Source: an uncultured Prevotellaceae bacterium
Lineage (GTDB): Bacteria; Bacteroidota; Bacteroidia; Bacteroidales; Bacteroidaceae
Direction of reading: 5' to 3'
DNA: 64,000 bases
NCBI GenBank assembly: GCA_902767045.1
Contig: CACXFT010000104.1
Location: 7,481-71,480, forward strand
Shown: positions 1 through 64,000 of the stretch, piece after piece
How positions within the stretch are numbered: position 1 is the stretch's first letter
Layout of the letters: the number at the start of each line of letters is the position of its first letter
Made by a program: the position numbers and the translations under genes
The notes under the pieces: model-generated
What the model was told of the DNA's origin: nothing
Seen by the model: only the letters and a program-made list of their open reading frames with translations
Databases searched by the model: none

Positions 1-374
1 TGTCGAGCTTCCGCGTGACCGTGATTGGTGAAGTGGGCCGTGCCAATGTGCTGCCTGTAACAACCGAGAAGATGAGCGTTATTGAAGCACTTGCAGCCTG
101 CGGCGACCTCTCCATCTATGGTAAGCGAAAGAATATTCTTTTGATTCGTGAAGACCCCACCGGACAGAAAACGGCTCACCGAATAGACCTCACTGATGCC
201 AATATTTTCAATTCACCTTATTACTATGTCCAGCAAAACGACATCATCTATGTGGAACCCAACACCGTTAAGGCAAAGAACTCCAGCATTGGTCAGTCCA
301 CAACAATATGGTTCTCGTTCATCGGTATCGTAACTTCGGTTGCCTCCCTGCTGGTTAACATCTTAAGAGACTAA
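1..374 (+). CDS. Polysaccharide export/biosynthesis protein (Wza-like, SLBB domain), 5'-truncated by window edge
   Basis: VTVIGEV...EALAACGDLSIYGKRKNILLIRE...YYYVQQNDIIYVEPN plus C-terminal TM helix, typical of Bacteroidetes Wza-like proteins. Confidence 0.85.
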   Translation, partial: SSFRVTVIGEVGRANVLPVTTEKMSVIEALAACGDLSIYGKRKNILLIREDPTGQKTAHRIDLTDANIFNSPYYYVQQNDIIYVEPNTVKAKNSSIGQSTTIWFSFIGIVTSVASLLVNILRD

Positions 375-403
375 AAAAAGCAACAAACATAAAAGAACTT
401 ATG

Positions 404-460
404 ACAGAAATGAAGAATGAATAATGTGCACCTGCCCATTGTCGTTCTTCATTTTTGTTT
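404..460 (+). terminator. Probable intrinsic terminator hairpin
   Basis: acagaaatgaagaatga (404-420) pairs with tcgttcttcatttttgt (442-458), followed by T-rich run. Confidence 0.5.
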
Positions 461-514
461 TATAGGATAACACAAACTTTAACACGACTAACAATTTAAA
501 ACAGGTATTACGTT

Positions 515-2359
515 ATGTGTGGAATTGTAGGATACACCGGAAAAAGAGAAGCCTATCCCATTCTTATTAAGGGCTTAAAGAGATTGGAATACAGAGGATA
601 CGACAGTGCCGGCGTGGCACTTCTCAATGATAACAGCACCCTGAGCGTTTACAAAACCAAAGGCAAGGTGGCTAACCTCGAAGAGTATTGCGCCGACAAA
701 GACAAGTCGGGTTGTGTGGGTATTGCCCACACGCGGTGGGCCACCCACGGCGAACCTTCGTCGGTGAATGCACACCCTCATTACTCCGAATCGAAAAACC
801 TTGCCATCATTCATAATGGCATCATCGAGAACTATGCCTCCCTGAAAGCAAACCTGCAGGAAAGGGGTGTTGAGTTCCGGTCTGAAACCGACACCGAAGT
901 ATTGGTGCAGCTGGTTGAATATATCATGGTGAAAAAGTCGCTCGACTTGCTCACTGCCGTGCAGGTGGCTCTTCACCAGGTGATTGGCGCCTACGCCATA
1001 GCCATTGTTGACAAGCGCATTCCCCATCAGATTATTGCAGCACGCAAGCAGAGCCCGCTGGTGGTGGGCATTGGCGATGGCGAGTTTTTCCTGGGTTCCG
1101 ACGCAACACCCATCGTAGAGTATACCGACAAAGTGGTGTATCTTGAAGACGGAAACATTGCCGTGATGTGCCCCGGCGAAGAGCTGAAGGTTGTGAACAT
1201 CTACAACGACGAGCAGAGCCTTGTGGTGAAAACTGTTGACATGAACCTCGGACAGATAGAAAAAGGTGGATTTCCCCATTTCATGCTCAAGGAAATTTTC
1301 GAACAGCCCGAGTGTATCACCACCTGCATGCGCGGGCGCATCAACACCGAGGCAACCCATGTGACCCTCTCGGCCGTTATCGATTATAAAGAACAGCTGC
1401 TCGGTGCCAAGCGAATCATCATAGTAGCGTGCGGCACATCGTGGCATGCCGGACTCATAGGTAAGCAAATGATAGAAACACTCTGCCGCATTCCCGTGGA
1501 GGTGGAATATGCATCGGAGTTCCGCTACCGCAATCCAGTGGTAGGGAAAGACGATGTGGTGATTGCCATCTCGCAGAGTGGCGAAACGGCCGATACGCTG
1601 GCTGCCGTAGAGCTTGCCAAAGCCAACGGCGCTTTCATCTATGGCATCTGCAACGCCATTGGCTCCAGCATTCCCCGCGCCACCAACACCGGCAGCTACA
1701 TTCATGTGGGTCCCGAAATTGGTGTGGCTTCTACCAAAGCCTTCACCGGACAGGTGACGGTGCTCGCCATGCTGGCCCTTGCACTGGCCAAGGAGAAGGG
1801 AACACTCACCAACGACGACTATCTTTCCATTGTGGGCGAACTGAGCTCCATTCCCGCCAAGATGCAAGAGGTGCTCAAGCTCAACGACCGCATCGCCGAC
1901 CTGAGCCGCACCTTCACCTATGCCCGCAACTTCCTTTATCTGGGGCGCGGCTTCAGCTATCCCGTGGCTTTGGAAGGAGCACTCAAACTCAAGGAAATCA
2001 GTTATATACATGCCGAGGGCTATCCTGCAGCCGAAATGAAGCACGGCCCCATCGCACTCATCGACAGCGACATGCCGGTGGTGGTTATTGCCACCCACAA
2101 CGCCATGTATGAGAAGGTGCTGAGCAACATCCAGGAAATTAAAGCCCGCAAAGGCAAGGTGATTGCACTGGTGAGCAAAGGCGACACCACCATCAGTGCC
2201 ATTGCCGACGAGGTGATAGAACTGCCCGATGTATTGGAATGTCTCGAACCGCTCATCGCCACCATCCCCCTGCAAATGCTTGCCTACCACATTGCCGTGT
2301 GCAAGGGCAAGAACGTAGACCAGCCCCGAAACCTGGCCAAGTCTGTAACCGTAGAATAA
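515..2359 (+). CDS. glmS: Glutamine--fructose-6-phosphate aminotransferase
   Basis: MCGIVG N-terminus, LEYRGYDSAG, HTRWATHG, C-terminal PRNLAKSVTVE. Confidence 0.98.
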   Translation: MCGIVGYTGKREAYPILIKGLKRLEYRGYDSAGVALLNDNSTLSVYKTKGKVANLEEYCADKDKSGCVGIAHTRWATHGEPSSVNAHPHYSESKNLAIIHNGIIENYASLKANLQERGVEFRSETDTEVLVQLVEYIMVKKSLDLLTAVQVALHQVIGAYAIAIVDKRIPHQIIAARKQSPLVVGIGDGEFFLGSDATPIVEYTDKVVYLEDGNIAVMCPGEELKVVNIYNDEQSLVVKTVDMNLGQIEKGGFPHFMLKEIFEQPECITTCMRGRINTEATHVTLSAVIDYKEQLLGAKRIIIVACGTSWHAGLIGKQMIETLCRIPVEVEYASEFRYRNPVVGKDDVVIAISQSGETADTLAAVELAKANGAFIYGICNAIGSSIPRATNTGSYIHVGPEIGVASTKAFTGQVTVLAMLALALAKEKGTLTNDDYLSIVGELSSIPAKMQEVLKLNDRIADLSRTFTYARNFLYLGRGFSYPVALEGALKLKEISYIHAEGYPAAEMKHGPIALIDSDMPVVVIATHNAMYEKVLSNIQEIKARKGKVIALVSKGDTTISAIADEVIELPDVLECLEPLIATIPLQMLAYHIAVCKGKNVDQPRNLAKSVTVE

Positions 2360-2385
2360 GTTAACTTTTTAACACGATATAAAGC

Positions 2386-4284
2386 ATGGAGCCCCTGAAA
2401 CATGAATGCGGCGTGGCAATGATCAGACTGCTCAAACCGCTCGATTATTATCAACAGAAATACGGCACCTGGATGTATGGGCTGAACAAGCTCTATCTGA
2501 TGATGGAGAAACAGCACAACCGCGGACAAGAAGGCGCCGGCATGGCTTGCGTGAAGCTTGGTACCAAGCCCGGCCACGAATATATGTTCCGCGAACGGGC
2601 CGAAGGCAAAGATGCCATCACCGAAATCTTTGGCACAGTGCAAAAGCAATACAGCAATCTTTCGGCCCAGGAACTCTCTGATGCAGCCTTTGCCAAAGAA
2701 CACCTGCCCTTTGCAGGCGAACTCTATATGGGCCACCTGCGCTATTCCACAACGGGAAAGAGCGGTCTCTCATACGTGCACCCCTTCTTGCGCCGCAACA
2801 ACTGGCAGGCCAAGAACCTTTGCATGTGCGGAAACTTCAACATGACAAACATCGATGAGATCTTTGACAAGCTCACCCTGCAGGGCCAGTGCCCCCGCAT
2901 CTATAGCGACAGTTATATCATGCTGGAACTGATGGGGCACCGGCTTGACCGCGAGGTGGAGCGAAACTTTGCCGAAGCACAGCGACTGGGCCTTCAGAAC
3001 ACCGACATAACCCGCTACATCGAAGAGCATGTGCTCATGAGCAATGTTTTGAAAACCACCATGCCCGGTTTCGATGGCGGATATGTGGTGTGTGGTATGA
3101 CCGGCAGCGGCGAAATGTTCTCCATGCGCGACCCTTGGGGCATCCGGCCGGCTTTCTATTACATGAACGACGAGATTGTGGCATTGGCAAGCGAGCGCCC
3201 CGTGCTGCAAACCACTTTCTCAATCGAGTGCGGCGACATCAAGGAACTGCAACCGGGAACGGCACTCTTGGTGAAGCGCAACGGAGCGTGTTCCATCGAA
3301 CCCATCATGCAACCCTCACCGCAACCCAAGAAATGTTCCTTCGAACGCATCTATTTCAGTCGTGGCAACGATCGCGACATCTATAAAGAGCGCAAGCAAC
3401 TGGGCGAACAGCTCACACAACCCGTGCTAAAAGCCGTAGATTACGATACCGAACACACCGTGTTCTCTTATGTGCCCAACACCGCCGAAGTGGCTTTCTA
3501 TGGTTTGCTCGATGGTTTCAAGCGCTATGTGAACGAACAGAAAATTAACCGCATCGAAGCCCTTGGCCGCATGCCCACCCGGGCCGAACTTGAAACCATT
3601 CTCGGCGAATATGTTCGCTCAGAGAAGGTGGCATGGAAAGACATCAAGCTTCGCACCTTCATCACAGAGGGCAACTCACGCAACGACCTTGCCTCACACG
3701 TCTACGATATCACCTACGAGAGCCTGCAACCATACGTAGACAATATCGTGGTCATTGATGATTCCATTGTTCGCGGCACCACGCTCAAAGAAAGCATCCT
3801 GCGCATTCTCGACCGCCTACACCCCAAGAAGATTGTAATCGTGTCGAGTGCCCCCCAGATTCGCTATCCCGACTATTACGGCATCGACATGGCCCGGCTC
3901 GAAGAGTTCTGCGTGTTCAGGGCTACCATCGAATTGCTGAAAGAACGCAACATGCACCAGCTCATTCTCGACACCTATTATAATTGTAAAGACGAGCTAC
4001 AGAAACCCAAGAAAGAAATGCGCAACTGTGTGAAAGACATCTACAAGCCTTTCAGCGTTGAAGCCATCAATGTGAAGATTGTTGAAATGCTGCGCCCCGA
4101 GGGTATTGAAGCACCCGTGGAGCTGGTGTTCCAGTCGATAGAAGGGCTCCACAACGCTTGTCCCAACCATTCAGGCGACTGGTATTTCACCGGCGACTAT
4201 CCCACCCCCGGAGGCAACAAGCTCTGCAACCAAGCCTTTGTTAACTATGTAGAGAAATATTATCAGTTTGAACAGAAATTCTAA
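2386..4284 (+). CDS. purF: Amidophosphoribosyltransferase (Bacteroidetes type)
   Basis: Short propeptide then ECG, QHNRGQEGAG, GHLRYST, PRPP motif VVIDDSIVRGTT. Confidence 0.93.
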   Translation: MEPLKHECGVAMIRLLKPLDYYQQKYGTWMYGLNKLYLMMEKQHNRGQEGAGMACVKLGTKPGHEYMFRERAEGKDAITEIFGTVQKQYSNLSAQELSDAAFAKEHLPFAGELYMGHLRYSTTGKSGLSYVHPFLRRNNWQAKNLCMCGNFNMTNIDEIFDKLTLQGQCPRIYSDSYIMLELMGHRLDREVERNFAEAQRLGLQNTDITRYIEEHVLMSNVLKTTMPGFDGGYVVCGMTGSGEMFSMRDPWGIRPAFYYMNDEIVALASERPVLQTTFSIECGDIKELQPGTALLVKRNGACSIEPIMQPSPQPKKCSFERIYFSRGNDRDIYKERKQLGEQLTQPVLKAVDYDTEHTVFSYVPNTAEVAFYGLLDGFKRYVNEQKINRIEALGRMPTRAELETILGEYVRSEKVAWKDIKLRTFITEGNSRNDLASHVYDITYESLQPYVDNIVVIDDSIVRGTTLKESILRILDRLHPKKIVIVSSAPQIRYPDYYGIDMARLEEFCVFRATIELLKERNMHQLILDTYYNCKDELQKPKKEMRNCVKDIYKPFSVEAINVKIVEMLRPEGIEAPVELVFQSIEGLHNACPNHSGDWYFTGDYPTPGGNKLCNQAFVNYVEKYYQFEQKF

Positions 4285-4302
4285 TTCCAATATATTACCT
4301 TC

Positions 4303-5385
4303 ATGATGAAGAAAGTAACCCTTCTACTCAGCGACGGTTCCAAGTTTCACGGACAGTCTTTCGGCTACTCCCAGCCAGTGGCCGGCGAGGTGGTTTTCAA
4401 CACGGCAATGATGGGCTATCCCGAAAGTCTTACCGACCCCTCCTATGCCGGACAGCTCATGGTGCTCACCTATCCCCTTGTGGGCAACTATGGTGTGCCA
4501 CCCTTCACCTACGACCAAAAGGAACACATACCCCTTTTCATGGAAAGCGACAAGATTTATGCATCGGCAATCATCGTGGCCGACTATTCCGAATCCTATT
4601 CCCACTGGAACGCCAAGGAAAGCCTTGCCCAGTGGCTGCAGCGCGAACAGGTGCCCGGCATTACAGGCATCGACACACGAGCCCTCACTAAACTCCTGCG
4701 CGAGCATGGCGTGATGATGGGAAAGATTCTCTTCGACGACCAACCTGACAACATTCCCGAAGCTGCCTACGAGGGAGTGAACTTTGTTGACCAGGTTTCA
4801 TGCAAAGAGATTATCCGCTACAACCAGGGTGCCGGTAAAAAAGTGGTGCTGGTCGATTGCGGCGTGAAGGCCAACATCATTCGTTGCTTGATTAATCGCG
4901 GCGTGGAGGTGATTCGGGTGCCTTGGAATTACGATTACACCGCGATGGATTTCGACGGACTCTTCCTGGGCAACGGACCCGGCGACCCCGACATGTGTGA
5001 AGATGCCGTTGCCATCATTCGCAAGCAGATGTCTATGAGCCGCAAACCCATCTGCGGCATCTGCATGGGCAACCAGCTCTTGGCCAAGGCCGCAGGTGCA
5101 CGCATCTATAAACTCAAATACGGTCATCGCTCACACAACCAGCCCGTGCGCGAGGTGGGCACCAACCGCTGCTACATCACCAGTCAGAACCACGGCTATG
5201 CCGTTGATGCCAGCTGTCTGGGCAAAGACTGGCGCGAGCTGTTTGTGAACATGAACGACAACTCCAACGAGGGCATCGCCCACACCGTGAATCCCTGGTT
5301 CACCTCACAGTTCCATCCCGAAGCCTGCTCGGGACCGGTCGACACCGAGTTTATGTTCGACCGTTTCATTGCCAAACTCTCATAA
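4303..5385 (+). CDS. carA: Carbamoyl-phosphate synthase small subunit
   Basis: GEVVFNT..GYPE.LTDPSY, NGPGDP, GICMGNQ, QNHGYAV, QFHPE. Confidence 0.98.
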   Translation: MMKKVTLLLSDGSKFHGQSFGYSQPVAGEVVFNTAMMGYPESLTDPSYAGQLMVLTYPLVGNYGVPPFTYDQKEHIPLFMESDKIYASAIIVADYSESYSHWNAKESLAQWLQREQVPGITGIDTRALTKLLREHGVMMGKILFDDQPDNIPEAAYEGVNFVDQVSCKEIIRYNQGAGKKVVLVDCGVKANIIRCLINRGVEVIRVPWNYDYTAMDFDGLFLGNGPGDPDMCEDAVAIIRKQMSMSRKPICGICMGNQLLAKAAGARIYKLKYGHRSHNQPVREVGTNRCYITSQNHGYAVDASCLGKDWRELFVNMNDNSNEGIAHTVNPWFTSQFHPEACSGPVDTEFMFDRFIAKLS

Positions 5386-5415
5386 CACATTCCCCCCACA
5401 TTTCTCACAAACAAT

Positions 5416-8400
5416 ATGAAAGATACTGATATCAAGAAAGTTTTGCTGCTCGGTTCGGGCGCACTGAAGATAGGTGAAGCCGGCGAGTTCGACTATAGTG
5501 GTTCACAAGCGCTGAAAGCGCTGCGCGAAGAAGGGGTTGAAACCATTCTCATCAATCCCAACATCGCAACTGTGCAAACCTCTGAGAAGGTAGCCGACCA
5601 AATCTATTTCCTGCCCGTTCAGCCCTATTTCGTTGAGCGCATTATAGAAAAGGAACGGCCCGATGGCATTCTGCTCGCCTTTGGCGGACAAACAGCACTC
5701 AACTGTGGGGTTGAACTCTACAAAAGCGGTGTGCTGGAAAAATACGGTGTGCGCGTGTTGGGAACGCCCGTGCAGGCCATCATCGACACTGAAGACCGCG
5801 AACTGTTTGTCAAGAAGCTTGATGAGATTCAGGTGAAGACCATCAAGAGCGAGGCTTGCGAAAACGTTGAGCAGGCACACCATGCAGCGGCCGCGCTGGG
5901 CTATCCCGTTATCCTACGTGCCGCTTACGCCCTGGGTGGGTTGGGCTCCGGCTTCTGCGACAACGAAGAAGAACTCAACCGCCTGGCAGAAAAAGCCTTC
6001 TCCTTCTCGCCACAGGTGTTGGTAGAAAAATCGTTGAAAGGATGGAAAGAGATTGAATATGAAGTGGTGCGCGACCGCTACGACAACTGCATCACCGTTT
6101 GCAACATGGAGAACTTCGACCCCCTGGGCATCCACACCGGCGAATCCATCGTGATTGCTCCCTCGCAAACCCTCACCAATGCCGAATATCACAAACTGCG
6201 TGCATTGGCCATCAAAATCATCCGTCACATCGGCATCGTTGGCGAATGCAATGTGCAGTATGCTTTCGACCCGCAGAGCGAAGACTACCGCGTGATCGAG
6301 GTGAACGCCCGCTTGAGCCGCTCCTCGGCCCTGGCAAGCAAGGCCACCGGCTATCCGCTCGCCTTTGTGGCTGCCAAACTGGGCATGGGCTATGGACTGT
6401 TCGAACTGAAAAACTCCGTTACCAAAACCACCAGTGCCTTCTTCGAACCTGCTCTCGACTATGTGGTGTGCAAAATTCCACGCTGGGACCTCTCCAAGTT
6501 CCGCGGGGTCGACAAAGAGCTCGGCTCATCCATGAAATCGGTGGGCGAGGTGATGGCCATTGGCCGAACCTTTGAAGAAGCCATTCAGAAAGGCTTGCGC
6601 ATGATAGGGCAGGGCATGCATGGCTTTGTCGAAAACAAAGAACTGGAGATTGACAACATCGACTGTGCCCTGCGCGAACCCACCGACAAGCGCATCTTTG
6701 TCATCTCTAAGGCTATGCACAAGGGCTACACCGTAGACCAGATACACCAGCTCACCAAAATCGACCGCTGGTTCCTCGAAAAGCTGAAGCACATCATCGA
6801 CATCGACGAAGCACTGAAAGCGCTCAAGAGCGTGAACAACCTCGATGCCCGCCAGCTGCGCACAGCCAAAGTGTATGGCTTCACCGATTTCCAGATTGCA
6901 CGCGCCGTTGGCCTCGAACAAGAGGTGGGCAACATGCACAAGGCCATGCTCATTGTGCGCAAGCTGCGCAAACAGCTCGGCATTGTTCCCGTGGTGAAGC
7001 AGATTGATACCTTAGCTGCCGAATATCCGGCACAAACCAACTACCTCTATGTCACCTACAACAACGGACTCACCACGGGTGCTGCCCAAACAAACGATGT
7101 AGACTTCGATCAGCATCCCATGGCAAGCGGCAAGGCCGGAGCTTCGGTTATCGTGCTCGGGTCGGGGGCCTATCGCATAGGCTCGTCGGTAGAGTTCGAC
7201 TGGTGCGGTGTGCAGGCTCTGAACACCATTCGCAAGCAGGGCTACCGCTCGGTGATGATCAACTACAATCCCGAAACCGTTTCCACCGACTACGATATGT
7301 GTGACCGTCTCTATTTCGACGAACTCACCTTCGAACGTGTGATGGACATCATCGAGTTTGAAAATCCCTACGGAGTGATTGTTTCCACCGGCGGGCAGAT
7401 TCCCAACAACCTGGCCATGAGGCTCGACGAACAGCATGTGCCCATTCTTGGTACCAAGGCTTCCGACATCGATAATGCCGAAGACCGCGCCAAGTTCTCA
7501 TCGATGCTCACCCGCAACGGCATCAACCAGCCCGAGTGGAGTGCGCTCACTTCCATGGACGACATCCGCCGCTTCATCGACCGCGTGGGCTTCCCCGTTT
7601 TGGTTCGCCCCAGCTATGTGCTCAGTGGTGCTGCCATGAACGTGTGCTCGAATATGGACGAGCTGGAACGCTTCCTGCAACTGGCAGCCAACGTGTCGGA
7701 AGACCACCCCGTGGTGGTGAGCCGATTCATAGAAAATGCCAAGGAGATAGAGATGGATGCCGTGGCACGCGACGGCGAGATTCTGGCCTATGCCATCTCA
7801 GAGCATATCGAGTTTGCCGGTGTGCATTCCGGCGATGCCACCATCCAGTTCCCGCCGCAGAAGCTCTATGTTGAAACCGTGCGCCGCATCAAGCGCGTGA
7901 GCCGACAGATTGCCAAGGCACTGCACATCAACGGCCCCTTCAACATTCAGTATATGGCACGCGACAACGACATCCTCGTCATCGAGTGCAACCTGCGTGC
8001 TTCGCGCTCGTTCCCCTTCGTTTCAAAGGTGCTCAAACTCAACCTCATCGACCTTGCCACACGCGTGATGCTCGGTTTGCCTGTAGAAAAACCCTCGAAG
8101 AACCTCTTCGACCTCGATTATGTGGGCATCAAGGCCAGCCAGTTCTCTTTCAACCGCTTGCAAAAGGCCGACCCCGTGCTCGGTGTGGACATGGCCTCCA
8201 CCGGCGAGGTGGGCTGCTTGGGCGACGACACCAATCAGGCGCTGCTCATGGCCATGCTCAGCGTGGGGCACCGCATTCCCCGCAAGAGCATCCTGCTCTC
8301 CACCGGTGGTGCCAAGCAGAAAGCAGAAATGCTCGACTCGGCCCGCCTGCTGGTGGAACACGGTTACGAACTCTATGCCACCGGCGGCACATCGGCCTAT

Positions 8401-8685
8401 CTCACCGACAATGGCATTCCCAACACCCGTGTCTACTGGCCTTCCGACGAGGAACAGCATCCGCAGGCTCTCACTCTGCTACACGAGCACAAAATAGACA
8501 TGGTGGTGAATATTCCCAAAGACCTCACGCCGCGTGAGCTCACCAATGGTTATAAGATTCGTCGTGCAGCCATCGACCTGAATGTGCCCCTCATCACCAA
8601 CAGCCGGCTGGCAAGTGCTTTCATACAAGCCTTCTGCACCCTGAAACTGGAGGACATAGACATCAAGAGTTGGGCGGAATATTAA
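5416..8685 (+). CDS. carB: Carbamoyl-phosphate synthase large subunit
   Basis: LGSGALKIGEAGEFDYSG, IEVNARLSRSSALASKATGYP, duplicated ATP-grasp, C-terminal MGS domain. Confidence 0.98.
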   Translation: MKDTDIKKVLLLGSGALKIGEAGEFDYSGSQALKALREEGVETILINPNIATVQTSEKVADQIYFLPVQPYFVERIIEKERPDGILLAFGGQTALNCGVELYKSGVLEKYGVRVLGTPVQAIIDTEDRELFVKKLDEIQVKTIKSEACENVEQAHHAAAALGYPVILRAAYALGGLGSGFCDNEEELNRLAEKAFSFSPQVLVEKSLKGWKEIEYEVVRDRYDNCITVCNMENFDPLGIHTGESIVIAPSQTLTNAEYHKLRALAIKIIRHIGIVGECNVQYAFDPQSEDYRVIEVNARLSRSSALASKATGYPLAFVAAKLGMGYGLFELKNSVTKTTSAFFEPALDYVVCKIPRWDLSKFRGVDKELGSSMKSVGEVMAIGRTFEEAIQKGLRMIGQGMHGFVENKELEIDNIDCALREPTDKRIFVISKAMHKGYTVDQIHQLTKIDRWFLEKLKHIIDIDEALKALKSVNNLDARQLRTAKVYGFTDFQIARAVGLEQEVGNMHKAMLIVRKLRKQLGIVPVVKQIDTLAAEYPAQTNYLYVTYNNGLTTGAAQTNDVDFDQHPMASGKAGASVIVLGSGAYRIGSSVEFDWCGVQALNTIRKQGYRSVMINYNPETVSTDYDMCDRLYFDELTFERVMDIIEFENPYGVIVSTGGQIPNNLAMRLDEQHVPILGTKASDIDNAEDRAKFSSMLTRNGINQPEWSALTSMDDIRRFIDRVGFPVLVRPSYVLSGAAMNVCSNMDELERFLQLAANVSEDHPVVVSRFIENAKEIEMDAVARDGEILAYAISEHIEFAGVHSGDATIQFPPQKLYVETVRRIKRVSRQIAKALHINGPFNIQYMARDNDILVIECNLRASRSFPFVSKVLKLNLIDLATRVMLGLPVEKPSKNLFDLDYVGIKASQFSFNRLQKADPVLGVDMASTGEVGCLGDDTNQALLMAMLSVGHRIPRKSILLSTGGAKQKAEMLDSARLLVEHGYELYATGGTSAYLTDNGIPNTRVYWPSDEEQHPQALTLLHEHKIDMVVNIPKDLTPRELTNGYKIRRAAIDLNVPLITNSRLASAFIQAFCTLKLEDIDIKSWAEY

Positions 8686-8701
8686 AAAAGGCGAGAAAAA
8701 A

Positions 8702-8733
8702 TTTGGCGGTTACAAAAAAAACACTTACCTTTG
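8702..8733 (+). promoter_or_regulatory. Bacteroidetes primary-sigma promoter of tRNA-Cys
   Basis: TTTG (8702-8705), 20-nt spacer, TACCTTTG (8726-8733). Confidence 0.8.
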
Positions 8734-8752
8734 CAACCGCTTAATGCAAAAG

Positions 8753-8823
8753 GGTACCTTGGCCGATCGGTTAGGTAACGGTCTGCAAAACCGTGTAGAG
8801 CAGTTCGACTCTGCTAGGTACCT
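8753..8823 (+). tRNA. tRNA-Cys (GCA)
   Basis: Acceptor stem GGTACCT/AGGTACC, anticodon arm ACGGT-CTGCAAA-ACCGT, T-loop TTCGACT, discriminator U; CCA not encoded. Confidence 0.95.
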
Positions 8824-8840
8824 CTTTCAACCAACAAAAG

Positions 8841-8878
8841 AATCCCTGCAAGGAATTGTTTCTTGTAGGGATTTTTTT
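8841..8878 (+). terminator. Intrinsic terminator after tRNA-Cys
   Basis: aatccctgcaag / cttgtagggatt stem followed by T run. Confidence 0.8.
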
Positions 8879-8944
8879 ATCCATAATTGCATATAACAAA
8901 AAATTTATTTATCTTTGCAACCAAACATCAAAAAATCATTTGTT

Positions 8945-9196
8945 ATGTGTACTGTAACTTTATCTTATAATAAAAATGACAAGGTGGCATGCGAAAAGCT
9001 CGATGCACTGCTAAATACGGGTCTCTTCATGCAACTCGACAGTCACGATGGTATTGATATAGACTATACGAACTCATCCCTCTATGAGATAGACCCTTCG
9101 CTCCCAGCAATTAATCGCGACTTGTCTCCTCAAGAATTGGAAGAACTTATTTTAGAAGACATACATTCTATTTATGAAGGTAAATATGCCGTATAG
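8945..9196 (+). CDS. Small acidic protein, putative antitoxin
   Basis: 83-aa acidic ORF; ATG 8945 follows a TATCTTTG box (8910-8917); stop overlaps the start of the next ORF. Confidence 0.55.
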   Translation: MCTVTLSYNKNDKVACEKLDALLNTGLFMQLDSHDGIDIDYTNSSLYEIDPSLPAINRDLSPQELEELILEDIHSIYEGKYAV

Positions 9197-9479
9197 TTAT
9201 GTTGTCAAGCCACTAGCTTCTCAAAAGATTTGGTCTTTCTATCGAAACGTGGCAAGGAAATACGCCCATACTTTCGATGAAGACGATTTGATTAGAAACG
9301 TAAAGGGCGCTGTTCGCCCAATGCTTCTCATTGAGTCGAGACTATTAAGGCGCACACCTATTATTAGTCGCTGGACAGGTAAGTATATGGCCCATTCGGG
9401 TTCTTGGTATTATGCCTATACCATTGAAGGCAACAAGATTATCATTCACGATGCCTGTCACCAGCAAAACATGCATTAG
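9186..9479 (+). CDS. Putative RelE/ParE-superfamily toxin-like protein
   Basis: 97-aa basic ORF; C-terminal WYYAYTIEGNKIIIHDACH resembles the RelE/ParE (Y.I....V.I..I.H) pattern; coupled to upstream acidic ORF. Confidence 0.55.
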   Translation: MPYSYVVKPLASQKIWSFYRNVARKYAHTFDEDDLIRNVKGAVRPMLLIESRLLRRTPIISRWTGKYMAHSGSWYYAYTIEGNKIIIHDACHQQNMH

Positions 9480-9518
9480 TGACTTTCATTTGTAAGTCCT
9501 CGAACTTCAAAACCATAT

Positions 9519-9623
9519 CTTTTGGGTTCGTACATGTGCCGTTCAACATTGCTACATAGCACATGTAGCATTGCTACATGCCCCGTGTAGCATTGCTACA
9601 TGCGACATGTACGAACCCAAAAG
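9519..9623. repeat. 105-bp palindromic REP/MITE-like element, copy 1
   Basis: Perfect 19-bp terminal inverted repeat cttttgggttcgtacatgt / acatgtacgaacccaaaag around three cattgctacat units at 9547, 9569, 9591. Confidence 0.9.
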
Positions 9624-9665
9624 GTGGCTGTTTGTGATGATAAATGGCAAATTATGGAATAAAAA

Positions 9666-9697
9666 TTTGGAGCTTTGGATTTTTTGTTTTACTTTTG
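9666..9697 (+). promoter_or_regulatory. Promoter of the large secreted-protein operon
   Basis: TTTG (9666-9669), 20-nt spacer, TACTTTTG (9690-9697), about 330 nt upstream of ATG 10026. Confidence 0.6.
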
Positions 9698-9869
9698 TTG
9701 CGTTGTTCGTTAAGGGCAATTAACATTGAGGAAAGCTAAAGGCTTTGTTCCGTATGGGAATCTGGAAAATTCAATTGTATGGGAGCAAGTTTGAAAGCTG
9801 TTCTTCCTGTTGTGTATATATACGCGTACCTTATTACATATAAGGGACAGATTACATATATACCTGCAG

Positions 9870-9946
9870 GTGTGAGCTGTTTTTTCATTCTTACATACAC
9901 AGGTATTCCAGAACCTCCATACTAGGAATGGCATGGTGGCTCACAC
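9870..9946 (+). promoter_or_regulatory. Extended multi-stem hairpin in the 5' leader (candidate cis-regulatory RNA)
   Basis: Nested stems gtgtgagctg/tggctcacac, cattctta/taggaatg, aggt/acct closing loop attccaga. Confidence 0.5.
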
Positions 9947-10025
9947 TCTTTGTGCCTAAATACTGCAGCTTCACTAAAAAATCTATTTCATAACTAATTG
10001 GTAAACATTTTTAAGGAAATATTTT

Positions 10026-12749
10026 ATGGGAAAATTTTTTAACCTGTGGCTCTTGGGACTATTGTTCCAAATTGTTTCGTCAGAGATTCACGCATCTGAT
10101 TACGTTGTCAATTACGGCTATGAGTATGGCTCGTTTTATTTTCAGAATGGGGTGTCGGCTAACAATGCATATGCCGCTTACTGGTTGTCTACACAGACGG
10201 AACCTCAACTAAAGCTGGCCGTGGCTAGGGGGTATAACAACATAGATGTAAAATCTCATTTAGGGGCTCTGTTTGTTGGGTCAAGGCAAAGTCCTTATGA
10301 ATTGAGTGTATCGGAAGGGTTTGTTATAACTGGGTATTCTGTAGTTGGGAAGGCTTTGTCATTTGAGCAAACTTTTACTCCTTCCGAGGGAGGTGAACCG
10401 GTGATCTTCAATTCTTCCGAAGAATCAACGGTTGTTGTAGATAATCTTCGAACGGAGAGCACATCATTTACACTGACAGGAGCTAATACAGGATTGGAAA
10501 TAATATCCTTTGAAATTTATGTAGATGTTGATGCAGAACGCACGGCAGATCTTGCTGCACACTACAATGCAGCTCTCGCATCTTTGGAATCTGGCAACAA
10601 GTATTGGATTTCTACATTATATTCCTTAGACTCATTGGATGCAAAACGTTTTTACCTTGATTCAGAAGGAGCACTTACAGATGATTTTACTAAAGCTAAT
10701 GCATTTATCCTGACAAGCACTACGGCCACATCTTCGTTTCGCCCGATCGGATGGAAAGCTGAAGGCATTTCATTCAGTAGCCCTTACATAGAGCGTGGTT
10801 ATCTTACCAATGTAAATCATATTATGACGAATGTTGCCCAAGACCGTGATGACTGGGAGACACAAGTTTATCTGAAAGGAGATAATCATTATGCTATCCG
10901 CTCAACGAATGTCAATTCGGCAGAATATTTTGCCAACACCTATTGGGCTGTTACTGATGTCAATATGGATAGTATTCCTGAGGCAAATTATTCTGAAGAG
11001 CGAACATACGTTTGGGACGTGATACCTTACGATTCTGTTAAAGAGGCCTCGCTCCTTCTTGCAGCTATGGCAGAAGAGTATCGTGGCATACAAATAGAGA
11101 AATGCGACCTTACTTTACTTTCCCAGTATAATACTCTTCTTAAAAATGCAATAGAGATTTCGAATTCTGATTTTGATTCAAATAATCACAACGAAGAATG
11201 TGTTGCTCTACTGCCAGAATTAAAGACTGCTTTCAATGCAGTTCAGGCTTCTGTTGAGTCCTACAAGAACTATCAACTTCAAGTAGACAAGGTAATGAAT
11301 GCCGCTAACAGCTGCTTAATACCAGATTCGCCATTAGCCATCGAATTAATGTCTATGGCAACACAATTGCAAGATAACATTGATCTTGGGGCTGCCCAAG
11401 ACTCAGATTTCAAGAATGTTGACAGTCTGATCACTGAAAAGCGGAATTATTGGAGCTGTCATCTCACAGAGGCAGACAAAGAACCTTTATACAGCTTGGT
11501 TGAACAAGTGCCCATGGCTGTTCTATGGGATCTTGATGCCGAAGAACTGTCGCTTGACGGGGTTACCATCGCCGAGGGAACCGTAACCGGAATAGACCTT
11601 TCCGGCAAGGGCTTATTTGGAGAGTTCCCATTGTCTGTTCTTCTTGAAATGCCGCACTTGGCACATATCAACCTCAGCAACAATGGTGTCAGTAGCTGTG
11701 ATGTAGAATGGAACAGCGATGATGTTACTGTGAATCTTCACAATCAGAATCTATTAGATGTGATAGAGTTCAACCTTTCCACTTGTAGCGATGCCACGAT
11801 TCCTTCGCAATTATCACCCATCCTGCTGTATGAAAACGGCAAGTTGACATCTAACTATTCTGTTTGTGCGCAAGGCAATTCCTGGACATTGGGTATCAAT
11901 AATTCCAATGAGGATGGCAAGATGGTGTTCGAACCCGGTTATCCGTTCGTATATGATGGTGAGAGTGGTGATGAAGTAACGTTCACGAGTATGGGCGGCG
12001 ACGCATCGGGTTCTACATTTTCGATGCAAATTTCATTCGACCAGGGTGATGCAAGTTTCGACGGCGCAATAGATATAGCCGACTTGCAGATGATGATTAA
12101 TTATATTTTCAATATGCTTCAAACGGGCGACATGTTTAATCTTGCAGCTGCTGACCTTTGGAACGACAATAAAATTAATGTTCAGGATATAGTGAAGGAA
12201 GTGGACCTGTTGCTTGGGCAAACTGCTGAGGAAGCAGAAAGCAGAGGGCTGAATCAGGTAGCTCGCTTGCCTCTTCACTTGCTTTCACACCATTCTGGAG
12301 CACAGGCCCGACTCGGTTTTGTAGACGGGCAGCTACAGATAGAGTCTAACCACCCTGTTGCAGCCATTCACCTGGTGTTGAATGCTGCCAGCGATATAGA
12401 CTGGAGTTTGTTGCGTAGCTTGGGCTTCAGTGTTAGCAGTCGCACCCAAGGAAACGACGTTCATTTTATTGCTTACTCGTTGAGTGGGGCAGAAATTCCA
12501 ATGGGAACAACGGTTATTGCAACAACAGACGACGATGCCGCTCAAATCAGATCTGCCAGAATTACAGACAGTGCTGCTAAATATATCGACGTTGAGCTGA
12601 ACTCTCATGAACTGACAAATGTTGGAACTGTTTCTGAGCGTGTGAAGTCTGACTCTTCCGACTATTATGACCTTCAGGGAAGGGCGATTTCCTCTCCGAC
12701 CCGGCGCGGTGTGTATATTCACAAGCAGAAGAAAATTGTAGTTAGATAA
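10026..12749 (+). CDS. Secreted multidomain protein: beta-rich N-terminus, helical bundle, short LRR, dockerin, cohesin-like domain, T9SS-type C-terminal signal
   Basis: Signal peptide; VTGIDLSGKGLFGEFP..L.HINLSNN (LRR); GDASFDGAIDIADL...ADLWNDNKINVQDIV (dockerin); terminal YYDLQGR...GVYIHKQKKIVVR. Confidence 0.8.
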   Translation: MGKFFNLWLLGLLFQIVSSEIHASDYVVNYGYEYGSFYFQNGVSANNAYAAYWLSTQTEPQLKLAVARGYNNIDVKSHLGALFVGSRQSPYELSVSEGFVITGYSVVGKALSFEQTFTPSEGGEPVIFNSSEESTVVVDNLRTESTSFTLTGANTGLEIISFEIYVDVDAERTADLAAHYNAALASLESGNKYWISTLYSLDSLDAKRFYLDSEGALTDDFTKANAFILTSTTATSSFRPIGWKAEGISFSSPYIERGYLTNVNHIMTNVAQDRDDWETQVYLKGDNHYAIRSTNVNSAEYFANTYWAVTDVNMDSIPEANYSEERTYVWDVIPYDSVKEASLLLAAMAEEYRGIQIEKCDLTLLSQYNTLLKNAIEISNSDFDSNNHNEECVALLPELKTAFNAVQASVESYKNYQLQVDKVMNAANSCLIPDSPLAIELMSMATQLQDNIDLGAAQDSDFKNVDSLITEKRNYWSCHLTEADKEPLYSLVEQVPMAVLWDLDAEELSLDGVTIAEGTVTGIDLSGKGLFGEFPLSVLLEMPHLAHINLSNNGVSSCDVEWNSDDVTVNLHNQNLLDVIEFNLSTCSDATIPSQLSPILLYENGKLTSNYSVCAQGNSWTLGINNSNEDGKMVFEPGYPFVYDGESGDEVTFTSMGGDASGSTFSMQISFDQGDASFDGAIDIADLQMMINYIFNMLQTGDMFNLAAADLWNDNKINVQDIVKEVDLLLGQTAEEAESRGLNQVARLPLHLLSHHSGAQARLGFVDGQLQIESNHPVAAIHLVLNAASDIDWSLLRSLGFSVSSRTQGNDVHFIAYSLSGAEIPMGTTVIATTDDDAAQIRSARITDSAAKYIDVELNSHELTNVGTVSERVKSDSSDYYDLQGRAISSPTRRGVYIHKQKKIVVR

Positions 12750-12796
12750 TTTATTTTTACGATGTTATCATCTTTACCATTTATAAACTCAATCAG

Positions 12797-15700
12797 ATGA
12801 AAACAAAAACTTATATTCTCTTTGTGCTGATTGCACTTATGAGTGTTCGCGTTGCACAAGCGCAGCAAACGAACAAACTGAGTATTCCTGACCTCACCGC
12901 ATTGGCAGGAAAAACCATTTCATTGCCTGTTTGCTTAGATAACAGCAACGAGATTGTTGCTGTGGAGTTTGATTTGCAGATTCCCGATGGTTCTACTCTG
13001 TTGGCCGATTCGAAAGTATTAACGAATCGTGCTACAGACCACGAAGCGGTGTTTCGTGCAAAGGGTAATAACACATACCATTGTCTCATTTATTCTCCCA
13101 CCAACAGTGCATTTCTTGGTCGAACCGGCGAGCTGTTGACAGTGAACATGCAGGTGAGTGATTCGTATGCAGAAAACAGCCAGCACAACATCAATTTAGC
13201 AGATGTTGTTTTGGCATTGCGCAATGGTGAAAATGTTGCAACAGAGACGAAGGCCGGAATTCTAACCATGCAAAAAGGTCCCGACCTGGCAGTGACTGAT
13301 GTTGTGGCAAATGCCGCAAGCTATGTTCCTGGAAGTTTGGCCACAGTTAGTTGGCAGGTGAAGAACGTGGGTGCTATGTCAACCGGAGGCGGATGGACGG
13401 AATATCTGTCGTTAAAAAATGGAAGTGGTGTTTCCACTCTCCTTTCCACCACCGTGTTCGATGGAACGCTTGAAGCTGGAGGAACTGTGAGTCGTCAGGT
13501 GGAAATCTCCCTTCCCAGTATTCTTGGAATTGATGGCGAGGCTTTGTTCGAAGTGGAAATAAAACCGCAATCGGCAACGAGAGAATCTAAGGGATTGCTG
13601 CGGAACAATGTTGCTTCGTCCGAATCTGCTGTTACATTTGGAAAAGCATTATCCATGTTTTTACCGGCGAGCGTAGAAGAAACATCTACGCGCCCAGTAA
13701 GTTGTATGCTTTCACGCAGTGGCAATCGTTCTGTTGCCGAAACCTTCACCATTGTTACTTCACAGGATGGTCGGCTGAGTGCACCTCAAACAGTTACTAT
13801 ACCTGCCGGTCAGTCGTCGGTTAATTTCTATCTGCAGTTGTCAGACAATGATATTCTCGACGAAAACGATGAAGTAACCATTACTATTTCCGGCAATAAT
13901 TATACGGAGATTCATAGCAAAATCACTATTGTTGACAATGAATATCCCGACTTGACAGTAGAGTCAAGCAAGAGTGTTGTTTCGGAGGGAGAAGCCTTTC
14001 AGCTTACTATTTTAGCGAGTCGTGCCCCTAAGGAAAACCTTACCATCTCGTTGTCGAGCGAGGTGACAGGTCGTTTCAATTTACCTTCCACCGCTATCTT
14101 ACCTGCAGGTGAAAGTCAACTCGTGGTGGATGTTGTAGCCAAAGACGACGACATACCAAGCCTTGAACTTTCTAATGCCTTCACTGCATACGCCCCGGCT
14201 TATAACAAAGGACAGGCAATAGTCATTCTAAACGATGATGATGTTCCGGCTTTAGAGCTGACACTCACACCAAACATAGTTTCGGAAAGTGACAGTCCGA
14301 TTGCCGTGGCAGCTAAATTGCGCCGTACGGGAGTAACCAATAATAAAATTATTGTGAAACTTTCTGATGACAGCGATGGCGGCGTTTACTGTGGACAGAA
14401 AGAAATTGTATTGGAAAAAGGAGTTGAAGAGGTTAACTTTAATATAGGTCCAAAAGACAATGTGAATGTTGATGGCGACCGAACGGTAAACGTTACGGCA
14501 GCTGTTTATATTGCTTCTTGTTCGTGCAGTGCTACCGGCGAGTCGGCAGGTGTAGTGTCTACCCCACTCACCATATTAGATGATGATGGTCCGGCCTTGT
14601 CTTTAGTGTCGGCAGTAAGCACACTGAAGGAGGGCGGTTCCACATCGTTGACCATCAGCAGGAATACCGATACTTCGCAGCCGATAACTGTAACTTTGAG
14701 CAGCGACCACGACCAGTATCTGAGCTACGAGCATTCTGTGGTGATTCCCGCCGACAAAAAGTCTGTTACTATTGATGTGGCATCTTCACTCAGCGGACAG
14801 CAGGGAGATTCTTTCACGGCAGTCTTCACAGCCCAGTCCGACGGTTTCAGCGCAGGCACTTGCTATATGATGGTTACAGATCAAGACTTGCCCGATGCCA
14901 AAGTTACCATCTCTGCCAACAAAACCGAAGCGGAAGTGGAAACGGAGGTTGAACTTACAATTGATGTAGTTAATGTTGGTGCCGCTGAACTACCTATGGG
15001 CACATTAGTAACTCTTTATGGACCATCGTTAAAAAAAACATTCCGTACAACATTAAATTTGTCAGTAGGGCAATCAGAAACTATAAAAACTAATATTACC
15101 CTACCAACTTCAATAGGTCAGGTTAGATATTATGCTGTTGTTAATGAAAACGATGGTACTACAGAACTTTCAAAGAACAATAATACGTCGCCAGTTGTTG
15201 AATTGACAATAGTTTCCCCTTATTCAGCTACTGTGAGTGTAGAGAAAGCTATTTATGAGGCTGGCGAATCGGTTATGATAACTGGAAAACTGACTGGAAC
15301 TAATATTACTGGACAAAAGGTAGATGTTTATGTTGTTCTAAATGGTGGGAGAGAGTCACTGCTAACAAAATCTGATGATACGGGTTCATTCAGTGTCACA
15401 TGGACTCCAAAGTCTTCTATTGCAGGGCATTTTCTTGTTGGTGCTTGCTATCCTGGTGAAAATCGCACAGAAGGACTTTGTTCGTTTGACGTTTACGGAC
15501 TGAGAAGGGTTTTCAACAATAGCATAGAATGTGATGTTACTCTTGGAGATGCTGCTCGTGGAACAGTTCAACTACAAAACCTTTGCAATCTTCCTTTGAC
15601 GGGAGTTCAGGCAGAAATATTGGATTCTCCGGCAAATTGCGATGCTTCTGTGAGCATAGCTCCCACTATTGATGGTAAGTCGAATGTTGAATTGAATTAC

Positions 15701-18700
15701 GAATTAACTGGAACATCCGTTACAGAAGGAAATCATTGGGATGAAGTAAAGATTCGCGTCTCAACAGACCAGGGCGTGTCGACAGATTTCTCACTTTGGT
15801 TTTATTGCCGTGCACAAAAGCCTTTACTACAACTTAGTACCAAAAACATCAAAACGACGATGACGAAAGGGAAAACACGCGAATATCCTATTACCATTAC
15901 GAACATCGGACGAACAGCTACAAGCAATATCCAATTGTTGCTTCCAGAGTGGATGGATGCGTCAACAGGAAAAAACCTGCCATCTCTTGCACAAGGAGAA
16001 TCAGCTACTATAAACCTTCAGTTGACCCCAACAGAATCGATGCAAATGAACAATGTGGTTCATGGATCATTCGGTATAGATTATGGAGGTGATGAAGTGG
16101 CCGATATTTACTATGCTATCACACCCGTCTCGGAGTCAACAGGCACACTGATTGTTGATGTAAAAGACGAAAATACCTTTTATACAGAAGAAGCACCACA
16201 CCTTGAAGGTGCAACGGTAAGTATAACAAAACCAAATGGTGAATTGGCTGCCGAAGGAACCACTAATACAGATGGCCTTTATGTGGTAGACATTCCGGAA
16301 GGACCATATTACATGCAGGTATCTGCGCCTCATCATCGCAGTTCGGAGCGCAAGACAATCATCATTGATCCAGGCATTGAAAACCGACATAATGTGACCA
16401 TTAGCATCGATGCCGTTCAGGTGGATTATACTGTTCAGCCAACTACGGTGGAAGAAAGGTATGAGGTTGTGACAAGTGTAAGCTACATGACGGATGTGCC
16501 CGTGCCAGTTGTTTTGCTTACCTGCCCTTCAGGAATAAACGGTGACGATATGCAAGTTGGCGAGAGTAAATTACTCACATTTACATTAACCAACAAAGGC
16601 CTAATTCGTGCAGATAATGTATATCTTCACATTCCACAGGCCAATGAATATTGGAGTATGGAGGCTATCAGTTCAAATGGCCCATTCTCTCTTGCTCCCC
16701 AGACAATGCAGAGTGTTTCTGTTGTTCTAACAAAACTTGGTGGCACCCAAAATGAAACGAACAGAATTAGAAGGTCTGGCAAAACAGGCGAAGAAATATT
16801 AGAGGAATCTGTCTATGAAACAGGTTCATCTTTTACCCGCTGTATGGCCAATATGGCATTTCAATATCAGTGGATTTGTGGAGAAGACATAAGATCGAAT
16901 CATGCAGCTCTTACGGTAGCTTTAGCCACATGTACAGCTGGATCTATTGCCGCCGGGCTTTCCAATCTATTCTCAAATCTTCAGTTTGGTGGCATTGGTG
17001 GAGGTGGAGGCAATGGCGGCTCTCCTGTTTCTGCTCCTAATAACGCTCAACAATCAACCTACCAGCCTGTTACAGACCAGACACCCACTGTTGCATCGAA
17101 AGATATGGTGACATTTTGCGACCCTAAGGATGCTGCATGTGGTTTGTCAATAGTCAAAGGAAGTGCTTCATTTGTAGATGCTCCTTCTGCAGCTATGCTA
17201 ACAGGACTTATAGACTATTCGGAAAAGATGATAGAGGTGCAGGAGCAATATGCGCAAGCCGAGGCAGAAGGCATATCACAGGACGAAGTAGATAGAGCGC
17301 GTCTTCAGAGCGTTATGAGCGAATGTGCTAAAAGCTTAAAAAAAGTTTTGGAAGATGGAAATAAGGAAATTACTAACTCTTTGGAAAATGGCACATCGTC
17401 GAATAATTCTGATAACCTGCTGAAAATATATGAAGCAGCAAAGTCGATAGCGGGAATCGTGACTTCTTGCGTTCATACATACAACAAGCTCAATCCTCCT
17501 CAGCCTCAGGCCAAGAACAATAATATCAAAACGATGGCAGACTATGCACATTGCTTGTATAACTCTTATTTAGTTATCAAAGAAATATTAGGAACAGATG
17601 ATTGGAAAGATTTGCTGGAAGGTCATGGAAGGAGTCTTCTGGATTATATCATTGAATATGACTGGAAAGATGCCAGTGTCGAATCTTTCTTCGCCGGTGC
17701 TCCTGATATAAGAAGAACTGAAAAGGTGGAAAAACTCGTTGAAAGAATTATTAAAACCTACGACAAGTATTTGTATTTGAAAGAACGTAATAACCCGAGA
17801 CGGTCTTCTTATTTTGATGCGAATGCAGTGGAGGATCCTGAAATTCAAACCGACTATATTGATTTAGGTCGGATCGTTACGCTTTTGACAGAAATTTCCG
17901 AGATGGAACAAGATGCGGTTTCACAAGGTGCTACTTCTTTGGATGAGAAATTCAGAGAGGTCTATCAAGCCTATCAGGAATATTACAATGATCCGTCGGA
18001 ACATATTTGTGCTACCATGAAACTGGAGTTCAAACAGGAGCTTATCTTTACACGAGAAGCATTCGAAGGTACGCTGACAGTTTACAATGGGAATGAAAGC
18101 AATGCAATAACAAATTTAAGAGTTGACTTCACGGTTACCGATGAGGATGGGAACCCCGCAACACCAGATATCATGAATCAGAATCTTAAATCGTGTGAGG
18201 GATTTACAGGTGAAACATCGAATAATCTGAGTGGATGGAATCTCGAACCCAAGGCAACAGGAACAGCAGTCATGCTGTTTATCCCATCCATCAATGCTGC
18301 TCCGATAGAACCCAAATATTACTTGTTTGGTGGTACAGTATCGTATACAGACCCATTTACGGGACTAGAAGTAACACGCGAATTGGTTCCAGTGCGACTT
18401 ATGGTTCACCCGTCACCGCAACTTGAATTGACATATTTCTTGCAAAGCGACATCTATGGAGATGATCCTCTTACGCCTGATGTGACAGAACCATCTGTTC
18501 CATCTGAATTTGCAGTACTTATTAATAATGTAGGCTATGGCGATGCGGGTAATGTGCGCATGGTTACTCATCAACCAACTATTACTGTGAACGAAAAAGG
18601 ACTTGCAAATAACTTTAAAATTGTTGCTTCTCAGTTAAATGGTGGAGCAGAATCACCGGCAATAGGAGAAAGCACAACAACGTTATTTGGAACAATTGGT

Positions 18701-20335
18701 GCTCGTTCTACCTCTTTTGCACAATGGTGGTTTACAAGTGATTTGTCTGGACGTTTTGTCGAGTATGATGTGTCATTGAAAAAGGTGAGCTGTGATTATG
18801 TAACGGAGAATTTGGCTCGTCTTTCAGAATCACCAATCCATACCCTTGTTCGGAGCATCAAGCATGATGTTGGTGATGATATGGTAACCGGGTTCCTTTG
18901 TAACGATGACAATGATATAAGAAATAATCCAGACATTATATATTTTACGAATGGTGAAACATCTGAAGTAAAACTGATTGAAAAGTCTCAAACTACTTCA
19001 ATTTCGTCAACCTCCTACGAGCTCACCATTACTCCTTCATCAGCTGGTTGGAACTATGGCACCATCACCGACCCCACGCAGGGTTATGCCAAGCTGAAGA
19101 GCATACGCAGAAAGAGTGATGGCAAGGAGATGAGCTTGCGCAACTTCTGGCAGACCGACCGAACGCTCGTTGACGGGAAAGACTGGCTCTATGATAACAA
19201 CCTACATTTCGTTGATGAGTTTGGCTCTTCTTCTGAAACCTATATCCTCACATTTGAACCCACTCCGCAAACAGTGCTTGAAGTTGCTTCAATAGAGCTC
19301 GTTCCTGCCGTGGAAGAGGTTGCTGTGGAGCCAGTTGACATGGCAAAGGTCACTTTCTCGAAAGCTATTGACCCTGCCACATTCACCGCCGACGATATTA
19401 CGATGAATGTTCAAGGGGTGAAGCAAAATGCCAGTCTGATAGGTATCACCACAGACGATAATAAAACTTTCACGCTTGACTTGTCGGCCATCAATGCATC
19501 ATGTGGCAATGGTTACTATACCTTGGGTATACAAACCAATGGTATTAATGACTTTGAAGGCTATCAGGGTGCAAACGGCAAAGATCCAACAGGTTGGGTC
19601 TTCTTCCGTGGCGGATTGGTTCAACTTTTAACCAGTGTTTGGCCAGCAGAATCAGGCTCTGTTCAGCGTGTTATGCCCAGTAGTGAGGCAAGAGTGCTGC
19701 GTGCCCCTGTTGCAGAAAAGGTTCTAGACCAAGCTCAGTATGGTTCAACAGTTGTGTTGCAGGCAAGTGCGAAAGAGGGCTTCTCATTCTCTAAATGGAC
19801 TATCGACGGGCAAGAGGTTTCTTCCACCCCGGAGTTTTCAACCCAAGCGACGGGCGACTTAGACATTGTGGCCAATTTCCAGCGCAAGTTCTATTCGGTT
19901 TCCATCGAGAAAGAAGGGAATGGAGGCTCAGTAGCCTATGTGCTCACCGACCCTGACGACGGACAAGTGAGCAGTGTGGAAATGGAAGGTAGCGGCAATT
20001 ATAAGTATGGAACAAAATTTGTGTTAAGAGCAACACCTGATGAGGGATATCTCTTTGATGGATGGACTGTTAATGGAACGTTGGCAGAGAGTAAGCAGGA
20101 ACTCGCGCTTACCGTCACCAACAAGTCTAGCATCACGGCAAAGTTCTCACCTGAGTATATCCTCGGTGATGCCAATGGCGACAAGGTTGTGAACATTGCC
20201 GATGTTACTGCCATTATCAACAGAATCAACAGCACCGACAATATCAATTTTGTAGAAAAAGCTGCCGATGTGAATGGTGATGGAATGATTTCCATTGCCG
20301 ACGTAACCGGTGTTATAAACATTATTCATCAGTAA
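12797..20335 (+). CDS. Giant 2512-aa secreted protein: N-terminal cohesin-like, CARDB, Calx-beta-like and Ig-like repeats, InlB B-repeat-like units, C-terminal dockerin
   Basis: Signal peptide AQA; LSIPDL...ISLPV.LDN...AVEFDLQIPDG (cohesin-like); PDLAV..V...W.VKNVG (CARDB); repeated I.D[ND]D.P.L; A..GY.F..WT.NG; GDANGDKVVNIADVT..ADVNGDGMISIADVT. Confidence 0.85.
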   Translation: MKTKTYILFVLIALMSVRVAQAQQTNKLSIPDLTALAGKTISLPVCLDNSNEIVAVEFDLQIPDGSTLLADSKVLTNRATDHEAVFRAKGNNTYHCLIYSPTNSAFLGRTGELLTVNMQVSDSYAENSQHNINLADVVLALRNGENVATETKAGILTMQKGPDLAVTDVVANAASYVPGSLATVSWQVKNVGAMSTGGGWTEYLSLKNGSGVSTLLSTTVFDGTLEAGGTVSRQVEISLPSILGIDGEALFEVEIKPQSATRESKGLLRNNVASSESAVTFGKALSMFLPASVEETSTRPVSCMLSRSGNRSVAETFTIVTSQDGRLSAPQTVTIPAGQSSVNFYLQLSDNDILDENDEVTITISGNNYTEIHSKITIVDNEYPDLTVESSKSVVSEGEAFQLTILASRAPKENLTISLSSEVTGRFNLPSTAILPAGESQLVVDVVAKDDDIPSLELSNAFTAYAPAYNKGQAIVILNDDDVPALELTLTPNIVSESDSPIAVAAKLRRTGVTNNKIIVKLSDDSDGGVYCGQKEIVLEKGVEEVNFNIGPKDNVNVDGDRTVNVTAAVYIASCSCSATGESAGVVSTPLTILDDDGPALSLVSAVSTLKEGGSTSLTISRNTDTSQPITVTLSSDHDQYLSYEHSVVIPADKKSVTIDVASSLSGQQGDSFTAVFTAQSDGFSAGTCYMMVTDQDLPDAKVTISANKTEAEVETEVELTIDVVNVGAAELPMGTLVTLYGPSLKKTFRTTLNLSVGQSETIKTNITLPTSIGQVRYYAVVNENDGTTELSKNNNTSPVVELTIVSPYSATVSVEKAIYEAGESVMITGKLTGTNITGQKVDVYVVLNGGRESLLTKSDDTGSFSVTWTPKSSIAGHFLVGACYPGENRTEGLCSFDVYGLRRVFNNSIECDVTLGDAARGTVQLQNLCNLPLTGVQAEILDSPANCDASVSIAPTIDGKSNVELNYELTGTSVTEGNHWDEVKIRVSTDQGVSTDFSLWFYCRAQKPLLQLSTKNIKTTMTKGKTREYPITITNIGRTATSNIQLLLPEWMDASTGKNLPSLAQGESATINLQLTPTESMQMNNVVHGSFGIDYGGDEVADIYYAITPVSESTGTLIVDVKDENTFYTEEAPHLEGATVSITKPNGELAAEGTTNTDGLYVVDIPEGPYYMQVSAPHHRSSERKTIIIDPGIENRHNVTISIDAVQVDYTVQPTTVEERYEVVTSVSYMTDVPVPVVLLTCPSGINGDDMQVGESKLLTFTLTNKGLIRADNVYLHIPQANEYWSMEAISSNGPFSLAPQTMQSVSVVLTKLGGTQNETNRIRRSGKTGEEILEESVYETGSSFTRCMANMAFQYQWICGEDIRSNHAALTVALATCTAGSIAAGLSNLFSNLQFGGIGGGGGNGGSPVSAPNNAQQSTYQPVTDQTPTVASKDMVTFCDPKDAACGLSIVKGSASFVDAPSAAMLTGLIDYSEKMIEVQEQYAQAEAEGISQDEVDRARLQSVMSECAKSLKKVLEDGNKEITNSLENGTSSNNSDNLLKIYEAAKSIAGIVTSCVHTYNKLNPPQPQAKNNNIKTMADYAHCLYNSYLVIKEILGTDDWKDLLEGHGRSLLDYIIEYDWKDASVESFFAGAPDIRRTEKVEKLVERIIKTYDKYLYLKERNNPRRSSYFDANAVEDPEIQTDYIDLGRIVTLLTEISEMEQDAVSQGATSLDEKFREVYQAYQEYYNDPSEHICATMKLEFKQELIFTREAFEGTLTVYNGNESNAITNLRVDFTVTDEDGNPATPDIMNQNLKSCEGFTGETSNNLSGWNLEPKATGTAVMLFIPSINAAPIEPKYYLFGGTVSYTDPFTGLEVTRELVPVRLMVHPSPQLELTYFLQSDIYGDDPLTPDVTEPSVPSEFAVLINNVGYGDAGNVRMVTHQPTITVNEKGLANNFKIVASQLNGGAESPAIGESTTTLFGTIGARSTSFAQWWFTSDLSGRFVEYDVSLKKVSCDYVTENLARLSESPIHTLVRSIKHDVGDDMVTGFLCNDDNDIRNNPDIIYFTNGETSEVKLIEKSQTTSISSTSYELTITPSSAGWNYGTITDPTQGYAKLKSIRRKSDGKEMSLRNFWQTDRTLVDGKDWLYDNNLHFVDEFGSSSETYILTFEPTPQTVLEVASIELVPAVEEVAVEPVDMAKVTFSKAIDPATFTADDITMNVQGVKQNASLIGITTDDNKTFTLDLSAINASCGNGYYTLGIQTNGINDFEGYQGANGKDPTGWVFFRGGLVQLLTSVWPAESGSVQRVMPSSEARVLRAPVAEKVLDQAQYGSTVVLQASAKEGFSFSKWTIDGQEVSSTPEFSTQATGDLDIVANFQRKFYSVSIEKEGNGGSVAYVLTDPDDGQVSSVEMEGSGNYKYGTKFVLRATPDEGYLFDGWTVNGTLAESKQELALTVTNKSSITAKFSPEYILGDANGDKVVNIADVTAIINRINSTDNINFVEKAADVNGDGMISIADVTGVINIIHQ

Positions 20336-20355
20336 ATTTTAAAATAGCAAAGAAT

Positions 20356-21552
20356 ATGTTGAAGAAAATATTCATTTCGTTCGTGTTATGTTTGGTGTTG
20401 GGTATGCCAGCATTATCACAAGAGAGACTCTTTGTAGATAACCTGCAAATACCGCGTGGGTATCAGACAATGATGAAGGTTTCTTTCCAATTCAATGAGC
20501 CACACGATTATGTGAGTTATCAATTTACTGTTAACTTACCAGAGGGGGTTTCTCTAAAGTCAAGTGCAAATGGTAAAGTGCCTGTTGTATTGGGCGATGG
20601 GCAGCCTAACGACTTGTTTGTGTTGGATATGAACGCCACAAGCCGGATTGTAACATGCTATTCCAATCCTTCCACCCCAATTAGTTTAAATGAAGGAATA
20701 TTGGTGTACATTCCGATTATAGCTGATAAGGCTCTTCAAGCAGGCACCACTCTGAATGGTTCGTTGTCTTCCATTCAACTTGCTCATGCAGATGCCTCGC
20801 CAGCTAATCTGGGCGATGTCAGTTTTGCCATTACCATTGATGACAGGGCTGTCCTCGATGAGCAGTCTACCACTATACCAGCCCCTGCAGAGGGGGTTGA
20901 CGTACAGGTGAAACGTACCATCAAGGCCAACCAGTGGTCGACCATCTGTCTGCCTTTCGCCATGACGGAGCAACAAACCAAGGATGCTTTTGGCAGCGAA
21001 GTGCAAATAGCCGATTTCAATGATTATGTGTATGATGGCGTTAATAACACCATACAGGTGCTCTTTCAGCCGGTGACGGCAATGGAAGCCAACCATCCTT
21101 ATATTATTAAGGTGGCCGGTGCGGTGACCGATTTTATAGCCGACGGAGTAGACATCAATCCACAGGAAGCAATCGTAGACTTTGACACCAGTAGGCGGAA
21201 AAACCAACCACGGCAGTTCGTGGGCACCTATGTGGCCGGCACTGTGCTCGGGTGGGGAACTCTGTTCCTGAGCGACAACCGGTTTTGGTATTCCACGGGA
21301 CAGACAAAGATGAAAGCTTTCCGCGGCTACTTCAACTTCAACGATCTGATTGCCGACTTTGAACAGAACTACGAATCGCGCATTGTGATGTTCGTGGGGG
21401 ATGAGGCTACAGGCATGGGCGACGCTTTGCGTCTAAATGATAAATGTAAAATGATAAATGAGATGTACGACCTGCAGGGCCGTCGCGTGAACAATCCACA
21501 ACAGGGGGTCTATATCAGAAACGGAAAGAAAGTTGTAGTCACTTCTAATTAA
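20356..21552 (+). CDS. Secreted protein with N-terminal cohesin-like domain and T9SS-type C-terminal signal
   Basis: Signal peptide; YVSYQFTVNLPEGVSL (cohesin-like); WSTICLPF and AFRGYF motifs of Prevotella CTD-adjacent domains; terminal MYDLQGRRV...GVYIRNGKKVVV. Confidence 0.75.
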   Translation: MLKKIFISFVLCLVLGMPALSQERLFVDNLQIPRGYQTMMKVSFQFNEPHDYVSYQFTVNLPEGVSLKSSANGKVPVVLGDGQPNDLFVLDMNATSRIVTCYSNPSTPISLNEGILVYIPIIADKALQAGTTLNGSLSSIQLAHADASPANLGDVSFAITIDDRAVLDEQSTTIPAPAEGVDVQVKRTIKANQWSTICLPFAMTEQQTKDAFGSEVQIADFNDYVYDGVNNTIQVLFQPVTAMEANHPYIIKVAGAVTDFIADGVDINPQEAIVDFDTSRRKNQPRQFVGTYVAGTVLGWGTLFLSDNRFWYSTGQTKMKAFRGYFNFNDLIADFEQNYESRIVMFVGDEATGMGDALRLNDKCKMINEMYDLQGRRVNNPQQGVYIRNGKKVVVTSN

Positions 21553-21563
21553 ACACGAAAGCT

Positions 21564-21743
21564 ATGAAAAAAGAATATATACAACCCCAGACGAGCATTG
21601 TTATTGCTGTAGTGGAGAATCCGGTAATGAATGTTTCGGCAACGCAGCAAGGTATCAGCTATGGTGGTGTTGATGAAGCGGGCGAAAAAGATCCCGATGC
21701 CCGCGAGATGTCGCCGCTCCATTATAACGTTTGGGACGACTGA
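21564..21743 (+). CDS. 59-aa peptide MKKEYIQPQT...HYNVWDD (not in ORF track)
   Basis: Hand-translated; starts 11 nt after previous stop with A-rich leader; MKKxYxxP N-terminus and acidic W-D-D C-terminus. Confidence 0.75.
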   Translation: MKKEYIQPQTSIVIAVVENPVMNVSATQQGISYGGVDEAGEKDPDAREMSPLHYNVWDD

Positions 21744-21773
21744 TTGAGTTACTTAAATATTCTCACCTTATTA

Positions 21774-21871
21774 ATTTATCAAGAATTAGAGAATTTGAGA
21801 ATTTTTCCTTTAGTGCTATAGTAGGATTATTGGTAATAAATAATTCTTAGATTCTCAAATTCTTGATAAAT
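21774..21871. repeat. AT-rich inverted repeat built from 8-bp AGAATT-core units
   Basis: 30-bp arms 21774-21803 and 21842-21871, 27/30 complementary; left arm recurs at 43005-43038. Confidence 0.75.
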
Positions 21872-22365
21872 AATAACTTAGCCCACATTGCTGCGTTTTT
21901 AACAATTTACATGGCATTGCCTTGTCTTGCAATTCCAGATTACTCAATGCATAGAGAGGAACTATGTCTACATGCCGTTGTTCGAATTGGTCCTTGGGGT
22001 CATAGTGGTTGAACTGGCCGAAGTTTTCCAACGATGTTCTGATTGCTTCGTGCAGCTTACGCTTTCTCATGAAGATCCAAAGGCTCTGCATGCTTCCCTG
22101 CGTGTTGGCCTTCACTTCGATGGGTAGTACCTTACCGCCATGAGCCCTCAGATAATCCACTTCTGCATTGCTACCCTTTTCCGTGTTCTGCCAATAGTGC
22201 ATCTCTGGCTTCTGAAAGCAGTCACGATATTTTATCATTTCCAGTCCGGCGAACATTTCTGATGTACCGCCTTTGTTAACTAATTCTGCATCGGATGCAG
22301 TCAGAATATCGGCAGCCGGGATGTCAAGCATGGTAAGCATCACACCTAAGTCGAAGAACAGATAT
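21855..22365 (-). pseudogene. C-terminal remnant (DUF4143-like) of an AAA-family ATP-binding protein
   Basis: YLFFDLG...YWQ....NAEVDYL...VLPIEVKA...SL...IVPLYAL; no Walker A domain upstream, only T-rich low-complexity sequence before rlmH. Confidence 0.75.
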
Positions 22366-22484
22366 AAAATATCCAAAAGTATGGGCGAAAAATAACAAAA
22401 AACATCCAAAATACAGCTCAAAACCAAAAGTAAGGGCAATAAGAAGGTGTTTTTATCCGAAAATGGGGGCAAAAGTTTAATCCT

Positions 22485-22955
22485 TCATTCGTGATGATAT
22501 GGTTCGCCTTTGATGATGGTGCAGGCGCGGTAGAGCTGCTCCACAAATACAAGGCGAACCATTTGGTGTGAGAAGGTGAGGGGCGAGAGCGAGAGCTTTT
22601 CGTTGGCACGCTTGTAAACAGCGGGGGAGAAGCCGTAGGGACCGCCCACCACGAACACCAGGCGGCGGGCATGCTGCTGCTTGCGCTCAAGCCACGCGGC
22701 CAGTTCAATGCTACGCAGAAGGAGGCCGTGCTCGTCGAGCAGCACCACCGTGTCGGAGGGTTGAAGGCGACTCAGTATGAGCTCGCCTTCACGCTCTTTC
22801 TGCTGCTCTTCGGTGAGGGCCTTGGTGTTCTTCAGCTCGGGCAGAACGGTGATGGCAAAGGGCATGTAGTGGGTGATGCGCTCCACATAGTCGTTGATGA
22901 GGGTGGTGAAGTGCTTGTTCACCGTTTTGCCTACGAGAATAAGTTCGGTTTTCAT
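22485..22955 (-). CDS. rlmH: 23S rRNA (pseudouridine1915-N3)-methyltransferase
   Basis: LLDE.G, FVVGGPYG, LSLSPLTFSHQMVRL..EQLYRA..I..GEPYHHE. Confidence 0.97.
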   Translation of the reverse strand: MKTELILVGKTVNKHFTTLINDYVERITHYMPFAITVLPELKNTKALTEEQQKEREGELILSRLQPSDTVVLLDEHGLLLRSIELAAWLERKQQHARRLVFVVGGPYGFSPAVYKRANEKLSLSPLTFSHQMVRLVFVEQLYRACTIIKGEPYHHE

Positions 22956-22983
22956 AATTGCCGGTTGAAGCTGGAAACAGCTG

Positions 22984-23295
22984 TTATGCTTTCCGTTGAT
23001 ATTCGTTCTTCCGCTTGGGGTTCATGGGGAACCACCCGCGTTCAACCCGTTTCTTTTGTTCAAACAGTTCGCCTATGCTCCACAGGAACGAAGCACCCAC
23101 AACACCCACTATCGACGACCAGAAGACATCGGCAATGAAGAAGGCACCCACCACGCACAGCAGTCCTCCCAGCAGGAACAGCCACCAGAAGCGCGTGCCG
23201 GTGTAATATTCGGTTTTGATGACCAGGGGGTGAAACATTCCTATGGCGAGAAAGGTACAGAGGGCAATCAGTATGCCGGTGAAATGCAGTTCCAT
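22984..23295 (-). CDS. Small membrane protein (DUF4491-like)
   Basis: IGMFHPLVIK.EYY.G...WSIGELFEQKKRVERGWFPMNPKRK. Confidence 0.8.
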   Translation of the reverse strand: MELHFTGILIALCTFLAIGMFHPLVIKTEYYTGTRFWWLFLLGGLLCVVGAFFIADVFWSSIVGVVGASFLWSIGELFEQKKRVERGWFPMNPKRKNEYQRKA

Positions 23296-23419
23296 GTGTA
23301 AAAGTTTATTGTTTTGCGTGCAAAATTATAAAAAAAGTTCTAAAGTTGGGCATTGTTTCGTTGAAATTACTTATCTTTGCAGCTAATTGAAACTATTTAT
23401 TCATTAAAAACATACAGCA

Positions 23420-25162
23420 ATGGAAAACAACGAACTGATTGCCCAGTGCGAGGCTCGTGCCCGCCAGTGGCTCACTCCGTCGTTCGACGAAGAAACCCGC
23501 AAGCAGGTGGAGGCCATGCTTGCCAACGACGACAAGACTGAACTGATTGACTCATTCTATCGCGACCTGGAGTTTGGAACGGGCGGACTGCGCGGCATTA
23601 TGGGTGCCGGCACCAACCGCATGAACAAATACATTGTGGGCATGGCCACACAGGGTTTTGCCAACTACATTCTGAAAGCCTTCCCCGGCAAGCAGTGCTC
23701 GGTGGTGGTGGGTCACGACTGCCGCAACAACGGCCGCATGTTTGCCGAAACCGTTGCCAACATCTTCTCGGCCAACGGCATCAAGGTTTATCTGTTTGAG
23801 AGCCTGCGCCCCACGCCTGAGATTTCTTTCGCCATTCGCCAGCTGGGATGCCAGGCCGGTGTGAACGTCACCGCCAGCCACAACCCCCGCGAATATAACG
23901 GCTACAAGGCTTACTGGGACGATGGTGCCCAGGTGTTGGCACCGCACGACACGGGCATCATTGACGAGGTGAACAAGGTGAGCATCGACGATGTGAAGTT
24001 TGAGGGCAATCCCGAACTCATCGACATCATTGGCGGTGAAATGGACTGGGACTACCTGCAGGCCGTGAAGGAAGCCATGGTTGACCAGGATGTTATTCTG
24101 CGCCACAAAGACCTGAACATTGTTTATTCGCCCATGCACGGCACCGGCCGCGTGATCATTCCCGAGGCCATGCGCTCGTGGGGATTCCAGAACTTTCATG
24201 TGGTGCCCGAGCAGATGGTGATTGACGGCAACTTCCCCACGGTGGTGAGCCCGAACCCCGAGAATGCCGAGGCCATGACACTGGGCATGAAGCTGGGCAC
24301 ACGCCTGAACGCCGACCTGGTGATTGCCTCTGACCCCGATGCCGACCGCTTGGCCATTGTGTGCCGCAACGCCAAGGGCGAGTGGGAGATTATCAACGGA
24401 AACCAAACCTGCATGATGTTCTGCTGGTATATCATTGCCAACAAGAAGAAGCTGGGTCAGCTGAAGGGCAACGAGTTCCTGGTGAAGACCATCGTTACCA
24501 CCGAGGTGATTCGCAAGATTGCCGAGAAGAACGGCGTGGAGCTTCGCGACTGCTACACGGGCTTCAAGTGGATTGCCAATGAAATTCGCAAGAGCGAGGG
24601 TGTGAACAAATTTATTGGCGGTGGTGAAGAGAGCTTTGGTTTCCTGCCCTTCGACAAGGTGCGCGACAAAGACTCCCCAGCCAGCATCTGTTTGATTTGC
24701 GAAATTGCTGCATGGGCAAAGGATAATGGAAAGACGCTCTACGACCTGCTTATGGACATCTATGTGGAATATGGCTTCTCGTATGAAAACACCATCAACG
24801 TGGTGCGCCCGGGCAAGAGCGGTGCCGACGAGATTAAGCAGATGATGGAGAACTTCCGCAAGAACCCGCCCACAGAGCTGGGTGGCAGCGAAATTGCCTT
24901 TGTTCGCGACTGGCAGGTATTGGAGCAAACCAATGCCGATGGTTCGAAAGAGAAGCTGGTTCAGCCCGCCACCAGCAATGTGCTGCAGTGGTTCTGCACG
25001 GATGGAACAAAGGTGAGCGTTCGCCCGTCGGGAACGGAACCGAAGATCAAGTTCTATCTGGAAATCAAAGACCCCTCGATGCGTTGCGCCGGCTGCTACG
25101 ACCGCTGCCTGGCAGCTGCCAAAGAGAAGGTAGAGGCCATTAAGGTGAGCCTGGGTCTTTAA
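23420..25162 (+). CDS. Phosphoglucomutase/phosphomannomutase
   Basis: FGTGGLRG, TASHNP, DPDADR, GGEESFG, RPSGTEPKIK; TATCTTTG box at 23372. Confidence 0.95.
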   Translation: MENNELIAQCEARARQWLTPSFDEETRKQVEAMLANDDKTELIDSFYRDLEFGTGGLRGIMGAGTNRMNKYIVGMATQGFANYILKAFPGKQCSVVVGHDCRNNGRMFAETVANIFSANGIKVYLFESLRPTPEISFAIRQLGCQAGVNVTASHNPREYNGYKAYWDDGAQVLAPHDTGIIDEVNKVSIDDVKFEGNPELIDIIGGEMDWDYLQAVKEAMVDQDVILRHKDLNIVYSPMHGTGRVIIPEAMRSWGFQNFHVVPEQMVIDGNFPTVVSPNPENAEAMTLGMKLGTRLNADLVIASDPDADRLAIVCRNAKGEWEIINGNQTCMMFCWYIIANKKKLGQLKGNEFLVKTIVTTEVIRKIAEKNGVELRDCYTGFKWIANEIRKSEGVNKFIGGGEESFGFLPFDKVRDKDSPASICLICEIAAWAKDNGKTLYDLLMDIYVEYGFSYENTINVVRPGKSGADEIKQMMENFRKNPPTELGGSEIAFVRDWQVLEQTNADGSKEKLVQPATSNVLQWFCTDGTKVSVRPSGTEPKIKFYLEIKDPSMRCAGCYDRCLAAAKEKVEAIKVSLGL

Positions 25163-25181
25163 TGCAACACCTGCGGTTGCA

Positions 25182-25284
25182 AAAGACCGCATTCAGGGTT
25201 CTCAAAGACCGCTTTCAAGGTTCTCAAAGACCGCTTTCAAGATTGTAAAAGACCGTCTTCAAGTAGCTTGAAGACGGTCTTTTA
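25182..25284. repeat. 22-bp tandem array ending in a bidirectional terminator
   Basis: aaagaccg at 25182, 25204, 25226, 25248; last unit is the left arm of the perfect hairpin taaaagaccgtcttcaag-tag-cttgaagacggtctttta between convergent genes. Confidence 0.9.
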
Positions 25285-25298
25285 GCATTCTTCGGTGT

Positions 25299-25970
25299 TC
25301 ATTTTGCCCGCCGGAAGTAGTTTTGCAGGTTCGCCCGCGAAACGCCGAACTTAACCAGCCGGTCGAGGTCTTCGCGGGCCTCTCGCTTGCGGCCCAGCTG
25401 CAGGCGCAGTTCCATGCGGTTCACCAGCAAGTCGGTGTTGGTGGGCGATAGGTCAACGGCACGCGAATAGTCGTATTCTGCCAGCTCTTTCATGTTCAGT
25501 TCCATTTCCATGCCAGCCCGGGCAGCATACGCCATGGCCGAATCGGGGAAAAGTGTCACAAGCGAGTTGGCCTGTTCCATTGCCAAAGCCGTTTGCTTGT
25601 TCTTTTGATAGAGCAGAGCCAGGCCTAAGCGGGCACGAAACGATGAGGGGTCGAGGGCGATGAGCTGTTCATAGTCGGCCCGCGCCAACCCAAACTGTCG
25701 CATCTGTTCGTTGGCATAAGCCCGAAAATAGAGTGCCGCTCCATTGGTGGGAGCGAGCAGCAGCACCCGGTCGTATTCGTCTTTGGCGCGTTGCCATTCA
25801 CCGAGCATCATGTTCCACGAAGCCTTCTTCAGGCGCAGTTCCACCGAATCGGGGTGGTGTTCAATAGCCGCCATCACCTCGCTCAACGAGTCGCGCATTT
25901 GCTGATAGGTTTGTGCACAGCCATCAGAGAGCAGAAACTGCATGGCCACAAATAGAAAAAGCTGTTTCAT
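25299..25970 (-). CDS. Secreted tetratricopeptide-repeat protein
   Basis: Signal-like N-terminus; repeated A...RA.....A..DY......P pattern. Confidence 0.85.
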   Translation of the reverse strand: MKQLFLFVAMQFLLSDGCAQTYQQMRDSLSEVMAAIEHHPDSVELRLKKASWNMMLGEWQRAKDEYDRVLLLAPTNGAALYFRAYANEQMRQFGLARADYEQLIALDPSSFRARLGLALLYQKNKQTALAMEQANSLVTLFPDSAMAYAARAGMEMELNMKELAEYDYSRAVDLSPTNTDLLVNRMELRLQLGRKREAREDLDRLVKFGVSRANLQNYFRRAK

Positions 25971-26075
25971 GTTAGAAGAGATTGATGCGGCAAAGTTACA
26001 CCATCGTTGTCAAACAGCCAAAACAATAACGTTAAAAAGACAATAAACCGCAGGATTCTGCGTTTGTTTCATTGT

Positions 26076-28502
26076 ATGAAACAGAAATTTTTGATAACCA
26101 TCATATTGACATTCATCGTGTTCTTGAAGGCTGGTGCCCAAACTTTCACATTGCAGGGCAGGGTTACAGACGAACAGATGAACCCAGTGGAGCTGGCAAC
26201 GGTGAGCGTGATCAGTCAGGGTAAGGTTACGATGACCTCTATGAAGGGTGAGTTTTCGATGCAGTTGCAGAGTGCCGACACCGTGGTGGTGAACTTCTCG
26301 ATGGTGGGCTATAAAACCAAGAGCCGGTTGTTGCGCAACCCGCGCGGCAAGCAAACGTTGCAGGTGGTGCTGCTGGAAGACGAGAACCTGCTTTCGGAAG
26401 TGGATGTGACCGAACTCAAGCGACAGACCACCCAAACCCAGGAGCTGAAGCCCGAAGACCTGGGCCGGCTGCCATCAACCACCGGCAATGCCGTTGAAGA
26501 GATGCTGCAGCTGCAGGCAGGTGTCTCGTCGCACAGCGAACTCTCGTCGCAATACAATGTGCGCGGCGGTGCCTTCGACGAGAACAGCGTATATATAAAT
26601 AATGTGGAAGTGTTCCGCCCCTTTCTGGTGCGCAGCGGACAGCAAGAGGGCCTTTCGGTTATCAACCCCAACATGGTGGAGCGCGTGGCCTTCTCTACCG
26701 GAGGCTTCGAAGCGAAGTATGGCGACAAGATGTCGTCGACCCTCGACATTCAGTACAAGCGGCTCACACCACCCACGGGGCGCAAAACCTTCACCGAGGC
26801 ATCGGCCTATGCCTCTCTGCTTGGTGCCGGTGCATACGTGGGTTTTGCCAACCGGCGCGTTTCGTGGCTCAACAGCGTGAGGTATAAAACCAACCAATAT
26901 CTGGTGGGGTCGATGGAAACCGACGGAGAATACAGGCCGCGTTTCCTCGACTATCAGACCTACCTGAGCTATGAACCCATGAAACGGTGGCGAATAGACT
27001 TCATCGGGAACATCTCCGACAACCGCTACGACTTCACCCCCGAAGACCGCGAAACCAAATTCGGCACCATGGAGAACGTGAAATCGTTCCGCGTCTATTT
27101 CGACGGACAAGAGAAAGACCTCTTCAGAACCTATTTCGGAAGTCTGGCTATCAGTCACCAGCTCACCACACAAACCCGCATCGCGCTGCTCACATCGGCC
27201 TTCCACACACAAGAGCGGGAAACCTACGACATTCAGGGGCAGTATTGGCTCGACCAAACCGAAACCTCTGAAAACTTAGGTGTTGGCACTTATTTCGAAC
27301 ACACCCGCAACTATCTGAAGGCCAATGTGCAAAGCTTGAAGCTGATGCTGCAGCATAAGGGGCGCAAACACCAGGCCGAGGCTGCCATCACCCTGAAGCG
27401 CGAACGCATCAGGGAGAGCAGCGTGGAATATGAGATGCGCGATTCGGCCGGTTACAGCATTCCACACACAGGGCGCGACCTGAACATGGTTTATTCGCTG
27501 CGTGCCCGCAATCAGCTGCAGGCCAACCGTTCCGAGTTCTACGTTCAAGACACCTATCGCTTTACGTTGGGCAACGAAGCAACGGCCGACTCGCTGCCCG
27601 CTGAGCCCACCCTGTTCACACTGAACTATGGTGTGCGCATGTCGCACTGGAACTTCAACCGCGAAACCATTCTCTCGCCCCGCGTGGCCTTGGGCATTAT
27701 TCCGGCGTTCAACCAGCAACTCACCTTCCGCCTGGCAACCGGTCTTTATTACCAGACACCATTCTTCAAGGAACTGCGCGACACCACCACCCGCGAAGGC
27801 ATCACCTACGCTTCGCTCAACCAGCGCGTGAAGAGTCAGCGCTCGCTGCATTTTATTGCAGGTATGGACTACACCTTCAAGAGCATGGGGCGCCCCTTCC
27901 GCTTTTCGGCAGAAGCCTACTACAAGCTGCTCTCGCGTATAACCCCCTACACGGTGAGCAACGTGAAGGTGACCTATTATGGCGACACCCATGCCAAGGG
28001 GCATGCTGCCGGCATCGACCTGAAGCTCTATGGCGAGTTTGTGCCAGGCTACGATTCGTGGATAACCTTCTCGCTGATGGATACCGAGATGAAAGTGAAC
28101 GGACAGGCACTGCCTTTGCCCACCGACCAGCGATATGCCCTGAACCTGTTCTTCACCGACTATTTCCCCGGCACCGACCGCTGGCGCATGTCGCTCAAGC
28201 TGGCCTATGCCGACGGGCTTCCCTTCTCGGCCCCCCACAAAGAGCTGAACCGCATGCCCTTCAGGGCTCCCGCCTATCGCCGCGCCGACATTGGCATGAG
28301 CTACCTGGCCTATAAGTCGCGGGCACCGCGAACGAAACTAACGCTCAAACAGGTGTGGCTGGGCATAGACTGCCTGAACCTTTTCGACATCAGCAACGTC
28401 AACTCCTATTACTGGGTAACAGATGTTACCAGTCAGCAATATGCCGTGCCCAACTACCTGACACGCCGGCAGGTGAACTTCCGCGTGCAAATAGACCTGT
28501 AA
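26076..28502 (+). CDS. TonB-dependent receptor with N-terminal carboxypeptidase-regulatory-like domain
   Basis: Likely ATG 26076 (MKQKFL signal peptide); plug motifs YNVRGG.FDEN, FSTGGFEAKYGDKMSS.LDI; beta-barrel C-terminus. Confidence 0.88.
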   Translation: MKQKFLITIILTFIVFLKAGAQTFTLQGRVTDEQMNPVELATVSVISQGKVTMTSMKGEFSMQLQSADTVVVNFSMVGYKTKSRLLRNPRGKQTLQVVLLEDENLLSEVDVTELKRQTTQTQELKPEDLGRLPSTTGNAVEEMLQLQAGVSSHSELSSQYNVRGGAFDENSVYINNVEVFRPFLVRSGQQEGLSVINPNMVERVAFSTGGFEAKYGDKMSSTLDIQYKRLTPPTGRKTFTEASAYASLLGAGAYVGFANRRVSWLNSVRYKTNQYLVGSMETDGEYRPRFLDYQTYLSYEPMKRWRIDFIGNISDNRYDFTPEDRETKFGTMENVKSFRVYFDGQEKDLFRTYFGSLAISHQLTTQTRIALLTSAFHTQERETYDIQGQYWLDQTETSENLGVGTYFEHTRNYLKANVQSLKLMLQHKGRKHQAEAAITLKRERIRESSVEYEMRDSAGYSIPHTGRDLNMVYSLRARNQLQANRSEFYVQDTYRFTLGNEATADSLPAEPTLFTLNYGVRMSHWNFNRETILSPRVALGIIPAFNQQLTFRLATGLYYQTPFFKELRDTTTREGITYASLNQRVKSQRSLHFIAGMDYTFKSMGRPFRFSAEAYYKLLSRITPYTVSNVKVTYYGDTHAKGHAAGIDLKLYGEFVPGYDSWITFSLMDTEMKVNGQALPLPTDQRYALNLFFTDYFPGTDRWRMSLKLAYADGLPFSAPHKELNRMPFRAPAYRRADIGMSYLAYKSRAPRTKLTLKQVWLGIDCLNLFDISNVNSYYWVTDVTSQQYAVPNYLTRRQVNFRVQIDL

Positions 28503-28540
28503 AAAAAGAGCCCCTCTCTTCACAGAGAAGGGCTCTTTCC
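28501..28540. terminator. Intrinsic terminator, stronger on minus strand
   Basis: aaaaaaagagcccctctct-tcac-agagaagggctcttt. Confidence 0.85.
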
Positions 28541-28596
28541 TCAATAGGCATTAGTTTACTTTCATTAAGGCAAAAAGATTGTATTCAGGATAACGA
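28501..28596 (-). ncRNA. Candidate small RNA (~95 nt)
   Basis: Minus-strand promoter TTTG (28631-28628)-N20-TACCTTTG (28607-28600) facing a terminator with T7 on minus strand; no ORF over 4 codons. Confidence 0.55.
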
Positions 28597-28756
28597 GCGC
28601 AAAGGTACTGCTTTTCTCTTGATTACGCAAATTAAGAAACATGTTAAATAACACATTTTATAGACCCAAGCAAGAAAACTAACCCTTTAATTTTGTTTGA
28701 AACACTAAATTTTGTAATTTTGCACCATATTATTCATTTATAACTATCTGAAAGCA

Positions 28757-29740
28757 TTGATAGAGAAACATATTGTACTTGAAGACATCGACCCTGTAGT
28801 GTTCTACGGGGTGGGTAATGCACATCTGCAAATGGTGAAATCGCTTTACCCCAAGTTGCGCATTGTGGCACGCGACAATGTGTTGCGCGTGCTCGGCGAC
28901 GAAGAAGAAATGGCCCATCTGGAAGAAAACGTGCAACGCATGCAGCAGCATATAGCCAAGTACAACACCATCAGCGAAGAAGACATTCTCGACATCATCA
29001 AAGGCAGGCAAACCAAAGCCGATGCCGTGAAAGGGGTGGTGTGCTACAGCCTTTCGGGGCGGCCCATCAAAAGCCGGTCGGCCAACCAGCAGAAGCTCAT
29101 CGATGCTTTCGACGAGAACGATATGGTGTTTGCCGTGGGACCGGCCGGAACGGGCAAAACCTATCTGAGCATCGCCCTTGCCGTGAAAGCACTCAAAGAG
29201 AAAACAGCCAAGAAAATAATTCTTTCAAGACCCGCCGTGGAAGCCGGCGAAAAGCTCGGATTCCTGCCGGGCGACATGAAAGACAAGATAGACCCCTATC
29301 TGCAACCCCTCTACGATGCACTCGAAGACATGCTGCCACAGGTGAAACTGCAAGACATGATGGAGAAGCGGGTCATTCAGATTGCACCACTCGCCTTCAT
29401 GCGCGGCCGCACACTCAGCGATGCCGTGGTTATTCTCGACGAAGCGCAAAACACCACCCCCCAGCAGATTCGCATGTTTCTCACTCGCATGGGATGGAAC
29501 ACCAAAATGATTATCACCGGCGACATGACCCAGGTAGACTTGCCCAAACAACAGACAAGCGGACTGAAAGAGGCACTGCACATTCTCAACGGCATTGAGG
29601 GCATTGGAGTGGTGGAACTGGGGCAGAAAGATATTGTAAGGCATAAACTGGTCACACGCATCGTGAACGCCTACGATGCGTTCGACAAAATAAACAATAA
29701 ACCAAATGAAAGCATTAACAACCACCAACTTCAACTTTGA
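28757..29740 (+). CDS. phoH: PhoH family ATPase
   Basis: [37 protein letters not shown]; TTG start. Confidence 0.95.
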
Positions 29741-30662
29741 GGGACAAAAGAGCGTGTACCATGGCAAGGTGCGCGATGTGTATAACATTAACGACAACCT
29801 GATGGTGATGGTGGCCACCGACCGCATCTCGGCCTTCGACGTGGTGCTGCCCAAGGGAATCCCCTTCAAGGGACAGGTGCTCAACCAGATTGCCGCCAAG
29901 TTCTTAGATGCCACTGCCGACATCTGCCCCAACTGGAAACTGGCCACGCCCGACCCGATGGTTACCGTTGGACTGCGCTGCGAAGGGTTCCGCGTGGAAA
30001 TGATCATCCGCAGCATTCTCACCGGCTCGGCCTGGCGCGAATATCAGAAAGGATGCCGCGAACTGTGCGGAGTGAAACTGCCCGACGGCATGCGTGAGAA
30101 CGAACGGTTCCCCGAACCCATCATCACGCCCACCACAAAAGCCGATGAAGGGCACGACATGAACATCTCGAAGGAAGAAATTATTGCTCAGGGAATTGTT
30201 TCGGCCGAAGATTATGCCATCATGGAAGATTACACCCGCCGCATCTTTGCACGCGGACAGGAAATTGCTGCCAAGCGCGGGCTCATTCTGGTCGACACCA
30301 AGTATGAGTTTGGCAAGCGCGACGGCAAGGTGTATCTCATCGACGAAATTCACACCCCCGACTCAAGCCGCTACTTCTATGCCGATGGCTATGAAGAGAA
30401 ACTGGCCAAGGGTGAACCGCAACGACAGCTCTCGAAAGAGTTTGTGCGCCAGTGGCTCATCGAACACAACTTCATGAACGAACCCGGCCAGCAGATGCCC
30501 GAGATTACCGACGAATATGCCGAGAGCGTTTCAGACCGCTACATCGAACTCTACGAACACATCGTGGGCGAACCCTTCGACAAGGCTGCCGAGGCCGACA
30601 ACATTGCCGCCCGCATTGAGCGCAACGTGGCGCAATGGCTGCAGCAAAACGCCAACAAATAA
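29706..30662 (+). CDS. purC: SAICAR synthetase
   Basis: [32 protein letters not shown]. Confidence 0.97.
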
Positions 30663-30676
30663 ACTTCCTGTTCACA

Positions 30677-31411
30677 TTGTATAAGCAAGAAACCATTAAG
30701 CCCTACAGCAACCAGGGCGAGAAAACACGGCAGGTGGAGGCTATGTTCAACAACATAGCTCCCACCTACGATAAACTCAACCATCGCCTTTCGTGGGATA
30801 TAGACCGCATTTGGAGGCGAAAGGCACTGCGCATGCTCAAACCTCATGCACCGAAGCACATGCTCGACATTGCAACCGGAACAGGAGACTTTGCTATCAT
30901 GGCGGCGCAGATGCTCCACCCTGTCAGGTTGATTGGAACAGACATCAGCGAGAACATGATGATGGTGGGAAAAGAAAAAGTTGAAAAAGCCGGGCTGCAA
31001 CACATCATTCAGTTTGAGAAAGAAGACTGCATGCACCTTTCCTATGCCAGTGAAAGCTTCGATGCCGTTACGGCGGCTTTCGGCATCAGAAACTTCTCTA
31101 ACCTCGAACAGGGATTGAGCGAAATGTGCCGCGTGCTGCGAAAGGGAGGTCACCTGTGCATTGCCGAACTCACCACACCCGTGAGCTTTCCCATGAAACA
31201 GCTTTTCGCCATCTATTCACACACCGTGCTCCCGCTCTATGGGCGGGCCATCTCTAAGGATGTGAGTGCCTATTCCTATCTCACCAAAACCATAGAGGCC
31301 TTCCCACAGGGCGAAAAAATGGTGGGCATTCTTGCAAGGGCAGGGTTCGCGCAATGCACTTTCCTGCGGCTCACCTTCGGCATCTGCACACTCTATTTCG
31401 CAACCAAGTGA
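30677..31411 (+). CDS. menG: Demethylmenaquinone methyltransferase (UbiE/MenG)
   Basis: [27 protein letters not shown]; likely TTG start at 30677. Confidence 0.9.
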
Positions 31412-31467
31412 ACTTTCTACCTCACACCACAGCTCATATTTGAAACTGCCACAAAACATCACAGCTC

Positions 31468-32214
31468 ATGAAAAAATTCGGACTCGTAGGCTTCCCCCTC
31501 GGACATTCTTTCTCCAGCAAGTTTTTCAACGAGAAGTTCCAAAACGAACATATCGATGCACAATACGAAAACTTCGAACTGCCCAGCATCGAACAGCTGC
31601 CTGCCTTGCTCGCCGCCAATCCCCAACTGTGCGGGTTGAATGTAACCATTCCCTACAAGGAGAAGATTATTCCGTTTCTCAACGACATGAGCAACGAGGC
31701 GAAAGCCATTGGAGCGGTGAATGTGGTGAAAGTTTTGCAACAGGGCAACCGTCCCCGGCTCATTGGCTACAACAGCGATGTGATTGGTTTCAGCGGCAGC
31801 ATAGAACCCTTGCTGGCAGCGCATCATCGCCGGGCATTGGTGTTGGGAACAGGCGGCGCATCGAAAGCCGTGCTCTATGCCCTTCACAAACTGGGGGTGG
31901 AAACGCAACTGGTGAGCAGGGTAGGGCGCAGTGGCATCATCAGCTATGCCGACATCACACCCCACATGCTGGCCAACGATTTTAAGCTTGTGGTGAACTG
32001 CACACCCGTGGGCATGTATCCACATACCGACGAATGTCCGCCACTGCCCTACGAGGCCATGAACGAACAAACACTGCTCTACGACCTGGTGTATAACCCC
32101 AGTGAAACACTTTTCATGAAACGGGGAGCTGAACATGGGGCCGTGGTGAAAAACGGATTGGAAATGTTGCTCTTGCAGGCTTATGCCTCGTGGGATTTCT
32201 GGAACAAAGAGTGA
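31468..32214 (+). CDS. aroE: Shikimate dehydrogenase
   Basis: G.PLGHSFS, NVTIPYK, IGAVN, GTGGA, DLVYNP, NGLEMLLLQA. Confidence 0.95.
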   Translation: MKKFGLVGFPLGHSFSSKFFNEKFQNEHIDAQYENFELPSIEQLPALLAANPQLCGLNVTIPYKEKIIPFLNDMSNEAKAIGAVNVVKVLQQGNRPRLIGYNSDVIGFSGSIEPLLAAHHRRALVLGTGGASKAVLYALHKLGVETQLVSRVGRSGIISYADITPHMLANDFKLVVNCTPVGMYPHTDECPPLPYEAMNEQTLLYDLVYNPSETLFMKRGAEHGAVVKNGLEMLLLQAYASWDFWNKE

Positions 32215-32239
32215 AACGCAAATACAGGAATAGCTGCTT

Positions 32240-33340
32240 ATGATAACCTATGCCGACAACCTGAAAATGCTGACCAACAGGTATAACAATGCCATCCGTC
32301 AGCTGAAACATTCCTATATGCAGGAAGAGCATCAAACGGGAATGTTCGGGGGCATGGGCTCTGCTTCTCTGGCTCAACGCTATTCTAACCGCTATCTACA
32401 GCTGGCAGCCAGCTACAGGCAAGAGGCTGCGCAAATGCTCAGCCTGCAACAGCGCGCCAATCCTTCGTGGGCGAAATGGCGAAAGCTGTGGGCGTGGTGC
32501 TTTGTGGCGGGCGTGCTCTTGGCCGTCACCTGTTGCCAATATGCTCTTCCTGCAGCAGAACCGCAGGCAGCCGTTGCCAACACCACAGAAAGTGTTACTT
32601 ACTGGAATGCCGAAAACATTCCCATTCCTTTCCTCCAAGACTCCACACAATATGTGTCAAACCCCGACCATGTGCTCTCACCCCAAGCCGTGCAGCGCAT
32701 GAACGGCACCCTGCTCTCATTAGACAAACAGCTGGGGGTGCAGTCGGTGGTGATTGTGGTGAACCATATTGAAAACGACGACCCCTTTCGCATGGCGCAG
32801 GATGTGGGCAACCGATATGGGGTGGGCGTTGGCGACCGCGGACTAATGGTGGTGGTGGGGTATGAAGACCACAGCATCAACATCTCGCCGGGGCGTTCGC
32901 TTGAAGCCGACCTCACCGATGCCGAGTGCCACCGCCTTGAACAGCGCTTTGTGGTGCCTGCCATGAAAGTCCAACAACCCGACAGCGCCATGATATACCT
33001 TGTGGAGGGCATCTATGCCCTGTTGCAACAGAAACCCATGCCCACCATGAGTGTAAGCAAACAGGAAGACTCTTCGGCCGAAGACCTGCCCGTGCTTCTC
33101 ACCATGGTGTTCCTCACGGGGTGGGCGCTCTTCTTCGTCAGGCTGAACCGCAAATATGTGTGGATTGCCCTGCTCAACAACATCGGTCTCATGGCCAACC
33201 CCTTCCACACGGGTTCGGGCTTCTATATGGGCGGCTTCGGCGGAGGTCATGGTGGCGGCTTTGGCGGCGGCGGCGGTTTCAGCGGAGGTTCGTTCGGCGG
33301 CGGCTCGTTCGGTGGTGGAGGTGCCACTTCGCGATGGTGA
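32240..33340 (+). CDS. TPM-domain membrane protein with Gly-rich tail
   Basis: YVSNPD.VLS, GVG..DRGL, G..LEADLTDA, C-terminal GGGSFGGGGATSRW; adjacent to lemA. Confidence 0.88.
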   Translation: MITYADNLKMLTNRYNNAIRQLKHSYMQEEHQTGMFGGMGSASLAQRYSNRYLQLAASYRQEAAQMLSLQQRANPSWAKWRKLWAWCFVAGVLLAVTCCQYALPAAEPQAAVANTTESVTYWNAENIPIPFLQDSTQYVSNPDHVLSPQAVQRMNGTLLSLDKQLGVQSVVIVVNHIENDDPFRMAQDVGNRYGVGVGDRGLMVVVGYEDHSINISPGRSLEADLTDAECHRLEQRFVVPAMKVQQPDSAMIYLVEGIYALLQQKPMPTMSVSKQEDSSAEDLPVLLTMVFLTGWALFFVRLNRKYVWIALLNNIGLMANPFHTGSGFYMGGFGGGHGGGFGGGGGFSGGSFGGGSFGGGGATSRW

Positions 33341-33400
33341 ACGATTCATCGCGCCGGTGAACAATAAACAGCTAATATACAACAAATTATACCATCTATT

Positions 33401-33991
33401 ATGAAGAAAATGAATAAAACGCTCATCGCTGTTGTTGCAGCAGTTGTGGTTATTGGATTTTGGATGTCTAACTCCTATAATTCAATGGTTCGTGAACAGG
33501 AAACGGTCACCACCGCATTGGCCAACCTGCAGTCGGCCTACCAGCGCCGTGCCGACCTCATACCCAATCTGGTGGAAACGGTGAAGGGGTATGCAGCCCA
33601 CGAAAAGGAAACTTTCGAAGCCGTCACCAATGCGCGCGCCAAGGCCACCAGCATCAATGTAGACCTTGCCAACATGACACCCGAGAAAATCAAACAGTTT
33701 CAGGAAGCGCAGGGCGAACTCTCCACGGCGCTTGGGCGTTTGCTTCGTGTGCAAGAGAACTATCCCGAACTGAAGGCTAACGAAAACTTCCGCGACTTGC
33801 AGGTGCAGCTCGAAGGAACCGAAAACCGCATCAACGAAGCGCGCAACACCTACAACCAGGTGGTGCAGCAATATAACGTGGCCGTTCGCTCGTTCCCCAA
33901 GAACGTGCTCGCCGGCATGTTCGGCTTCTCACAGATGCAGAAGTTCGAATCGGAGGCAGGTGCCGAAAAAGCTCCGCAAGTAAAGTTCTGA
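33401..33991 (+). CDS. lemA: LemA family protein
   Basis: YQRRADLIPNLVETVKGYAAHE, ENYPELKA.ENF..LQ.QLEGTENRI. Confidence 0.95.
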   Translation: MKKMNKTLIAVVAAVVVIGFWMSNSYNSMVREQETVTTALANLQSAYQRRADLIPNLVETVKGYAAHEKETFEAVTNARAKATSINVDLANMTPEKIKQFQEAQGELSTALGRLLRVQENYPELKANENFRDLQVQLEGTENRINEARNTYNQVVQQYNVAVRSFPKNVLAGMFGFSQMQKFESEAGAEKAPQVKF

Positions 33992-34007
33992 AAATAAAGA
34001 TAAATAT

Positions 34008-35171
34008 ATGAACAACAGATATATGCAGCGCGGCGTGAGTGCCGCAAAAGAAGACGTTCACAACGCCATTAAAAACATTGATAAGGGAATATTCCCGCAG
34101 GCGTTCTGCAAAATCATTCCCGACATCCTGGGCGGCGACCCTGAGTATTGCAACATCATGCATGCCGACGGGGCAGGCACCAAATCGAGCCTTGCCTATA
34201 TGTATTGGCGCGAAACAGGCGACATGAGCGTGTGGAAAGGCATCGCACAGGATGCCATCGTCATGAACACCGACGACCTGCTCTGCGTGGGCGCGGTAGA
34301 CAACATCCTGGTGAGCTCCACCATCGGCCGAAACAAAATGCTCATTCCCGGTGAAGTGATCTCGGCCATCATCAACGGCACCGACGAACTGCTGGCCGAA
34401 CTTCGCGAAATGGGCATCGGCATCTGGCCCACAGGAGGCGAAACAGCCGACGTGGGCGACCTGGTGAGAACCATCATCGTCGACTCTACCGTCACCTGCC
34501 GCATGAAACGCAAAGATGTAATCGACAATGCCAACATACGTCCGGGCGACGTGATTGTGGGGCTCTCCTCAACCGGGCAGGCCACCTACGAGAAAAGCTA
34601 CAATGGCGGCATGGGCAGCAACGGACTCACATCGGCCCGTCACGATGTGTTTGCCAAATATCTCGCCGAGAAATTCCCTGAAAGCTTCGACCACGCCGTT
34701 CCCGACGAACTGGTGTATAGCGGCCGCTATCAGCTCACCGATCAAGTAGACGGAGCACCCGTGAATGCCGGCAAACTGGTGCTTTCGCCCACCCGCACCT
34801 ATGCACCTGTCATTAAAAAGGTGCTCGACCAGCTGCGACCCCACATTCATGGCATGGTGCACTGCACCGGCGGGGCGCAAACCAAGGTGCTCCATTTCGT
34901 AGGCGACGATTGCCGTGTGGTGAAAGACCACATGTTCCCCGTGCCCCCGCTTTTCCGTGCTATCCACGAATGTTCCGCTACAGACTGGCGCGAGATGTAT
35001 CAGGTGTTCAACATGGGTCATCGCATGGAAATTTATGTGCGCCCCGAAGTGGCTCAGCAGGTGATAGCCATCTCCAAGTCGTTCAACATAGATGCTCAGG
35101 TTGTGGGCCATATCGAGCAGGGCAAACGTTCGCTCACCATCAGCAGCGAATTTGGAGAATTTGATTATTAG
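34008..35171 (+). CDS. purM: AIR synthase (phosphoribosylformylglycinamidine cyclo-ligase)
   Basis: HADGAGTK, GGETAD, SNGLT, HCTGG, MYQVFNMG. Confidence 0.93.
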   Translation: MNNRYMQRGVSAAKEDVHNAIKNIDKGIFPQAFCKIIPDILGGDPEYCNIMHADGAGTKSSLAYMYWRETGDMSVWKGIAQDAIVMNTDDLLCVGAVDNILVSSTIGRNKMLIPGEVISAIINGTDELLAELREMGIGIWPTGGETADVGDLVRTIIVDSTVTCRMKRKDVIDNANIRPGDVIVGLSSTGQATYEKSYNGGMGSNGLTSARHDVFAKYLAEKFPESFDHAVPDELVYSGRYQLTDQVDGAPVNAGKLVLSPTRTYAPVIKKVLDQLRPHIHGMVHCTGGAQTKVLHFVGDDCRVVKDHMFPVPPLFRAIHECSATDWREMYQVFNMGHRMEIYVRPEVAQQVIAISKSFNIDAQVVGHIEQGKRSLTISSEFGEFDY

Positions 35172-35200
35172 CCTCGCACCCCCGCACCCTCGCACCTCCG
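35172..35200. repeat. Short 8-bp-period repeat (cgcacc core) after purM stop
   Basis: cgcacc at 35175, 35183, 35191. Confidence 0.6.
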
Positions 35201-35223
35201 AATAAAAACTTAAAACAACAAAC

Positions 35224-36333
35224 ATGGACAACAATAGCATATTGCAAAAGCTCGACGGACTGGAAGCAAGGTTTGAAGAGGTTTCAACACTCATCACCGA
35301 CCCCAATGTGATTGCCGACCAGCAACGTTTCGTGAAGCTCACAAAAGAATATAAAGACCTGGGCGACATCATGGATGCCCGCAAGCGCTACATCGCCTGT
35401 CTCAATTCCATCAAAGAGGCGAAAGACATCCTTGCCAACGAAGAAGACCCAGAAATGAAGGAAATGGCGCGCGAAGAATTGGCCGCTAACGAAGAACTCC
35501 AGCCCAAGCTGGAGGAAGAAATCAAAATCGCTCTCATTCCCAAAGATCCCGAAGACGCCAAGAACGTGCAAATGGAAATTCGTGCCGGAACGGGCGGCGA
35601 CGAAGCATGCCTCTTTGCCGGCGACCTGTTCCAGATGTACAAGCGGTTCTGCGACTCCAAGGGATGGCAGCTGTCGGTTACCGACTTCAACGAGGGTGCC
35701 GTGGGCGGCTATAAAGAGATTGACTTTGCCGTGAGCGGAGCCGATGTGTATGGAACCCTCAAGTATGAGTCGGGAGTGCATCGCGTGCAACGCGTGCCCG
35801 TCACCGAAAGCAACGGACGCATGCAAACCTCCGCGGCTACTGTGGCCGTGCTGCCCGAAGCCGATAAGTTTGAGGTGAACATCAACGAAGGAGAAATCAA
35901 ATGGGACACCTTCCGGTCGAGTGGGGCAGGCGGACAGAATGTGAACAAGGTGGAATCGGGTGTGAGACTGCGCTACATGTGGAAAAACCCCAATACAGGC
36001 GAAACGGAGGAAATCTTGATCGAGTGCACCGAAACACGCGACCAGCCCAAGAACAAGGAGCGTGCCCTTTCGCGCCTCTATACCTTTATATATGATAAGG
36101 AACACCAGAAGTATGTAGACGATATTGCCAACCGGCGCAAGAGTCTGGTCTCTACCGGCGACCGCTCAGCTAAAATACGCACATACAATTTCCCGCAAGG
36201 GCGTGTTACCGACCATCGCATCGGCTACACCACCCACGACCTGCAGGGATTTCTTGGCGGCGACATTCAAGCCATGATTGATGCACTCACCGTGGCCGAA
36301 AACGCCGAACGGATGAAAGAAGCTAAATTATAA
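35224..36333 (+). CDS. prfA: Peptide chain release factor 1
   Basis: GVHRVQRVPVTES (PxT motif), GAGGQNVNK, IRTYNFPQGR. Confidence 0.97.
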   Translation: MDNNSILQKLDGLEARFEEVSTLITDPNVIADQQRFVKLTKEYKDLGDIMDARKRYIACLNSIKEAKDILANEEDPEMKEMAREELAANEELQPKLEEEIKIALIPKDPEDAKNVQMEIRAGTGGDEACLFAGDLFQMYKRFCDSKGWQLSVTDFNEGAVGGYKEIDFAVSGADVYGTLKYESGVHRVQRVPVTESNGRMQTSAATVAVLPEADKFEVNINEGEIKWDTFRSSGAGGQNVNKVESGVRLRYMWKNPNTGETEEILIECTETRDQPKNKERALSRLYTFIYDKEHQKYVDDIANRRKSLVSTGDRSAKIRTYNFPQGRVTDHRIGYTTHDLQGFLGGDIQAMIDALTVAENAERMKEAKL

Positions 36334-36348
36334 ACCTAACGGAAGAAT

Positions 36349-37179
36349 ATGAACAGACAAGAATTAGTTAAACAGATAAAAGAGAAGAACAGTTTCCTTT
36401 GCGTGGGACTGGATACCGACCTGAAGAAAGTGCCGCAGCATTTGCTCAGCGAAGAGAACCCCATCTTCTGCTTCAATAAGGCTATTATCGATGCCACGGC
36501 TCCCTATTGCGTGGCCTATAAACCAAACCTCGCTTTCTACGAGGCCTACGGCCTTGAAGGAATGAAAGCCTTCGAGCAAACCATCAGCTATTTGAAATCG
36601 TCGTGCCCCAACCACTTCATCATTGCCGATGCCAAAAGGGGCGACATTGGAAACACGTCCGCCATGTATGCACGAACGTTTTTCGAAGCATATAATGTTG
36701 ACTCGCTCACTGTGGCACCATATATGGGAGAAGACAGCGTCACCCCCTTCCTCTCTTACAAAAACAAATGGGTGATTCTGTTGGCACTCACCAGCAACAA
36801 GGGAAGCGCCGACTTCCAGCTCATGGCCGATGCACAGGGCGAGCGTCTCTTCGAGAAAGTGCTGAAAACTTCCCTTCAGTGGGGCAACGAAGAAAACATG
36901 ATGTATGTGGTGGGAGCCACCCAGGGCCGCATGTTCGAAGACATTCGCCGCCTCGTTCCCAACCACTTCCTGCTGGTGCCCGGAGTGGGCGCACAAGGCG
37001 GGTCGCTCGAAGAGGTGTGCCGCTATGGTATGACGCTCGATTGCGGGTTGCTCGTGAACTCCTCACGCGGCATCATCTATGCCTCCAACGGCCCCGACTA
37101 TGCACAGGCTGCAGCACAGGCCGCACACACACTGCAACAGCAAATGGCTGCTCTGTTGAAAGAATATGCACTCAGATAA
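36349..37179 (+). CDS. pyrF: Orotidine-5'-phosphate decarboxylase
   Basis: [32 protein letters not shown]. Confidence 0.96.
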
Positions 37180-37281
37180 AGGGTTTTTCAAGTAAAAAAT
37201 GCAAATATTAGTACTTCTTTCGCCTTTTCTGAAAATTATTTGCTATATTTGCACGTTTAAATGAATAAAAATTAAAACATC

Positions 37282-38271
37282 ATGGAATTTAAAGCAATCC
37301 AAATAGCCCAACTCATTGAAGGGCGAATAGAAGGCGACGAGAACGCTGTGGTCAACTCCTTCGCCAAAATCGAAGAGGGAAAGCCGGGCGCCATCTCGTT
37401 CCTCTCAAATCCCAAATACACACACTATATCTACGATACCGAGTCGTCGGTGGTGCTCGTCGATGAAAGCGTGCAGCTCGAAAAACCGGTGAAGGCAACG
37501 CTCATCAGGGTGAAGAATGCCTACGAGAGCGTGGCCAAGCTGCTGCAAATCTATGCATCCATGCTGCCCAAGAAAACAGGCATAGACCCTCTGGCCTTCG
37601 TCTCACCCTCTGCCAAGGTGGGCAAGAACACCTGGGTGGGACCCTTCGCCTATGTGGGCGACAATGTTGTCATTGGCGACAATTGTCAGGTCAACCCCCA
37701 TGTAACCATCTATCACGATTGCCGCATCGGAAACAACGTCATCCTCCATTCCGGCAGCGTGATCGGTGCCGATGGCTTTGGCTTCGCTCCCACTCCCGAT
37801 GGCTACGATAAGATTCCCCAGCTGGGCATCGTCACCATCGAAGACAATGTAGAGATTGGTGCCAACACCTGCATCGACCGCTCCACCATGGGCAGCACCT
37901 ACGTTCGCAAGGGCGTGAAGCTCGACAACCTGGTGCAGATTGCCCATAACACCGATATTGGTGAAAACACCGTCATGTCGGCTCAGGTGGGAGTGGCAGG
38001 CTCAACAAAAGTGGGACAGTGGTGCATGTTCGGCGGTCAGGTGGGCATTGCCGGCCACATCACCATCGGCAACAAAGTGCTGCTCGGTGCACAGTCGGGC
38101 GTGCCCAGCAGCCTGAAAGACAACCAAACGCTCATCGGCACACCACCCATGGAAAAACTTCCGTTCTTCAAGTCGCAGGCCATCTTCCAGCGCCTGCCCG
38201 AACTGTATAAGCAAATCCAGGCCCTGCAGAAAGAAGTGGAATCGCTGAAGAAACAAATCAATAATCAATAA
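37282..38271 (+). CDS. lpxD: UDP-3-O-acylglucosamine N-acyltransferase
   Basis: FLSNPKY, hexapeptide repeats, [19 protein letters not shown]. Confidence 0.96.
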
Positions 38272-38291
38272 GCTCAAACCAATTTAAATAA

Positions 38292-39683
38292 ATGGAAGCA
38301 GTTAAACAGACAACTCTGAAGGGCAGCTTCTCGCTGTTCGGAAAAGGACTTCATACAGGATTGAGTCTCACCATCACTTTCAATCCGGCTCCCGAAAACA
38401 CAGGATATAAAATTCAGCGCATCGACCTTCCGGGCGAACCCGTCATCGATGCCATTGCCGAGAAAGTGGTCGACACACAGCGAGGTACCGTCATTGCCGA
38501 CGGCGACATGCGTGTTTCAACCATCGAACATGGCATGGCGGCCCTCTATGCCTTGGGCATCGACAACTGTCTCATTCAGGTGAACGGACCTGAGTTCCCC
38601 ATCCTCGACGGCTCCGCTGCCATGTATGTAGAGAAAATCAAAGAAATTGGCATCGTTGAGCAGAACGCAACCAAAGACTATTACATCATCCGTCATAAGA
38701 TAGAGGTGAAAGACGAAACGTCGGGCTCATGCATCACCATCCTCCCCGACGACGACTTCAGCATCACTGCCATGTGCTCTTTCGAGTCGAAGTTCATCAA
38801 CAGCCAGTTTGCCACGCTCGACAACATCTCCAAGTTCCCGGACGAGATAGCACCCGCCCGCACCTTCGTTTTCGTGCGCGACATCATGCCCCTGCTCGAA
38901 GCCAACCTCATCAAGGGCGGCGACATGGATAATGCCATCGTCATCTATGAGCGCGAGGTGAGCCAAGAAAAACTCGACCACCTCGCCGATGTGCTCAACG
39001 TGCCACACATGGATGCCACCAAGATTGGTTACATCCAGCATAAACCCCTCATGTGGGAAAACGAGTGCACACGCCATAAGCTGCTCGACATCATTGGCGA
39101 CATGGCACTCATCGGCAAACCCATCAAGGGGCGCATCGTGGCAACACGCCCCGGCCACACCGTCAACAACCGCTTCGCAAGGCTCATGCGCAAGGAAATT
39201 CGCAAACACGAAATCCAGGCTCCCATCTACAACCCCAACGAAGGACCTGTGATGGATAACATACGCATCCGCGAACTCCTTCCCCATCGCTATCCCATGC
39301 AGCTCGTCGATAAGGTCATTGCCATGGGTCCCAACAGCATCGTGGGCGTGAAGAATGTCACGGCCAACGAACCCTTCTTCGTGGGCCACTTCCCACAGGA
39401 ACCGGTCATGCCGGGCGTGTTGCAGATAGAGGCCATTGCCCAGTGCGGTGGTCTGCTCGTGCTCAACCAGGTGGAAGAGCCCGAACGCTGGAGCACCTAT
39501 TTCCTGAAAATAGACAATGTGAAGTTCCGGCAGAAAGTGGTGCCCGGCGACACCCTCCTCTTCAAAGTGGAGATGATTACCCCCGTGCGCCATGGCATCA
39601 GCACCATGCGCGGCTATGTGTTCGTTGGCGACCATGTGGTTTCAGAGGCCACCTTTACGGCGCAAATCGTTAAAAACAAATAA
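38292..39683 (+). CDS. lpxC: Bifunctional LpxC/FabZ
   Basis: G.GLHTG, TIEH, PILDGSA, RHKLLD.IGD; then LPHRYP, GHFP.EPVMPGVLQIEA. Confidence 0.96.
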   Translation: MEAVKQTTLKGSFSLFGKGLHTGLSLTITFNPAPENTGYKIQRIDLPGEPVIDAIAEKVVDTQRGTVIADGDMRVSTIEHGMAALYALGIDNCLIQVNGPEFPILDGSAAMYVEKIKEIGIVEQNATKDYYIIRHKIEVKDETSGSCITILPDDDFSITAMCSFESKFINSQFATLDNISKFPDEIAPARTFVFVRDIMPLLEANLIKGGDMDNAIVIYEREVSQEKLDHLADVLNVPHMDATKIGYIQHKPLMWENECTRHKLLDIIGDMALIGKPIKGRIVATRPGHTVNNRFARLMRKEIRKHEIQAPIYNPNEGPVMDNIRIRELLPHRYPMQLVDKVIAMGPNSIVGVKNVTANEPFFVGHFPQEPVMPGVLQIEAIAQCGGLLVLNQVEEPERWSTYFLKIDNVKFRQKVVPGDTLLFKVEMITPVRHGISTMRGYVFVGDHVVSEATFTAQIVKNK

Positions 39684-39715
39684 TCAACCATAACTTATAT
39701 CCCATTCCTTATAAC

Positions 39716-40486
39716 ATGAATCAAATCAGCCCCTTGGCATACGTCCATCCTGAAGCGAAAATGGGCGATGGCAACATCATCGGCCCCTTCTGCTTCATCG
39801 ACCGCAACACCGTTATGGGTGACAACAACGTGCTGCAAAACAGTGTCACCATCAACTATGGCATGCGCATGGGCTCGGGCAACGAGATCATGCCCGGTGC
39901 CAGCCTCTCCACCAAGCCGCAAGACCTGAAGTTCCGGGGTGAAGACACCATCTGTGAAATCGGCGACAACAACAGCATCCGTGAGAATGTGACCATCTCC
40001 CGTGGCACTGCCTCCAAGGGGGTCACACATGTGGGGTCGGGCAACCTGCTCATGGAGAACATGCACATCGGTCACGACTGCGTGATTGGCAATGGCTGCA
40101 TCATCGGCAACTCCACCAAGCTGGCCGGCGAAGTGGTAATCGACGACAATGCCATCCTCAGTGCAACCGTACTGGCGCACCAGTTCTGCCGCGTGGGGGG
40201 ATATGTGATGATACAGGGCGGATGTGGGTTCAGTCAAGACATCCCTCCTTACATCATCGCCGGAAAACACCCCATACGCTTTGCCGGTCTCAACCTCGTG
40301 GGCCTGCGCCGCAGGGGGTTCAGCAACGAACTCATCACCCTCATCCACGATGCCTACCGCCTGCTCTATAGCAAGGGCATCATGGCCGAAGGCATCGAAG
40401 AAATCAAGCGCAACCTGCAGATCACACCAGAGATTCAATACATCATCGATTTCGTTTCTTCATCTAAGCGTGGAATCATCCGGTAA
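39716..40486 (+). CDS. lpxA: UDP-N-acetylglucosamine acyltransferase
   Basis: PQDLKF, IRE.VTI.RGT, HIGHDC, HQFCRVG, GLNLVGLRRRGF. Confidence 0.96.
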   Translation: MNQISPLAYVHPEAKMGDGNIIGPFCFIDRNTVMGDNNVLQNSVTINYGMRMGSGNEIMPGASLSTKPQDLKFRGEDTICEIGDNNSIRENVTISRGTASKGVTHVGSGNLLMENMHIGHDCVIGNGCIIGNSTKLAGEVVIDDNAILSATVLAHQFCRVGGYVMIQGGCGFSQDIPPYIIAGKHPIRFAGLNLVGLRRRGFSNELITLIHDAYRLLYSKGIMAEGIEEIKRNLQITPEIQYIIDFVSSSKRGIIR

Positions 40487-41387
40487 GAAAACCATTGTCG
40501 TCCTCACCGGACCAACGGGTGTCGGCAAGACGGAGCTTTGTCTCAATCTTGCCGAAACTTTTTCTGCTCCTGTCATCAATGCCGACTCGCGGCAGATCTT
40601 TGCCGAGCTTCCCATCGGCACTGCCGCTCCCACACCCGAACAGCAGAGGCGGGTGCGCCACTTCTTCGTGGGTACTCACCGGCTGGCCGACTACTACAGT
40701 GCTTCGCTCTACGAGCAGGATGTGCTTCGTCTGCTCTCGCCCGGCGGCGAGCTGGGCAGTGAGCCGTTGGTCTTCCTCTCCGGCGGCAGCATGATGTATA
40801 TCGATGCTGTCTGCAACGGCATCGACGACATTCCCACTGTCGATGCTGCCACGCGCGCACAAATGAAAGAGAGGCTCGCCGCTGAGGGACTGCCCGCACT
40901 GGTTGAAGAGTTGAAGCACCTCGACCCTCTCTATTACGAGCAGGTAGACAAGCAGAACCCGCGCCGTGTTGTTCATGCACTCGAAATCTGCCTGATTTCG
41001 GGCAAGCCCTATTCAACCTTCCGCACCCACACGCGCAAGGTGCGCCCTTTCCTGGTGGTGAAGATTGGCATCAACCGTCCGCGTGAAGAGCTTTACCAAC
41101 GCATCAACCGACGCGTATTGCAAATGTTGGAGCAAGGACTTCTCGAAGAAGCCCGCCGGGTCTATCCCCTGCGCGGGTTCAATTCCCTCAACACTGTGGG
41201 TTACAAAGAACTCTTCGCCCACTTCGACGGCCTCATTCCCCTCGACGAAGCCATCCGTCAGATACAGTCCAACACCCGGCGCTACGCCCGCAAACAGCTC
41301 ACCTGGTTCCACAAGGATGCAGAAATCAAATGGTTCCAACCCAGCGAATTCCAACAGATTACGGACTATCTGCATTCGGCGTTGTAA
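40470..41387 (+). CDS. miaA: tRNA dimethylallyltransferase
   Basis: GPTGVGKT, NADSRQ, IGTA.P, TVGYKE, TRRYARKQLTWF; likely GTG start overlapping the lpxA end. Confidence 0.95.
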   Translation: MESSGKKTIVVLTGPTGVGKTELCLNLAETFSAPVINADSRQIFAELPIGTAAPTPEQQRRVRHFFVGTHRLADYYSASLYEQDVLRLLSPGGELGSEPLVFLSGGSMMYIDAVCNGIDDIPTVDAATRAQMKERLAAEGLPALVEELKHLDPLYYEQVDKQNPRRVVHALEICLISGKPYSTFRTHTRKVRPFLVVKIGINRPREELYQRINRRVLQMLEQGLLEEARRVYPLRGFNSLNTVGYKELFAHFDGLIPLDEAIRQIQSNTRRYARKQLTWFHKDAEIKWFQPSEFQQITDYLHSAL

Positions 41388-41398
41388 TATACCCCCGT

Positions 41399-42109
41399 TT
41401 ATCTGTGCCGGAACCTGATTTCTCGTAGTTTGTGGTCCCCCATGAACCGGCTTTTGTCTACATGGCCGCGCACACCTTTGATGTTACCCTTGCCGGTGTA
41501 CTGCCACATGGTGATGTCGCGCCCATCGCGAAGCCGGGGCTCCCTTTCGGTATACTGGGCAATCATAATCAGATAGGCGTCGAGTTCGCCCTCTAAGTAG
41601 CGGTCGTAGAAATTGGCCCCGGTATAGACAAGGGGTTTTTGCTTATAGGCTTCTTCCACGAGGACGAGGAATTTGTGCAGCGAGTCGCAGAACTCCTCGG
41701 TGGGCAGACCGCTCTTGGTTTCAATATCAATCATGGGAATGAGGTCTTGGTCGCCGGGGCGACATTGCGCCATGAAGTTGTTGAGCTGCAAAAGCTGCGG
41801 GGACTTAGGCCGATAGAAGTGATAAGACCCCACCTTCAGGTGGTGGCGGTGGGCGAGCTCGATGTTCTCCTGATACATGTGGTCGATGTTGTCGCCCCCC
41901 TCAGTGGCTTTCAGATAGACATAGGCCATGTGCTGGTTTTCGCCGATGGCATCCCAGAACACGTTTCCCTGATAGTGGCTGATGTCTATGCCGTGGACAT
42001 GGTGGCATGTGTCTTCACATTCCACGTTGAAATACTTGGTGAAGTCTTGCGCGGGGGCAAGCTGTAGGGTGAATATGGCGATGAGCAGTAACTGGATTTT
42101 CTTCATCAT
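41399..42109 (-). CDS. GH25 muramidase (lysozyme), secreted
   Basis: GIDISHYQG, YLKATEG, GSYHFY, DIE, WQYT. Confidence 0.93.
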   Translation of the reverse strand: MMKKIQLLLIAIFTLQLAPAQDFTKYFNVECEDTCHHVHGIDISHYQGNVFWDAIGENQHMAYVYLKATEGGDNIDHMYQENIELAHRHHLKVGSYHFYRPKSPQLLQLNNFMAQCRPGDQDLIPMIDIETKSGLPTEEFCDSLHKFLVLVEEAYKQKPLVYTGANFYDRYLEGELDAYLIMIAQYTEREPRLRDGRDITMWQYTGKGNIKGVRGHVDKSRFMGDHKLREIRFRHR

Positions 42110-42134
42110 GGTGCAAAGGTATATATTTTTTTTG

Positions 42135-42956
42135 TTATTCTTCTATTTCTGACAGAGTTCTTGCAAAATTTCCTATCAGGTGGCTTGTTGTTTCGATGGG
42201 GGCAAAGGGCAGGTATCGGAGGGTGCGGCGAAGGGTGTGGCGCAGGGTGGTGGAGTTGTTGTAGATGAACCCCATTTGTGTCTGTTGCCAGTTTGTCTCT
42301 TGGGTGTTGGCGGTGGCGAGGTGTGAGAGCTCCATGAGTGCGAGCTTTTCTGCCGAAGGTTCCACTTGGTGGAGGAACGGAATCTCGTCGGGTGTGAAGG
42401 AGAACATGGTGACCAGGAAGCTGCCTTCGAGCTGTGCGAAGCGTGTGAGGTGGAGCTGTTCGAGCCAGGTGTCTATTTTCACGAAGTCGACCTTGTCGCC
42501 GCGTGTGCGCAGGAACTGTCCGAGCTGCAGGATGCCGCTCAGGGGTATGCCCCGTTTCAAGATGTGGTTGACGTTCTGCACGATGATGTTGAGCAGTTCG
42601 ACAGAGATGAGGGAGGCGTCGATGGTGTGCCGCTCGTTTTGCTGAATCTTGCGCAGCCGACGTTTGAAAAGGATGTTGGAGAGTTGGGGCACGCTGTTGC
42701 CTGTCATGCCTGCATCATGCTCTTGCCGGTCGGCAGTGATGTTTTCGAGCGACTGGATTACCCGGGCTGGAAGCGGTGCGTTGTTGTCGAACTGATGGTT
42801 TTTCATTCCGCGCAGCACAATGGGGGCTACCTCTTGAATTTGCGTGATGAGCAGGAGTCGGTTCCATTTGAAAAGCGACATGGGTTCGAGGGGGTGGAAT
42901 TGGTTGAGGGCCCCCGACTGCAAGAGGTTGAAGAAGTTTCTTTGTATAACGTTCAT
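42135..42956 (-). CDS. Conserved Bacteroidales hypothetical protein
   Basis: Long ORF with host-like codon use; RNFF.LL.SGA...EPMS.FKW, LRTRGDKVDFVK, LSEIEE; function not recognised. Confidence 0.65.
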   Translation of the reverse strand: MNVIQRNFFNLLQSGALNQFHPLEPMSLFKWNRLLLITQIQEVAPIVLRGMKNHQFDNNAPLPARVIQSLENITADRQEHDAGMTGNSVPQLSNILFKRRLRKIQQNERHTIDASLISVELLNIIVQNVNHILKRGIPLSGILQLGQFLRTRGDKVDFVKIDTWLEQLHLTRFAQLEGSFLVTMFSFTPDEIPFLHQVEPSAEKLALMELSHLATANTQETNWQQTQMGFIYNNSTTLRHTLRRTLRYLPFAPIETTSHLIGNFARTLSEIEE

Positions 42957-43004
42957 GCTGTTGTCTGCCTTGTTTCTAACTGGACTAAAGTTTCTCATCT
43001 TTTA

Positions 43005-43038
43005 TTATCACGAATTAGAGAATTTAAGAATTTTCCTT
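43005..43038. repeat. Solo copy of the AGAATT-unit repeat arm
   Basis: ttatcacgaattagagaatttaagaattttcctt vs ttatcaagaattagagaatttgagaatttttcctt at 21776. Confidence 0.7.
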
Positions 43039-43061
43039 CTTGTTATAAATAACTAAACAAG

Positions 43062-43111
43062 TTGCGCCGCAAGTTTCCTCAGCGGTGCTGCTGAAGATTC
43101 CTGCGGCGCAA
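43062..43111. repeat. GC-rich palindrome (REP-like or terminator)
   Basis: ttgcgccgca...tgcggcgcaa with inner tcagc/gctga pairing. Confidence 0.6.
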
Positions 43112-43139
43112 TACCTGAAAGTGGTCTGCACGGACATTA

Positions 43140-43271
43140 TCACAGTGATTCGTCCTCTGGCCGATGAATCTGACGAGGTTTGGTAGAACTTAGATGTTTT
43201 TTTCTGCGCAGCCATGCTTCTTTCTTGGCTTCGTAGTCTTCGTAGTGACGTTCTAAGAAATTGTCGGCCAT
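43140..43271 (-). CDS. 43-aa protein MADNFLERHYEDYEAKKEAW... (not in ORF track)
   Basis: Hand-translated; starts 4 nt after the DUF4270-like stop; MADN[YF]LE N-terminus resembles small Bacteroidales proteins. Confidence 0.65.
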   Translation of the reverse strand: MADNFLERHYEDYEAKKEAWLRRKKHLSSTKPRQIHRPEDESL

Positions 43272-43275
43272 GCGG

Positions 43276-44697
43276 TTATTCAAATTTACTGTAGATGATG
43301 CTAATCTTCAGTGGGGCATGACTGTTTGCTCCAGCTTCAACTTCAGCTGCTCCATACCCGCGCACTAACTTCACGCTGGATAGCGACATGTCGTGAACAA
43401 CACTCATAATCTGACTGTTGGAATTGGTGGTAACCTTCACGGGTACCAAAACAACCTTGTTCCAGTTCTCAGAACCGCGGTTGGCATGCATGAATGTAAT
43501 CAAACCGTTGATGTTGTTGAACGTATAAGTGTTGCCAATAGACGAAGAACTTGTTGCAGCCGAAAGGAACGAAGTTCGATAGTCTACGATGTTTCCTTTT
43601 TCAAAGAACGAATAAAGACTGTCGGCCGGTAACATGAGCAAGCGGGTGGGAGAGGGTAGTGCATAGTCGCTACCGGTAGTGTTGTTCAGGCACTGAAGCA
43701 CCAGCTTGGCCGAGTTGATGGTGTCGTTTTCGTGAGTGACGGCCGATGCCCCTCGTCCATTGATGATTTCGTCTACAGGAAGTTCCAGTTCGGTGAAGAT
43801 ACCAGCCGGCGATTTGATATAGGTGCAGCTTTCATCTTTGGTGACGAGTGAATCGATACAGCTCTTGGTATTGGTGATGTGAGTAGTCTGCAGCACCTCT
43901 TCTGTTCCAGCAAACGATGTGGTTCCAACATAAGTGGTGTCACCCTCAGCATAGCGGAAAAATACGTTCAGCTGAGTGCGCGTGATGTAGGCCATGCTAC
44001 CCAAACCGGCTGTGCTCTTAAAATAGAATCCCGGAACCACATTGTTGATGAACCGATAGGAATTTTTGAAGTTGTTAGGGTTCTTATAGTACGATTGCAG
44101 CAGATAGGTTCCGAAGTTGTTATAGCCGTTCCCCTCTTTATCCCAACAGGAATCGTTGAGCAGGATGCGGATGTTGGTGCCGGTTAAGTTATAGGTTTTA
44201 TCTACCTGAATACCGTCGGCACGCACCAACCCCTCTGCTATGGGGTCAAAATCAGAGTAGTATTTCACTCCCTCGCTCATGGGAGTGCCCATTTCATAGG
44301 CAGTGAGTTTCATGGCGGTGAGTGAGTCACCAAAGAAAGAATCGAAATAAAGGCGCAACTCGCACGAGTCGGCAACAATGGCATCACCAATGCGACTGGT
44401 CATTTTTGATTCTTCAGGGAAACGGTAATCTTCCAGCACATGAAATTGCGACATGAAGTCGCCTGTTACATAACCACCGGTTTCGGGGTCGAGCACCTTG
44501 CCCAAGTAACCAATAGCGTTGCGTGCATATACGGAGTCAGCAACTACCGAACGCGATTTCACATAGAATGTATCCGTGGAGATGTTCAATTCGTCCATCT
44601 TGCTGATGAGCGAGGTACCCATCTCACCTGTGTTGTCGTCGCAAGACATAAATATACTGAACCCCAGCAAGATACTTGCGAACGTTAAATGCTTCAT
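43276..44697 (-). CDS. DUF4270-like lipoprotein
   Basis: Lipobox FMSC-DD; YLG...DPETG, YIKSPAGIFTELELP; directly downstream of the GT5 gene. Confidence 0.8.
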   Translation of the reverse strand: MKHLTFASILLGFSIFMSCDDNTGEMGTSLISKMDELNISTDTFYVKSRSVVADSVYARNAIGYLGKVLDPETGGYVTGDFMSQFHVLEDYRFPEESKMTSRIGDAIVADSCELRLYFDSFFGDSLTAMKLTAYEMGTPMSEGVKYYSDFDPIAEGLVRADGIQVDKTYNLTGTNIRILLNDSCWDKEGNGYNNFGTYLLQSYYKNPNNFKNSYRFINNVVPGFYFKSTAGLGSMAYITRTQLNVFFRYAEGDTTYVGTTSFAGTEEVLQTTHITNTKSCIDSLVTKDESCTYIKSPAGIFTELELPVDEIINGRGASAVTHENDTINSAKLVLQCLNNTTGSDYALPSPTRLLMLPADSLYSFFEKGNIVDYRTSFLSAATSSSSIGNTYTFNNINGLITFMHANRGSENWNKVVLVPVKVTTNSNSQIMSVVHDMSLSSVKLVRGYGAAEVEAGANSHAPLKISIIYSKFE

Positions 44698-44717
44698 ATT
44701 ATTCTTTTCTGTTTAAT

Positions 44718-45527
44718 TTATTCCTCGGGCTGCAGCTTGTTGTAGAAGTCGAGATAGGTGTCGACAAACTCTTCGCCCGGATGCTCGAGAATGGGCAGGT
44801 TCTTCTTTTCAGCGTATTCGATGAGATTGGCGTTAGCTTTAGGAGATATCTTCACAATTCCATCGCTATAGTCGATGGCCAGCTTGCCAAGCTCCATGAA
44901 ATCGAAATTCACTTTGTAAGAATCGAGTGAGTCTGAGGATGCGTCACGAAAGGATATGCAACGCTTGAAGTTCTCACCTAAGTTGTTTTTGAGCTGATCA
45001 TCATAGATAGATGTTACAACCTTGGTATTGGCAAATGAGGGCTCATCCTGATAGGCTTTTTTGATATAGAAAGGCACACAGGCGCTCATCCATCCCTGAC
45101 AATGAATGATGTCGGGCGACCATCTCATCTTCTTCACCGTTTCCAAAACTCCACGGGCAAAGAAGATGGCTCGTTCACCGTTGTCGGGATATTCGTTGCC
45201 AAGCTCATCAACTGCCATCTGCCGCTTCATAAAATAATCATCGTTGTCGATGAAATATACCGAGATGCGCGTAGCAGGGATAGTGGCCACCTTGATGATG
45301 ATGGGATGGTCGGTGTCATCGATAATGAGGTTCATACCTGAGAGTCGCTGTACCTCGTGCAACTGACCGCGACGCTCGTTGATGTTTCCCCACTTGGGCA
45401 TGAACGTGCGAATCTCACAACCGGATTCTTGAACCCGCTGCGGAAGATAACGGCCCATGAGCGACATCTCTGTATCGGGCACATAAGGACTAATCTCTTG
45501 GTTGATGAACAAAACTTTCTTTGCCAT
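44718..45527 (-). CDS. Glycogen/starch synthase N-terminal domain protein (GT5, short Bacteroidetes form)
   Basis: IRTFMPKWG.INERR.QLHEV.RLSGMN, DN.ERAIFF, PDIIHCQGW. Confidence 0.88.
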   Translation of the reverse strand: MAKKVLFINQEISPYVPDTEMSLMGRYLPQRVQESGCEIRTFMPKWGNINERRGQLHEVQRLSGMNLIIDDTDHPIIIKVATIPATRISVYFIDNDDYFMKRQMAVDELGNEYPDNGERAIFFARGVLETVKKMRWSPDIIHCQGWMSACVPFYIKKAYQDEPSFANTKVVTSIYDDQLKNNLGENFKRCISFRDASSDSLDSYKVNFDFMELGKLAIDYSDGIVKISPKANANLIEYAEKKNLPILEHPGEEFVDTYLDFYNKLQPEE

Positions 45528-45558
45528 ATCTATAGTTTTTTGAGTGACTTACATGTTT

Positions 45559-45984
45559 TTACTCTACTACTACTAAAGGAGCATCTTCGAGTACGTTTTC
45601 GCCTTGTTTCACACAAATGGCTACAACCTTTCCGGCTTTCTCAGCTTCAATGTTATTGGCCATCTTCATGGCTTCAAGCACTACCAGGGTATCACCAGTC
45701 TGAACATTCTGGCCAACCTCCACCTCTATGGATGTGATAACGCCGGGCAGAGGGGCCTTCACGGCATTGCTTGTGTTGACATTTTGAGCCTGAGCAGTTT
45801 CGACTTCTGTAGCTTCTTTGGCAGGCTGGCCAAGCACCACTTTTTTCTTCTCGGGTTCTTCTTCGGGTTCCATACCCACTTCGAACTCTTCGCCGTTCAC
45901 TGTAACGGTAGCAATGTTGTCTTCAATATTGCCAATGGCTACATTATATTCCTTCCCGTTAATGGTATATTTATATGTTTTCAT
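45559..45984 (-). CDS. Biotin carboxyl carrier protein
   Basis: APLPG, LEAMKMAN biotinylation motif. Confidence 0.95.
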   Translation of the reverse strand: MKTYKYTINGKEYNVAIGNIEDNIATVTVNGEEFEVGMEPEEEPEKKKVVLGQPAKEATEVETAQAQNVNTSNAVKAPLPGVITSIEVEVGQNVQTGDTLVVLEAMKMANNIEAEKAGKVVAICVKQGENVLEDAPLVVVE

Positions 45985-46038
45985 TTTTGTCTATATATAT
46001 TAATATGGTGTATTTTGACACAGGTGTAACAATAAGGC

Positions 46039-46197
46039 TCAGGGACGCTGGGTTATGCTCAGGAATTTGGCATTCCACAATGTGTGGCGAGGCTTGATGG
46101 TGATGAAGCCCGGCTCTTTGTCATGAACATTATTGCCTCTGAACTCGTGCAATGCCAATGCTATTGCCGCATATACATTCTTGTCTTCTTTGTTCAT
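46039..46197 (-). CDS. 52-aa protein, OadG/MmdD/epsilon-like linker subunit (not in ORF track)
   Basis: MNKEDKNVYAAIALALHE...VHD.E...ITI...W..K; sits between carboxyltransferase and biotin carrier. Confidence 0.7.
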   Translation of the reverse strand: MNKEDKNVYAAIALALHEFRGNNVHDKEPGFITIKPRHTLWNAKFLSITQRP

Positions 46198-46224
46198 AAA
46201 AAATGTTTTATGTTTTGGTTCCTA

Positions 46225-47790
46225 TTACATGGGCATGCAACCGTGTTTCTTTGCAGGGAGGCCCTGTTTCTTGCAAGCTAACTGAGCCAAGCCACGGCAT
46301 ATACGGAAACGGGTGTTGCGCGGCTCAATCACATCATCGATGTAACCATATTGAGCTGCTTGATAGGGATTGGCAAAAAGGTCGGAATATTCCTGCTCTT
46401 TTTCGGCAATGAAAGCTTTGTAATCTTCGCCTGCTTCTTTCTTGGCTTTTACGTCGCGGGCATACAATACGGCAACTGCGCCCGAGGCTCCCATCACAGC
46501 AATCTCTGAACTGGGCCATGCAAAGTTGAGGTCGGCACGGAGCTGCTTACAGCCCATCACAATGTGGCTTCCACCATACGATTTGCGCAGAGTGATGGTT
46601 ATCTTGGGAACTGTAGCTTCGCCATAGGCATAGAGCAACTGAGCTCCATGAAGAATCACAGCATTATACTCCTGTCCGGTTCCAGGAAGGAATCCGGGAA
46701 CATCCACCAAACTCACAATGGGAATGTTGAAGGCATCGCAGAAACGAACAAAACGGGCTCCCTTGCGGCTTGCATTGGTGTCGAGAACACCTGCATAGGC
46801 TGCCGGCTGGTTGGCAACAATACCAACGCTCTGACCATTGAAGCGAGCAAAACCCGTAATGATGTTCTTGGCAAACTTAGGCTGAACTTCAAAGAACTCT
46901 CCATTATCGGTGAGAGCCGTTATCACCTTATACATATCGTAGGCCTTGTTGGGGTCGTCGGGAATAATCTCGTTCAATATGTCTTCTTTGCGGTCGATGG
47001 GGTCGCTGCACTCCACACGCGGCGCTTCTTCCATGTTGTTGGAGGGTATGTAGCTCAACAGCGTCTTAATCATCTCCATGGCTTCCTCTTCTGTTTTAGC
47101 AGTGAAATGAGTAACGCCACTCTTGGAAGCATGAACACTGGCACCGCCGAGCGATTCGGCATCCACATTTTCGCCAGTTACTGTTTTCACCACCGCCGGA
47201 CCAGTGAGGAACATGTAGGAGGTGTTTTCCATCATCAGAATGAAATCGGTGAGCGCCGGAGAGTAAACGGCTCCACCTGCACACGGCCCCATGATGGCCG
47301 AAATCTGGGGTATCACGCCAGAGGCAAGAATGTTGCGCTCGAAAATCTCGCCATAGCCTGCCAGTGAATTGATTCCTTCCTGAATGCGTGCACCACCGGA
47401 ATCGTTCATGCAAATCATGGGAGCACCATTCTGCATGGCCATGTCCATCACCTTGCACATCTTCTGACTCATTGTTTCAGACAGTGAACCACCGTTAACG
47501 GTAAAATCCTGGGCTGAAACATAAACAAGCCGACCGCCAATTGTGGCTGAACCTACCACAACACCGTCGCCTAAGAATTGCTTCTTTTCCATACCGAAAT
47601 TGTGGCAGCGATGAAGCTTAAACATATCATATTCTTCGAAAGAACCTTCGTCTACTAACATTTCAATGCGCTCACGGGCTGTGTATTTGCCACGCTGGTG
47701 TTGCTTGTCAATGGCCTTCTCGCCACCGCCAAGACGGGCTTGGGCTCGTTTGGCAATCAGTTCCTTAATTTTCTCTGTTTGCTTACTCAT
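46225..47790 (-). CDS. Acyl-CoA carboxyltransferase (PccB/MmdA family)
   Basis: ARERI..L.D.GSF, DSGGARIQEG, GPCAGGAVYSPALTDF, DVPGFLPG..QE. Confidence 0.93.
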   Translation of the reverse strand: MSKQTEKIKELIAKRAQARLGGGEKAIDKQHQRGKYTARERIEMLVDEGSFEEYDMFKLHRCHNFGMEKKQFLGDGVVVGSATIGGRLVYVSAQDFTVNGGSLSETMSQKMCKVMDMAMQNGAPMICMNDSGGARIQEGINSLAGYGEIFERNILASGVIPQISAIMGPCAGGAVYSPALTDFILMMENTSYMFLTGPAVVKTVTGENVDAESLGGASVHASKSGVTHFTAKTEEEAMEMIKTLLSYIPSNNMEEAPRVECSDPIDRKEDILNEIIPDDPNKAYDMYKVITALTDNGEFFEVQPKFAKNIITGFARFNGQSVGIVANQPAAYAGVLDTNASRKGARFVRFCDAFNIPIVSLVDVPGFLPGTGQEYNAVILHGAQLLYAYGEATVPKITITLRKSYGGSHIVMGCKQLRADLNFAWPSSEIAVMGASGAVAVLYARDVKAKKEAGEDYKAFIAEKEQEYSDLFANPYQAAQYGYIDDVIEPRNTRFRICRGLAQLACKKQGLPAKKHGCMPM

Positions 47791-47986
47791 AAATGTTCTA
47801 TTTATTTGCTTTTAATACTTCGCTTTCAGAAATTTTGCGCAAAGTTACGAAAAAATGTTTTAAAACAGACATTTATACCTTTGTTTTTAAGGCATTTTAG
47901 GGTTTGACCAAGTAATTTGAAAACATTTAATTTTGAATTTACAATAATTTTCGTACATTTGCACAAATTATTTTAAACTCCTTAGT

Positions 47987-48514
47987 ATGACTGATTTTAA
48001 AAATCTGGTGCAAAACAGGCGGAGCCACCGTAACTTTGCCCATGCCGAAATCTCACCGGAAGATTTGCAAACAATTCTGAGGGCAGCACTCATGTCGCCC
48101 ACATCAAAAAACCAACGAAATTGGAAATTTGTTGTGGTTGAAGACCCTGAACTGCTCCAAAAACTTTCAGAAGCAAAAGATGCCGGAGCTGCTTTCATTG
48201 CCAAAGCTCCCATTGCAGTGGTTGTTTTGGGTAATTCAACCGAAAACGACTGCTGGATAGAAGATGCTTCCATAGCCGCCATTACGATGCAATATCAGGC
48301 TGAAGAACTGGGTATTGGCAGCTGTTGGGCACAAATGAGGGGTAGGGGACTTTCCGACGGAGTGAGTGCAAATGAGGTTATCCGCGGACTGCTGAACATA
48401 CCGGAAAACTATTCTGTATTATGCGTTGTGGCCTTTGGACTGAAATGCGACGAAAGAAAGCCGCAGAACGAAGAAAAACTAAAGTGGGAACAAGTGCAGG
48501 TAGGTCCATTCTAA
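47987..48514 (+). CDS. Nitroreductase family protein
   Basis: RRSHRNF, SPTSKN.R.WKF, GIGSCW; TACATTTG box at 47954. Confidence 0.9.
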   Translation: MTDFKNLVQNRRSHRNFAHAEISPEDLQTILRAALMSPTSKNQRNWKFVVVEDPELLQKLSEAKDAGAAFIAKAPIAVVVLGNSTENDCWIEDASIAAITMQYQAEELGIGSCWAQMRGRGLSDGVSANEVIRGLLNIPENYSVLCVVAFGLKCDERKPQNEEKLKWEQVQVGPF

Positions 48515-48535
48515 AATTAATTCGTAAGAAGCATT

Positions 48536-49054
48536 ATGATCAACTATGATTTACGCAAAATAAAAGCTGTTATCTTTGATATCGATGGTGTGCTCTCAGC
48601 ATCTACAGTCTTCATGAATAATAACGGGCAGCCAATTCGCACGATCAACATCAAAGACGGATATGCTATTCAGCTGGCCCAAAAGATGGGAATCAGAATT
48701 GCCATTATGACAGGTGGACGAAACGAAGATATTAAACTGCGTTATGAATATCTTGGTGTAGAAGATATTTATCTGAAATGCTCCATCAAGATTAAAACAT
48801 ACGAAGAGTTTATTGCTAAATATGGGCTTGACGACAGTGAAATCATTTATGTTGGTGACGATATTCCCGACTACGAAATCATGAAACGTGTTGGCTGTCC
48901 GTGTTGCCCAGGCGACGCCTGCCCGGAAATCAAGTCTATTAGCTTGTATATCAGTAATTTGAATGGAGGTCATGGTTGCGGGCGCGACATCTTGGAACAG
49001 GTGATGAAAGCCCAAGGTAAATGGCTTTCCGATGCCAAGGCCTTTGGCTGGTGA
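48536..49054 (+). CDS. kdsC: KDO-8-phosphate phosphatase (HAD)
   Basis: FDIDGVL, KDGYAI, YVGDDIPD, GG.GC.R. Confidence 0.88.
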   Translation: MINYDLRKIKAVIFDIDGVLSASTVFMNNNGQPIRTINIKDGYAIQLAQKMGIRIAIMTGGRNEDIKLRYEYLGVEDIYLKCSIKIKTYEEFIAKYGLDDSEIIYVGDDIPDYEIMKRVGCPCCPGDACPEIKSISLYISNLNGGHGCGRDILEQVMKAQGKWLSDAKAFGW

Positions 49055-49095
49055 ACATGAACGCTCGTTTTTTAAAGAAATAACAAATTCGCGCC

Positions 49096-49656
49096 ATGAA
49101 GATTATCTTAGCAAGCAATTCGCCAAGAAGAAAACAGCTATTTGCAGGGTTAGACTTGCCATTTGAAGTGAGGATTATTGACGGAATCGACGAATCCTAC
49201 CCAAAAGACTTACCAGCCGAACAGGTTGCCGAGGCCATAGCATGTTCAAAGGCCAGTTTCTATGAGCCTGCAAATGACGAAATAATTCTCACGGCCGATA
49301 CAACCGTTGTTATCGAAGATACTGTTTTGGGAAAGCCGGCCAACCGCGAAGAAGCCATAGAAATGCTCAGAATGCTCAGCGGAAAAACACATCGCGTAAT
49401 TACAGGCGTGTGTTTGAAAAGTGTTTGCAAGCAAAAAAACTTCAGCGTAATTTCAGAAGTTACTTTCAAGGATTTGTTAGATTCAGAAATCTTTTATTAT
49501 GTTGACCGTTATAAACCCTTCGACAAAGCCGGTGCCTATGGCATTCAAGAATGGATTGGATTTATTGGTGTTTCAAAGCTTAACGGCAGCTATTTTAATG
49601 TGATGGGACTTCCGGTGCAACGTATCTATGAAGAACTGCATGCAGCCTTTATTTGA
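49096..49656 (+). CDS. maf: Maf-like nucleotide pyrophosphatase
   Basis: LASNSPRR, ADT.V, LGKP, DKAGAYGIQ, NVMGLP. Confidence 0.95.
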   Translation: MKIILASNSPRRKQLFAGLDLPFEVRIIDGIDESYPKDLPAEQVAEAIACSKASFYEPANDEIILTADTTVVIEDTVLGKPANREEAIEMLRMLSGKTHRVITGVCLKSVCKQKNFSVISEVTFKDLLDSEIFYYVDRYKPFDKAGAYGIQEWIGFIGVSKLNGSYFNVMGLPVQRIYEELHAAFI

Positions 49657-49788
49657 TGCAGTATATTCCCCTTGTTTGAGTATGACGTTTTTTAAATATA
49701 ACATACATTATGATAAATAGAAAATTATGCTGTCTGCGATAGTCACTCCTATGAGGTTGTTTTGCCAAAGTCGAGAGAAACCAAAGAT

Positions 49789-49833
49789 AAAAACGGGAAG
49801 ATAGCTTTCATGCAGAGCCATCTTCCCGTTTTT
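49789..49833. terminator. Bidirectional terminator between maf and hisS
   Basis: aaaaacgggaagatagct...agccatcttcccgttttt. Confidence 0.85.
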
Positions 49834-49872
49834 CTGATATGATATTCTCTTTTGAATGATTCCTCGAAGCAA

Positions 49873-51234
49873 TTATTCTGTGAAATAATGAAGCAATTGT
49901 TCAGGTTCAACCATAGTTTGTTCACCAGTTGTCATATTCTTCAAAGTGAGTTTACCTTGGTTCATTTCATCTTGTCCGGCAAGCGCTACAAAAGGAATAT
50001 GCTTAGCATTGGCATAGCTCATTTGCTTTTTCATTTTTGCCTCGTCGGGATAAATTTCGGTTCTTATTCCAGCTTGGCGTGCCTTTGCCACAAAAGGAAG
50101 ACAATAGTCTGTTTCTGCTTTTCCGAAGTTGATGAATAGCAGTTGCGTAGTCCGCACAGCTTCTTTTGGATAAAGGTCTAACGCATTGAGCACATCATAG
50201 ATGCGGTCGGCACCAAAGCTGATTCCCACACCGCTCAGTCCGGGCATACCGAAAATGCCTGTCAGGTTATCATATCTGCCTCCTCCGGTGATGCTGCCAA
50301 TTTGCACATCGAGCGCTTTCACTTCAAAGATGGCTCCTGTGTAGTAGTTTAAACCACGCGCCAAGGTTAAGTCGAGTTGAATTTCGTTCTTCAAACCAAT
50401 GGTTTTGAGCGTGTTAAGAATAAACATGGTTTCTTCCACCCCCTTGAGTCCAACCTCTGAATTGGCGAGCACAGTAGATATGGTTTGCAGTTTTTCTTCG
50501 TTGCTGCCTGTTAAGTTCAAGATAGGTTGCAACTTTTCTATAGCCTCTTCGCTAATGCCATCGGCTTTCAGTTCTGCATTTACATTGTCAATTCCTATTT
50601 TATCGAGCTTGTCAATAGCTACCGTGATGTCGATAATTTTGTCGGCGGCACCGATAACTTCGGCAATTCCAGTAAGGATTTTTCGGTTGTTGATTTTTAT
50701 CTGCACCCGAATGCCGAAGCGTGAGAACACGGTATCAACAATTTGCATGAGTTCAACTTCATTCAGCAGAGAGTTGCTGCCAACCACATCGGCATCGCAC
50801 TGGTAAAATTCGCGATAGCGCCCCTTTTGCGGTCTGTCGGCTCGCCAAACGGGTTGAATCTGGTAGCGTTTGAAAGGCAGTTGAATTTCATCGCGGTGCA
50901 TTACCACGAAACGGGCAAAGGGAACAGTAAGGTCATAACGAAGTCCCTTTTCGCAAAGGCGTGCAGCCAGATGTAGCGGGTTCTTTTCGTTGAGTTCCTC
51001 TTCAGTAACCTTACTCAAGAAATCGCCGGAGTTCAATATTTTGAAGAGCAGTTTATCACCTTCTTCTCCATATTTGCCCATAAGCGTTTGCAATGTTTCC
51101 ATTGCGGGAGTTTCTATCTGTTGAAAACCATATAAAGCATATACTTCTTTTATAGTATCAAAGATATAATTGCGCTTTGCCATCTCTTCGGGTGTGAAGT
51201 CGCGCGTTCCTTTGGGTATAGAGGGTTTATTCAT
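49873..51234 (-). CDS. hisS: Histidine--tRNA ligase
   Basis: [47 protein letters not shown]. Confidence 0.97.
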
Positions 51235-51271
51235 TTTGTTCAATTCTTTCTCTAAAATTTCATATATCCGA

Positions 51272-52552
51272 TTAAAGGTTTCTAACGATGGTCTGTTCTC
51301 TGTCTGGCCCCACAGAGATAATTGCTATTGGGGTTTCGAGCTGCTCTTCCAAGAATTTCACATATTGGCAGAATTCCTTGGGGAACTGCTCCTCGGCAGT
51401 CATCTTGGTCATATCTGTTTTCCAACCGGGCAGCTCTTGGTAAATGGGTTCAATGCCCTCTTCAATGTTGTATGGGAAATAGTCTATGCGCTGCCCATTC
51501 TGCTTATAGGCTATGCATGCCTTGATGGTATCGAAGCCATCGAGCACATCGCTTTTCATCATGATAAGTTCCGTTACGCCATTCACCATGATGGCATATT
51601 TCAGCGCCACCAAATCAATCCATCCGCATCGACGCTCACGACCCGTAACGGCACCATATTCGTGTCCGAGGTCGCGTATCAGTTTTCCTGTTTCATCGAA
51701 CAATTCGGTTGGGAAAGGTCCGGCTCCCACTCGTGTGCAATAAGCCTTCATGATACCATAGACATGACCAATGCGGTTGGGACCGATGCCGAGTCCGGTG
51801 CATGCGCCGGCACAAATGGTGTTCGACGATGTAACGAAGGGGTAGCTGCCAAAGTCTACATCGAGCATGGTGCCCTGCGCTCCTTCGCAAAGCACCGTTT
51901 TACCATCGCGCAACAAGTTGTTCACTTCGTGTTCACTGTCAACGATGGCAAACTGCCGCATATATTCGATACCCTCCATCCAGTTCTTTTCAATTTCAGC
52001 GATGTCGTAGTCTGTATAATTCAACGACTTGAGCATGGCAATATGGCGAGCCTTGTGTGCGGCATATTTTTCTTCGAAATTATCAAGGATGTCCCCTACC
52101 CTCAGTCCGTTGCGACTGATTTTATCGGTATATGTTGGTCCGATGCCTTTACCAGTTGTTCCCACCTTGTTTTTGCCTTTCGCTGCTTCTATGGCAGCAT
52201 CGAGCAAGCGGTGAGTGGGCATGATGAGATGAGCTTTCTTAGAGATGTGCAGCCTTTTACGCAGGTCGTGCCCGCTTTTTTCAAGTTCCTTGGCTTCAGC
52301 CATAAACAAGTCTGGTGCAAGCACAACACCGTTGCCTATGATGTTTATCTTCCCTCCCTGAAAGATGCCGGAAGGAATACTTCTCAACACATATTTCTGC
52401 CCCTCGAACTCGAGTGTGTGACCGGCATTGGGACCACCCTGAAAACGTGCAATCACATCGTAGCGTGGTGTTAACACGTCAACCACCTTGCCCTTTCCTT
52501 CATCGCCCCACTGCAAGCCGAGCAGGACATCTACCTTTGTTGTCATGTTCAT
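51272..52552 (-). CDS. purA: Adenylosuccinate synthetase
   Basis: [29 protein letters not shown]; ATG 52552 or 52546. Confidence 0.97.
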
Positions 52553-52566
52553 TCTATCTTTTGCTT

Positions 52567-53046
52567 TTATATTTTTTCTTTCGTATCCTTTGTTTTCTTC
52601 CGAGCCGATTTCGACAAACACGAACTGCATACACCATATATGTATAATGCAAACCCGTCTTTGTGGAAGCGCTGCAGTTTAGCACTGTTGATGGCATCTA
52701 TTAGGGTTGGAATCTGCACTTCTGAAACCTTTCCGCACAAGGTGCAAACTTGGTGGCAATGGTCTTCGATGGCATAGCCTGCTTCATACATCGTGCCTCC
52801 AACGAGTCTGTGCCTGATGATGAGGTGCAGTTTCATCAACAGCTTGATGGTATTGTAGAGAGTTGCACGACTCACCCTGAAGTTTTGTGTCGCAAGGTTT
52901 GCACTCAACTCTTCGAGCGTGAAATGGCCCCTCATGCTGTACACGGCATCAAGAATGGCAAAGCGCTCCGGCGTTTTTCTATGCTTTCCGCTTTCGAGAT
53001 ACGCCGTGAGCACACGCCTCACTGTTTGCCTTGTTTTATTGTCCAT
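52567..53046 (-). CDS. fur: Fur-family transcriptional regulator
   Basis: RKTPERFAIL, VSRATLYNT, H..C..CG, YG.C..C. Confidence 0.88.
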   Translation of the reverse strand: MDNKTRQTVRRVLTAYLESGKHRKTPERFAILDAVYSMRGHFTLEELSANLATQNFRVSRATLYNTIKLLMKLHLIIRHRLVGGTMYEAGYAIEDHCHQVCTLCGKVSEVQIPTLIDAINSAKLQRFHKDGFALYIYGVCSSCLSKSARKKTKDTKEKI

Positions 53047-53132
53047 TATTTTGTGTTCTCGTCGAATACCGCACAAAGGTACACATTTTTAATCAACAAA
53101 AGGGCAAAACCTATTAAAAAAATCACATTTGC

Positions 53133-54194
53133 TTAATGATTTTGGATATACTCCACAATCCATGCACCAACTTCTTTCGTTCCATAGTGGGCCCCGCCTT
53201 CAATCTGAATCTCGGGTGTTCTCACATGATTGTCAAGACTTGCGTTCACCGCTTCTCTTATGAGAGCACCTTCTTCGTTTAACCCAAAGTGCTCTAAAAG
53301 CATGGCTGCGGAAAGGATCTGCGCCACCGGATTTGCCTTATTCTGGCCAGCAGCCTGTGGCCACGAACCATGAACCGGCTCAAACAAGGGAGTGTGCTCT
53401 CCAAGTGACGACGAGGGCTGAAGTCCCATAGAACCCGTGATGCAAGAAGTTTCGTCGGTGAGGATGTCGCCAAAAGTGTTTTCGGTAACAATCACATCGA
53501 AGAAAGTTGGCTCTGTGAGCACGCGCATCGATGCGTTGTCGATGAACATATAATCGGTGGTAACATCGGCATATTGCGGTTCCATCTCTTTGGCAATTTG
53601 TCTCCAAAGGCGACTGCTTGCCAACACGTTGGCCTTATCCACAACGGTGAGATGTTTCTTGCGCTTTTGTGCACATTCGAAGGCTACTTTCAGGATGCGC
53701 TCAATTTCGTGCCGATAGTATATGTCGGTATCGTAAGCCTTATCGTTATCCTGGTATTTCTCTCCGAAATACATTCCGCCGGTAAGCTCGCGTATGACGA
53801 TGAAATCGGCCCCGCGCAGAATTTCATCTTTCAACGGACTCATGTGCAGCAGGCAAGGGAACGTGGCCACCGGACGAATGTTAGCGAAAAGTCCCAGTTT
53901 CTTACGCATGGCAAGCAGTCCCTGTTCTGGTCTTACCTTGGCGGTGGGGTCGTTGTCGAATCTCAAATCGCCCACGGCAGCAAAGAGCACAGCATCAGCT
54001 TGCATGCATGCCTGGTGCGTTTCCTCGGGATAGGGATTGCCCACCTTGTCTATGGCATGAGCCCCGCAGATGGCCTCTTCGTAGTTAAACTGGTGATTGA
54101 ATTTCTTTGCTATGGCATTGAGCACGGCTATGCCCTGTTCCATAATTTCCGGTCCGATTCCATCTCCGGGTAAAACAGCAATATTCAGTTTCAT
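53133..54194 (-). CDS. leuB: 3-isopropylmalate dehydrogenase
   Basis: [34 protein letters not shown]. Confidence 0.96.
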
Positions 54195-54206
54195 AACTTT
54201 AAGTAT

Positions 54207-55772
54207 TTATTTATTTTCGTCTTCAAGGATATTCAGCATTTTGATGGTAGCTTTAATGGCCGCTTCTGTCTGGTCGGCATCGAGCCCACGTGTTTTCACT
54301 AATCTGTTGCCAAAGTGCCATGTGATGATTGTTTGCACGAGCGCATCGGTTCGCCCCCCCGGTGGAATTGAAACCGCATAGTTGGCCAAGATGGGGAAGG
54401 TGCGCCCCAGATGTTTCTTATAGATATAACGCAAAGCTTTCACGAAAGCATCATACTGACCGTCGCCGGTAGCGCCGGCTTCATATTGCTTTCCGTTAAT
54501 CTCTACTTTAAGGTTTGCTCCGGGTTTTAGGCCGTAAGAAGTTGACACAACGTAGCTTATCAGTTTCACGCGCTCTACTGTTGGTGAGTGTTTCAGCACA
54601 TCGTTCACAATATATGGCAGGTCTTCCTGTGTTACCAGTTCCTTCTTGTCGCCCAGTTCAGTGATGCGAGCCGTCACGCGGCGGGTTTGTTCGGGCGAGA
54701 GTTCAAGACCAAGCTCTTCCAGGTTCTTTGCAATGTTTGCCCGTCCGGAGTTTTTGCCCAAGGCATATTCGCGTTTTCTTCCAAATCGCTCGGGCACCAG
54801 TTCGTTGTAATAAAGGTTGTTTTTGGAGTCGCCGTCGGCATGAACTCCTGCCACCTGAGTGAACACATTCTCTCCCACGATGGGCATGTTGGGTGCAATG
54901 GCAATGCCGCTATAGCCTTCCACCAGGTGGCTGATGTCGCCCAGTTTGCTTTCGTTCACATTTGTGCGTGCATTATAGTGGTCTTTCAGAATCACCTGCA
55001 CACTTGCAAGCGGAGCGTTGCCGCATCTTTCTCCCAGTCCGTTCACGGTGGTATGAAGCCCTTTACAACCACTCAGCACAGCCGCCAACGAATTAGAAAC
55101 AGCCAGGTCGTAATCGTTATGTGCATGAAAATCGAAATGCCGGTCGGGATAACGGCTGTGCATTTTCCGAACATATTCCACACACTGCAGCGGATGCATG
55201 ATTCCCAGCGTGTCGGGAAGCATGAACCGCTTGATGGGCATGGTGCACAAAGCATCCATTAACTGGTATACATAATCGCGCGAGTCGCGCATGCCCGAAC
55301 TCCAGTCTTCAAGATAAACATTCACCTGAAGATTGGAAGCGATGGCAGTGTTCACACACGAACGAATGTCGCTGATATGCTCTTCCGGGGTTTTGCCCAA
55401 CTGTTCCCGGCAATGCTTGAGCGAGCCTTTCACCAGCAGGTTCATCACACAAGCCCCTGCCTCTTGAATCCATTTCACCGATTCGCCGTTGTCTACGAAT
55501 CCCAGCACCTCTACTCTATCCAGTTTTCCAATGCTTTTGGCATAACGGCAAATCATGGCCACAGCTTTTTTTTCACCCTCAGAAACACGGGCCGAGGCCA
55601 CTTCAATCCTGTCGATGTTCACCTCGCTGAGTAGCATGCGGGCAATCATGAGTTTTTCGTGCGGAAGAAACGACACGCCGCTTGTCTGTTCGCCATCGCG
55701 CAGCGTGCAGTCCATAATTTCCACAAACGGTTGTTGCTGTTGCGAGTCAGTTATTTGTTCTGACGTTCCCAT
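54207..55772 (-). CDS. cimA: Citramalate synthase (second DRE-TIM family member)
   Basis: D.TLRDGEQT.GVSF, YLEDWS, H.HNDYDL, LeuA-type regulatory C-terminus; position between leuD and leuB as in Bacteroidales. Confidence 0.8.
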   Translation of the reverse strand: MGTSEQITDSQQQQPFVEIMDCTLRDGEQTSGVSFLPHEKLMIARMLLSEVNIDRIEVASARVSEGEKKAVAMICRYAKSIGKLDRVEVLGFVDNGESVKWIQEAGACVMNLLVKGSLKHCREQLGKTPEEHISDIRSCVNTAIASNLQVNVYLEDWSSGMRDSRDYVYQLMDALCTMPIKRFMLPDTLGIMHPLQCVEYVRKMHSRYPDRHFDFHAHNDYDLAVSNSLAAVLSGCKGLHTTVNGLGERCGNAPLASVQVILKDHYNARTNVNESKLGDISHLVEGYSGIAIAPNMPIVGENVFTQVAGVHADGDSKNNLYYNELVPERFGRKREYALGKNSGRANIAKNLEELGLELSPEQTRRVTARITELGDKKELVTQEDLPYIVNDVLKHSPTVERVKLISYVVSTSYGLKPGANLKVEINGKQYEAGATGDGQYDAFVKALRYIYKKHLGRTFPILANYAVSIPPGGRTDALVQTIITWHFGNRLVKTRGLDADQTEAAIKATIKMLNILEDENK

Positions 55773-56341
55773 TCTTCTGTTTTGCTTTGATTTTGAACGA
55801 GATAGTCAATATCGTCGAACCCATTCATCAGGCAATGCTTTTTATATCCGTTAATTTCAAACTTTTCGCTGTGACCTGTTGCCTTGTTCGTGACCGTTTG
55901 ATTGGGCAAGTCTACCTCCACCTCAGTTTGATGGTCTCGTGCGATAGAATCGAAGAGTTCTTGCAGAAAGGGCTCTGTCACCACCACAGGAAGCACAAAG
56001 TTGTTCTGCTCGTTGTTTTTGTGAATGTCGGCAAAGAAAGAAGATATAACCACTCTGAATCCATATCCAGCAATAGCCCATGCTGCATGTTCGCGGCTCG
56101 AACCCGAACCAAAGTTCTTTCCTGCCACCAGAATCACGCCCGAATATGAGGGGTCGTTGAGCACGAAGTCTTTCTTGGGTGTTCCATCGGCATTGAATCG
56201 CCAGTCGCGAAACAGGTTGTCACCCATTCCGGCTTTGTCGGTTGCCTTCAAGAATCGGGCTGGAATAATTTGGTCTGTATCTACATTCTCCAACGGAAGT
56301 GGAATGCAAGTGCTTGTTATAACGTTGAATTTCTGTTTCAT
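55751..56341 (-). CDS. leuD: 3-isopropylmalate dehydratase small subunit
   Basis: NVDTDQIIPARFL, NFGSGSSREHA. Confidence 0.97.
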   Translation of the reverse strand: MKQKFNVITSTCIPLPLENVDTDQIIPARFLKATDKAGMGDNLFRDWRFNADGTPKKDFVLNDPSYSGVILVAGKNFGSGSSREHAAWAIAGYGFRVVISSFFADIHKNNEQNNFVLPVVVTEPFLQELFDSIARDHQTEVEVDLPNQTVTNKATGHSEKFEINGYKKHCLMNGFDDIDYLVQNQSKTEEWERQNK

Positions 56342-56384
56342 TGCATGTTCTGAATTTGTTGGTAGGCATTTCTTGTGTGTTGAA

Positions 56385-57779
56385 TCAAATCAAATCACGC
56401 GGGTCTGTGATTTTGCCTGTAACGGCAGCGGCTGCAGCTACGAGCGGACTTGCGAGTATGGTGCGCGAGCCGGGCCCTTGTCGGCCTTCAAAGTTTCTGT
56501 TGCTTGTTGAAACACAATACTTTCCCTGTGGCACTTTATCGTCGTTCATGGCCAGACAAGCCGAGCAGCCGGGCTGACGTATCTCGAAGCCTGCTTCATT
56601 GAGAATTTTATCTAACCCTTCTTCAACAATCTGTTCACTCACCGCCCACGAACCAGGTACTAACCAGGCAGTTACGCCATCGGCTTTCCGCTTCCCCTTT
56701 ACCACGGAAGCAAAAGCACGGAAATCTTCTATCCTGCCATTGGTGCATGCACCGAGAAAAACATAGTCGATGGGTTTTCCAGCCATTTTCTCGCCCGGTT
56801 TGAAGCCCATGTAATTCAAGCTCTTCAGGAAAGAAGAGTGCCCGGATTCTGTAATCGATTCAAGCGCAGGAATATGCTCGCTGATGCCAATGCCCATTCC
56901 CGGGTTGGTTCCGAAAGTGACCCGAGGCTCTATGTCGGCTGCATCGAAGAAGAGTTCTTTGTCGAACACGGCATCATCGTCGCTGCGCAATGTTTTCCAA
57001 TACGCAACGGCCCTTTCCCACTCTTCGCCCTTCGGCGCATATTCGCGACCTTTCAGGTAGCTGAAAGTGGTTTCGTCGGGTGCTACAAATCCGCCGCGCG
57101 CTCCCATTTCTATGGATAGGTTGCACAGGGTGAGCCTTCCTTCCATCGACATTTCGCGCACTGCCTGCCCCGCATATTCAACAAAGAATCCCGTTGCGCC
57201 CGACGTGGTGAGCTTTGCCATCAGAAAGAGGGCCACATCCTTGGCCGTTACACATGGTTTAAGCGAGCCTTCGATGTTGATTCGCATAGACTTGGGTTTC
57301 TGCTGCAGAATGCACTGCGATGCCATCACCATTTCCACTTCGCTGGTTCCAATACCAAACGCCACAGCCCCCACAGCTCCGTGTGTAGAGGTGTGCGAGT
57401 CGCCGCAGACAATGGTCATGCCCGGCAGGGTGAGCCCTTTTTCGGGTCCCACCACATGAATGATGCCATTGTCTTTGGTATTCATGGCGAAGTGTTTGAG
57501 CCCGAACTCTTTACAGTTTTTGGCTAAAGTATCTACCTGATGCTTCGAAACGGGGTCTTCGATGGGTTTGTCCTGGTCGTGAGTGGGAGTGTTATGGTCA
57601 GGCATGCAGAATATCTGCTGGGGTCGGAAACACTTCAATCCCCTTTCACGAAGTCCCTCGAATGCCTGTGGCGATGTAACCTCGTGGCAATACAGGCGGT
57701 CGATGTATAATTGGGTAGGCCCGTCATCTACAATCTGCACTACATGGCGGTCCCAAATCTTATCAAACAATGTGTTCAT
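56385..57779 (-). CDS. leuC: 3-isopropylmalate dehydratase large subunit
   Basis: [46 protein letters not shown]. Confidence 0.97.
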
Positions 57780-57803
57780 AACTGTGTTGATGAAACGGTT
57801 TGT

Positions 57804-59306
57804 TTATTTGTTTTTGAATTTGTTGATACAGTCGATGTAAGCCTCTACCGAAGCCGTAACGATGTCGGTGTTGGCACCAAAACCATAGTAGAGCTGTCCG
57901 TCGTATTCCACTTGCATGTGCACCTTTCCCACATCGTCAGAGCCTTTTGATATGGCCTGAATGGTGAACTCTTTCAGTGTCATCTGCTTCATGATGATTT
58001 TCTTGAGTGCTTTGATGGCAGCGTCAACAGGTCCGTTGCCGGTAGATGCCGCTTCAAACTTTTGTCCGCTGATGTCGAGTCCGATGCTTGCAACGCTGCG
58101 AACCCCCATACCGGTTGTCACTTGCAGGAAGTCGAGTTTAATGGCATGCGATGCTGCAGTGTCGGCCCCCGCCAACACAAGAATGTCGGCATCGTTAACC
58201 TCTTTCTTCTGGTCGGCCAGCTTCAGGAATTTCTGATACAGCTTGTCGAGTTTTTCTTCATCGTCGATGTCGTATCCGTTCACATGCAGGCGGTATTTAA
58301 GTGCCGCGCGCCCGCTTCTGGCCGTTAGCACAATGGAGTTGTCTTCAAGTCCAATGTCTTTGGGGTCGATGATTTCGTAGGTTTGAACGTTTTTAAGCAC
58401 ACCGTCTTGATGAATGCCGCTGGAGTGTGCGAAAGCGTTTCTTCCCACAATGGCTTTGTTGGGTTGCACGGGCATGTTCATCAAGCTTGAAACCATTCGG
58501 CTGGTAGGATAGATTTTGGTGGTATTGATGTTGGTGTCGATATTCAGGTGCTTATGGCATTTGAGAATCATGGCAATCTCTTCGAGCGAGGTATTGCCTG
58601 CGCGCTCTCCTATTCCGTTGATGGTCACTTCAACCTGTCTGGCACCATTGATTACGCCGCTGAAGGTGTTGGCAGTTGCCATGCCCAAGTCGTTGTGGCA
58701 ATGGGTGGAGATGATGGCCTTGTCGATGCCGTCGACATGATCCATGAGGTATTTGATTTTTGCGCCGTATTCAGCAGGCAGACAGTAGCCGGTGGTGTCG
58801 GGAATGTTCACCACCGTGGCACCAGCCTTGATAACAGCTTCCACCACGCGGGCAAGGTATTCGTTGTCGGTTCGGCCTGCATCTTCGGCATAAAACTCCA
58901 CGTCTTCAACATAGCGCTTGGCATATTTCACAGCCGCCACAGCCCGTTCAATGATTTCTTCGCGTGTGCTGTTGAACTTATATTTAATATGTGAGTCGCT
59001 GGTTCCAATGCCAGTGTGAATGCGTTTGTGCTTGGCATATTGCAGCGATTCGGCTGCCACGTCGATATCTTTCTGCACGGCTCGGGTAAGGGCGCAGATG
59101 GTTGGCCACGTAACGGCTTTCGATATTTCGATAACCGAATTGAAATCGCCAGGACTTGAAATGGGGAATCCTGCTTCGATCACGTCTACGCCTAATTTTT
59201 CCAATTGGCGTGCTACCTGTATTTTCTCTATCGTGTTAAGCTGACACCCGGGAACTTGTTCTCCGTCACGAAGAGTTGTGTCGAAAATAAACAATCTTTC
59301 ACTCAT
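57804..59306 (-). CDS. leuA: 2-isopropylmalate synthase
   Basis: [33 protein letters not shown]; ATG 59306 lies downstream of TACCTTTG (59332-59325). Confidence 0.96.
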
Positions 59307-59428
59307 AATCGTATAAAATAATTGCAAAGGTAATCATTCTAGCCCATACGAACAAATAAATTAATACGATTTTTATTTTTTTGTCTTTCAGATTGTCACT
59401 TTTAAGGTCTTGGGTGCTATCAGTATAG

Positions 59429-59533
59429 ATATTGGTTTGATACATGTCGCATGTAGCATTCCTACATGCGACATGTAGCATTGCTACATACGGCATGTAG
59501 CATTGCTACACAGGACATGTACGAAACCAAAAG
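59429..59533. repeat. 105-bp palindromic element, copy 2 (left end decayed)
   Basis: ttggtttgatacatgt ... three atgtagcatt[g/c]ctaca units at 22-bp spacing ... acatgtacgaaaccaaaag; same 67-bp inner spacing as copy 1. Confidence 0.88.
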
Positions 59534-59659
59534 CTATGCTTTGGCAATCCCAAAGCAGTTTTTCGGCAATCCAGAAGCAGTGCTTTGGTCATCTAAAAGC
59601 AGTGCTTTGACCATCTAAAAGCAGTGCTTCGGCCATCTAAAAGCAGTGCTTTGGCTGGC
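59528..59659. repeat. Six-unit 22-bp tandem array
   Basis: aagc at 59531, 59553, 59575, 59597, 59619, 59641; consensus taaaagcagtgctttggccatc. Confidence 0.92.
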
Positions 59660-59667
59660 TTGTTTTG

Positions 59668-61155
59668 CTATAACGCGGGGTCTGGCAGCGGTGCTCCGAA
59701 GGGGTCGTCGTCGCCGTTGAGCCTGCTCGATATGATTTCTCCGCTGTCGGGAGCTGACGAATAGTTGTCGTCGGGATTCTGGAATCGGGTATATTCTCCG
59801 CGGAAGGTGAGCAGCACATCGCCCGTGGCACCTTTTCTGTGTTTGGCAATGATAATTTGTGCCTTGCCGCGCAGGTCGTTACCTTTTTCATCGTTATAGA
59901 TGCGGTAATATTCCGGTCGGTGCACGAAGAGCACCATGTCGGCATCCTGCTCAATGGCTCCCGATTCGCGAAGGTCGCTCAGCTGGGGGCGTTTTCCTTC
60001 AATACCCTCTCGGCTTTCAACGTTTCGGCTCAGCTGTGAGAGGGCCAACACGGGAATGTCGAGTTCTTTGGCCAGACTCTTCAGCGAGCGCGAGATGGTT
60101 GAAACCTCTTCCTGACGGTTTCCAAACCTCATGCCATTGGCATTCATCAGCTGCAGGTAGTCGATCATGATCACCTTCACCCCCTTTTCTCTGACTAGTC
60201 GGCGGGCTTTTGTTCGCAATTCAAAAATAGACATGCCCGGGGTGTCGTCTACATAGATGGGGGCTCCCTGCAGGTTGCGCAGTCGTTTGTCGAGCCGAAC
60301 CCATTCGTCGTCGGTGAGCTGTCCGTTGAGGATTTTATTGCCGGGAATTTCGCAAGTGTTCGAGATGAGTCTTTGCACCAGCTGCACATTGTTCATTTCA
60401 AGTGAGAAGAAGGCAATCGGTAGGCGGTAGTCAACGGCAATGTTCTTGGCCAGGCTCAGTGCAAACGACGTTTTACCCATGGCGGGACGGCCAGCAATAA
60501 TCACCAGGTCGCTGGGCTGCCAGCCCGAGGTGTAGTCGTCGAGTTTATGATACCCGGTAGGTATTCCCGTCAGTCCGTCGGTATTGGCCGATGCCTTTTG
60601 CAGAATTTCCACCGTTTTGTTGATAACGGGGTCAATTTGGGTATAGTCTTTTTTCATGTTCTTCTGAGAAATCTCGAAGAGCAGTCCCTCGGCCTCCTGC
60701 ATCAGTTCGTCTACGTCTACCGTATCGTCAAAAGCTTTTGTTTCCACCACACTGGCAAACGAGATGAGCTGACGGGCAAGGAATTTCTGTGCCAAAATGT
60801 GGGCATGATATTCTATATGGGCTGATGAGGCAACATGCGAGCTGAGTTCAACGATGTAAGGCATTCCGCCCACCTCTTCAAGAACCCCTTCCCGCTTGAG
60901 CTGCTCGGCCACGGTCATGATGTCTACCGGCTTCTCGTCCATGTTGAGCGTGCGAATGGCCTGATAGATTTTCTGGTGGCGAGGTTCATAGAACGTTTCC
61001 GGACGAATGATTTCTGAAATCATCGTGAAGGCATCACTGTCAATCATCAATGCCCCCAGCACCACACGCTCAATGTCGGTTGCCTGGGGTTGCAGATGTC
61101 CGTATGTAGAGTCTATAGGAGTCTGCTGGTTTCTTCTGTTTGTTGTCTGCGGCAT
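59668..61155 (-). CDS. dnaB: Replicative DNA helicase
   Basis: AGRPAMGKT, FFSLEM, IDYLQL, LSDLRESGAIEQDAD; no intein. Confidence 0.97.
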   Translation of the reverse strand: MPQTTNRRNQQTPIDSTYGHLQPQATDIERVVLGALMIDSDAFTMISEIIRPETFYEPRHQKIYQAIRTLNMDEKPVDIMTVAEQLKREGVLEEVGGMPYIVELSSHVASSAHIEYHAHILAQKFLARQLISFASVVETKAFDDTVDVDELMQEAEGLLFEISQKNMKKDYTQIDPVINKTVEILQKASANTDGLTGIPTGYHKLDDYTSGWQPSDLVIIAGRPAMGKTSFALSLAKNIAVDYRLPIAFFSLEMNNVQLVQRLISNTCEIPGNKILNGQLTDDEWVRLDKRLRNLQGAPIYVDDTPGMSIFELRTKARRLVREKGVKVIMIDYLQLMNANGMRFGNRQEEVSTISRSLKSLAKELDIPVLALSQLSRNVESREGIEGKRPQLSDLRESGAIEQDADMVLFVHRPEYYRIYNDEKGNDLRGKAQIIIAKHRKGATGDVLLTFRGEYTRFQNPDDNYSSAPDSGEIISSRLNGDDDPFGAPLPDPAL

Positions 61156-61258
61156 GATACAATAATTATATGGGCTGCAAAAATACAAAAAATATGGCAA
61201 AAGGTTCGGCTGTTCCGCTTAAAAATATTATTTTTGCATCACTAAAAATGAAAAGACT

Positions 61259-62098
61259 ATGATTAATTTTCCTTGTGCAAAAATCAATCTCGGACTGAAT
61301 ATCGTTGGCCAGCGAGCCGACGGTTACCACGATTTGGAAACCGTTTTCTACCCTATCCCGCTCACCGATGCGCTGGAGATTAAACTGATGGACGACGCTT
61401 TCCCCTCGGAGTATAATTGCGACCTGAAGGTTACGGGAACTCAGGTGCTTGGTTCTGAGCAAGACAATTTGGTGGTGAAAGCCTACAACCTGATAGCCCA
61501 AGACTTTCAGATTCCCCGCATACACATCCACTTGCATAAGCGCATACCCTCTCAGGCAGGCTTAGGCGGCGGGTCGAGCGATGCTGCCTACATGATCAGG
61601 CTGCTCGATGAGCGTTTCCGCCTGAACATCGGCAATGCCGAAATGGAGCGCTATGCAGCACGCCTTGGTGCCGACTGTGCCTTTTTCATCACCTCTGAAC
61701 CATCGTTTGCAACCGGCATAGGCGATGTGCTCTCTCCCGCAGACGGTCCCAAGGGCAATTTAAATGGTTATTATATCACCATTGTAAAACCCGACATAGC
61801 CGTTTCAACCAAAGAAGCCTACCAGCTGATTGTGCCCCGGAAGCCGGCGAAATCGTGCCGTGAAATAGTGAAACAACCCATTGAAACATGGCGCAAAGAA
61901 TTGGTGAACGATTTTGAGCAACCCGTATTTCAACGCCATCCGCAGCTGAAAGATATCAAAGAGCACCTTTATGCCTGCGGAGCGCTCTATGCCCAGATGA
62001 GTGGCAGTGGCAGTGCCGTGTTCGGCATCTTTCATGAAATGCCGCACGATATGAGCGCCATTTTCCGCAATATGTTCACAACCACCATGAAGCTGTAG
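61259..62098 (+). CDS. ispE: 4-diphosphocytidyl-2-C-methyl-D-erythritol kinase
   Basis: AKINLGL, DGYHDLETVF, AGLGGGSSDAA, MSGSGS. Confidence 0.97.
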   Translation: MINFPCAKINLGLNIVGQRADGYHDLETVFYPIPLTDALEIKLMDDAFPSEYNCDLKVTGTQVLGSEQDNLVVKAYNLIAQDFQIPRIHIHLHKRIPSQAGLGGGSSDAAYMIRLLDERFRLNIGNAEMERYAARLGADCAFFITSEPSFATGIGDVLSPADGPKGNLNGYYITIVKPDIAVSTKEAYQLIVPRKPAKSCREIVKQPIETWRKELVNDFEQPVFQRHPQLKDIKEHLYACGALYAQMSGSGSAVFGIFHEMPHDMSAIFRNMFTTTMKL

Positions 62099-62115
62099 CA
62101 CTGCGCTGCACTGCG

Positions 62116-62147
62116 CTAAATGGTAAATGATAAATGAAAAATGAGAT
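62116..62147. repeat. Four 7-bp WAAATGN units
   Basis: ctaaatggtaaatgataaatgaaaaatgagat; 28/32 identical to 21433-21464. Confidence 0.7.
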
Positions 62148-62162
62148 TTTCCAAGCGTATAC

Positions 62163-62240
62163 CCCCCTGCTTTCATCAAGCAGGGGGTGCAACAACAAAA
62201 AACGAGGAATCATCCTTTGAAAGGATAATTCCTCGTTTTT
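62163..62240. terminator. Two hairpins between convergent ispE and the rpmB operon
   Basis: ccccctgctt/aagcaggggg and aaaaacgaggaat..attcctcgttttt. Confidence 0.8.
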
Positions 62241-62269
62241 AATATATCATCTAATACAGACGTATCAAA

Positions 62270-62428
62270 TTAATTCTTAAAGAAATCTTTCACAGCCTCG
62301 TTGGGCACCATTTGCTCATCAAAGATGTAAGCACCGGTCTTGGGGCTCTTCACCATCTTGATTACTTTTGTGTATGCGCGACCATCCTTTGAGCCTTCGT
62401 GGAGGGTAGCAACGGTTTTCTTTGCCAT
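62270..62428 (-). CDS. 52-aa DUF4295-like protein (not in ORF track)
   Basis: MAKKTVATL...KVIKMVKSPKTGAY.F; usual Bacteroidetes position after rpmG. Confidence 0.88.
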   Translation of the reverse strand: MAKKTVATLHEGSKDGRAYTKVIKMVKSPKTGAYIFDEQMVPNEAVKDFFKN

Positions 62429-62462
62429 ATCTCTTTATTCTTATTGTTTGGTTCAAGAAATA

Positions 62463-62654
62463 TTACTTAATCTCTTTATGAACAGTCATGCGCTTCAAAA
62501 TGGGGTTGTATTTCTTCAGCTCCATGCGCTCGGGAGTGTTCTTGCGGTTCTTGGTCGTTACATAGCGACTTGTTCCGGGCAGACCACTATTTTTCATTTC
62601 TGTGCATTCGAGGATAACCTGAACTCTATTGCCTTTTGCTTTCTTGGATGCCAT
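62463..62654 (-). CDS. rpmG: 50S ribosomal protein L33
   Basis: [10 protein letters not shown]...[20 protein letters not shown]. Confidence 0.97.
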
Positions 62655-62659
62655 AATGA

Positions 62660-62923
62660 TTATTCTCCTATAACTTTAATGTCTTTCCAGTCTACATACC
62701 CTTTCGAAACAGCCTGTTTCAGAGCTGCATCAAGGCCAACTTTGTTAATGAGACGAAGACCAGAAGCACTGATCTTGAGGCTAATCCAGCATTGTTCTTC
62801 AACATAGAAGAACTTCTTGCTGAACAGATTAACATCAAAGCTTCTCTTTGTGCGATGCTTTGAGTGAGACACATAATTGCCTATTTGTGCCTTCTTTCCC
62901 GTAATCTGACAAATTTTCGACAT
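62660..62923 (-). CDS. rpmB: 50S ribosomal protein L28
   Basis: [10 protein letters not shown]....GN.VSHS..RTKR.F..NL. Confidence 0.97.
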
Positions 62924-63052
62924 TGCTATCTAAAATTTTTTTAATCGTTTTTTGATACTTATTCCAAACAGGGTGCAAAATTACAATTATTTCTTGAATA
63001 CACAAAAGAAACGAGCAAAGAATGAGCAGAATTAAGTTTTTTTTTGTTTTTT

Positions 63053-63559
63053 CTACTCTTCTTGCTGTGAATTTTGCTCTTTCAGGTATTCAAGAAAGAG
63101 TTTGAGCACTCTGTTTGTTGCCTTGAGCAGGTTCACATCGCGCCCCTCGTCTTCTGTCTGGCAGCTGGTGCGTATGTCGTCTTTGCTTCCATAAGCCAGC
63201 CAGATGGTGCCCACGGGGGTTTGAGGGGTGCCGCCACCCGGGCCGGCCACTCCCGTGGCTGCAATGGCATAGTCTACGTTGAGCACGTCGCAGGCTCCCT
63301 TCACCATTTCAATAGCCACTTCTTCGCTCACGGCGGTTTTCTCTTTCAGTGTCTGTTTGGAAACATGCAGCACTTTTTCTTTGATTTCATCGGTATACGA
63401 GATGATGCCGCCTTTGAAATAGTTCGAAGAACCCGGCACGGCAATAATGGCTTCGGCAATGCGCCCGCCGGTGCAACTCTCGGCTGTTCCGAGGGTTGCT
63501 CCGTTGTCGTAGAGAAATTGCTGAATCTCTCGGCTCAAAATCTTACTTTCTAATCCCAT
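63053..63559 (-). CDS. CinA C-terminal domain protein (NMN deamidase)
   Basis: TAESCTGG, GSS.YF.GG, TGVAGP.GG, PVGT. Confidence 0.92.
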   Translation of the reverse strand: MGLESKILSREIQQFLYDNGATLGTAESCTGGRIAEAIIAVPGSSNYFKGGIISYTDEIKEKVLHVSKQTLKEKTAVSEEVAIEMVKGACDVLNVDYAIAATGVAGPGGGTPQTPVGTIWLAYGSKDDIRTSCQTEDEGRDVNLLKATNRVLKLFLEYLKEQNSQQEE

Positions 63560-63598
63560 ATTGTTGTTGTTTTAAATGAATTCTCTTTATCGGTAGTT

Positions 63599-64000
63599 TC
63601 AAGAAAAAGTTATCTTCGAGAAGGCCGGCTCGTCGATTGAGCAGAAGTCCTTGTCGAGATATTTGTAGTAGCCGGTAATGCCAATCATGGCGGCGTTGTC
63701 GGTGGTGTAGCTGAACTTGGGAATGTAGATGTGCCACCCATATCGCCGGGCATGTTCGTGGAAAGCGTTGCGCAGTCCGTTGTTGGCCGACACGCCTCCT
63801 GCCACGGCCACATGGTTGATGCCGGTTTCTTTCACCGCTATGCGGAGTTTCTTCATCAGTATGTCTACGATGGTAAACTCCAAGCTGGCAGCAAGGTCTT
63901 CTTTGTGGTGTTCAATGAAGTCAGGGTCGTCGGCAATCCATTTCCGCAGATTATACAGGAAAGAGGTTTTCAATCCTGAAAAGCTATAGTTCAATCCTGG
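63599..64000 (-). CDS. tsaD: tRNA threonylcarbamoyltransferase TsaD, 3' part
   Basis: YSFSGLKT, AGGVSAN..LR, TDNAAMI. Confidence 0.95.
   Translation of the reverse strand, partial: PGLNYSFSGLKTSFLYNLRKWIADDPDFIEHHKEDLAASLEFTIVDILMKKLRIAVKETGINHVAVAGGVSANNGLRNAFHEHARRYGWHIYIPKFSYTTDNAAMIGITGYYKYLDKDFCSIDEPAFSKITFS

Follow-up and report, generated by a model that had tools for sequence, protein, structure and literature searches.

Three adjacent genes of a Prevotella-like rumen bacterium, in the 64,000-nucleotide stretch of DNA that we analysed (the window), encode secreted proteins that we believe form an ordered chain, in which A would be the head, B the stalk and C the anchor, joined through two dockerin-cohesin pairs. 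From the sequence comparisons below we put the probability of this reading at roughly 70%. The A-B and B-C order is favoured because in dozens of species each dockerin class is found beside a particular cohesin class, and because each dockerin covaries with the neighbouring cohesin; the initial annotation had offered this order, dockerin of A to cohesin of B and dockerin of B to cohesin of C, as one of two arrangements. C would be a one-cohesin anchor that is exported via its own short T9SS tail and then, by likeness to the short-tail cargo of Prevotella intermedia, probably cleaved and fixed to surface lipopolysaccharide. B would be a giant stalk in which the T9SS tail usual among its relatives has been lost and a canonical, symmetric dockerin, predicted to plug into the cohesin of C, stands in its place. 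The N-terminal end of B, a cohesin of a second class, would serve as the socket for the atypical internal dockerin of A, and A would be a variable, adhesin-like head, presumably ligand-binding, with a T9SS tail of its own.

Three secreted proteins encoded side by side

Genes A, B and C (Table 1) are co-oriented open reading frames separated by 47 bp (A-B) and 20 bp (B-C), and each begins with a Sec-type signal peptide, in agreement with the initial annotation of three closely spaced secreted proteins, whose domain coordinates for A and B also proved correct. Each of the three proteins has one cohesin or cohesin-like domain. A has few close homologues, and its N-terminal half is common to LRR/PKD proteins. 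B belongs to a family of Bacteroidales proteins of 2200-3100 aa that is present in 455 species genomes; its body contains CARDB, CarboxypepD_reg, Big_5, two InlB-type B repeats, a Cys/Gly-rich helical insert and a conserved core, for which an Atlas search gave unnamed clusters only. The family of C comprises 2413 proteins of the collection. A Pfam scan matched no CAZyme or protease family in A, B or C, as the first reading of the translations had suggested, and a 59-aa open reading frame at 21564-21743 gave no family match. A promoter and terminator scan found no sites above shuffled sequence with a sigma-70 model, which is ill-suited to Bacteroidota. The locus was found, at least in part, in 20 runs of 12 studies of bovine and sheep gut metagenomes, and the B-C junction is spanned by an RNA-library contig, though such contigs cover only parts of the locus and are no proof of transcription or of a single transcript.

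Table 1. Positions in the window of the three genes and of the modules that they encode
Feature	Position	Strand	Content or basis
Gene A, 907 aa	10026..12749	+	Signal peptide, head with LRR-like stretch, A-type dockerin, shortened cohesin-like domain, short T9SS tail
A-type dockerin, A aa 672-731	12039..12218	+	Pfam Dockerin_1, model, class-specific HMM
Shortened cohesin-like beta-sandwich, A aa 757-860	12294..12605	+	Model, VIA, Foldseek, hhalign
Short T9SS-type tail of A	12606..12746	+	YYDLQGR...RGVYIHKQKKIVVR
Gene B, 2512 aa	12797..20335	+	Signal peptide, N-terminal cohesin, giant body, terminal dockerin, no T9SS tail
N-terminal cohesin, B aa 25-165	12869..13291	+	Pfam Cohesin, hhalign
Terminal dockerin, B aa 2454-2512	20156..20332	+	Canonical, internally symmetric (NIAD / SIAD)
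Gene C, 398 aa	20356..21552	+	Signal peptide, cohesin, Cmid domain, short T9SS tail
Cohesin, C aa 21-164	20416..20847	+	AlphaFold model, VIA, Foldseek
Cmid beta-sandwich domain of C	20851..21390	+	Model; no Pfam family
Short T9SS-type tail of C	21391..21549	+	ATGM...MYDLQGRRVNNPQQGVYIRNGKKVVV

The two dockerins belong to separate classes

A match above the Pfam cut-off and a duplicated calcium-binding loop-helix, the marks of a type I dockerin (PF00404), were found in both A and B. The terminal dockerin of B (aa 2456-2510) matches Dockerin_1 with 38.2 bits (E 1.7e-9), and both of its calcium loops have the form D-x-N-x-D...D. The dockerin of A (aa 674-722) falls just short of the cut-off of 22.9 bits in a scan of the whole protein (22.7) and passes it when the segment is scanned by itself (28.9); its first calcium loop is canonical (DASFDGAIDIAD) and its second is atypical (DLWNDNKINVQD), with Trp at position 3 and the usual position-3 ligand absent. 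A model of this domain superimposes on the dockerin 2ccl_B over 61 aa (Z 5.7) and on 6kg9 with an rmsd of 1.9. The initial annotation was thus right that both dockerins are genuine, and right about their residues at positions 10-11 (IA/VQ in A, IA/IA in B).

It had also taken the two dockerins to be unlike, and they fall into two cleanly separated classes, each of which lies beside its own class of cohesin. The dockerin of A scores 93 bits by the A-type HMM and 37 bits by the B-type HMM, and 64 internal A-type dockerins, situated 157-216 aa from the C-terminus, score 54.5-103 bits by the A-type and 0-54 bits by the B-type HMM. B-type dockerins are mostly terminal. In an alignment of 17 relatives the terminal dockerins have both calcium loops and symmetric recognition residues, which are the same in the two halves of each dockerin yet vary between species.

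Cohesins of B and C, and a truncated relative in A

The initial annotation had regarded its calls of three cohesin-like domains as its weaker part and had proposed fold and profile comparison as a check. By Foldseek and hhalign the beta domains are cohesin folds or relatives of cohesins: the calls for B (by Pfam) and C (by fold) stand, and that for A holds for a truncated cohesin-like domain. C has the nine-stranded jelly-roll of about 140 aa. Its AlphaFold model (pLDDT 87.8) was compared with solved cohesins over aa 21-164, and the best 20 VIA matches are all cohesins (Z 15.8-11.0), with 5nrk_A first (Z 15.8, 135 aa, rmsd 2.3); Foldseek gives a probability of 1.0. The C-family profile matches ScaE (2zf9) at E 0.02, and PF00963 is present in some C homologues.

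The N-terminus of B (aa 27-151) matches Pfam Cohesin (PF00963) over profile positions 2-130 of 139 with 23.8/24.3 bits, against a cut-off of 24.1; a scan of the whole protein misses this match, which is seen only in the genome-wide scan and with the N-terminal segment by itself. The B-family profile matches the cohesin 2xdh_A at E 0.05. We infer the fold of this domain from its hhalign match to the C cohesin family (probability 99.6%, E 1e-24); it scores 2e-55 by the B-class and 7e-16 by the C-class HMM. A weak Cohesin match on another contig (C95) turned out to be SprA and not a paralogue of B.

For the cohesin-like domain of A (aa 757-860) the best 19 VIA matches are cohesins (Z 8.1-5.8, rmsd 2.4), as are the best Foldseek matches (E 1.7e-4), and hhalign aligns it with the B-type cohesin profile (91%, E 9e-7). 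We regard it as a truncated form because only about 100 of the 140 cohesin positions are aligned. The model of the A dockerin and this domain has a pLDDT of 87.8 and a two-domain pTM of 0.75. Neither the C cohesin nor the small domain of A has a Pfam match, and single-sequence searches of PDB sequences found no cohesin for any of the three beta domains, so that profiles and folds were required.

Short T9SS-type tails and the Cmid domain

T9SS-type C-termini had been assigned to A and C in the initial annotation, and here the two kinds of test gave different answers. The curated models of the long type, PF18962 and TIGR04183, did not match either tail at E up to 1. The short C-terminal domains (CTDs) of Prevotella intermedia (PMC11969387) are 40-55 aa long, lie at the extreme C-terminus and have a T/GI-type cleavage motif, a motif B (Y, G plus a basic residue) that is followed after 1-6 aa by motif D (GxY-I), and a basic motif E. 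All of these features are present in the tails of A and C, which were compared with them by eye rather than by those authors' HMM. The tail of A, set against the short-CTD motifs, reads YYDLQGRAISSPTRRGVYIHKQKKIVVR, and the consensus of the C-family tails is TGI...YDLQGRRV(4-5 aa)KGxYIxNGKKxxxK. In P. intermedia such short CTDs are cleaved and glycosylated (PMC11969387), and we suppose that those of A and C function likewise. At least 40 proteins of the source genome have the short tail seen in A, and the same genome encodes SprA (763.8 bits). The C-family profile also matches the C-terminus of a rumen arabinanase, 4kca (E 2.8e-7), and a profile of the short tails aligns weakly with the long tails of B relatives (hhalign 62%, E 7e-5). 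B itself has no T9SS tail.

Between its cohesin and its tail C carries the Cmid domain, which is widely placed ahead of the tail in secreted enzymes of Bacteroidota and has paralogues in the source genome and in the genus. Its structural matches in the Atlas (TM 0.75-0.92) lie in S8/M6 peptidases, GH5, GH88 and CotH proteins.

Dockerin-ended proteins lie upstream of tail-bearing cohesin proteins

Conservation of the gene neighbourhood, another check proposed in the initial annotation, was examined in a comparison set of 160 related loci, and both junctions are conserved (B-to-C in 58/61 loci, A-to-B in 63/73), in counts among which related species are not independent. The B-to-C figure refers to the 61 C-family metagenome loci with upstream DNA. 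In 58 of these the upstream gene product is dockerin-ended (dockerin within 30 aa of the C-terminus), at a median gap of 26 bp, and in the other three no dockerin gene is present upstream. The B-type score exceeds the A-type score in 57/58 dockerin-ended upstream genes, and none of the 58 proteins has a T9SS tail, while a signal peptide is present in 44/52 complete dockerin-terminated proteins of C-family loci. Seven cargo proteins sampled beside C homologues have BspA-type LRR, CotH, Big_2 or ricin-lectin domains; the payloads look like adhesins, with no CAZyme involved. We also considered that cargo of the form X-cohesin-dockerin might homopolymerise on C, and dropped this idea because the internal cohesins resemble the anchor cohesin at the same locus (29% identity) no more closely than the anchor cohesins elsewhere (27%).

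Tail and dockerin also replace each other at the end of B. Most B relatives keep the N-terminal cohesin and end in a T9SS-type tail, with no dockerin; five are dockerin-ended, and these are scattered on the tree such that supported branches force at least four changes. A C gene follows B in 4/5 dockerin-ended and 0/53 tail-ended cases, the exception being the dockerin-ended B of locus L063, with no C gene nearby; a phylogenetically paired test had only four pairs (three concordant, one tie, p 0.25). In four loci (L029, P0187, P0206 and P0224) a single fused chain combines B, dockerin, cohesin and tail. Among cultivable carriers, Xylanibacter rodentium PROD (locus L060) combines a dockerin-ended B with C, and Leyella stercorea (L092) combines A with a tail-ended B. 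Distances among terminal dockerins correlate with those among the downstream cohesins (Mantel r 0.74; partial r given Cmid 0.73; terminal dockerin against Cmid, given cohesin, partial r 0.01), a covariation that may partly reflect linkage, since a few hundred bases at most separate the dockerin from its supposed partner and recombination blocks could produce it, and in which related species are not independent.

How might B reach the surface? B has a Sec signal and no tail, and it may therefore bind C (or A) while still in the periplasm and be carried across the outer membrane with it. We tentatively suggest, at somewhat less than even odds, that dockerin-ended proteins such as B hitch-hike in this way, binding tail-bearing C in the periplasm, after which the T9SS would export the folded complex. 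Alternatively, B could be released without the T9SS (in vesicles, by lysis or through an unrecognised signal) and be captured by C already at the surface, with no co-export. Cellulosomes assemble after separate export of their components, which speaks for this alternative. We nevertheless consider separate export fairly unlikely, in view of the lack of a T9SS tail in all 58 dockerin-ended upstream proteins, most dockerin-terminated proteins having Sec signals, the presence of a tail in relatives at the very position where the dockerin-ended proteins have none, and the fact that, among the features of these proteins surveyed here, no other outer-membrane route is evident for a soluble protein of 270 kDa.

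A-type dockerins lie upstream of stalks with an N-terminal cohesin

Seventy-three B loci, from different species, could be evaluated. In 63 of them B has an N-terminal cohesin and the gene immediately upstream encodes an A-type dockerin, in nine both features are missing, and one locus is discordant. The heads of the A proteins range from 414 to 2608 aa, and the tail cassette is constant. A-type dockerins covary with the B cohesin (Mantel r 0.74; partial r given the B core 0.66), and here too linkage and the relatedness of species may contribute to the correlation.

It could be argued that A caps itself, its dockerin binding the adjacent cohesin-like domain, and that the B cohesin has some other partner. 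That domain does directly follow the dockerin in 62/62 A-type tails, the two-domain model has the pTM of 0.75 given above, and the two domains covary (r 0.67). However, the domain is truncated, the covariation of A dockerin and B cohesin persists when it is controlled for (partial r 0.53), and most loci offer no other dockerin for the conserved B cohesin; self-capping thus seems improbable.

The second arrangement of the initial annotation, head-to-tail polymers in which each B plugs its dockerin into the N-terminal cohesin of another B and A and C are caps or unrelated neighbours, fares worse. B does carry a cohesin at one end and a dockerin at the other, and B-type and C-type cohesins are homologous. 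Such polymers are disfavoured because most B relatives retain the N-terminal cohesin with no dockerin at all: when a protein ends in a T9SS tail its N-terminal cohesin must have a partner other than a B dockerin. In addition, presence of the B cohesin tracks, and its sequence covaries with, the A-type dockerin upstream, terminal dockerins track C-type cohesins, and the B cohesin is recognised better by the HMM of its own class than by that of the C class. We therefore regard B polymers as very improbable.

Across genomes of the genus, 52 have both cohesin and dockerin, six cohesin only, 14 dockerin only and 79 neither (odds ratio 49). The idea that the modules are structural calcium-binding or spacer domains with no mutual recognition is hardly credible in the face of this co-occurrence, of the conserved gene adjacency, of covariation that links dockerin to cohesin and not to the neighbouring Cmid, and of recognition residues that are symmetric in each terminal dockerin and differ between species, even though Bacteroidota dockerins have long been without known partners (PMC6487960) and the C cohesin and the small cohesin-like domain of A are invisible to Pfam.

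Relation to known systems and significance

The proposed head-stalk-anchor chain differs from a cellulosome or amylosome in that CAZyme dockerins and a multi-cohesin scaffoldin are absent. A close parallel to C is found in the single-cohesin anchoring scaffoldins of Firmicutes cellulosomes, for example ScaE of Ruminococcus flavefaciens (PDB 2ZF9), which likewise has a single cohesin and a C-terminal sorting signal and receives dockerin-ended partners, and which C resembles in fold (Z 11.6) as well as by the profile match given above. The signal of ScaE is an LPXTG motif cleaved by a sortase-type enzyme, by which the protein is fixed to the cell surface, whereas that of C is a short T9SS tail, presumably processed by the PorU/LPS route. 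The host here is Gram-negative, C has the additional Cmid domain, the partners are adhesin-like (BspA-type LRR, CotH, giant stalks) rather than CAZymes, and the tail-less partner has no evident outer-membrane route of its own. The cohesins of Archaeoglobus fulgidus (2XDH) and Clostridium perfringens GH84C (2W1N/2O4E) also lie outside cellulose degradation, and 2XDH is among the best sequence and fold matches of all three cohesin-like domains. From such non-cellulosomal modules (Peer et al. 2009, as cited in PMC6487960) the present system differs in its two putatively orthogonal classes, in its putative single head-stalk-anchor operon and in its link to T9SS tails.

Giant surface proteins with a dedicated partner gene have a precedent in Flavobacterium johnsoniae, where SprB is reportedly a type B T9SS cargo whose cognate PorP/SprF-like partner is encoded just downstream. 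The arrangement of B and C is similar, with an export or anchoring partner gene immediately after that of the surface protein, but SprF, a barrel in the outer membrane, recognises a type B tail, and C is a soluble cohesin predicted to recognise a dockerin. In the short-CTD cargo of P. intermedia the tail is on the cargo itself (PMC11969387), whereas for B and 58 related cargo proteins it is on a separate cohesin protein.

We did not find the A-B-C system in the open literature that we searched, and a cohesin-dockerin connector for a surface chain is barely described in Gram-negative bacteria. In the bovine rumen, 8.8% of dockerin-containing proteins were from Bacteroidetes (Bensoussan et al. 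2017, PMC6487960) and 1.7% of cohesins were assigned to that phylum, and the sections of that report used here name no partner for the Prevotella dockerins. Those orphan dockerins of rumen Prevotella and Bacteroides are of the same kind of protein as ours, for which candidate partner cohesins, their T9SS tails and a gene-pair rule are now identified. The present locus and the 160 related loci thus name candidate partners for Prevotella and Bacteroides dockerins that had none in those sections. By the rule, a protein that ends in a dockerin and lacks a tail has after it a cohesin protein with a T9SS tail, and by a second rule a variable head with the second class of dockerin precedes a giant stalk with an N-terminal cohesin. 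If hitch-hiking is true, the cohesin-dockerin pair would be a detachable, exchangeable T9SS signal in addition to a surface tether. The two candidate plug-and-socket pairs, orthogonal and of Gram-negative origin, might be of use for surface display, and the findings bear on the T9SS export of proteins without a signal of their own and on how abundant rumen Prevotella may display adhesins, swapping heads on a constant stalk.

Organization and occurrence of the A-B-C locus

The initial annotation had described A, B and C as three closely spaced, co-oriented genes for secreted proteins. The ORFs agree with this description: all three are co-oriented, the gaps are 47 bp (A-B) and 20 bp (B-C), and each product has a Sec-type signal peptide at its N-terminus. 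The genes lie in an island flanked by carB and phosphoglucomutase genes, with a G+C content of 0.42–0.45 versus 0.50–0.55 in those flanks; the low value may reflect horizontal acquisition, or else a compositional bias of surface-protein genes. The source genome assembly is 2.4 Mb and 86% complete, and the nearest protein relatives of the locus are found in Prevotella MAGs from rumen and gut. DNA of at least part of the locus occurs in 20 runs from 12 studies of bovine and sheep gut metagenomes. Metatranscriptome contigs from two libraries of one study match parts of A, B and C at 95–99% identity, one of them spanning the B-C junction, and these contigs give a weak hint that the locus is expressed.

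Features of the locus, in window coordinates
Feature	Position	Length	Remark
Two small overlapping ORFs between carB and gene A	8915-9479	93 and 101 aa	No significant Pfam family; possible toxin-antitoxin pair in initial annotation
Low-G+C island	10001-22000		
Gene A	10026-12749	907 aa	ORF, + strand
Gene B	12797-20335	2512 aa	ORF, + strand
Insert in B stalk	16765-18010		B aa about 1320-1740
Metatranscriptome-library contig	20282-20524		Covers B-C junction
Gene C	20356-21552	398 aa	ORF, + strand
Small ORF	21564-21743	59 aa	No family match; end of range in initial annotation
Divergence of other strains	around 21775-21870		Their DNA contigs part from the window sequence

Dockerin and cohesin modules

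The dockerins predicted in A and B are both confirmed by Pfam Dockerin_1. The B C-terminus matches with E 1.7e-9, and the A dockerin reaches 28.9 bits as an isolated segment and 22.7 bits in the context of full-length A (cut-off 22.9). The three cohesin-like domains also proposed are upheld, that of A less fully. The B N-terminus scanned alone matches Pfam Cohesin (24.3 bits, cut-off 24.1). C has no Pfam match; in an AlphaFold model built from 59 homologues (pLDDT 87.8), its residues 21–164 form a cohesin: an exhaustive structural search gives only cohesins among its 20 best matches (Z 15.8–11.0), and Foldseek likewise returns this fold. By hhalign, the cohesin families of B and C show homology to each other (99.6%, E 1e-24). 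The domain that follows the A dockerin (aa 757–860) was modeled from 62 related tails (pLDDT 87.8); cohesins fill its 19 best structural matches (Z 8.1–5.8), but only about 100 residues are aligned. Foldseek relates it to cohesins with E 1.7e-4 and hhalign to B-type cohesins at 91%, and judging by the model it is a shortened cohesin-like domain, here called the mini-cohesin. A search of A, B and C for CAZyme and protease families found none, as the initial reading had indicated.

The otherwise beta-rich stalk of B contains a Cys- and Gly-rich insert that is predicted to be helical. Four of its cysteines (C1349, C1361, C1441 and C1738) are invariant in 24 B relatives, and its only profile matches in the PDB are designed helical bundles with E > 0.1.

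C-terminal tails of A and C

A and C both end in YDLQGR..(4–7 aa)..GVYI..KK, a type of tail common to at least 40 proteins of the source genome, which also encodes SprA. The "short CTD" of Prevotella intermedia, which was shown to be cleaved and glycosylated, has a T/GI cleavage motif, a motif B of Tyr, Gly and a basic residue, 1–6 residues between motif B and motif D (GxY-I), and then a basic motif E; the motifs of the A and C tails agree with it (PMC11969387). The suggestion that these are T9SS-type C-termini thus fits the short-CTD motifs, although curated T9SS models do not match either tail. B has no such tail and ends two residues past its dockerin. The middle beta-sandwich domain of C (Cmid) belongs to no Pfam family and recurs ahead of the tail in many Bacteroidota peptidases and glycosidases, so C looks like a cohesin on a generic T9SS C-terminal cassette.

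Adjacency of terminal-dockerin and C-type cohesin genes

The C-terminus of most B relatives is some form of T9SS-type tail; in five family members, including B itself, a dockerin takes its place. These five are scattered on the conserved-core tree, whose supported branches require a minimum of four changes. A C-type gene comes next after B in 4 of the 5 dockerin-ended cases versus 0 of 53 tail-ended relatives (naive Fisher p 1e-5; of the mere four pairs that enter a paired test, three are concordant and one is tied). Single-chain fusions of B, dockerin, C-type cohesin and tail occur at locus L029 and in the related proteins P0187, P0206 and P0224.

We found 80 C-family metagenome loci, 61 of them with upstream DNA. 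In 58 of the 61, the product of the upstream gene ends in a dockerin, no more than 30 aa from the C-terminus, and the median gap to the C homologue is 26 bp. The canonical, B-type class gives the higher score for 57 of these 58 dockerins, and none of the 58 proteins has a T9SS tail. The upstream proteins are diverse (seven that were sampled are BspA-type LRR, CotH, Big_2 or lectin proteins), and a recognizable signal peptide is present in 44 of the 52 complete dockerin-terminated proteins of these loci.

Among these metagenome loci (L093–L172), 37 of the 58 dockerin-ended upstream proteins close with a cohesin and then the dockerin, and this cohesin is only about 29% identical to that of the anchor; to judge from sequence, such a protein could be an adaptor able to recruit a further dockerin protein. 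The source genome has a second dockerin/cohesin gene pair outside the window (G000:C20:9741-11277). Its first member is a secreted protein of 200 aa that belongs to a small conserved family (HWT.N..FQY.MT) and has a symmetric dockerin end (SSAD/SSAD); 4 bp further on comes a cohesin protein truncated by the end of the contig. In L093, L106 and L111, too, proteins of this small family are encoded ahead of C-type genes. At G000:C50:21513-24527 a 1004-aa single chain of cohesin, dockerin, second weak cohesin, Cmid and short tail is a fused cargo and anchor within the same genome.

Adjacency of A-type dockerin and B cohesin genes

The B family consists of 2200–3100-aa proteins from 455 species-level genomes, mostly Bacteroidales. 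Scanning 80 B-family loci with HMMs from our own alignments gave two cleanly separate dockerin classes. Canonical dockerins have internal symmetry and lie mostly at the extreme C-terminus. The A-type class is always internal, 157–216 aa ahead of the C-terminus; its second loop is atypical but conserved (D-x-aromatic-x-D..INVQD), and after the dockerin come the mini-cohesin and then the tail. The sequence ahead of this cassette ranges in length from about 140 to 2300 aa, in keeping with a constant connector that bears a variable head. A cohesin at the mature N-terminus of B accompanies an A-type dockerin gene directly upstream in 63 of 73 evaluable loci; nine loci lack both features, and the remaining one is discordant.

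In six B relatives (L022, L050, L078, L080, L084 and L086) the cohesin is preceded by an N-terminal extension of about 220–320 aa, and their upstream DNA has no A-type dockerin gene; L050 and L086 are labeled Prevotella and the others Muribaculaceae/Sangeribacter or Bacteroides. The extension may stand in for a separate head protein. The contigs of L038, L065 and L089 are labeled Roseburia, Erysipelotrichaceae and Flexilinea; their B homologues nest within Bacteroidales clades, L065 and Paraprevotella L014 have identical cores, and these are probably mis-binned contigs, not gene transfer.

Covariation and co-occurrence

Over the 58 pairs, terminal dockerin distances correlate with those of the downstream cohesin (Mantel r 0.74) versus r 0.16 for Cmid of the same protein, with partial r of 0.73 versus 0.01. 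For the A-type dockerin and the B cohesin, the 63 A-B pairs likewise give r 0.74, with a partial r of 0.66 when the B core is controlled for and 0.53 when the mini-cohesin is, and both covariation values may stem in part from physical linkage of short neighboring segments. Among 151 genomes of the genus, which include related, non-independent ones, a cohesin profile and the dockerin family PF00404 occur together in 52, cohesin only in 6, dockerin only in 14, and neither in 79.

A candidate surface chain

Cohesins and dockerins outside cellulosomes are already known. Prevotella dockerins were reported in 2017 with no partners named (PMC6487960), and full-text searches of the open literature turned up no account of partner cohesins with T9SS tails or of the gene-pair rules.

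Our best reading of these sequences is an ordered chain, C-B-A, joined by predicted dockerin/cohesin pairs. The short tail would export C and fix it to the surface, where the C cohesin would receive the terminal dockerin of B. Since B has a Sec signal and no tail, the periplasm is the only compartment that cohesin and dockerin would share before export, which makes co-export of B with C through the T9SS an attractive, unproven idea that we consider somewhat less likely than not; the alternative is that B is exported separately and then captured. It is also possible that the A mini-cohesin caps the A dockerin intramolecularly. Head-to-tail polymers of B are unlikely, because most B relatives carry the cohesin without any dockerin. 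In the ordered chain, the N-terminal cohesin of B would receive the dockerin of A, and the variable LRR-type head would thus sit at the distal tip of the giant stalk.
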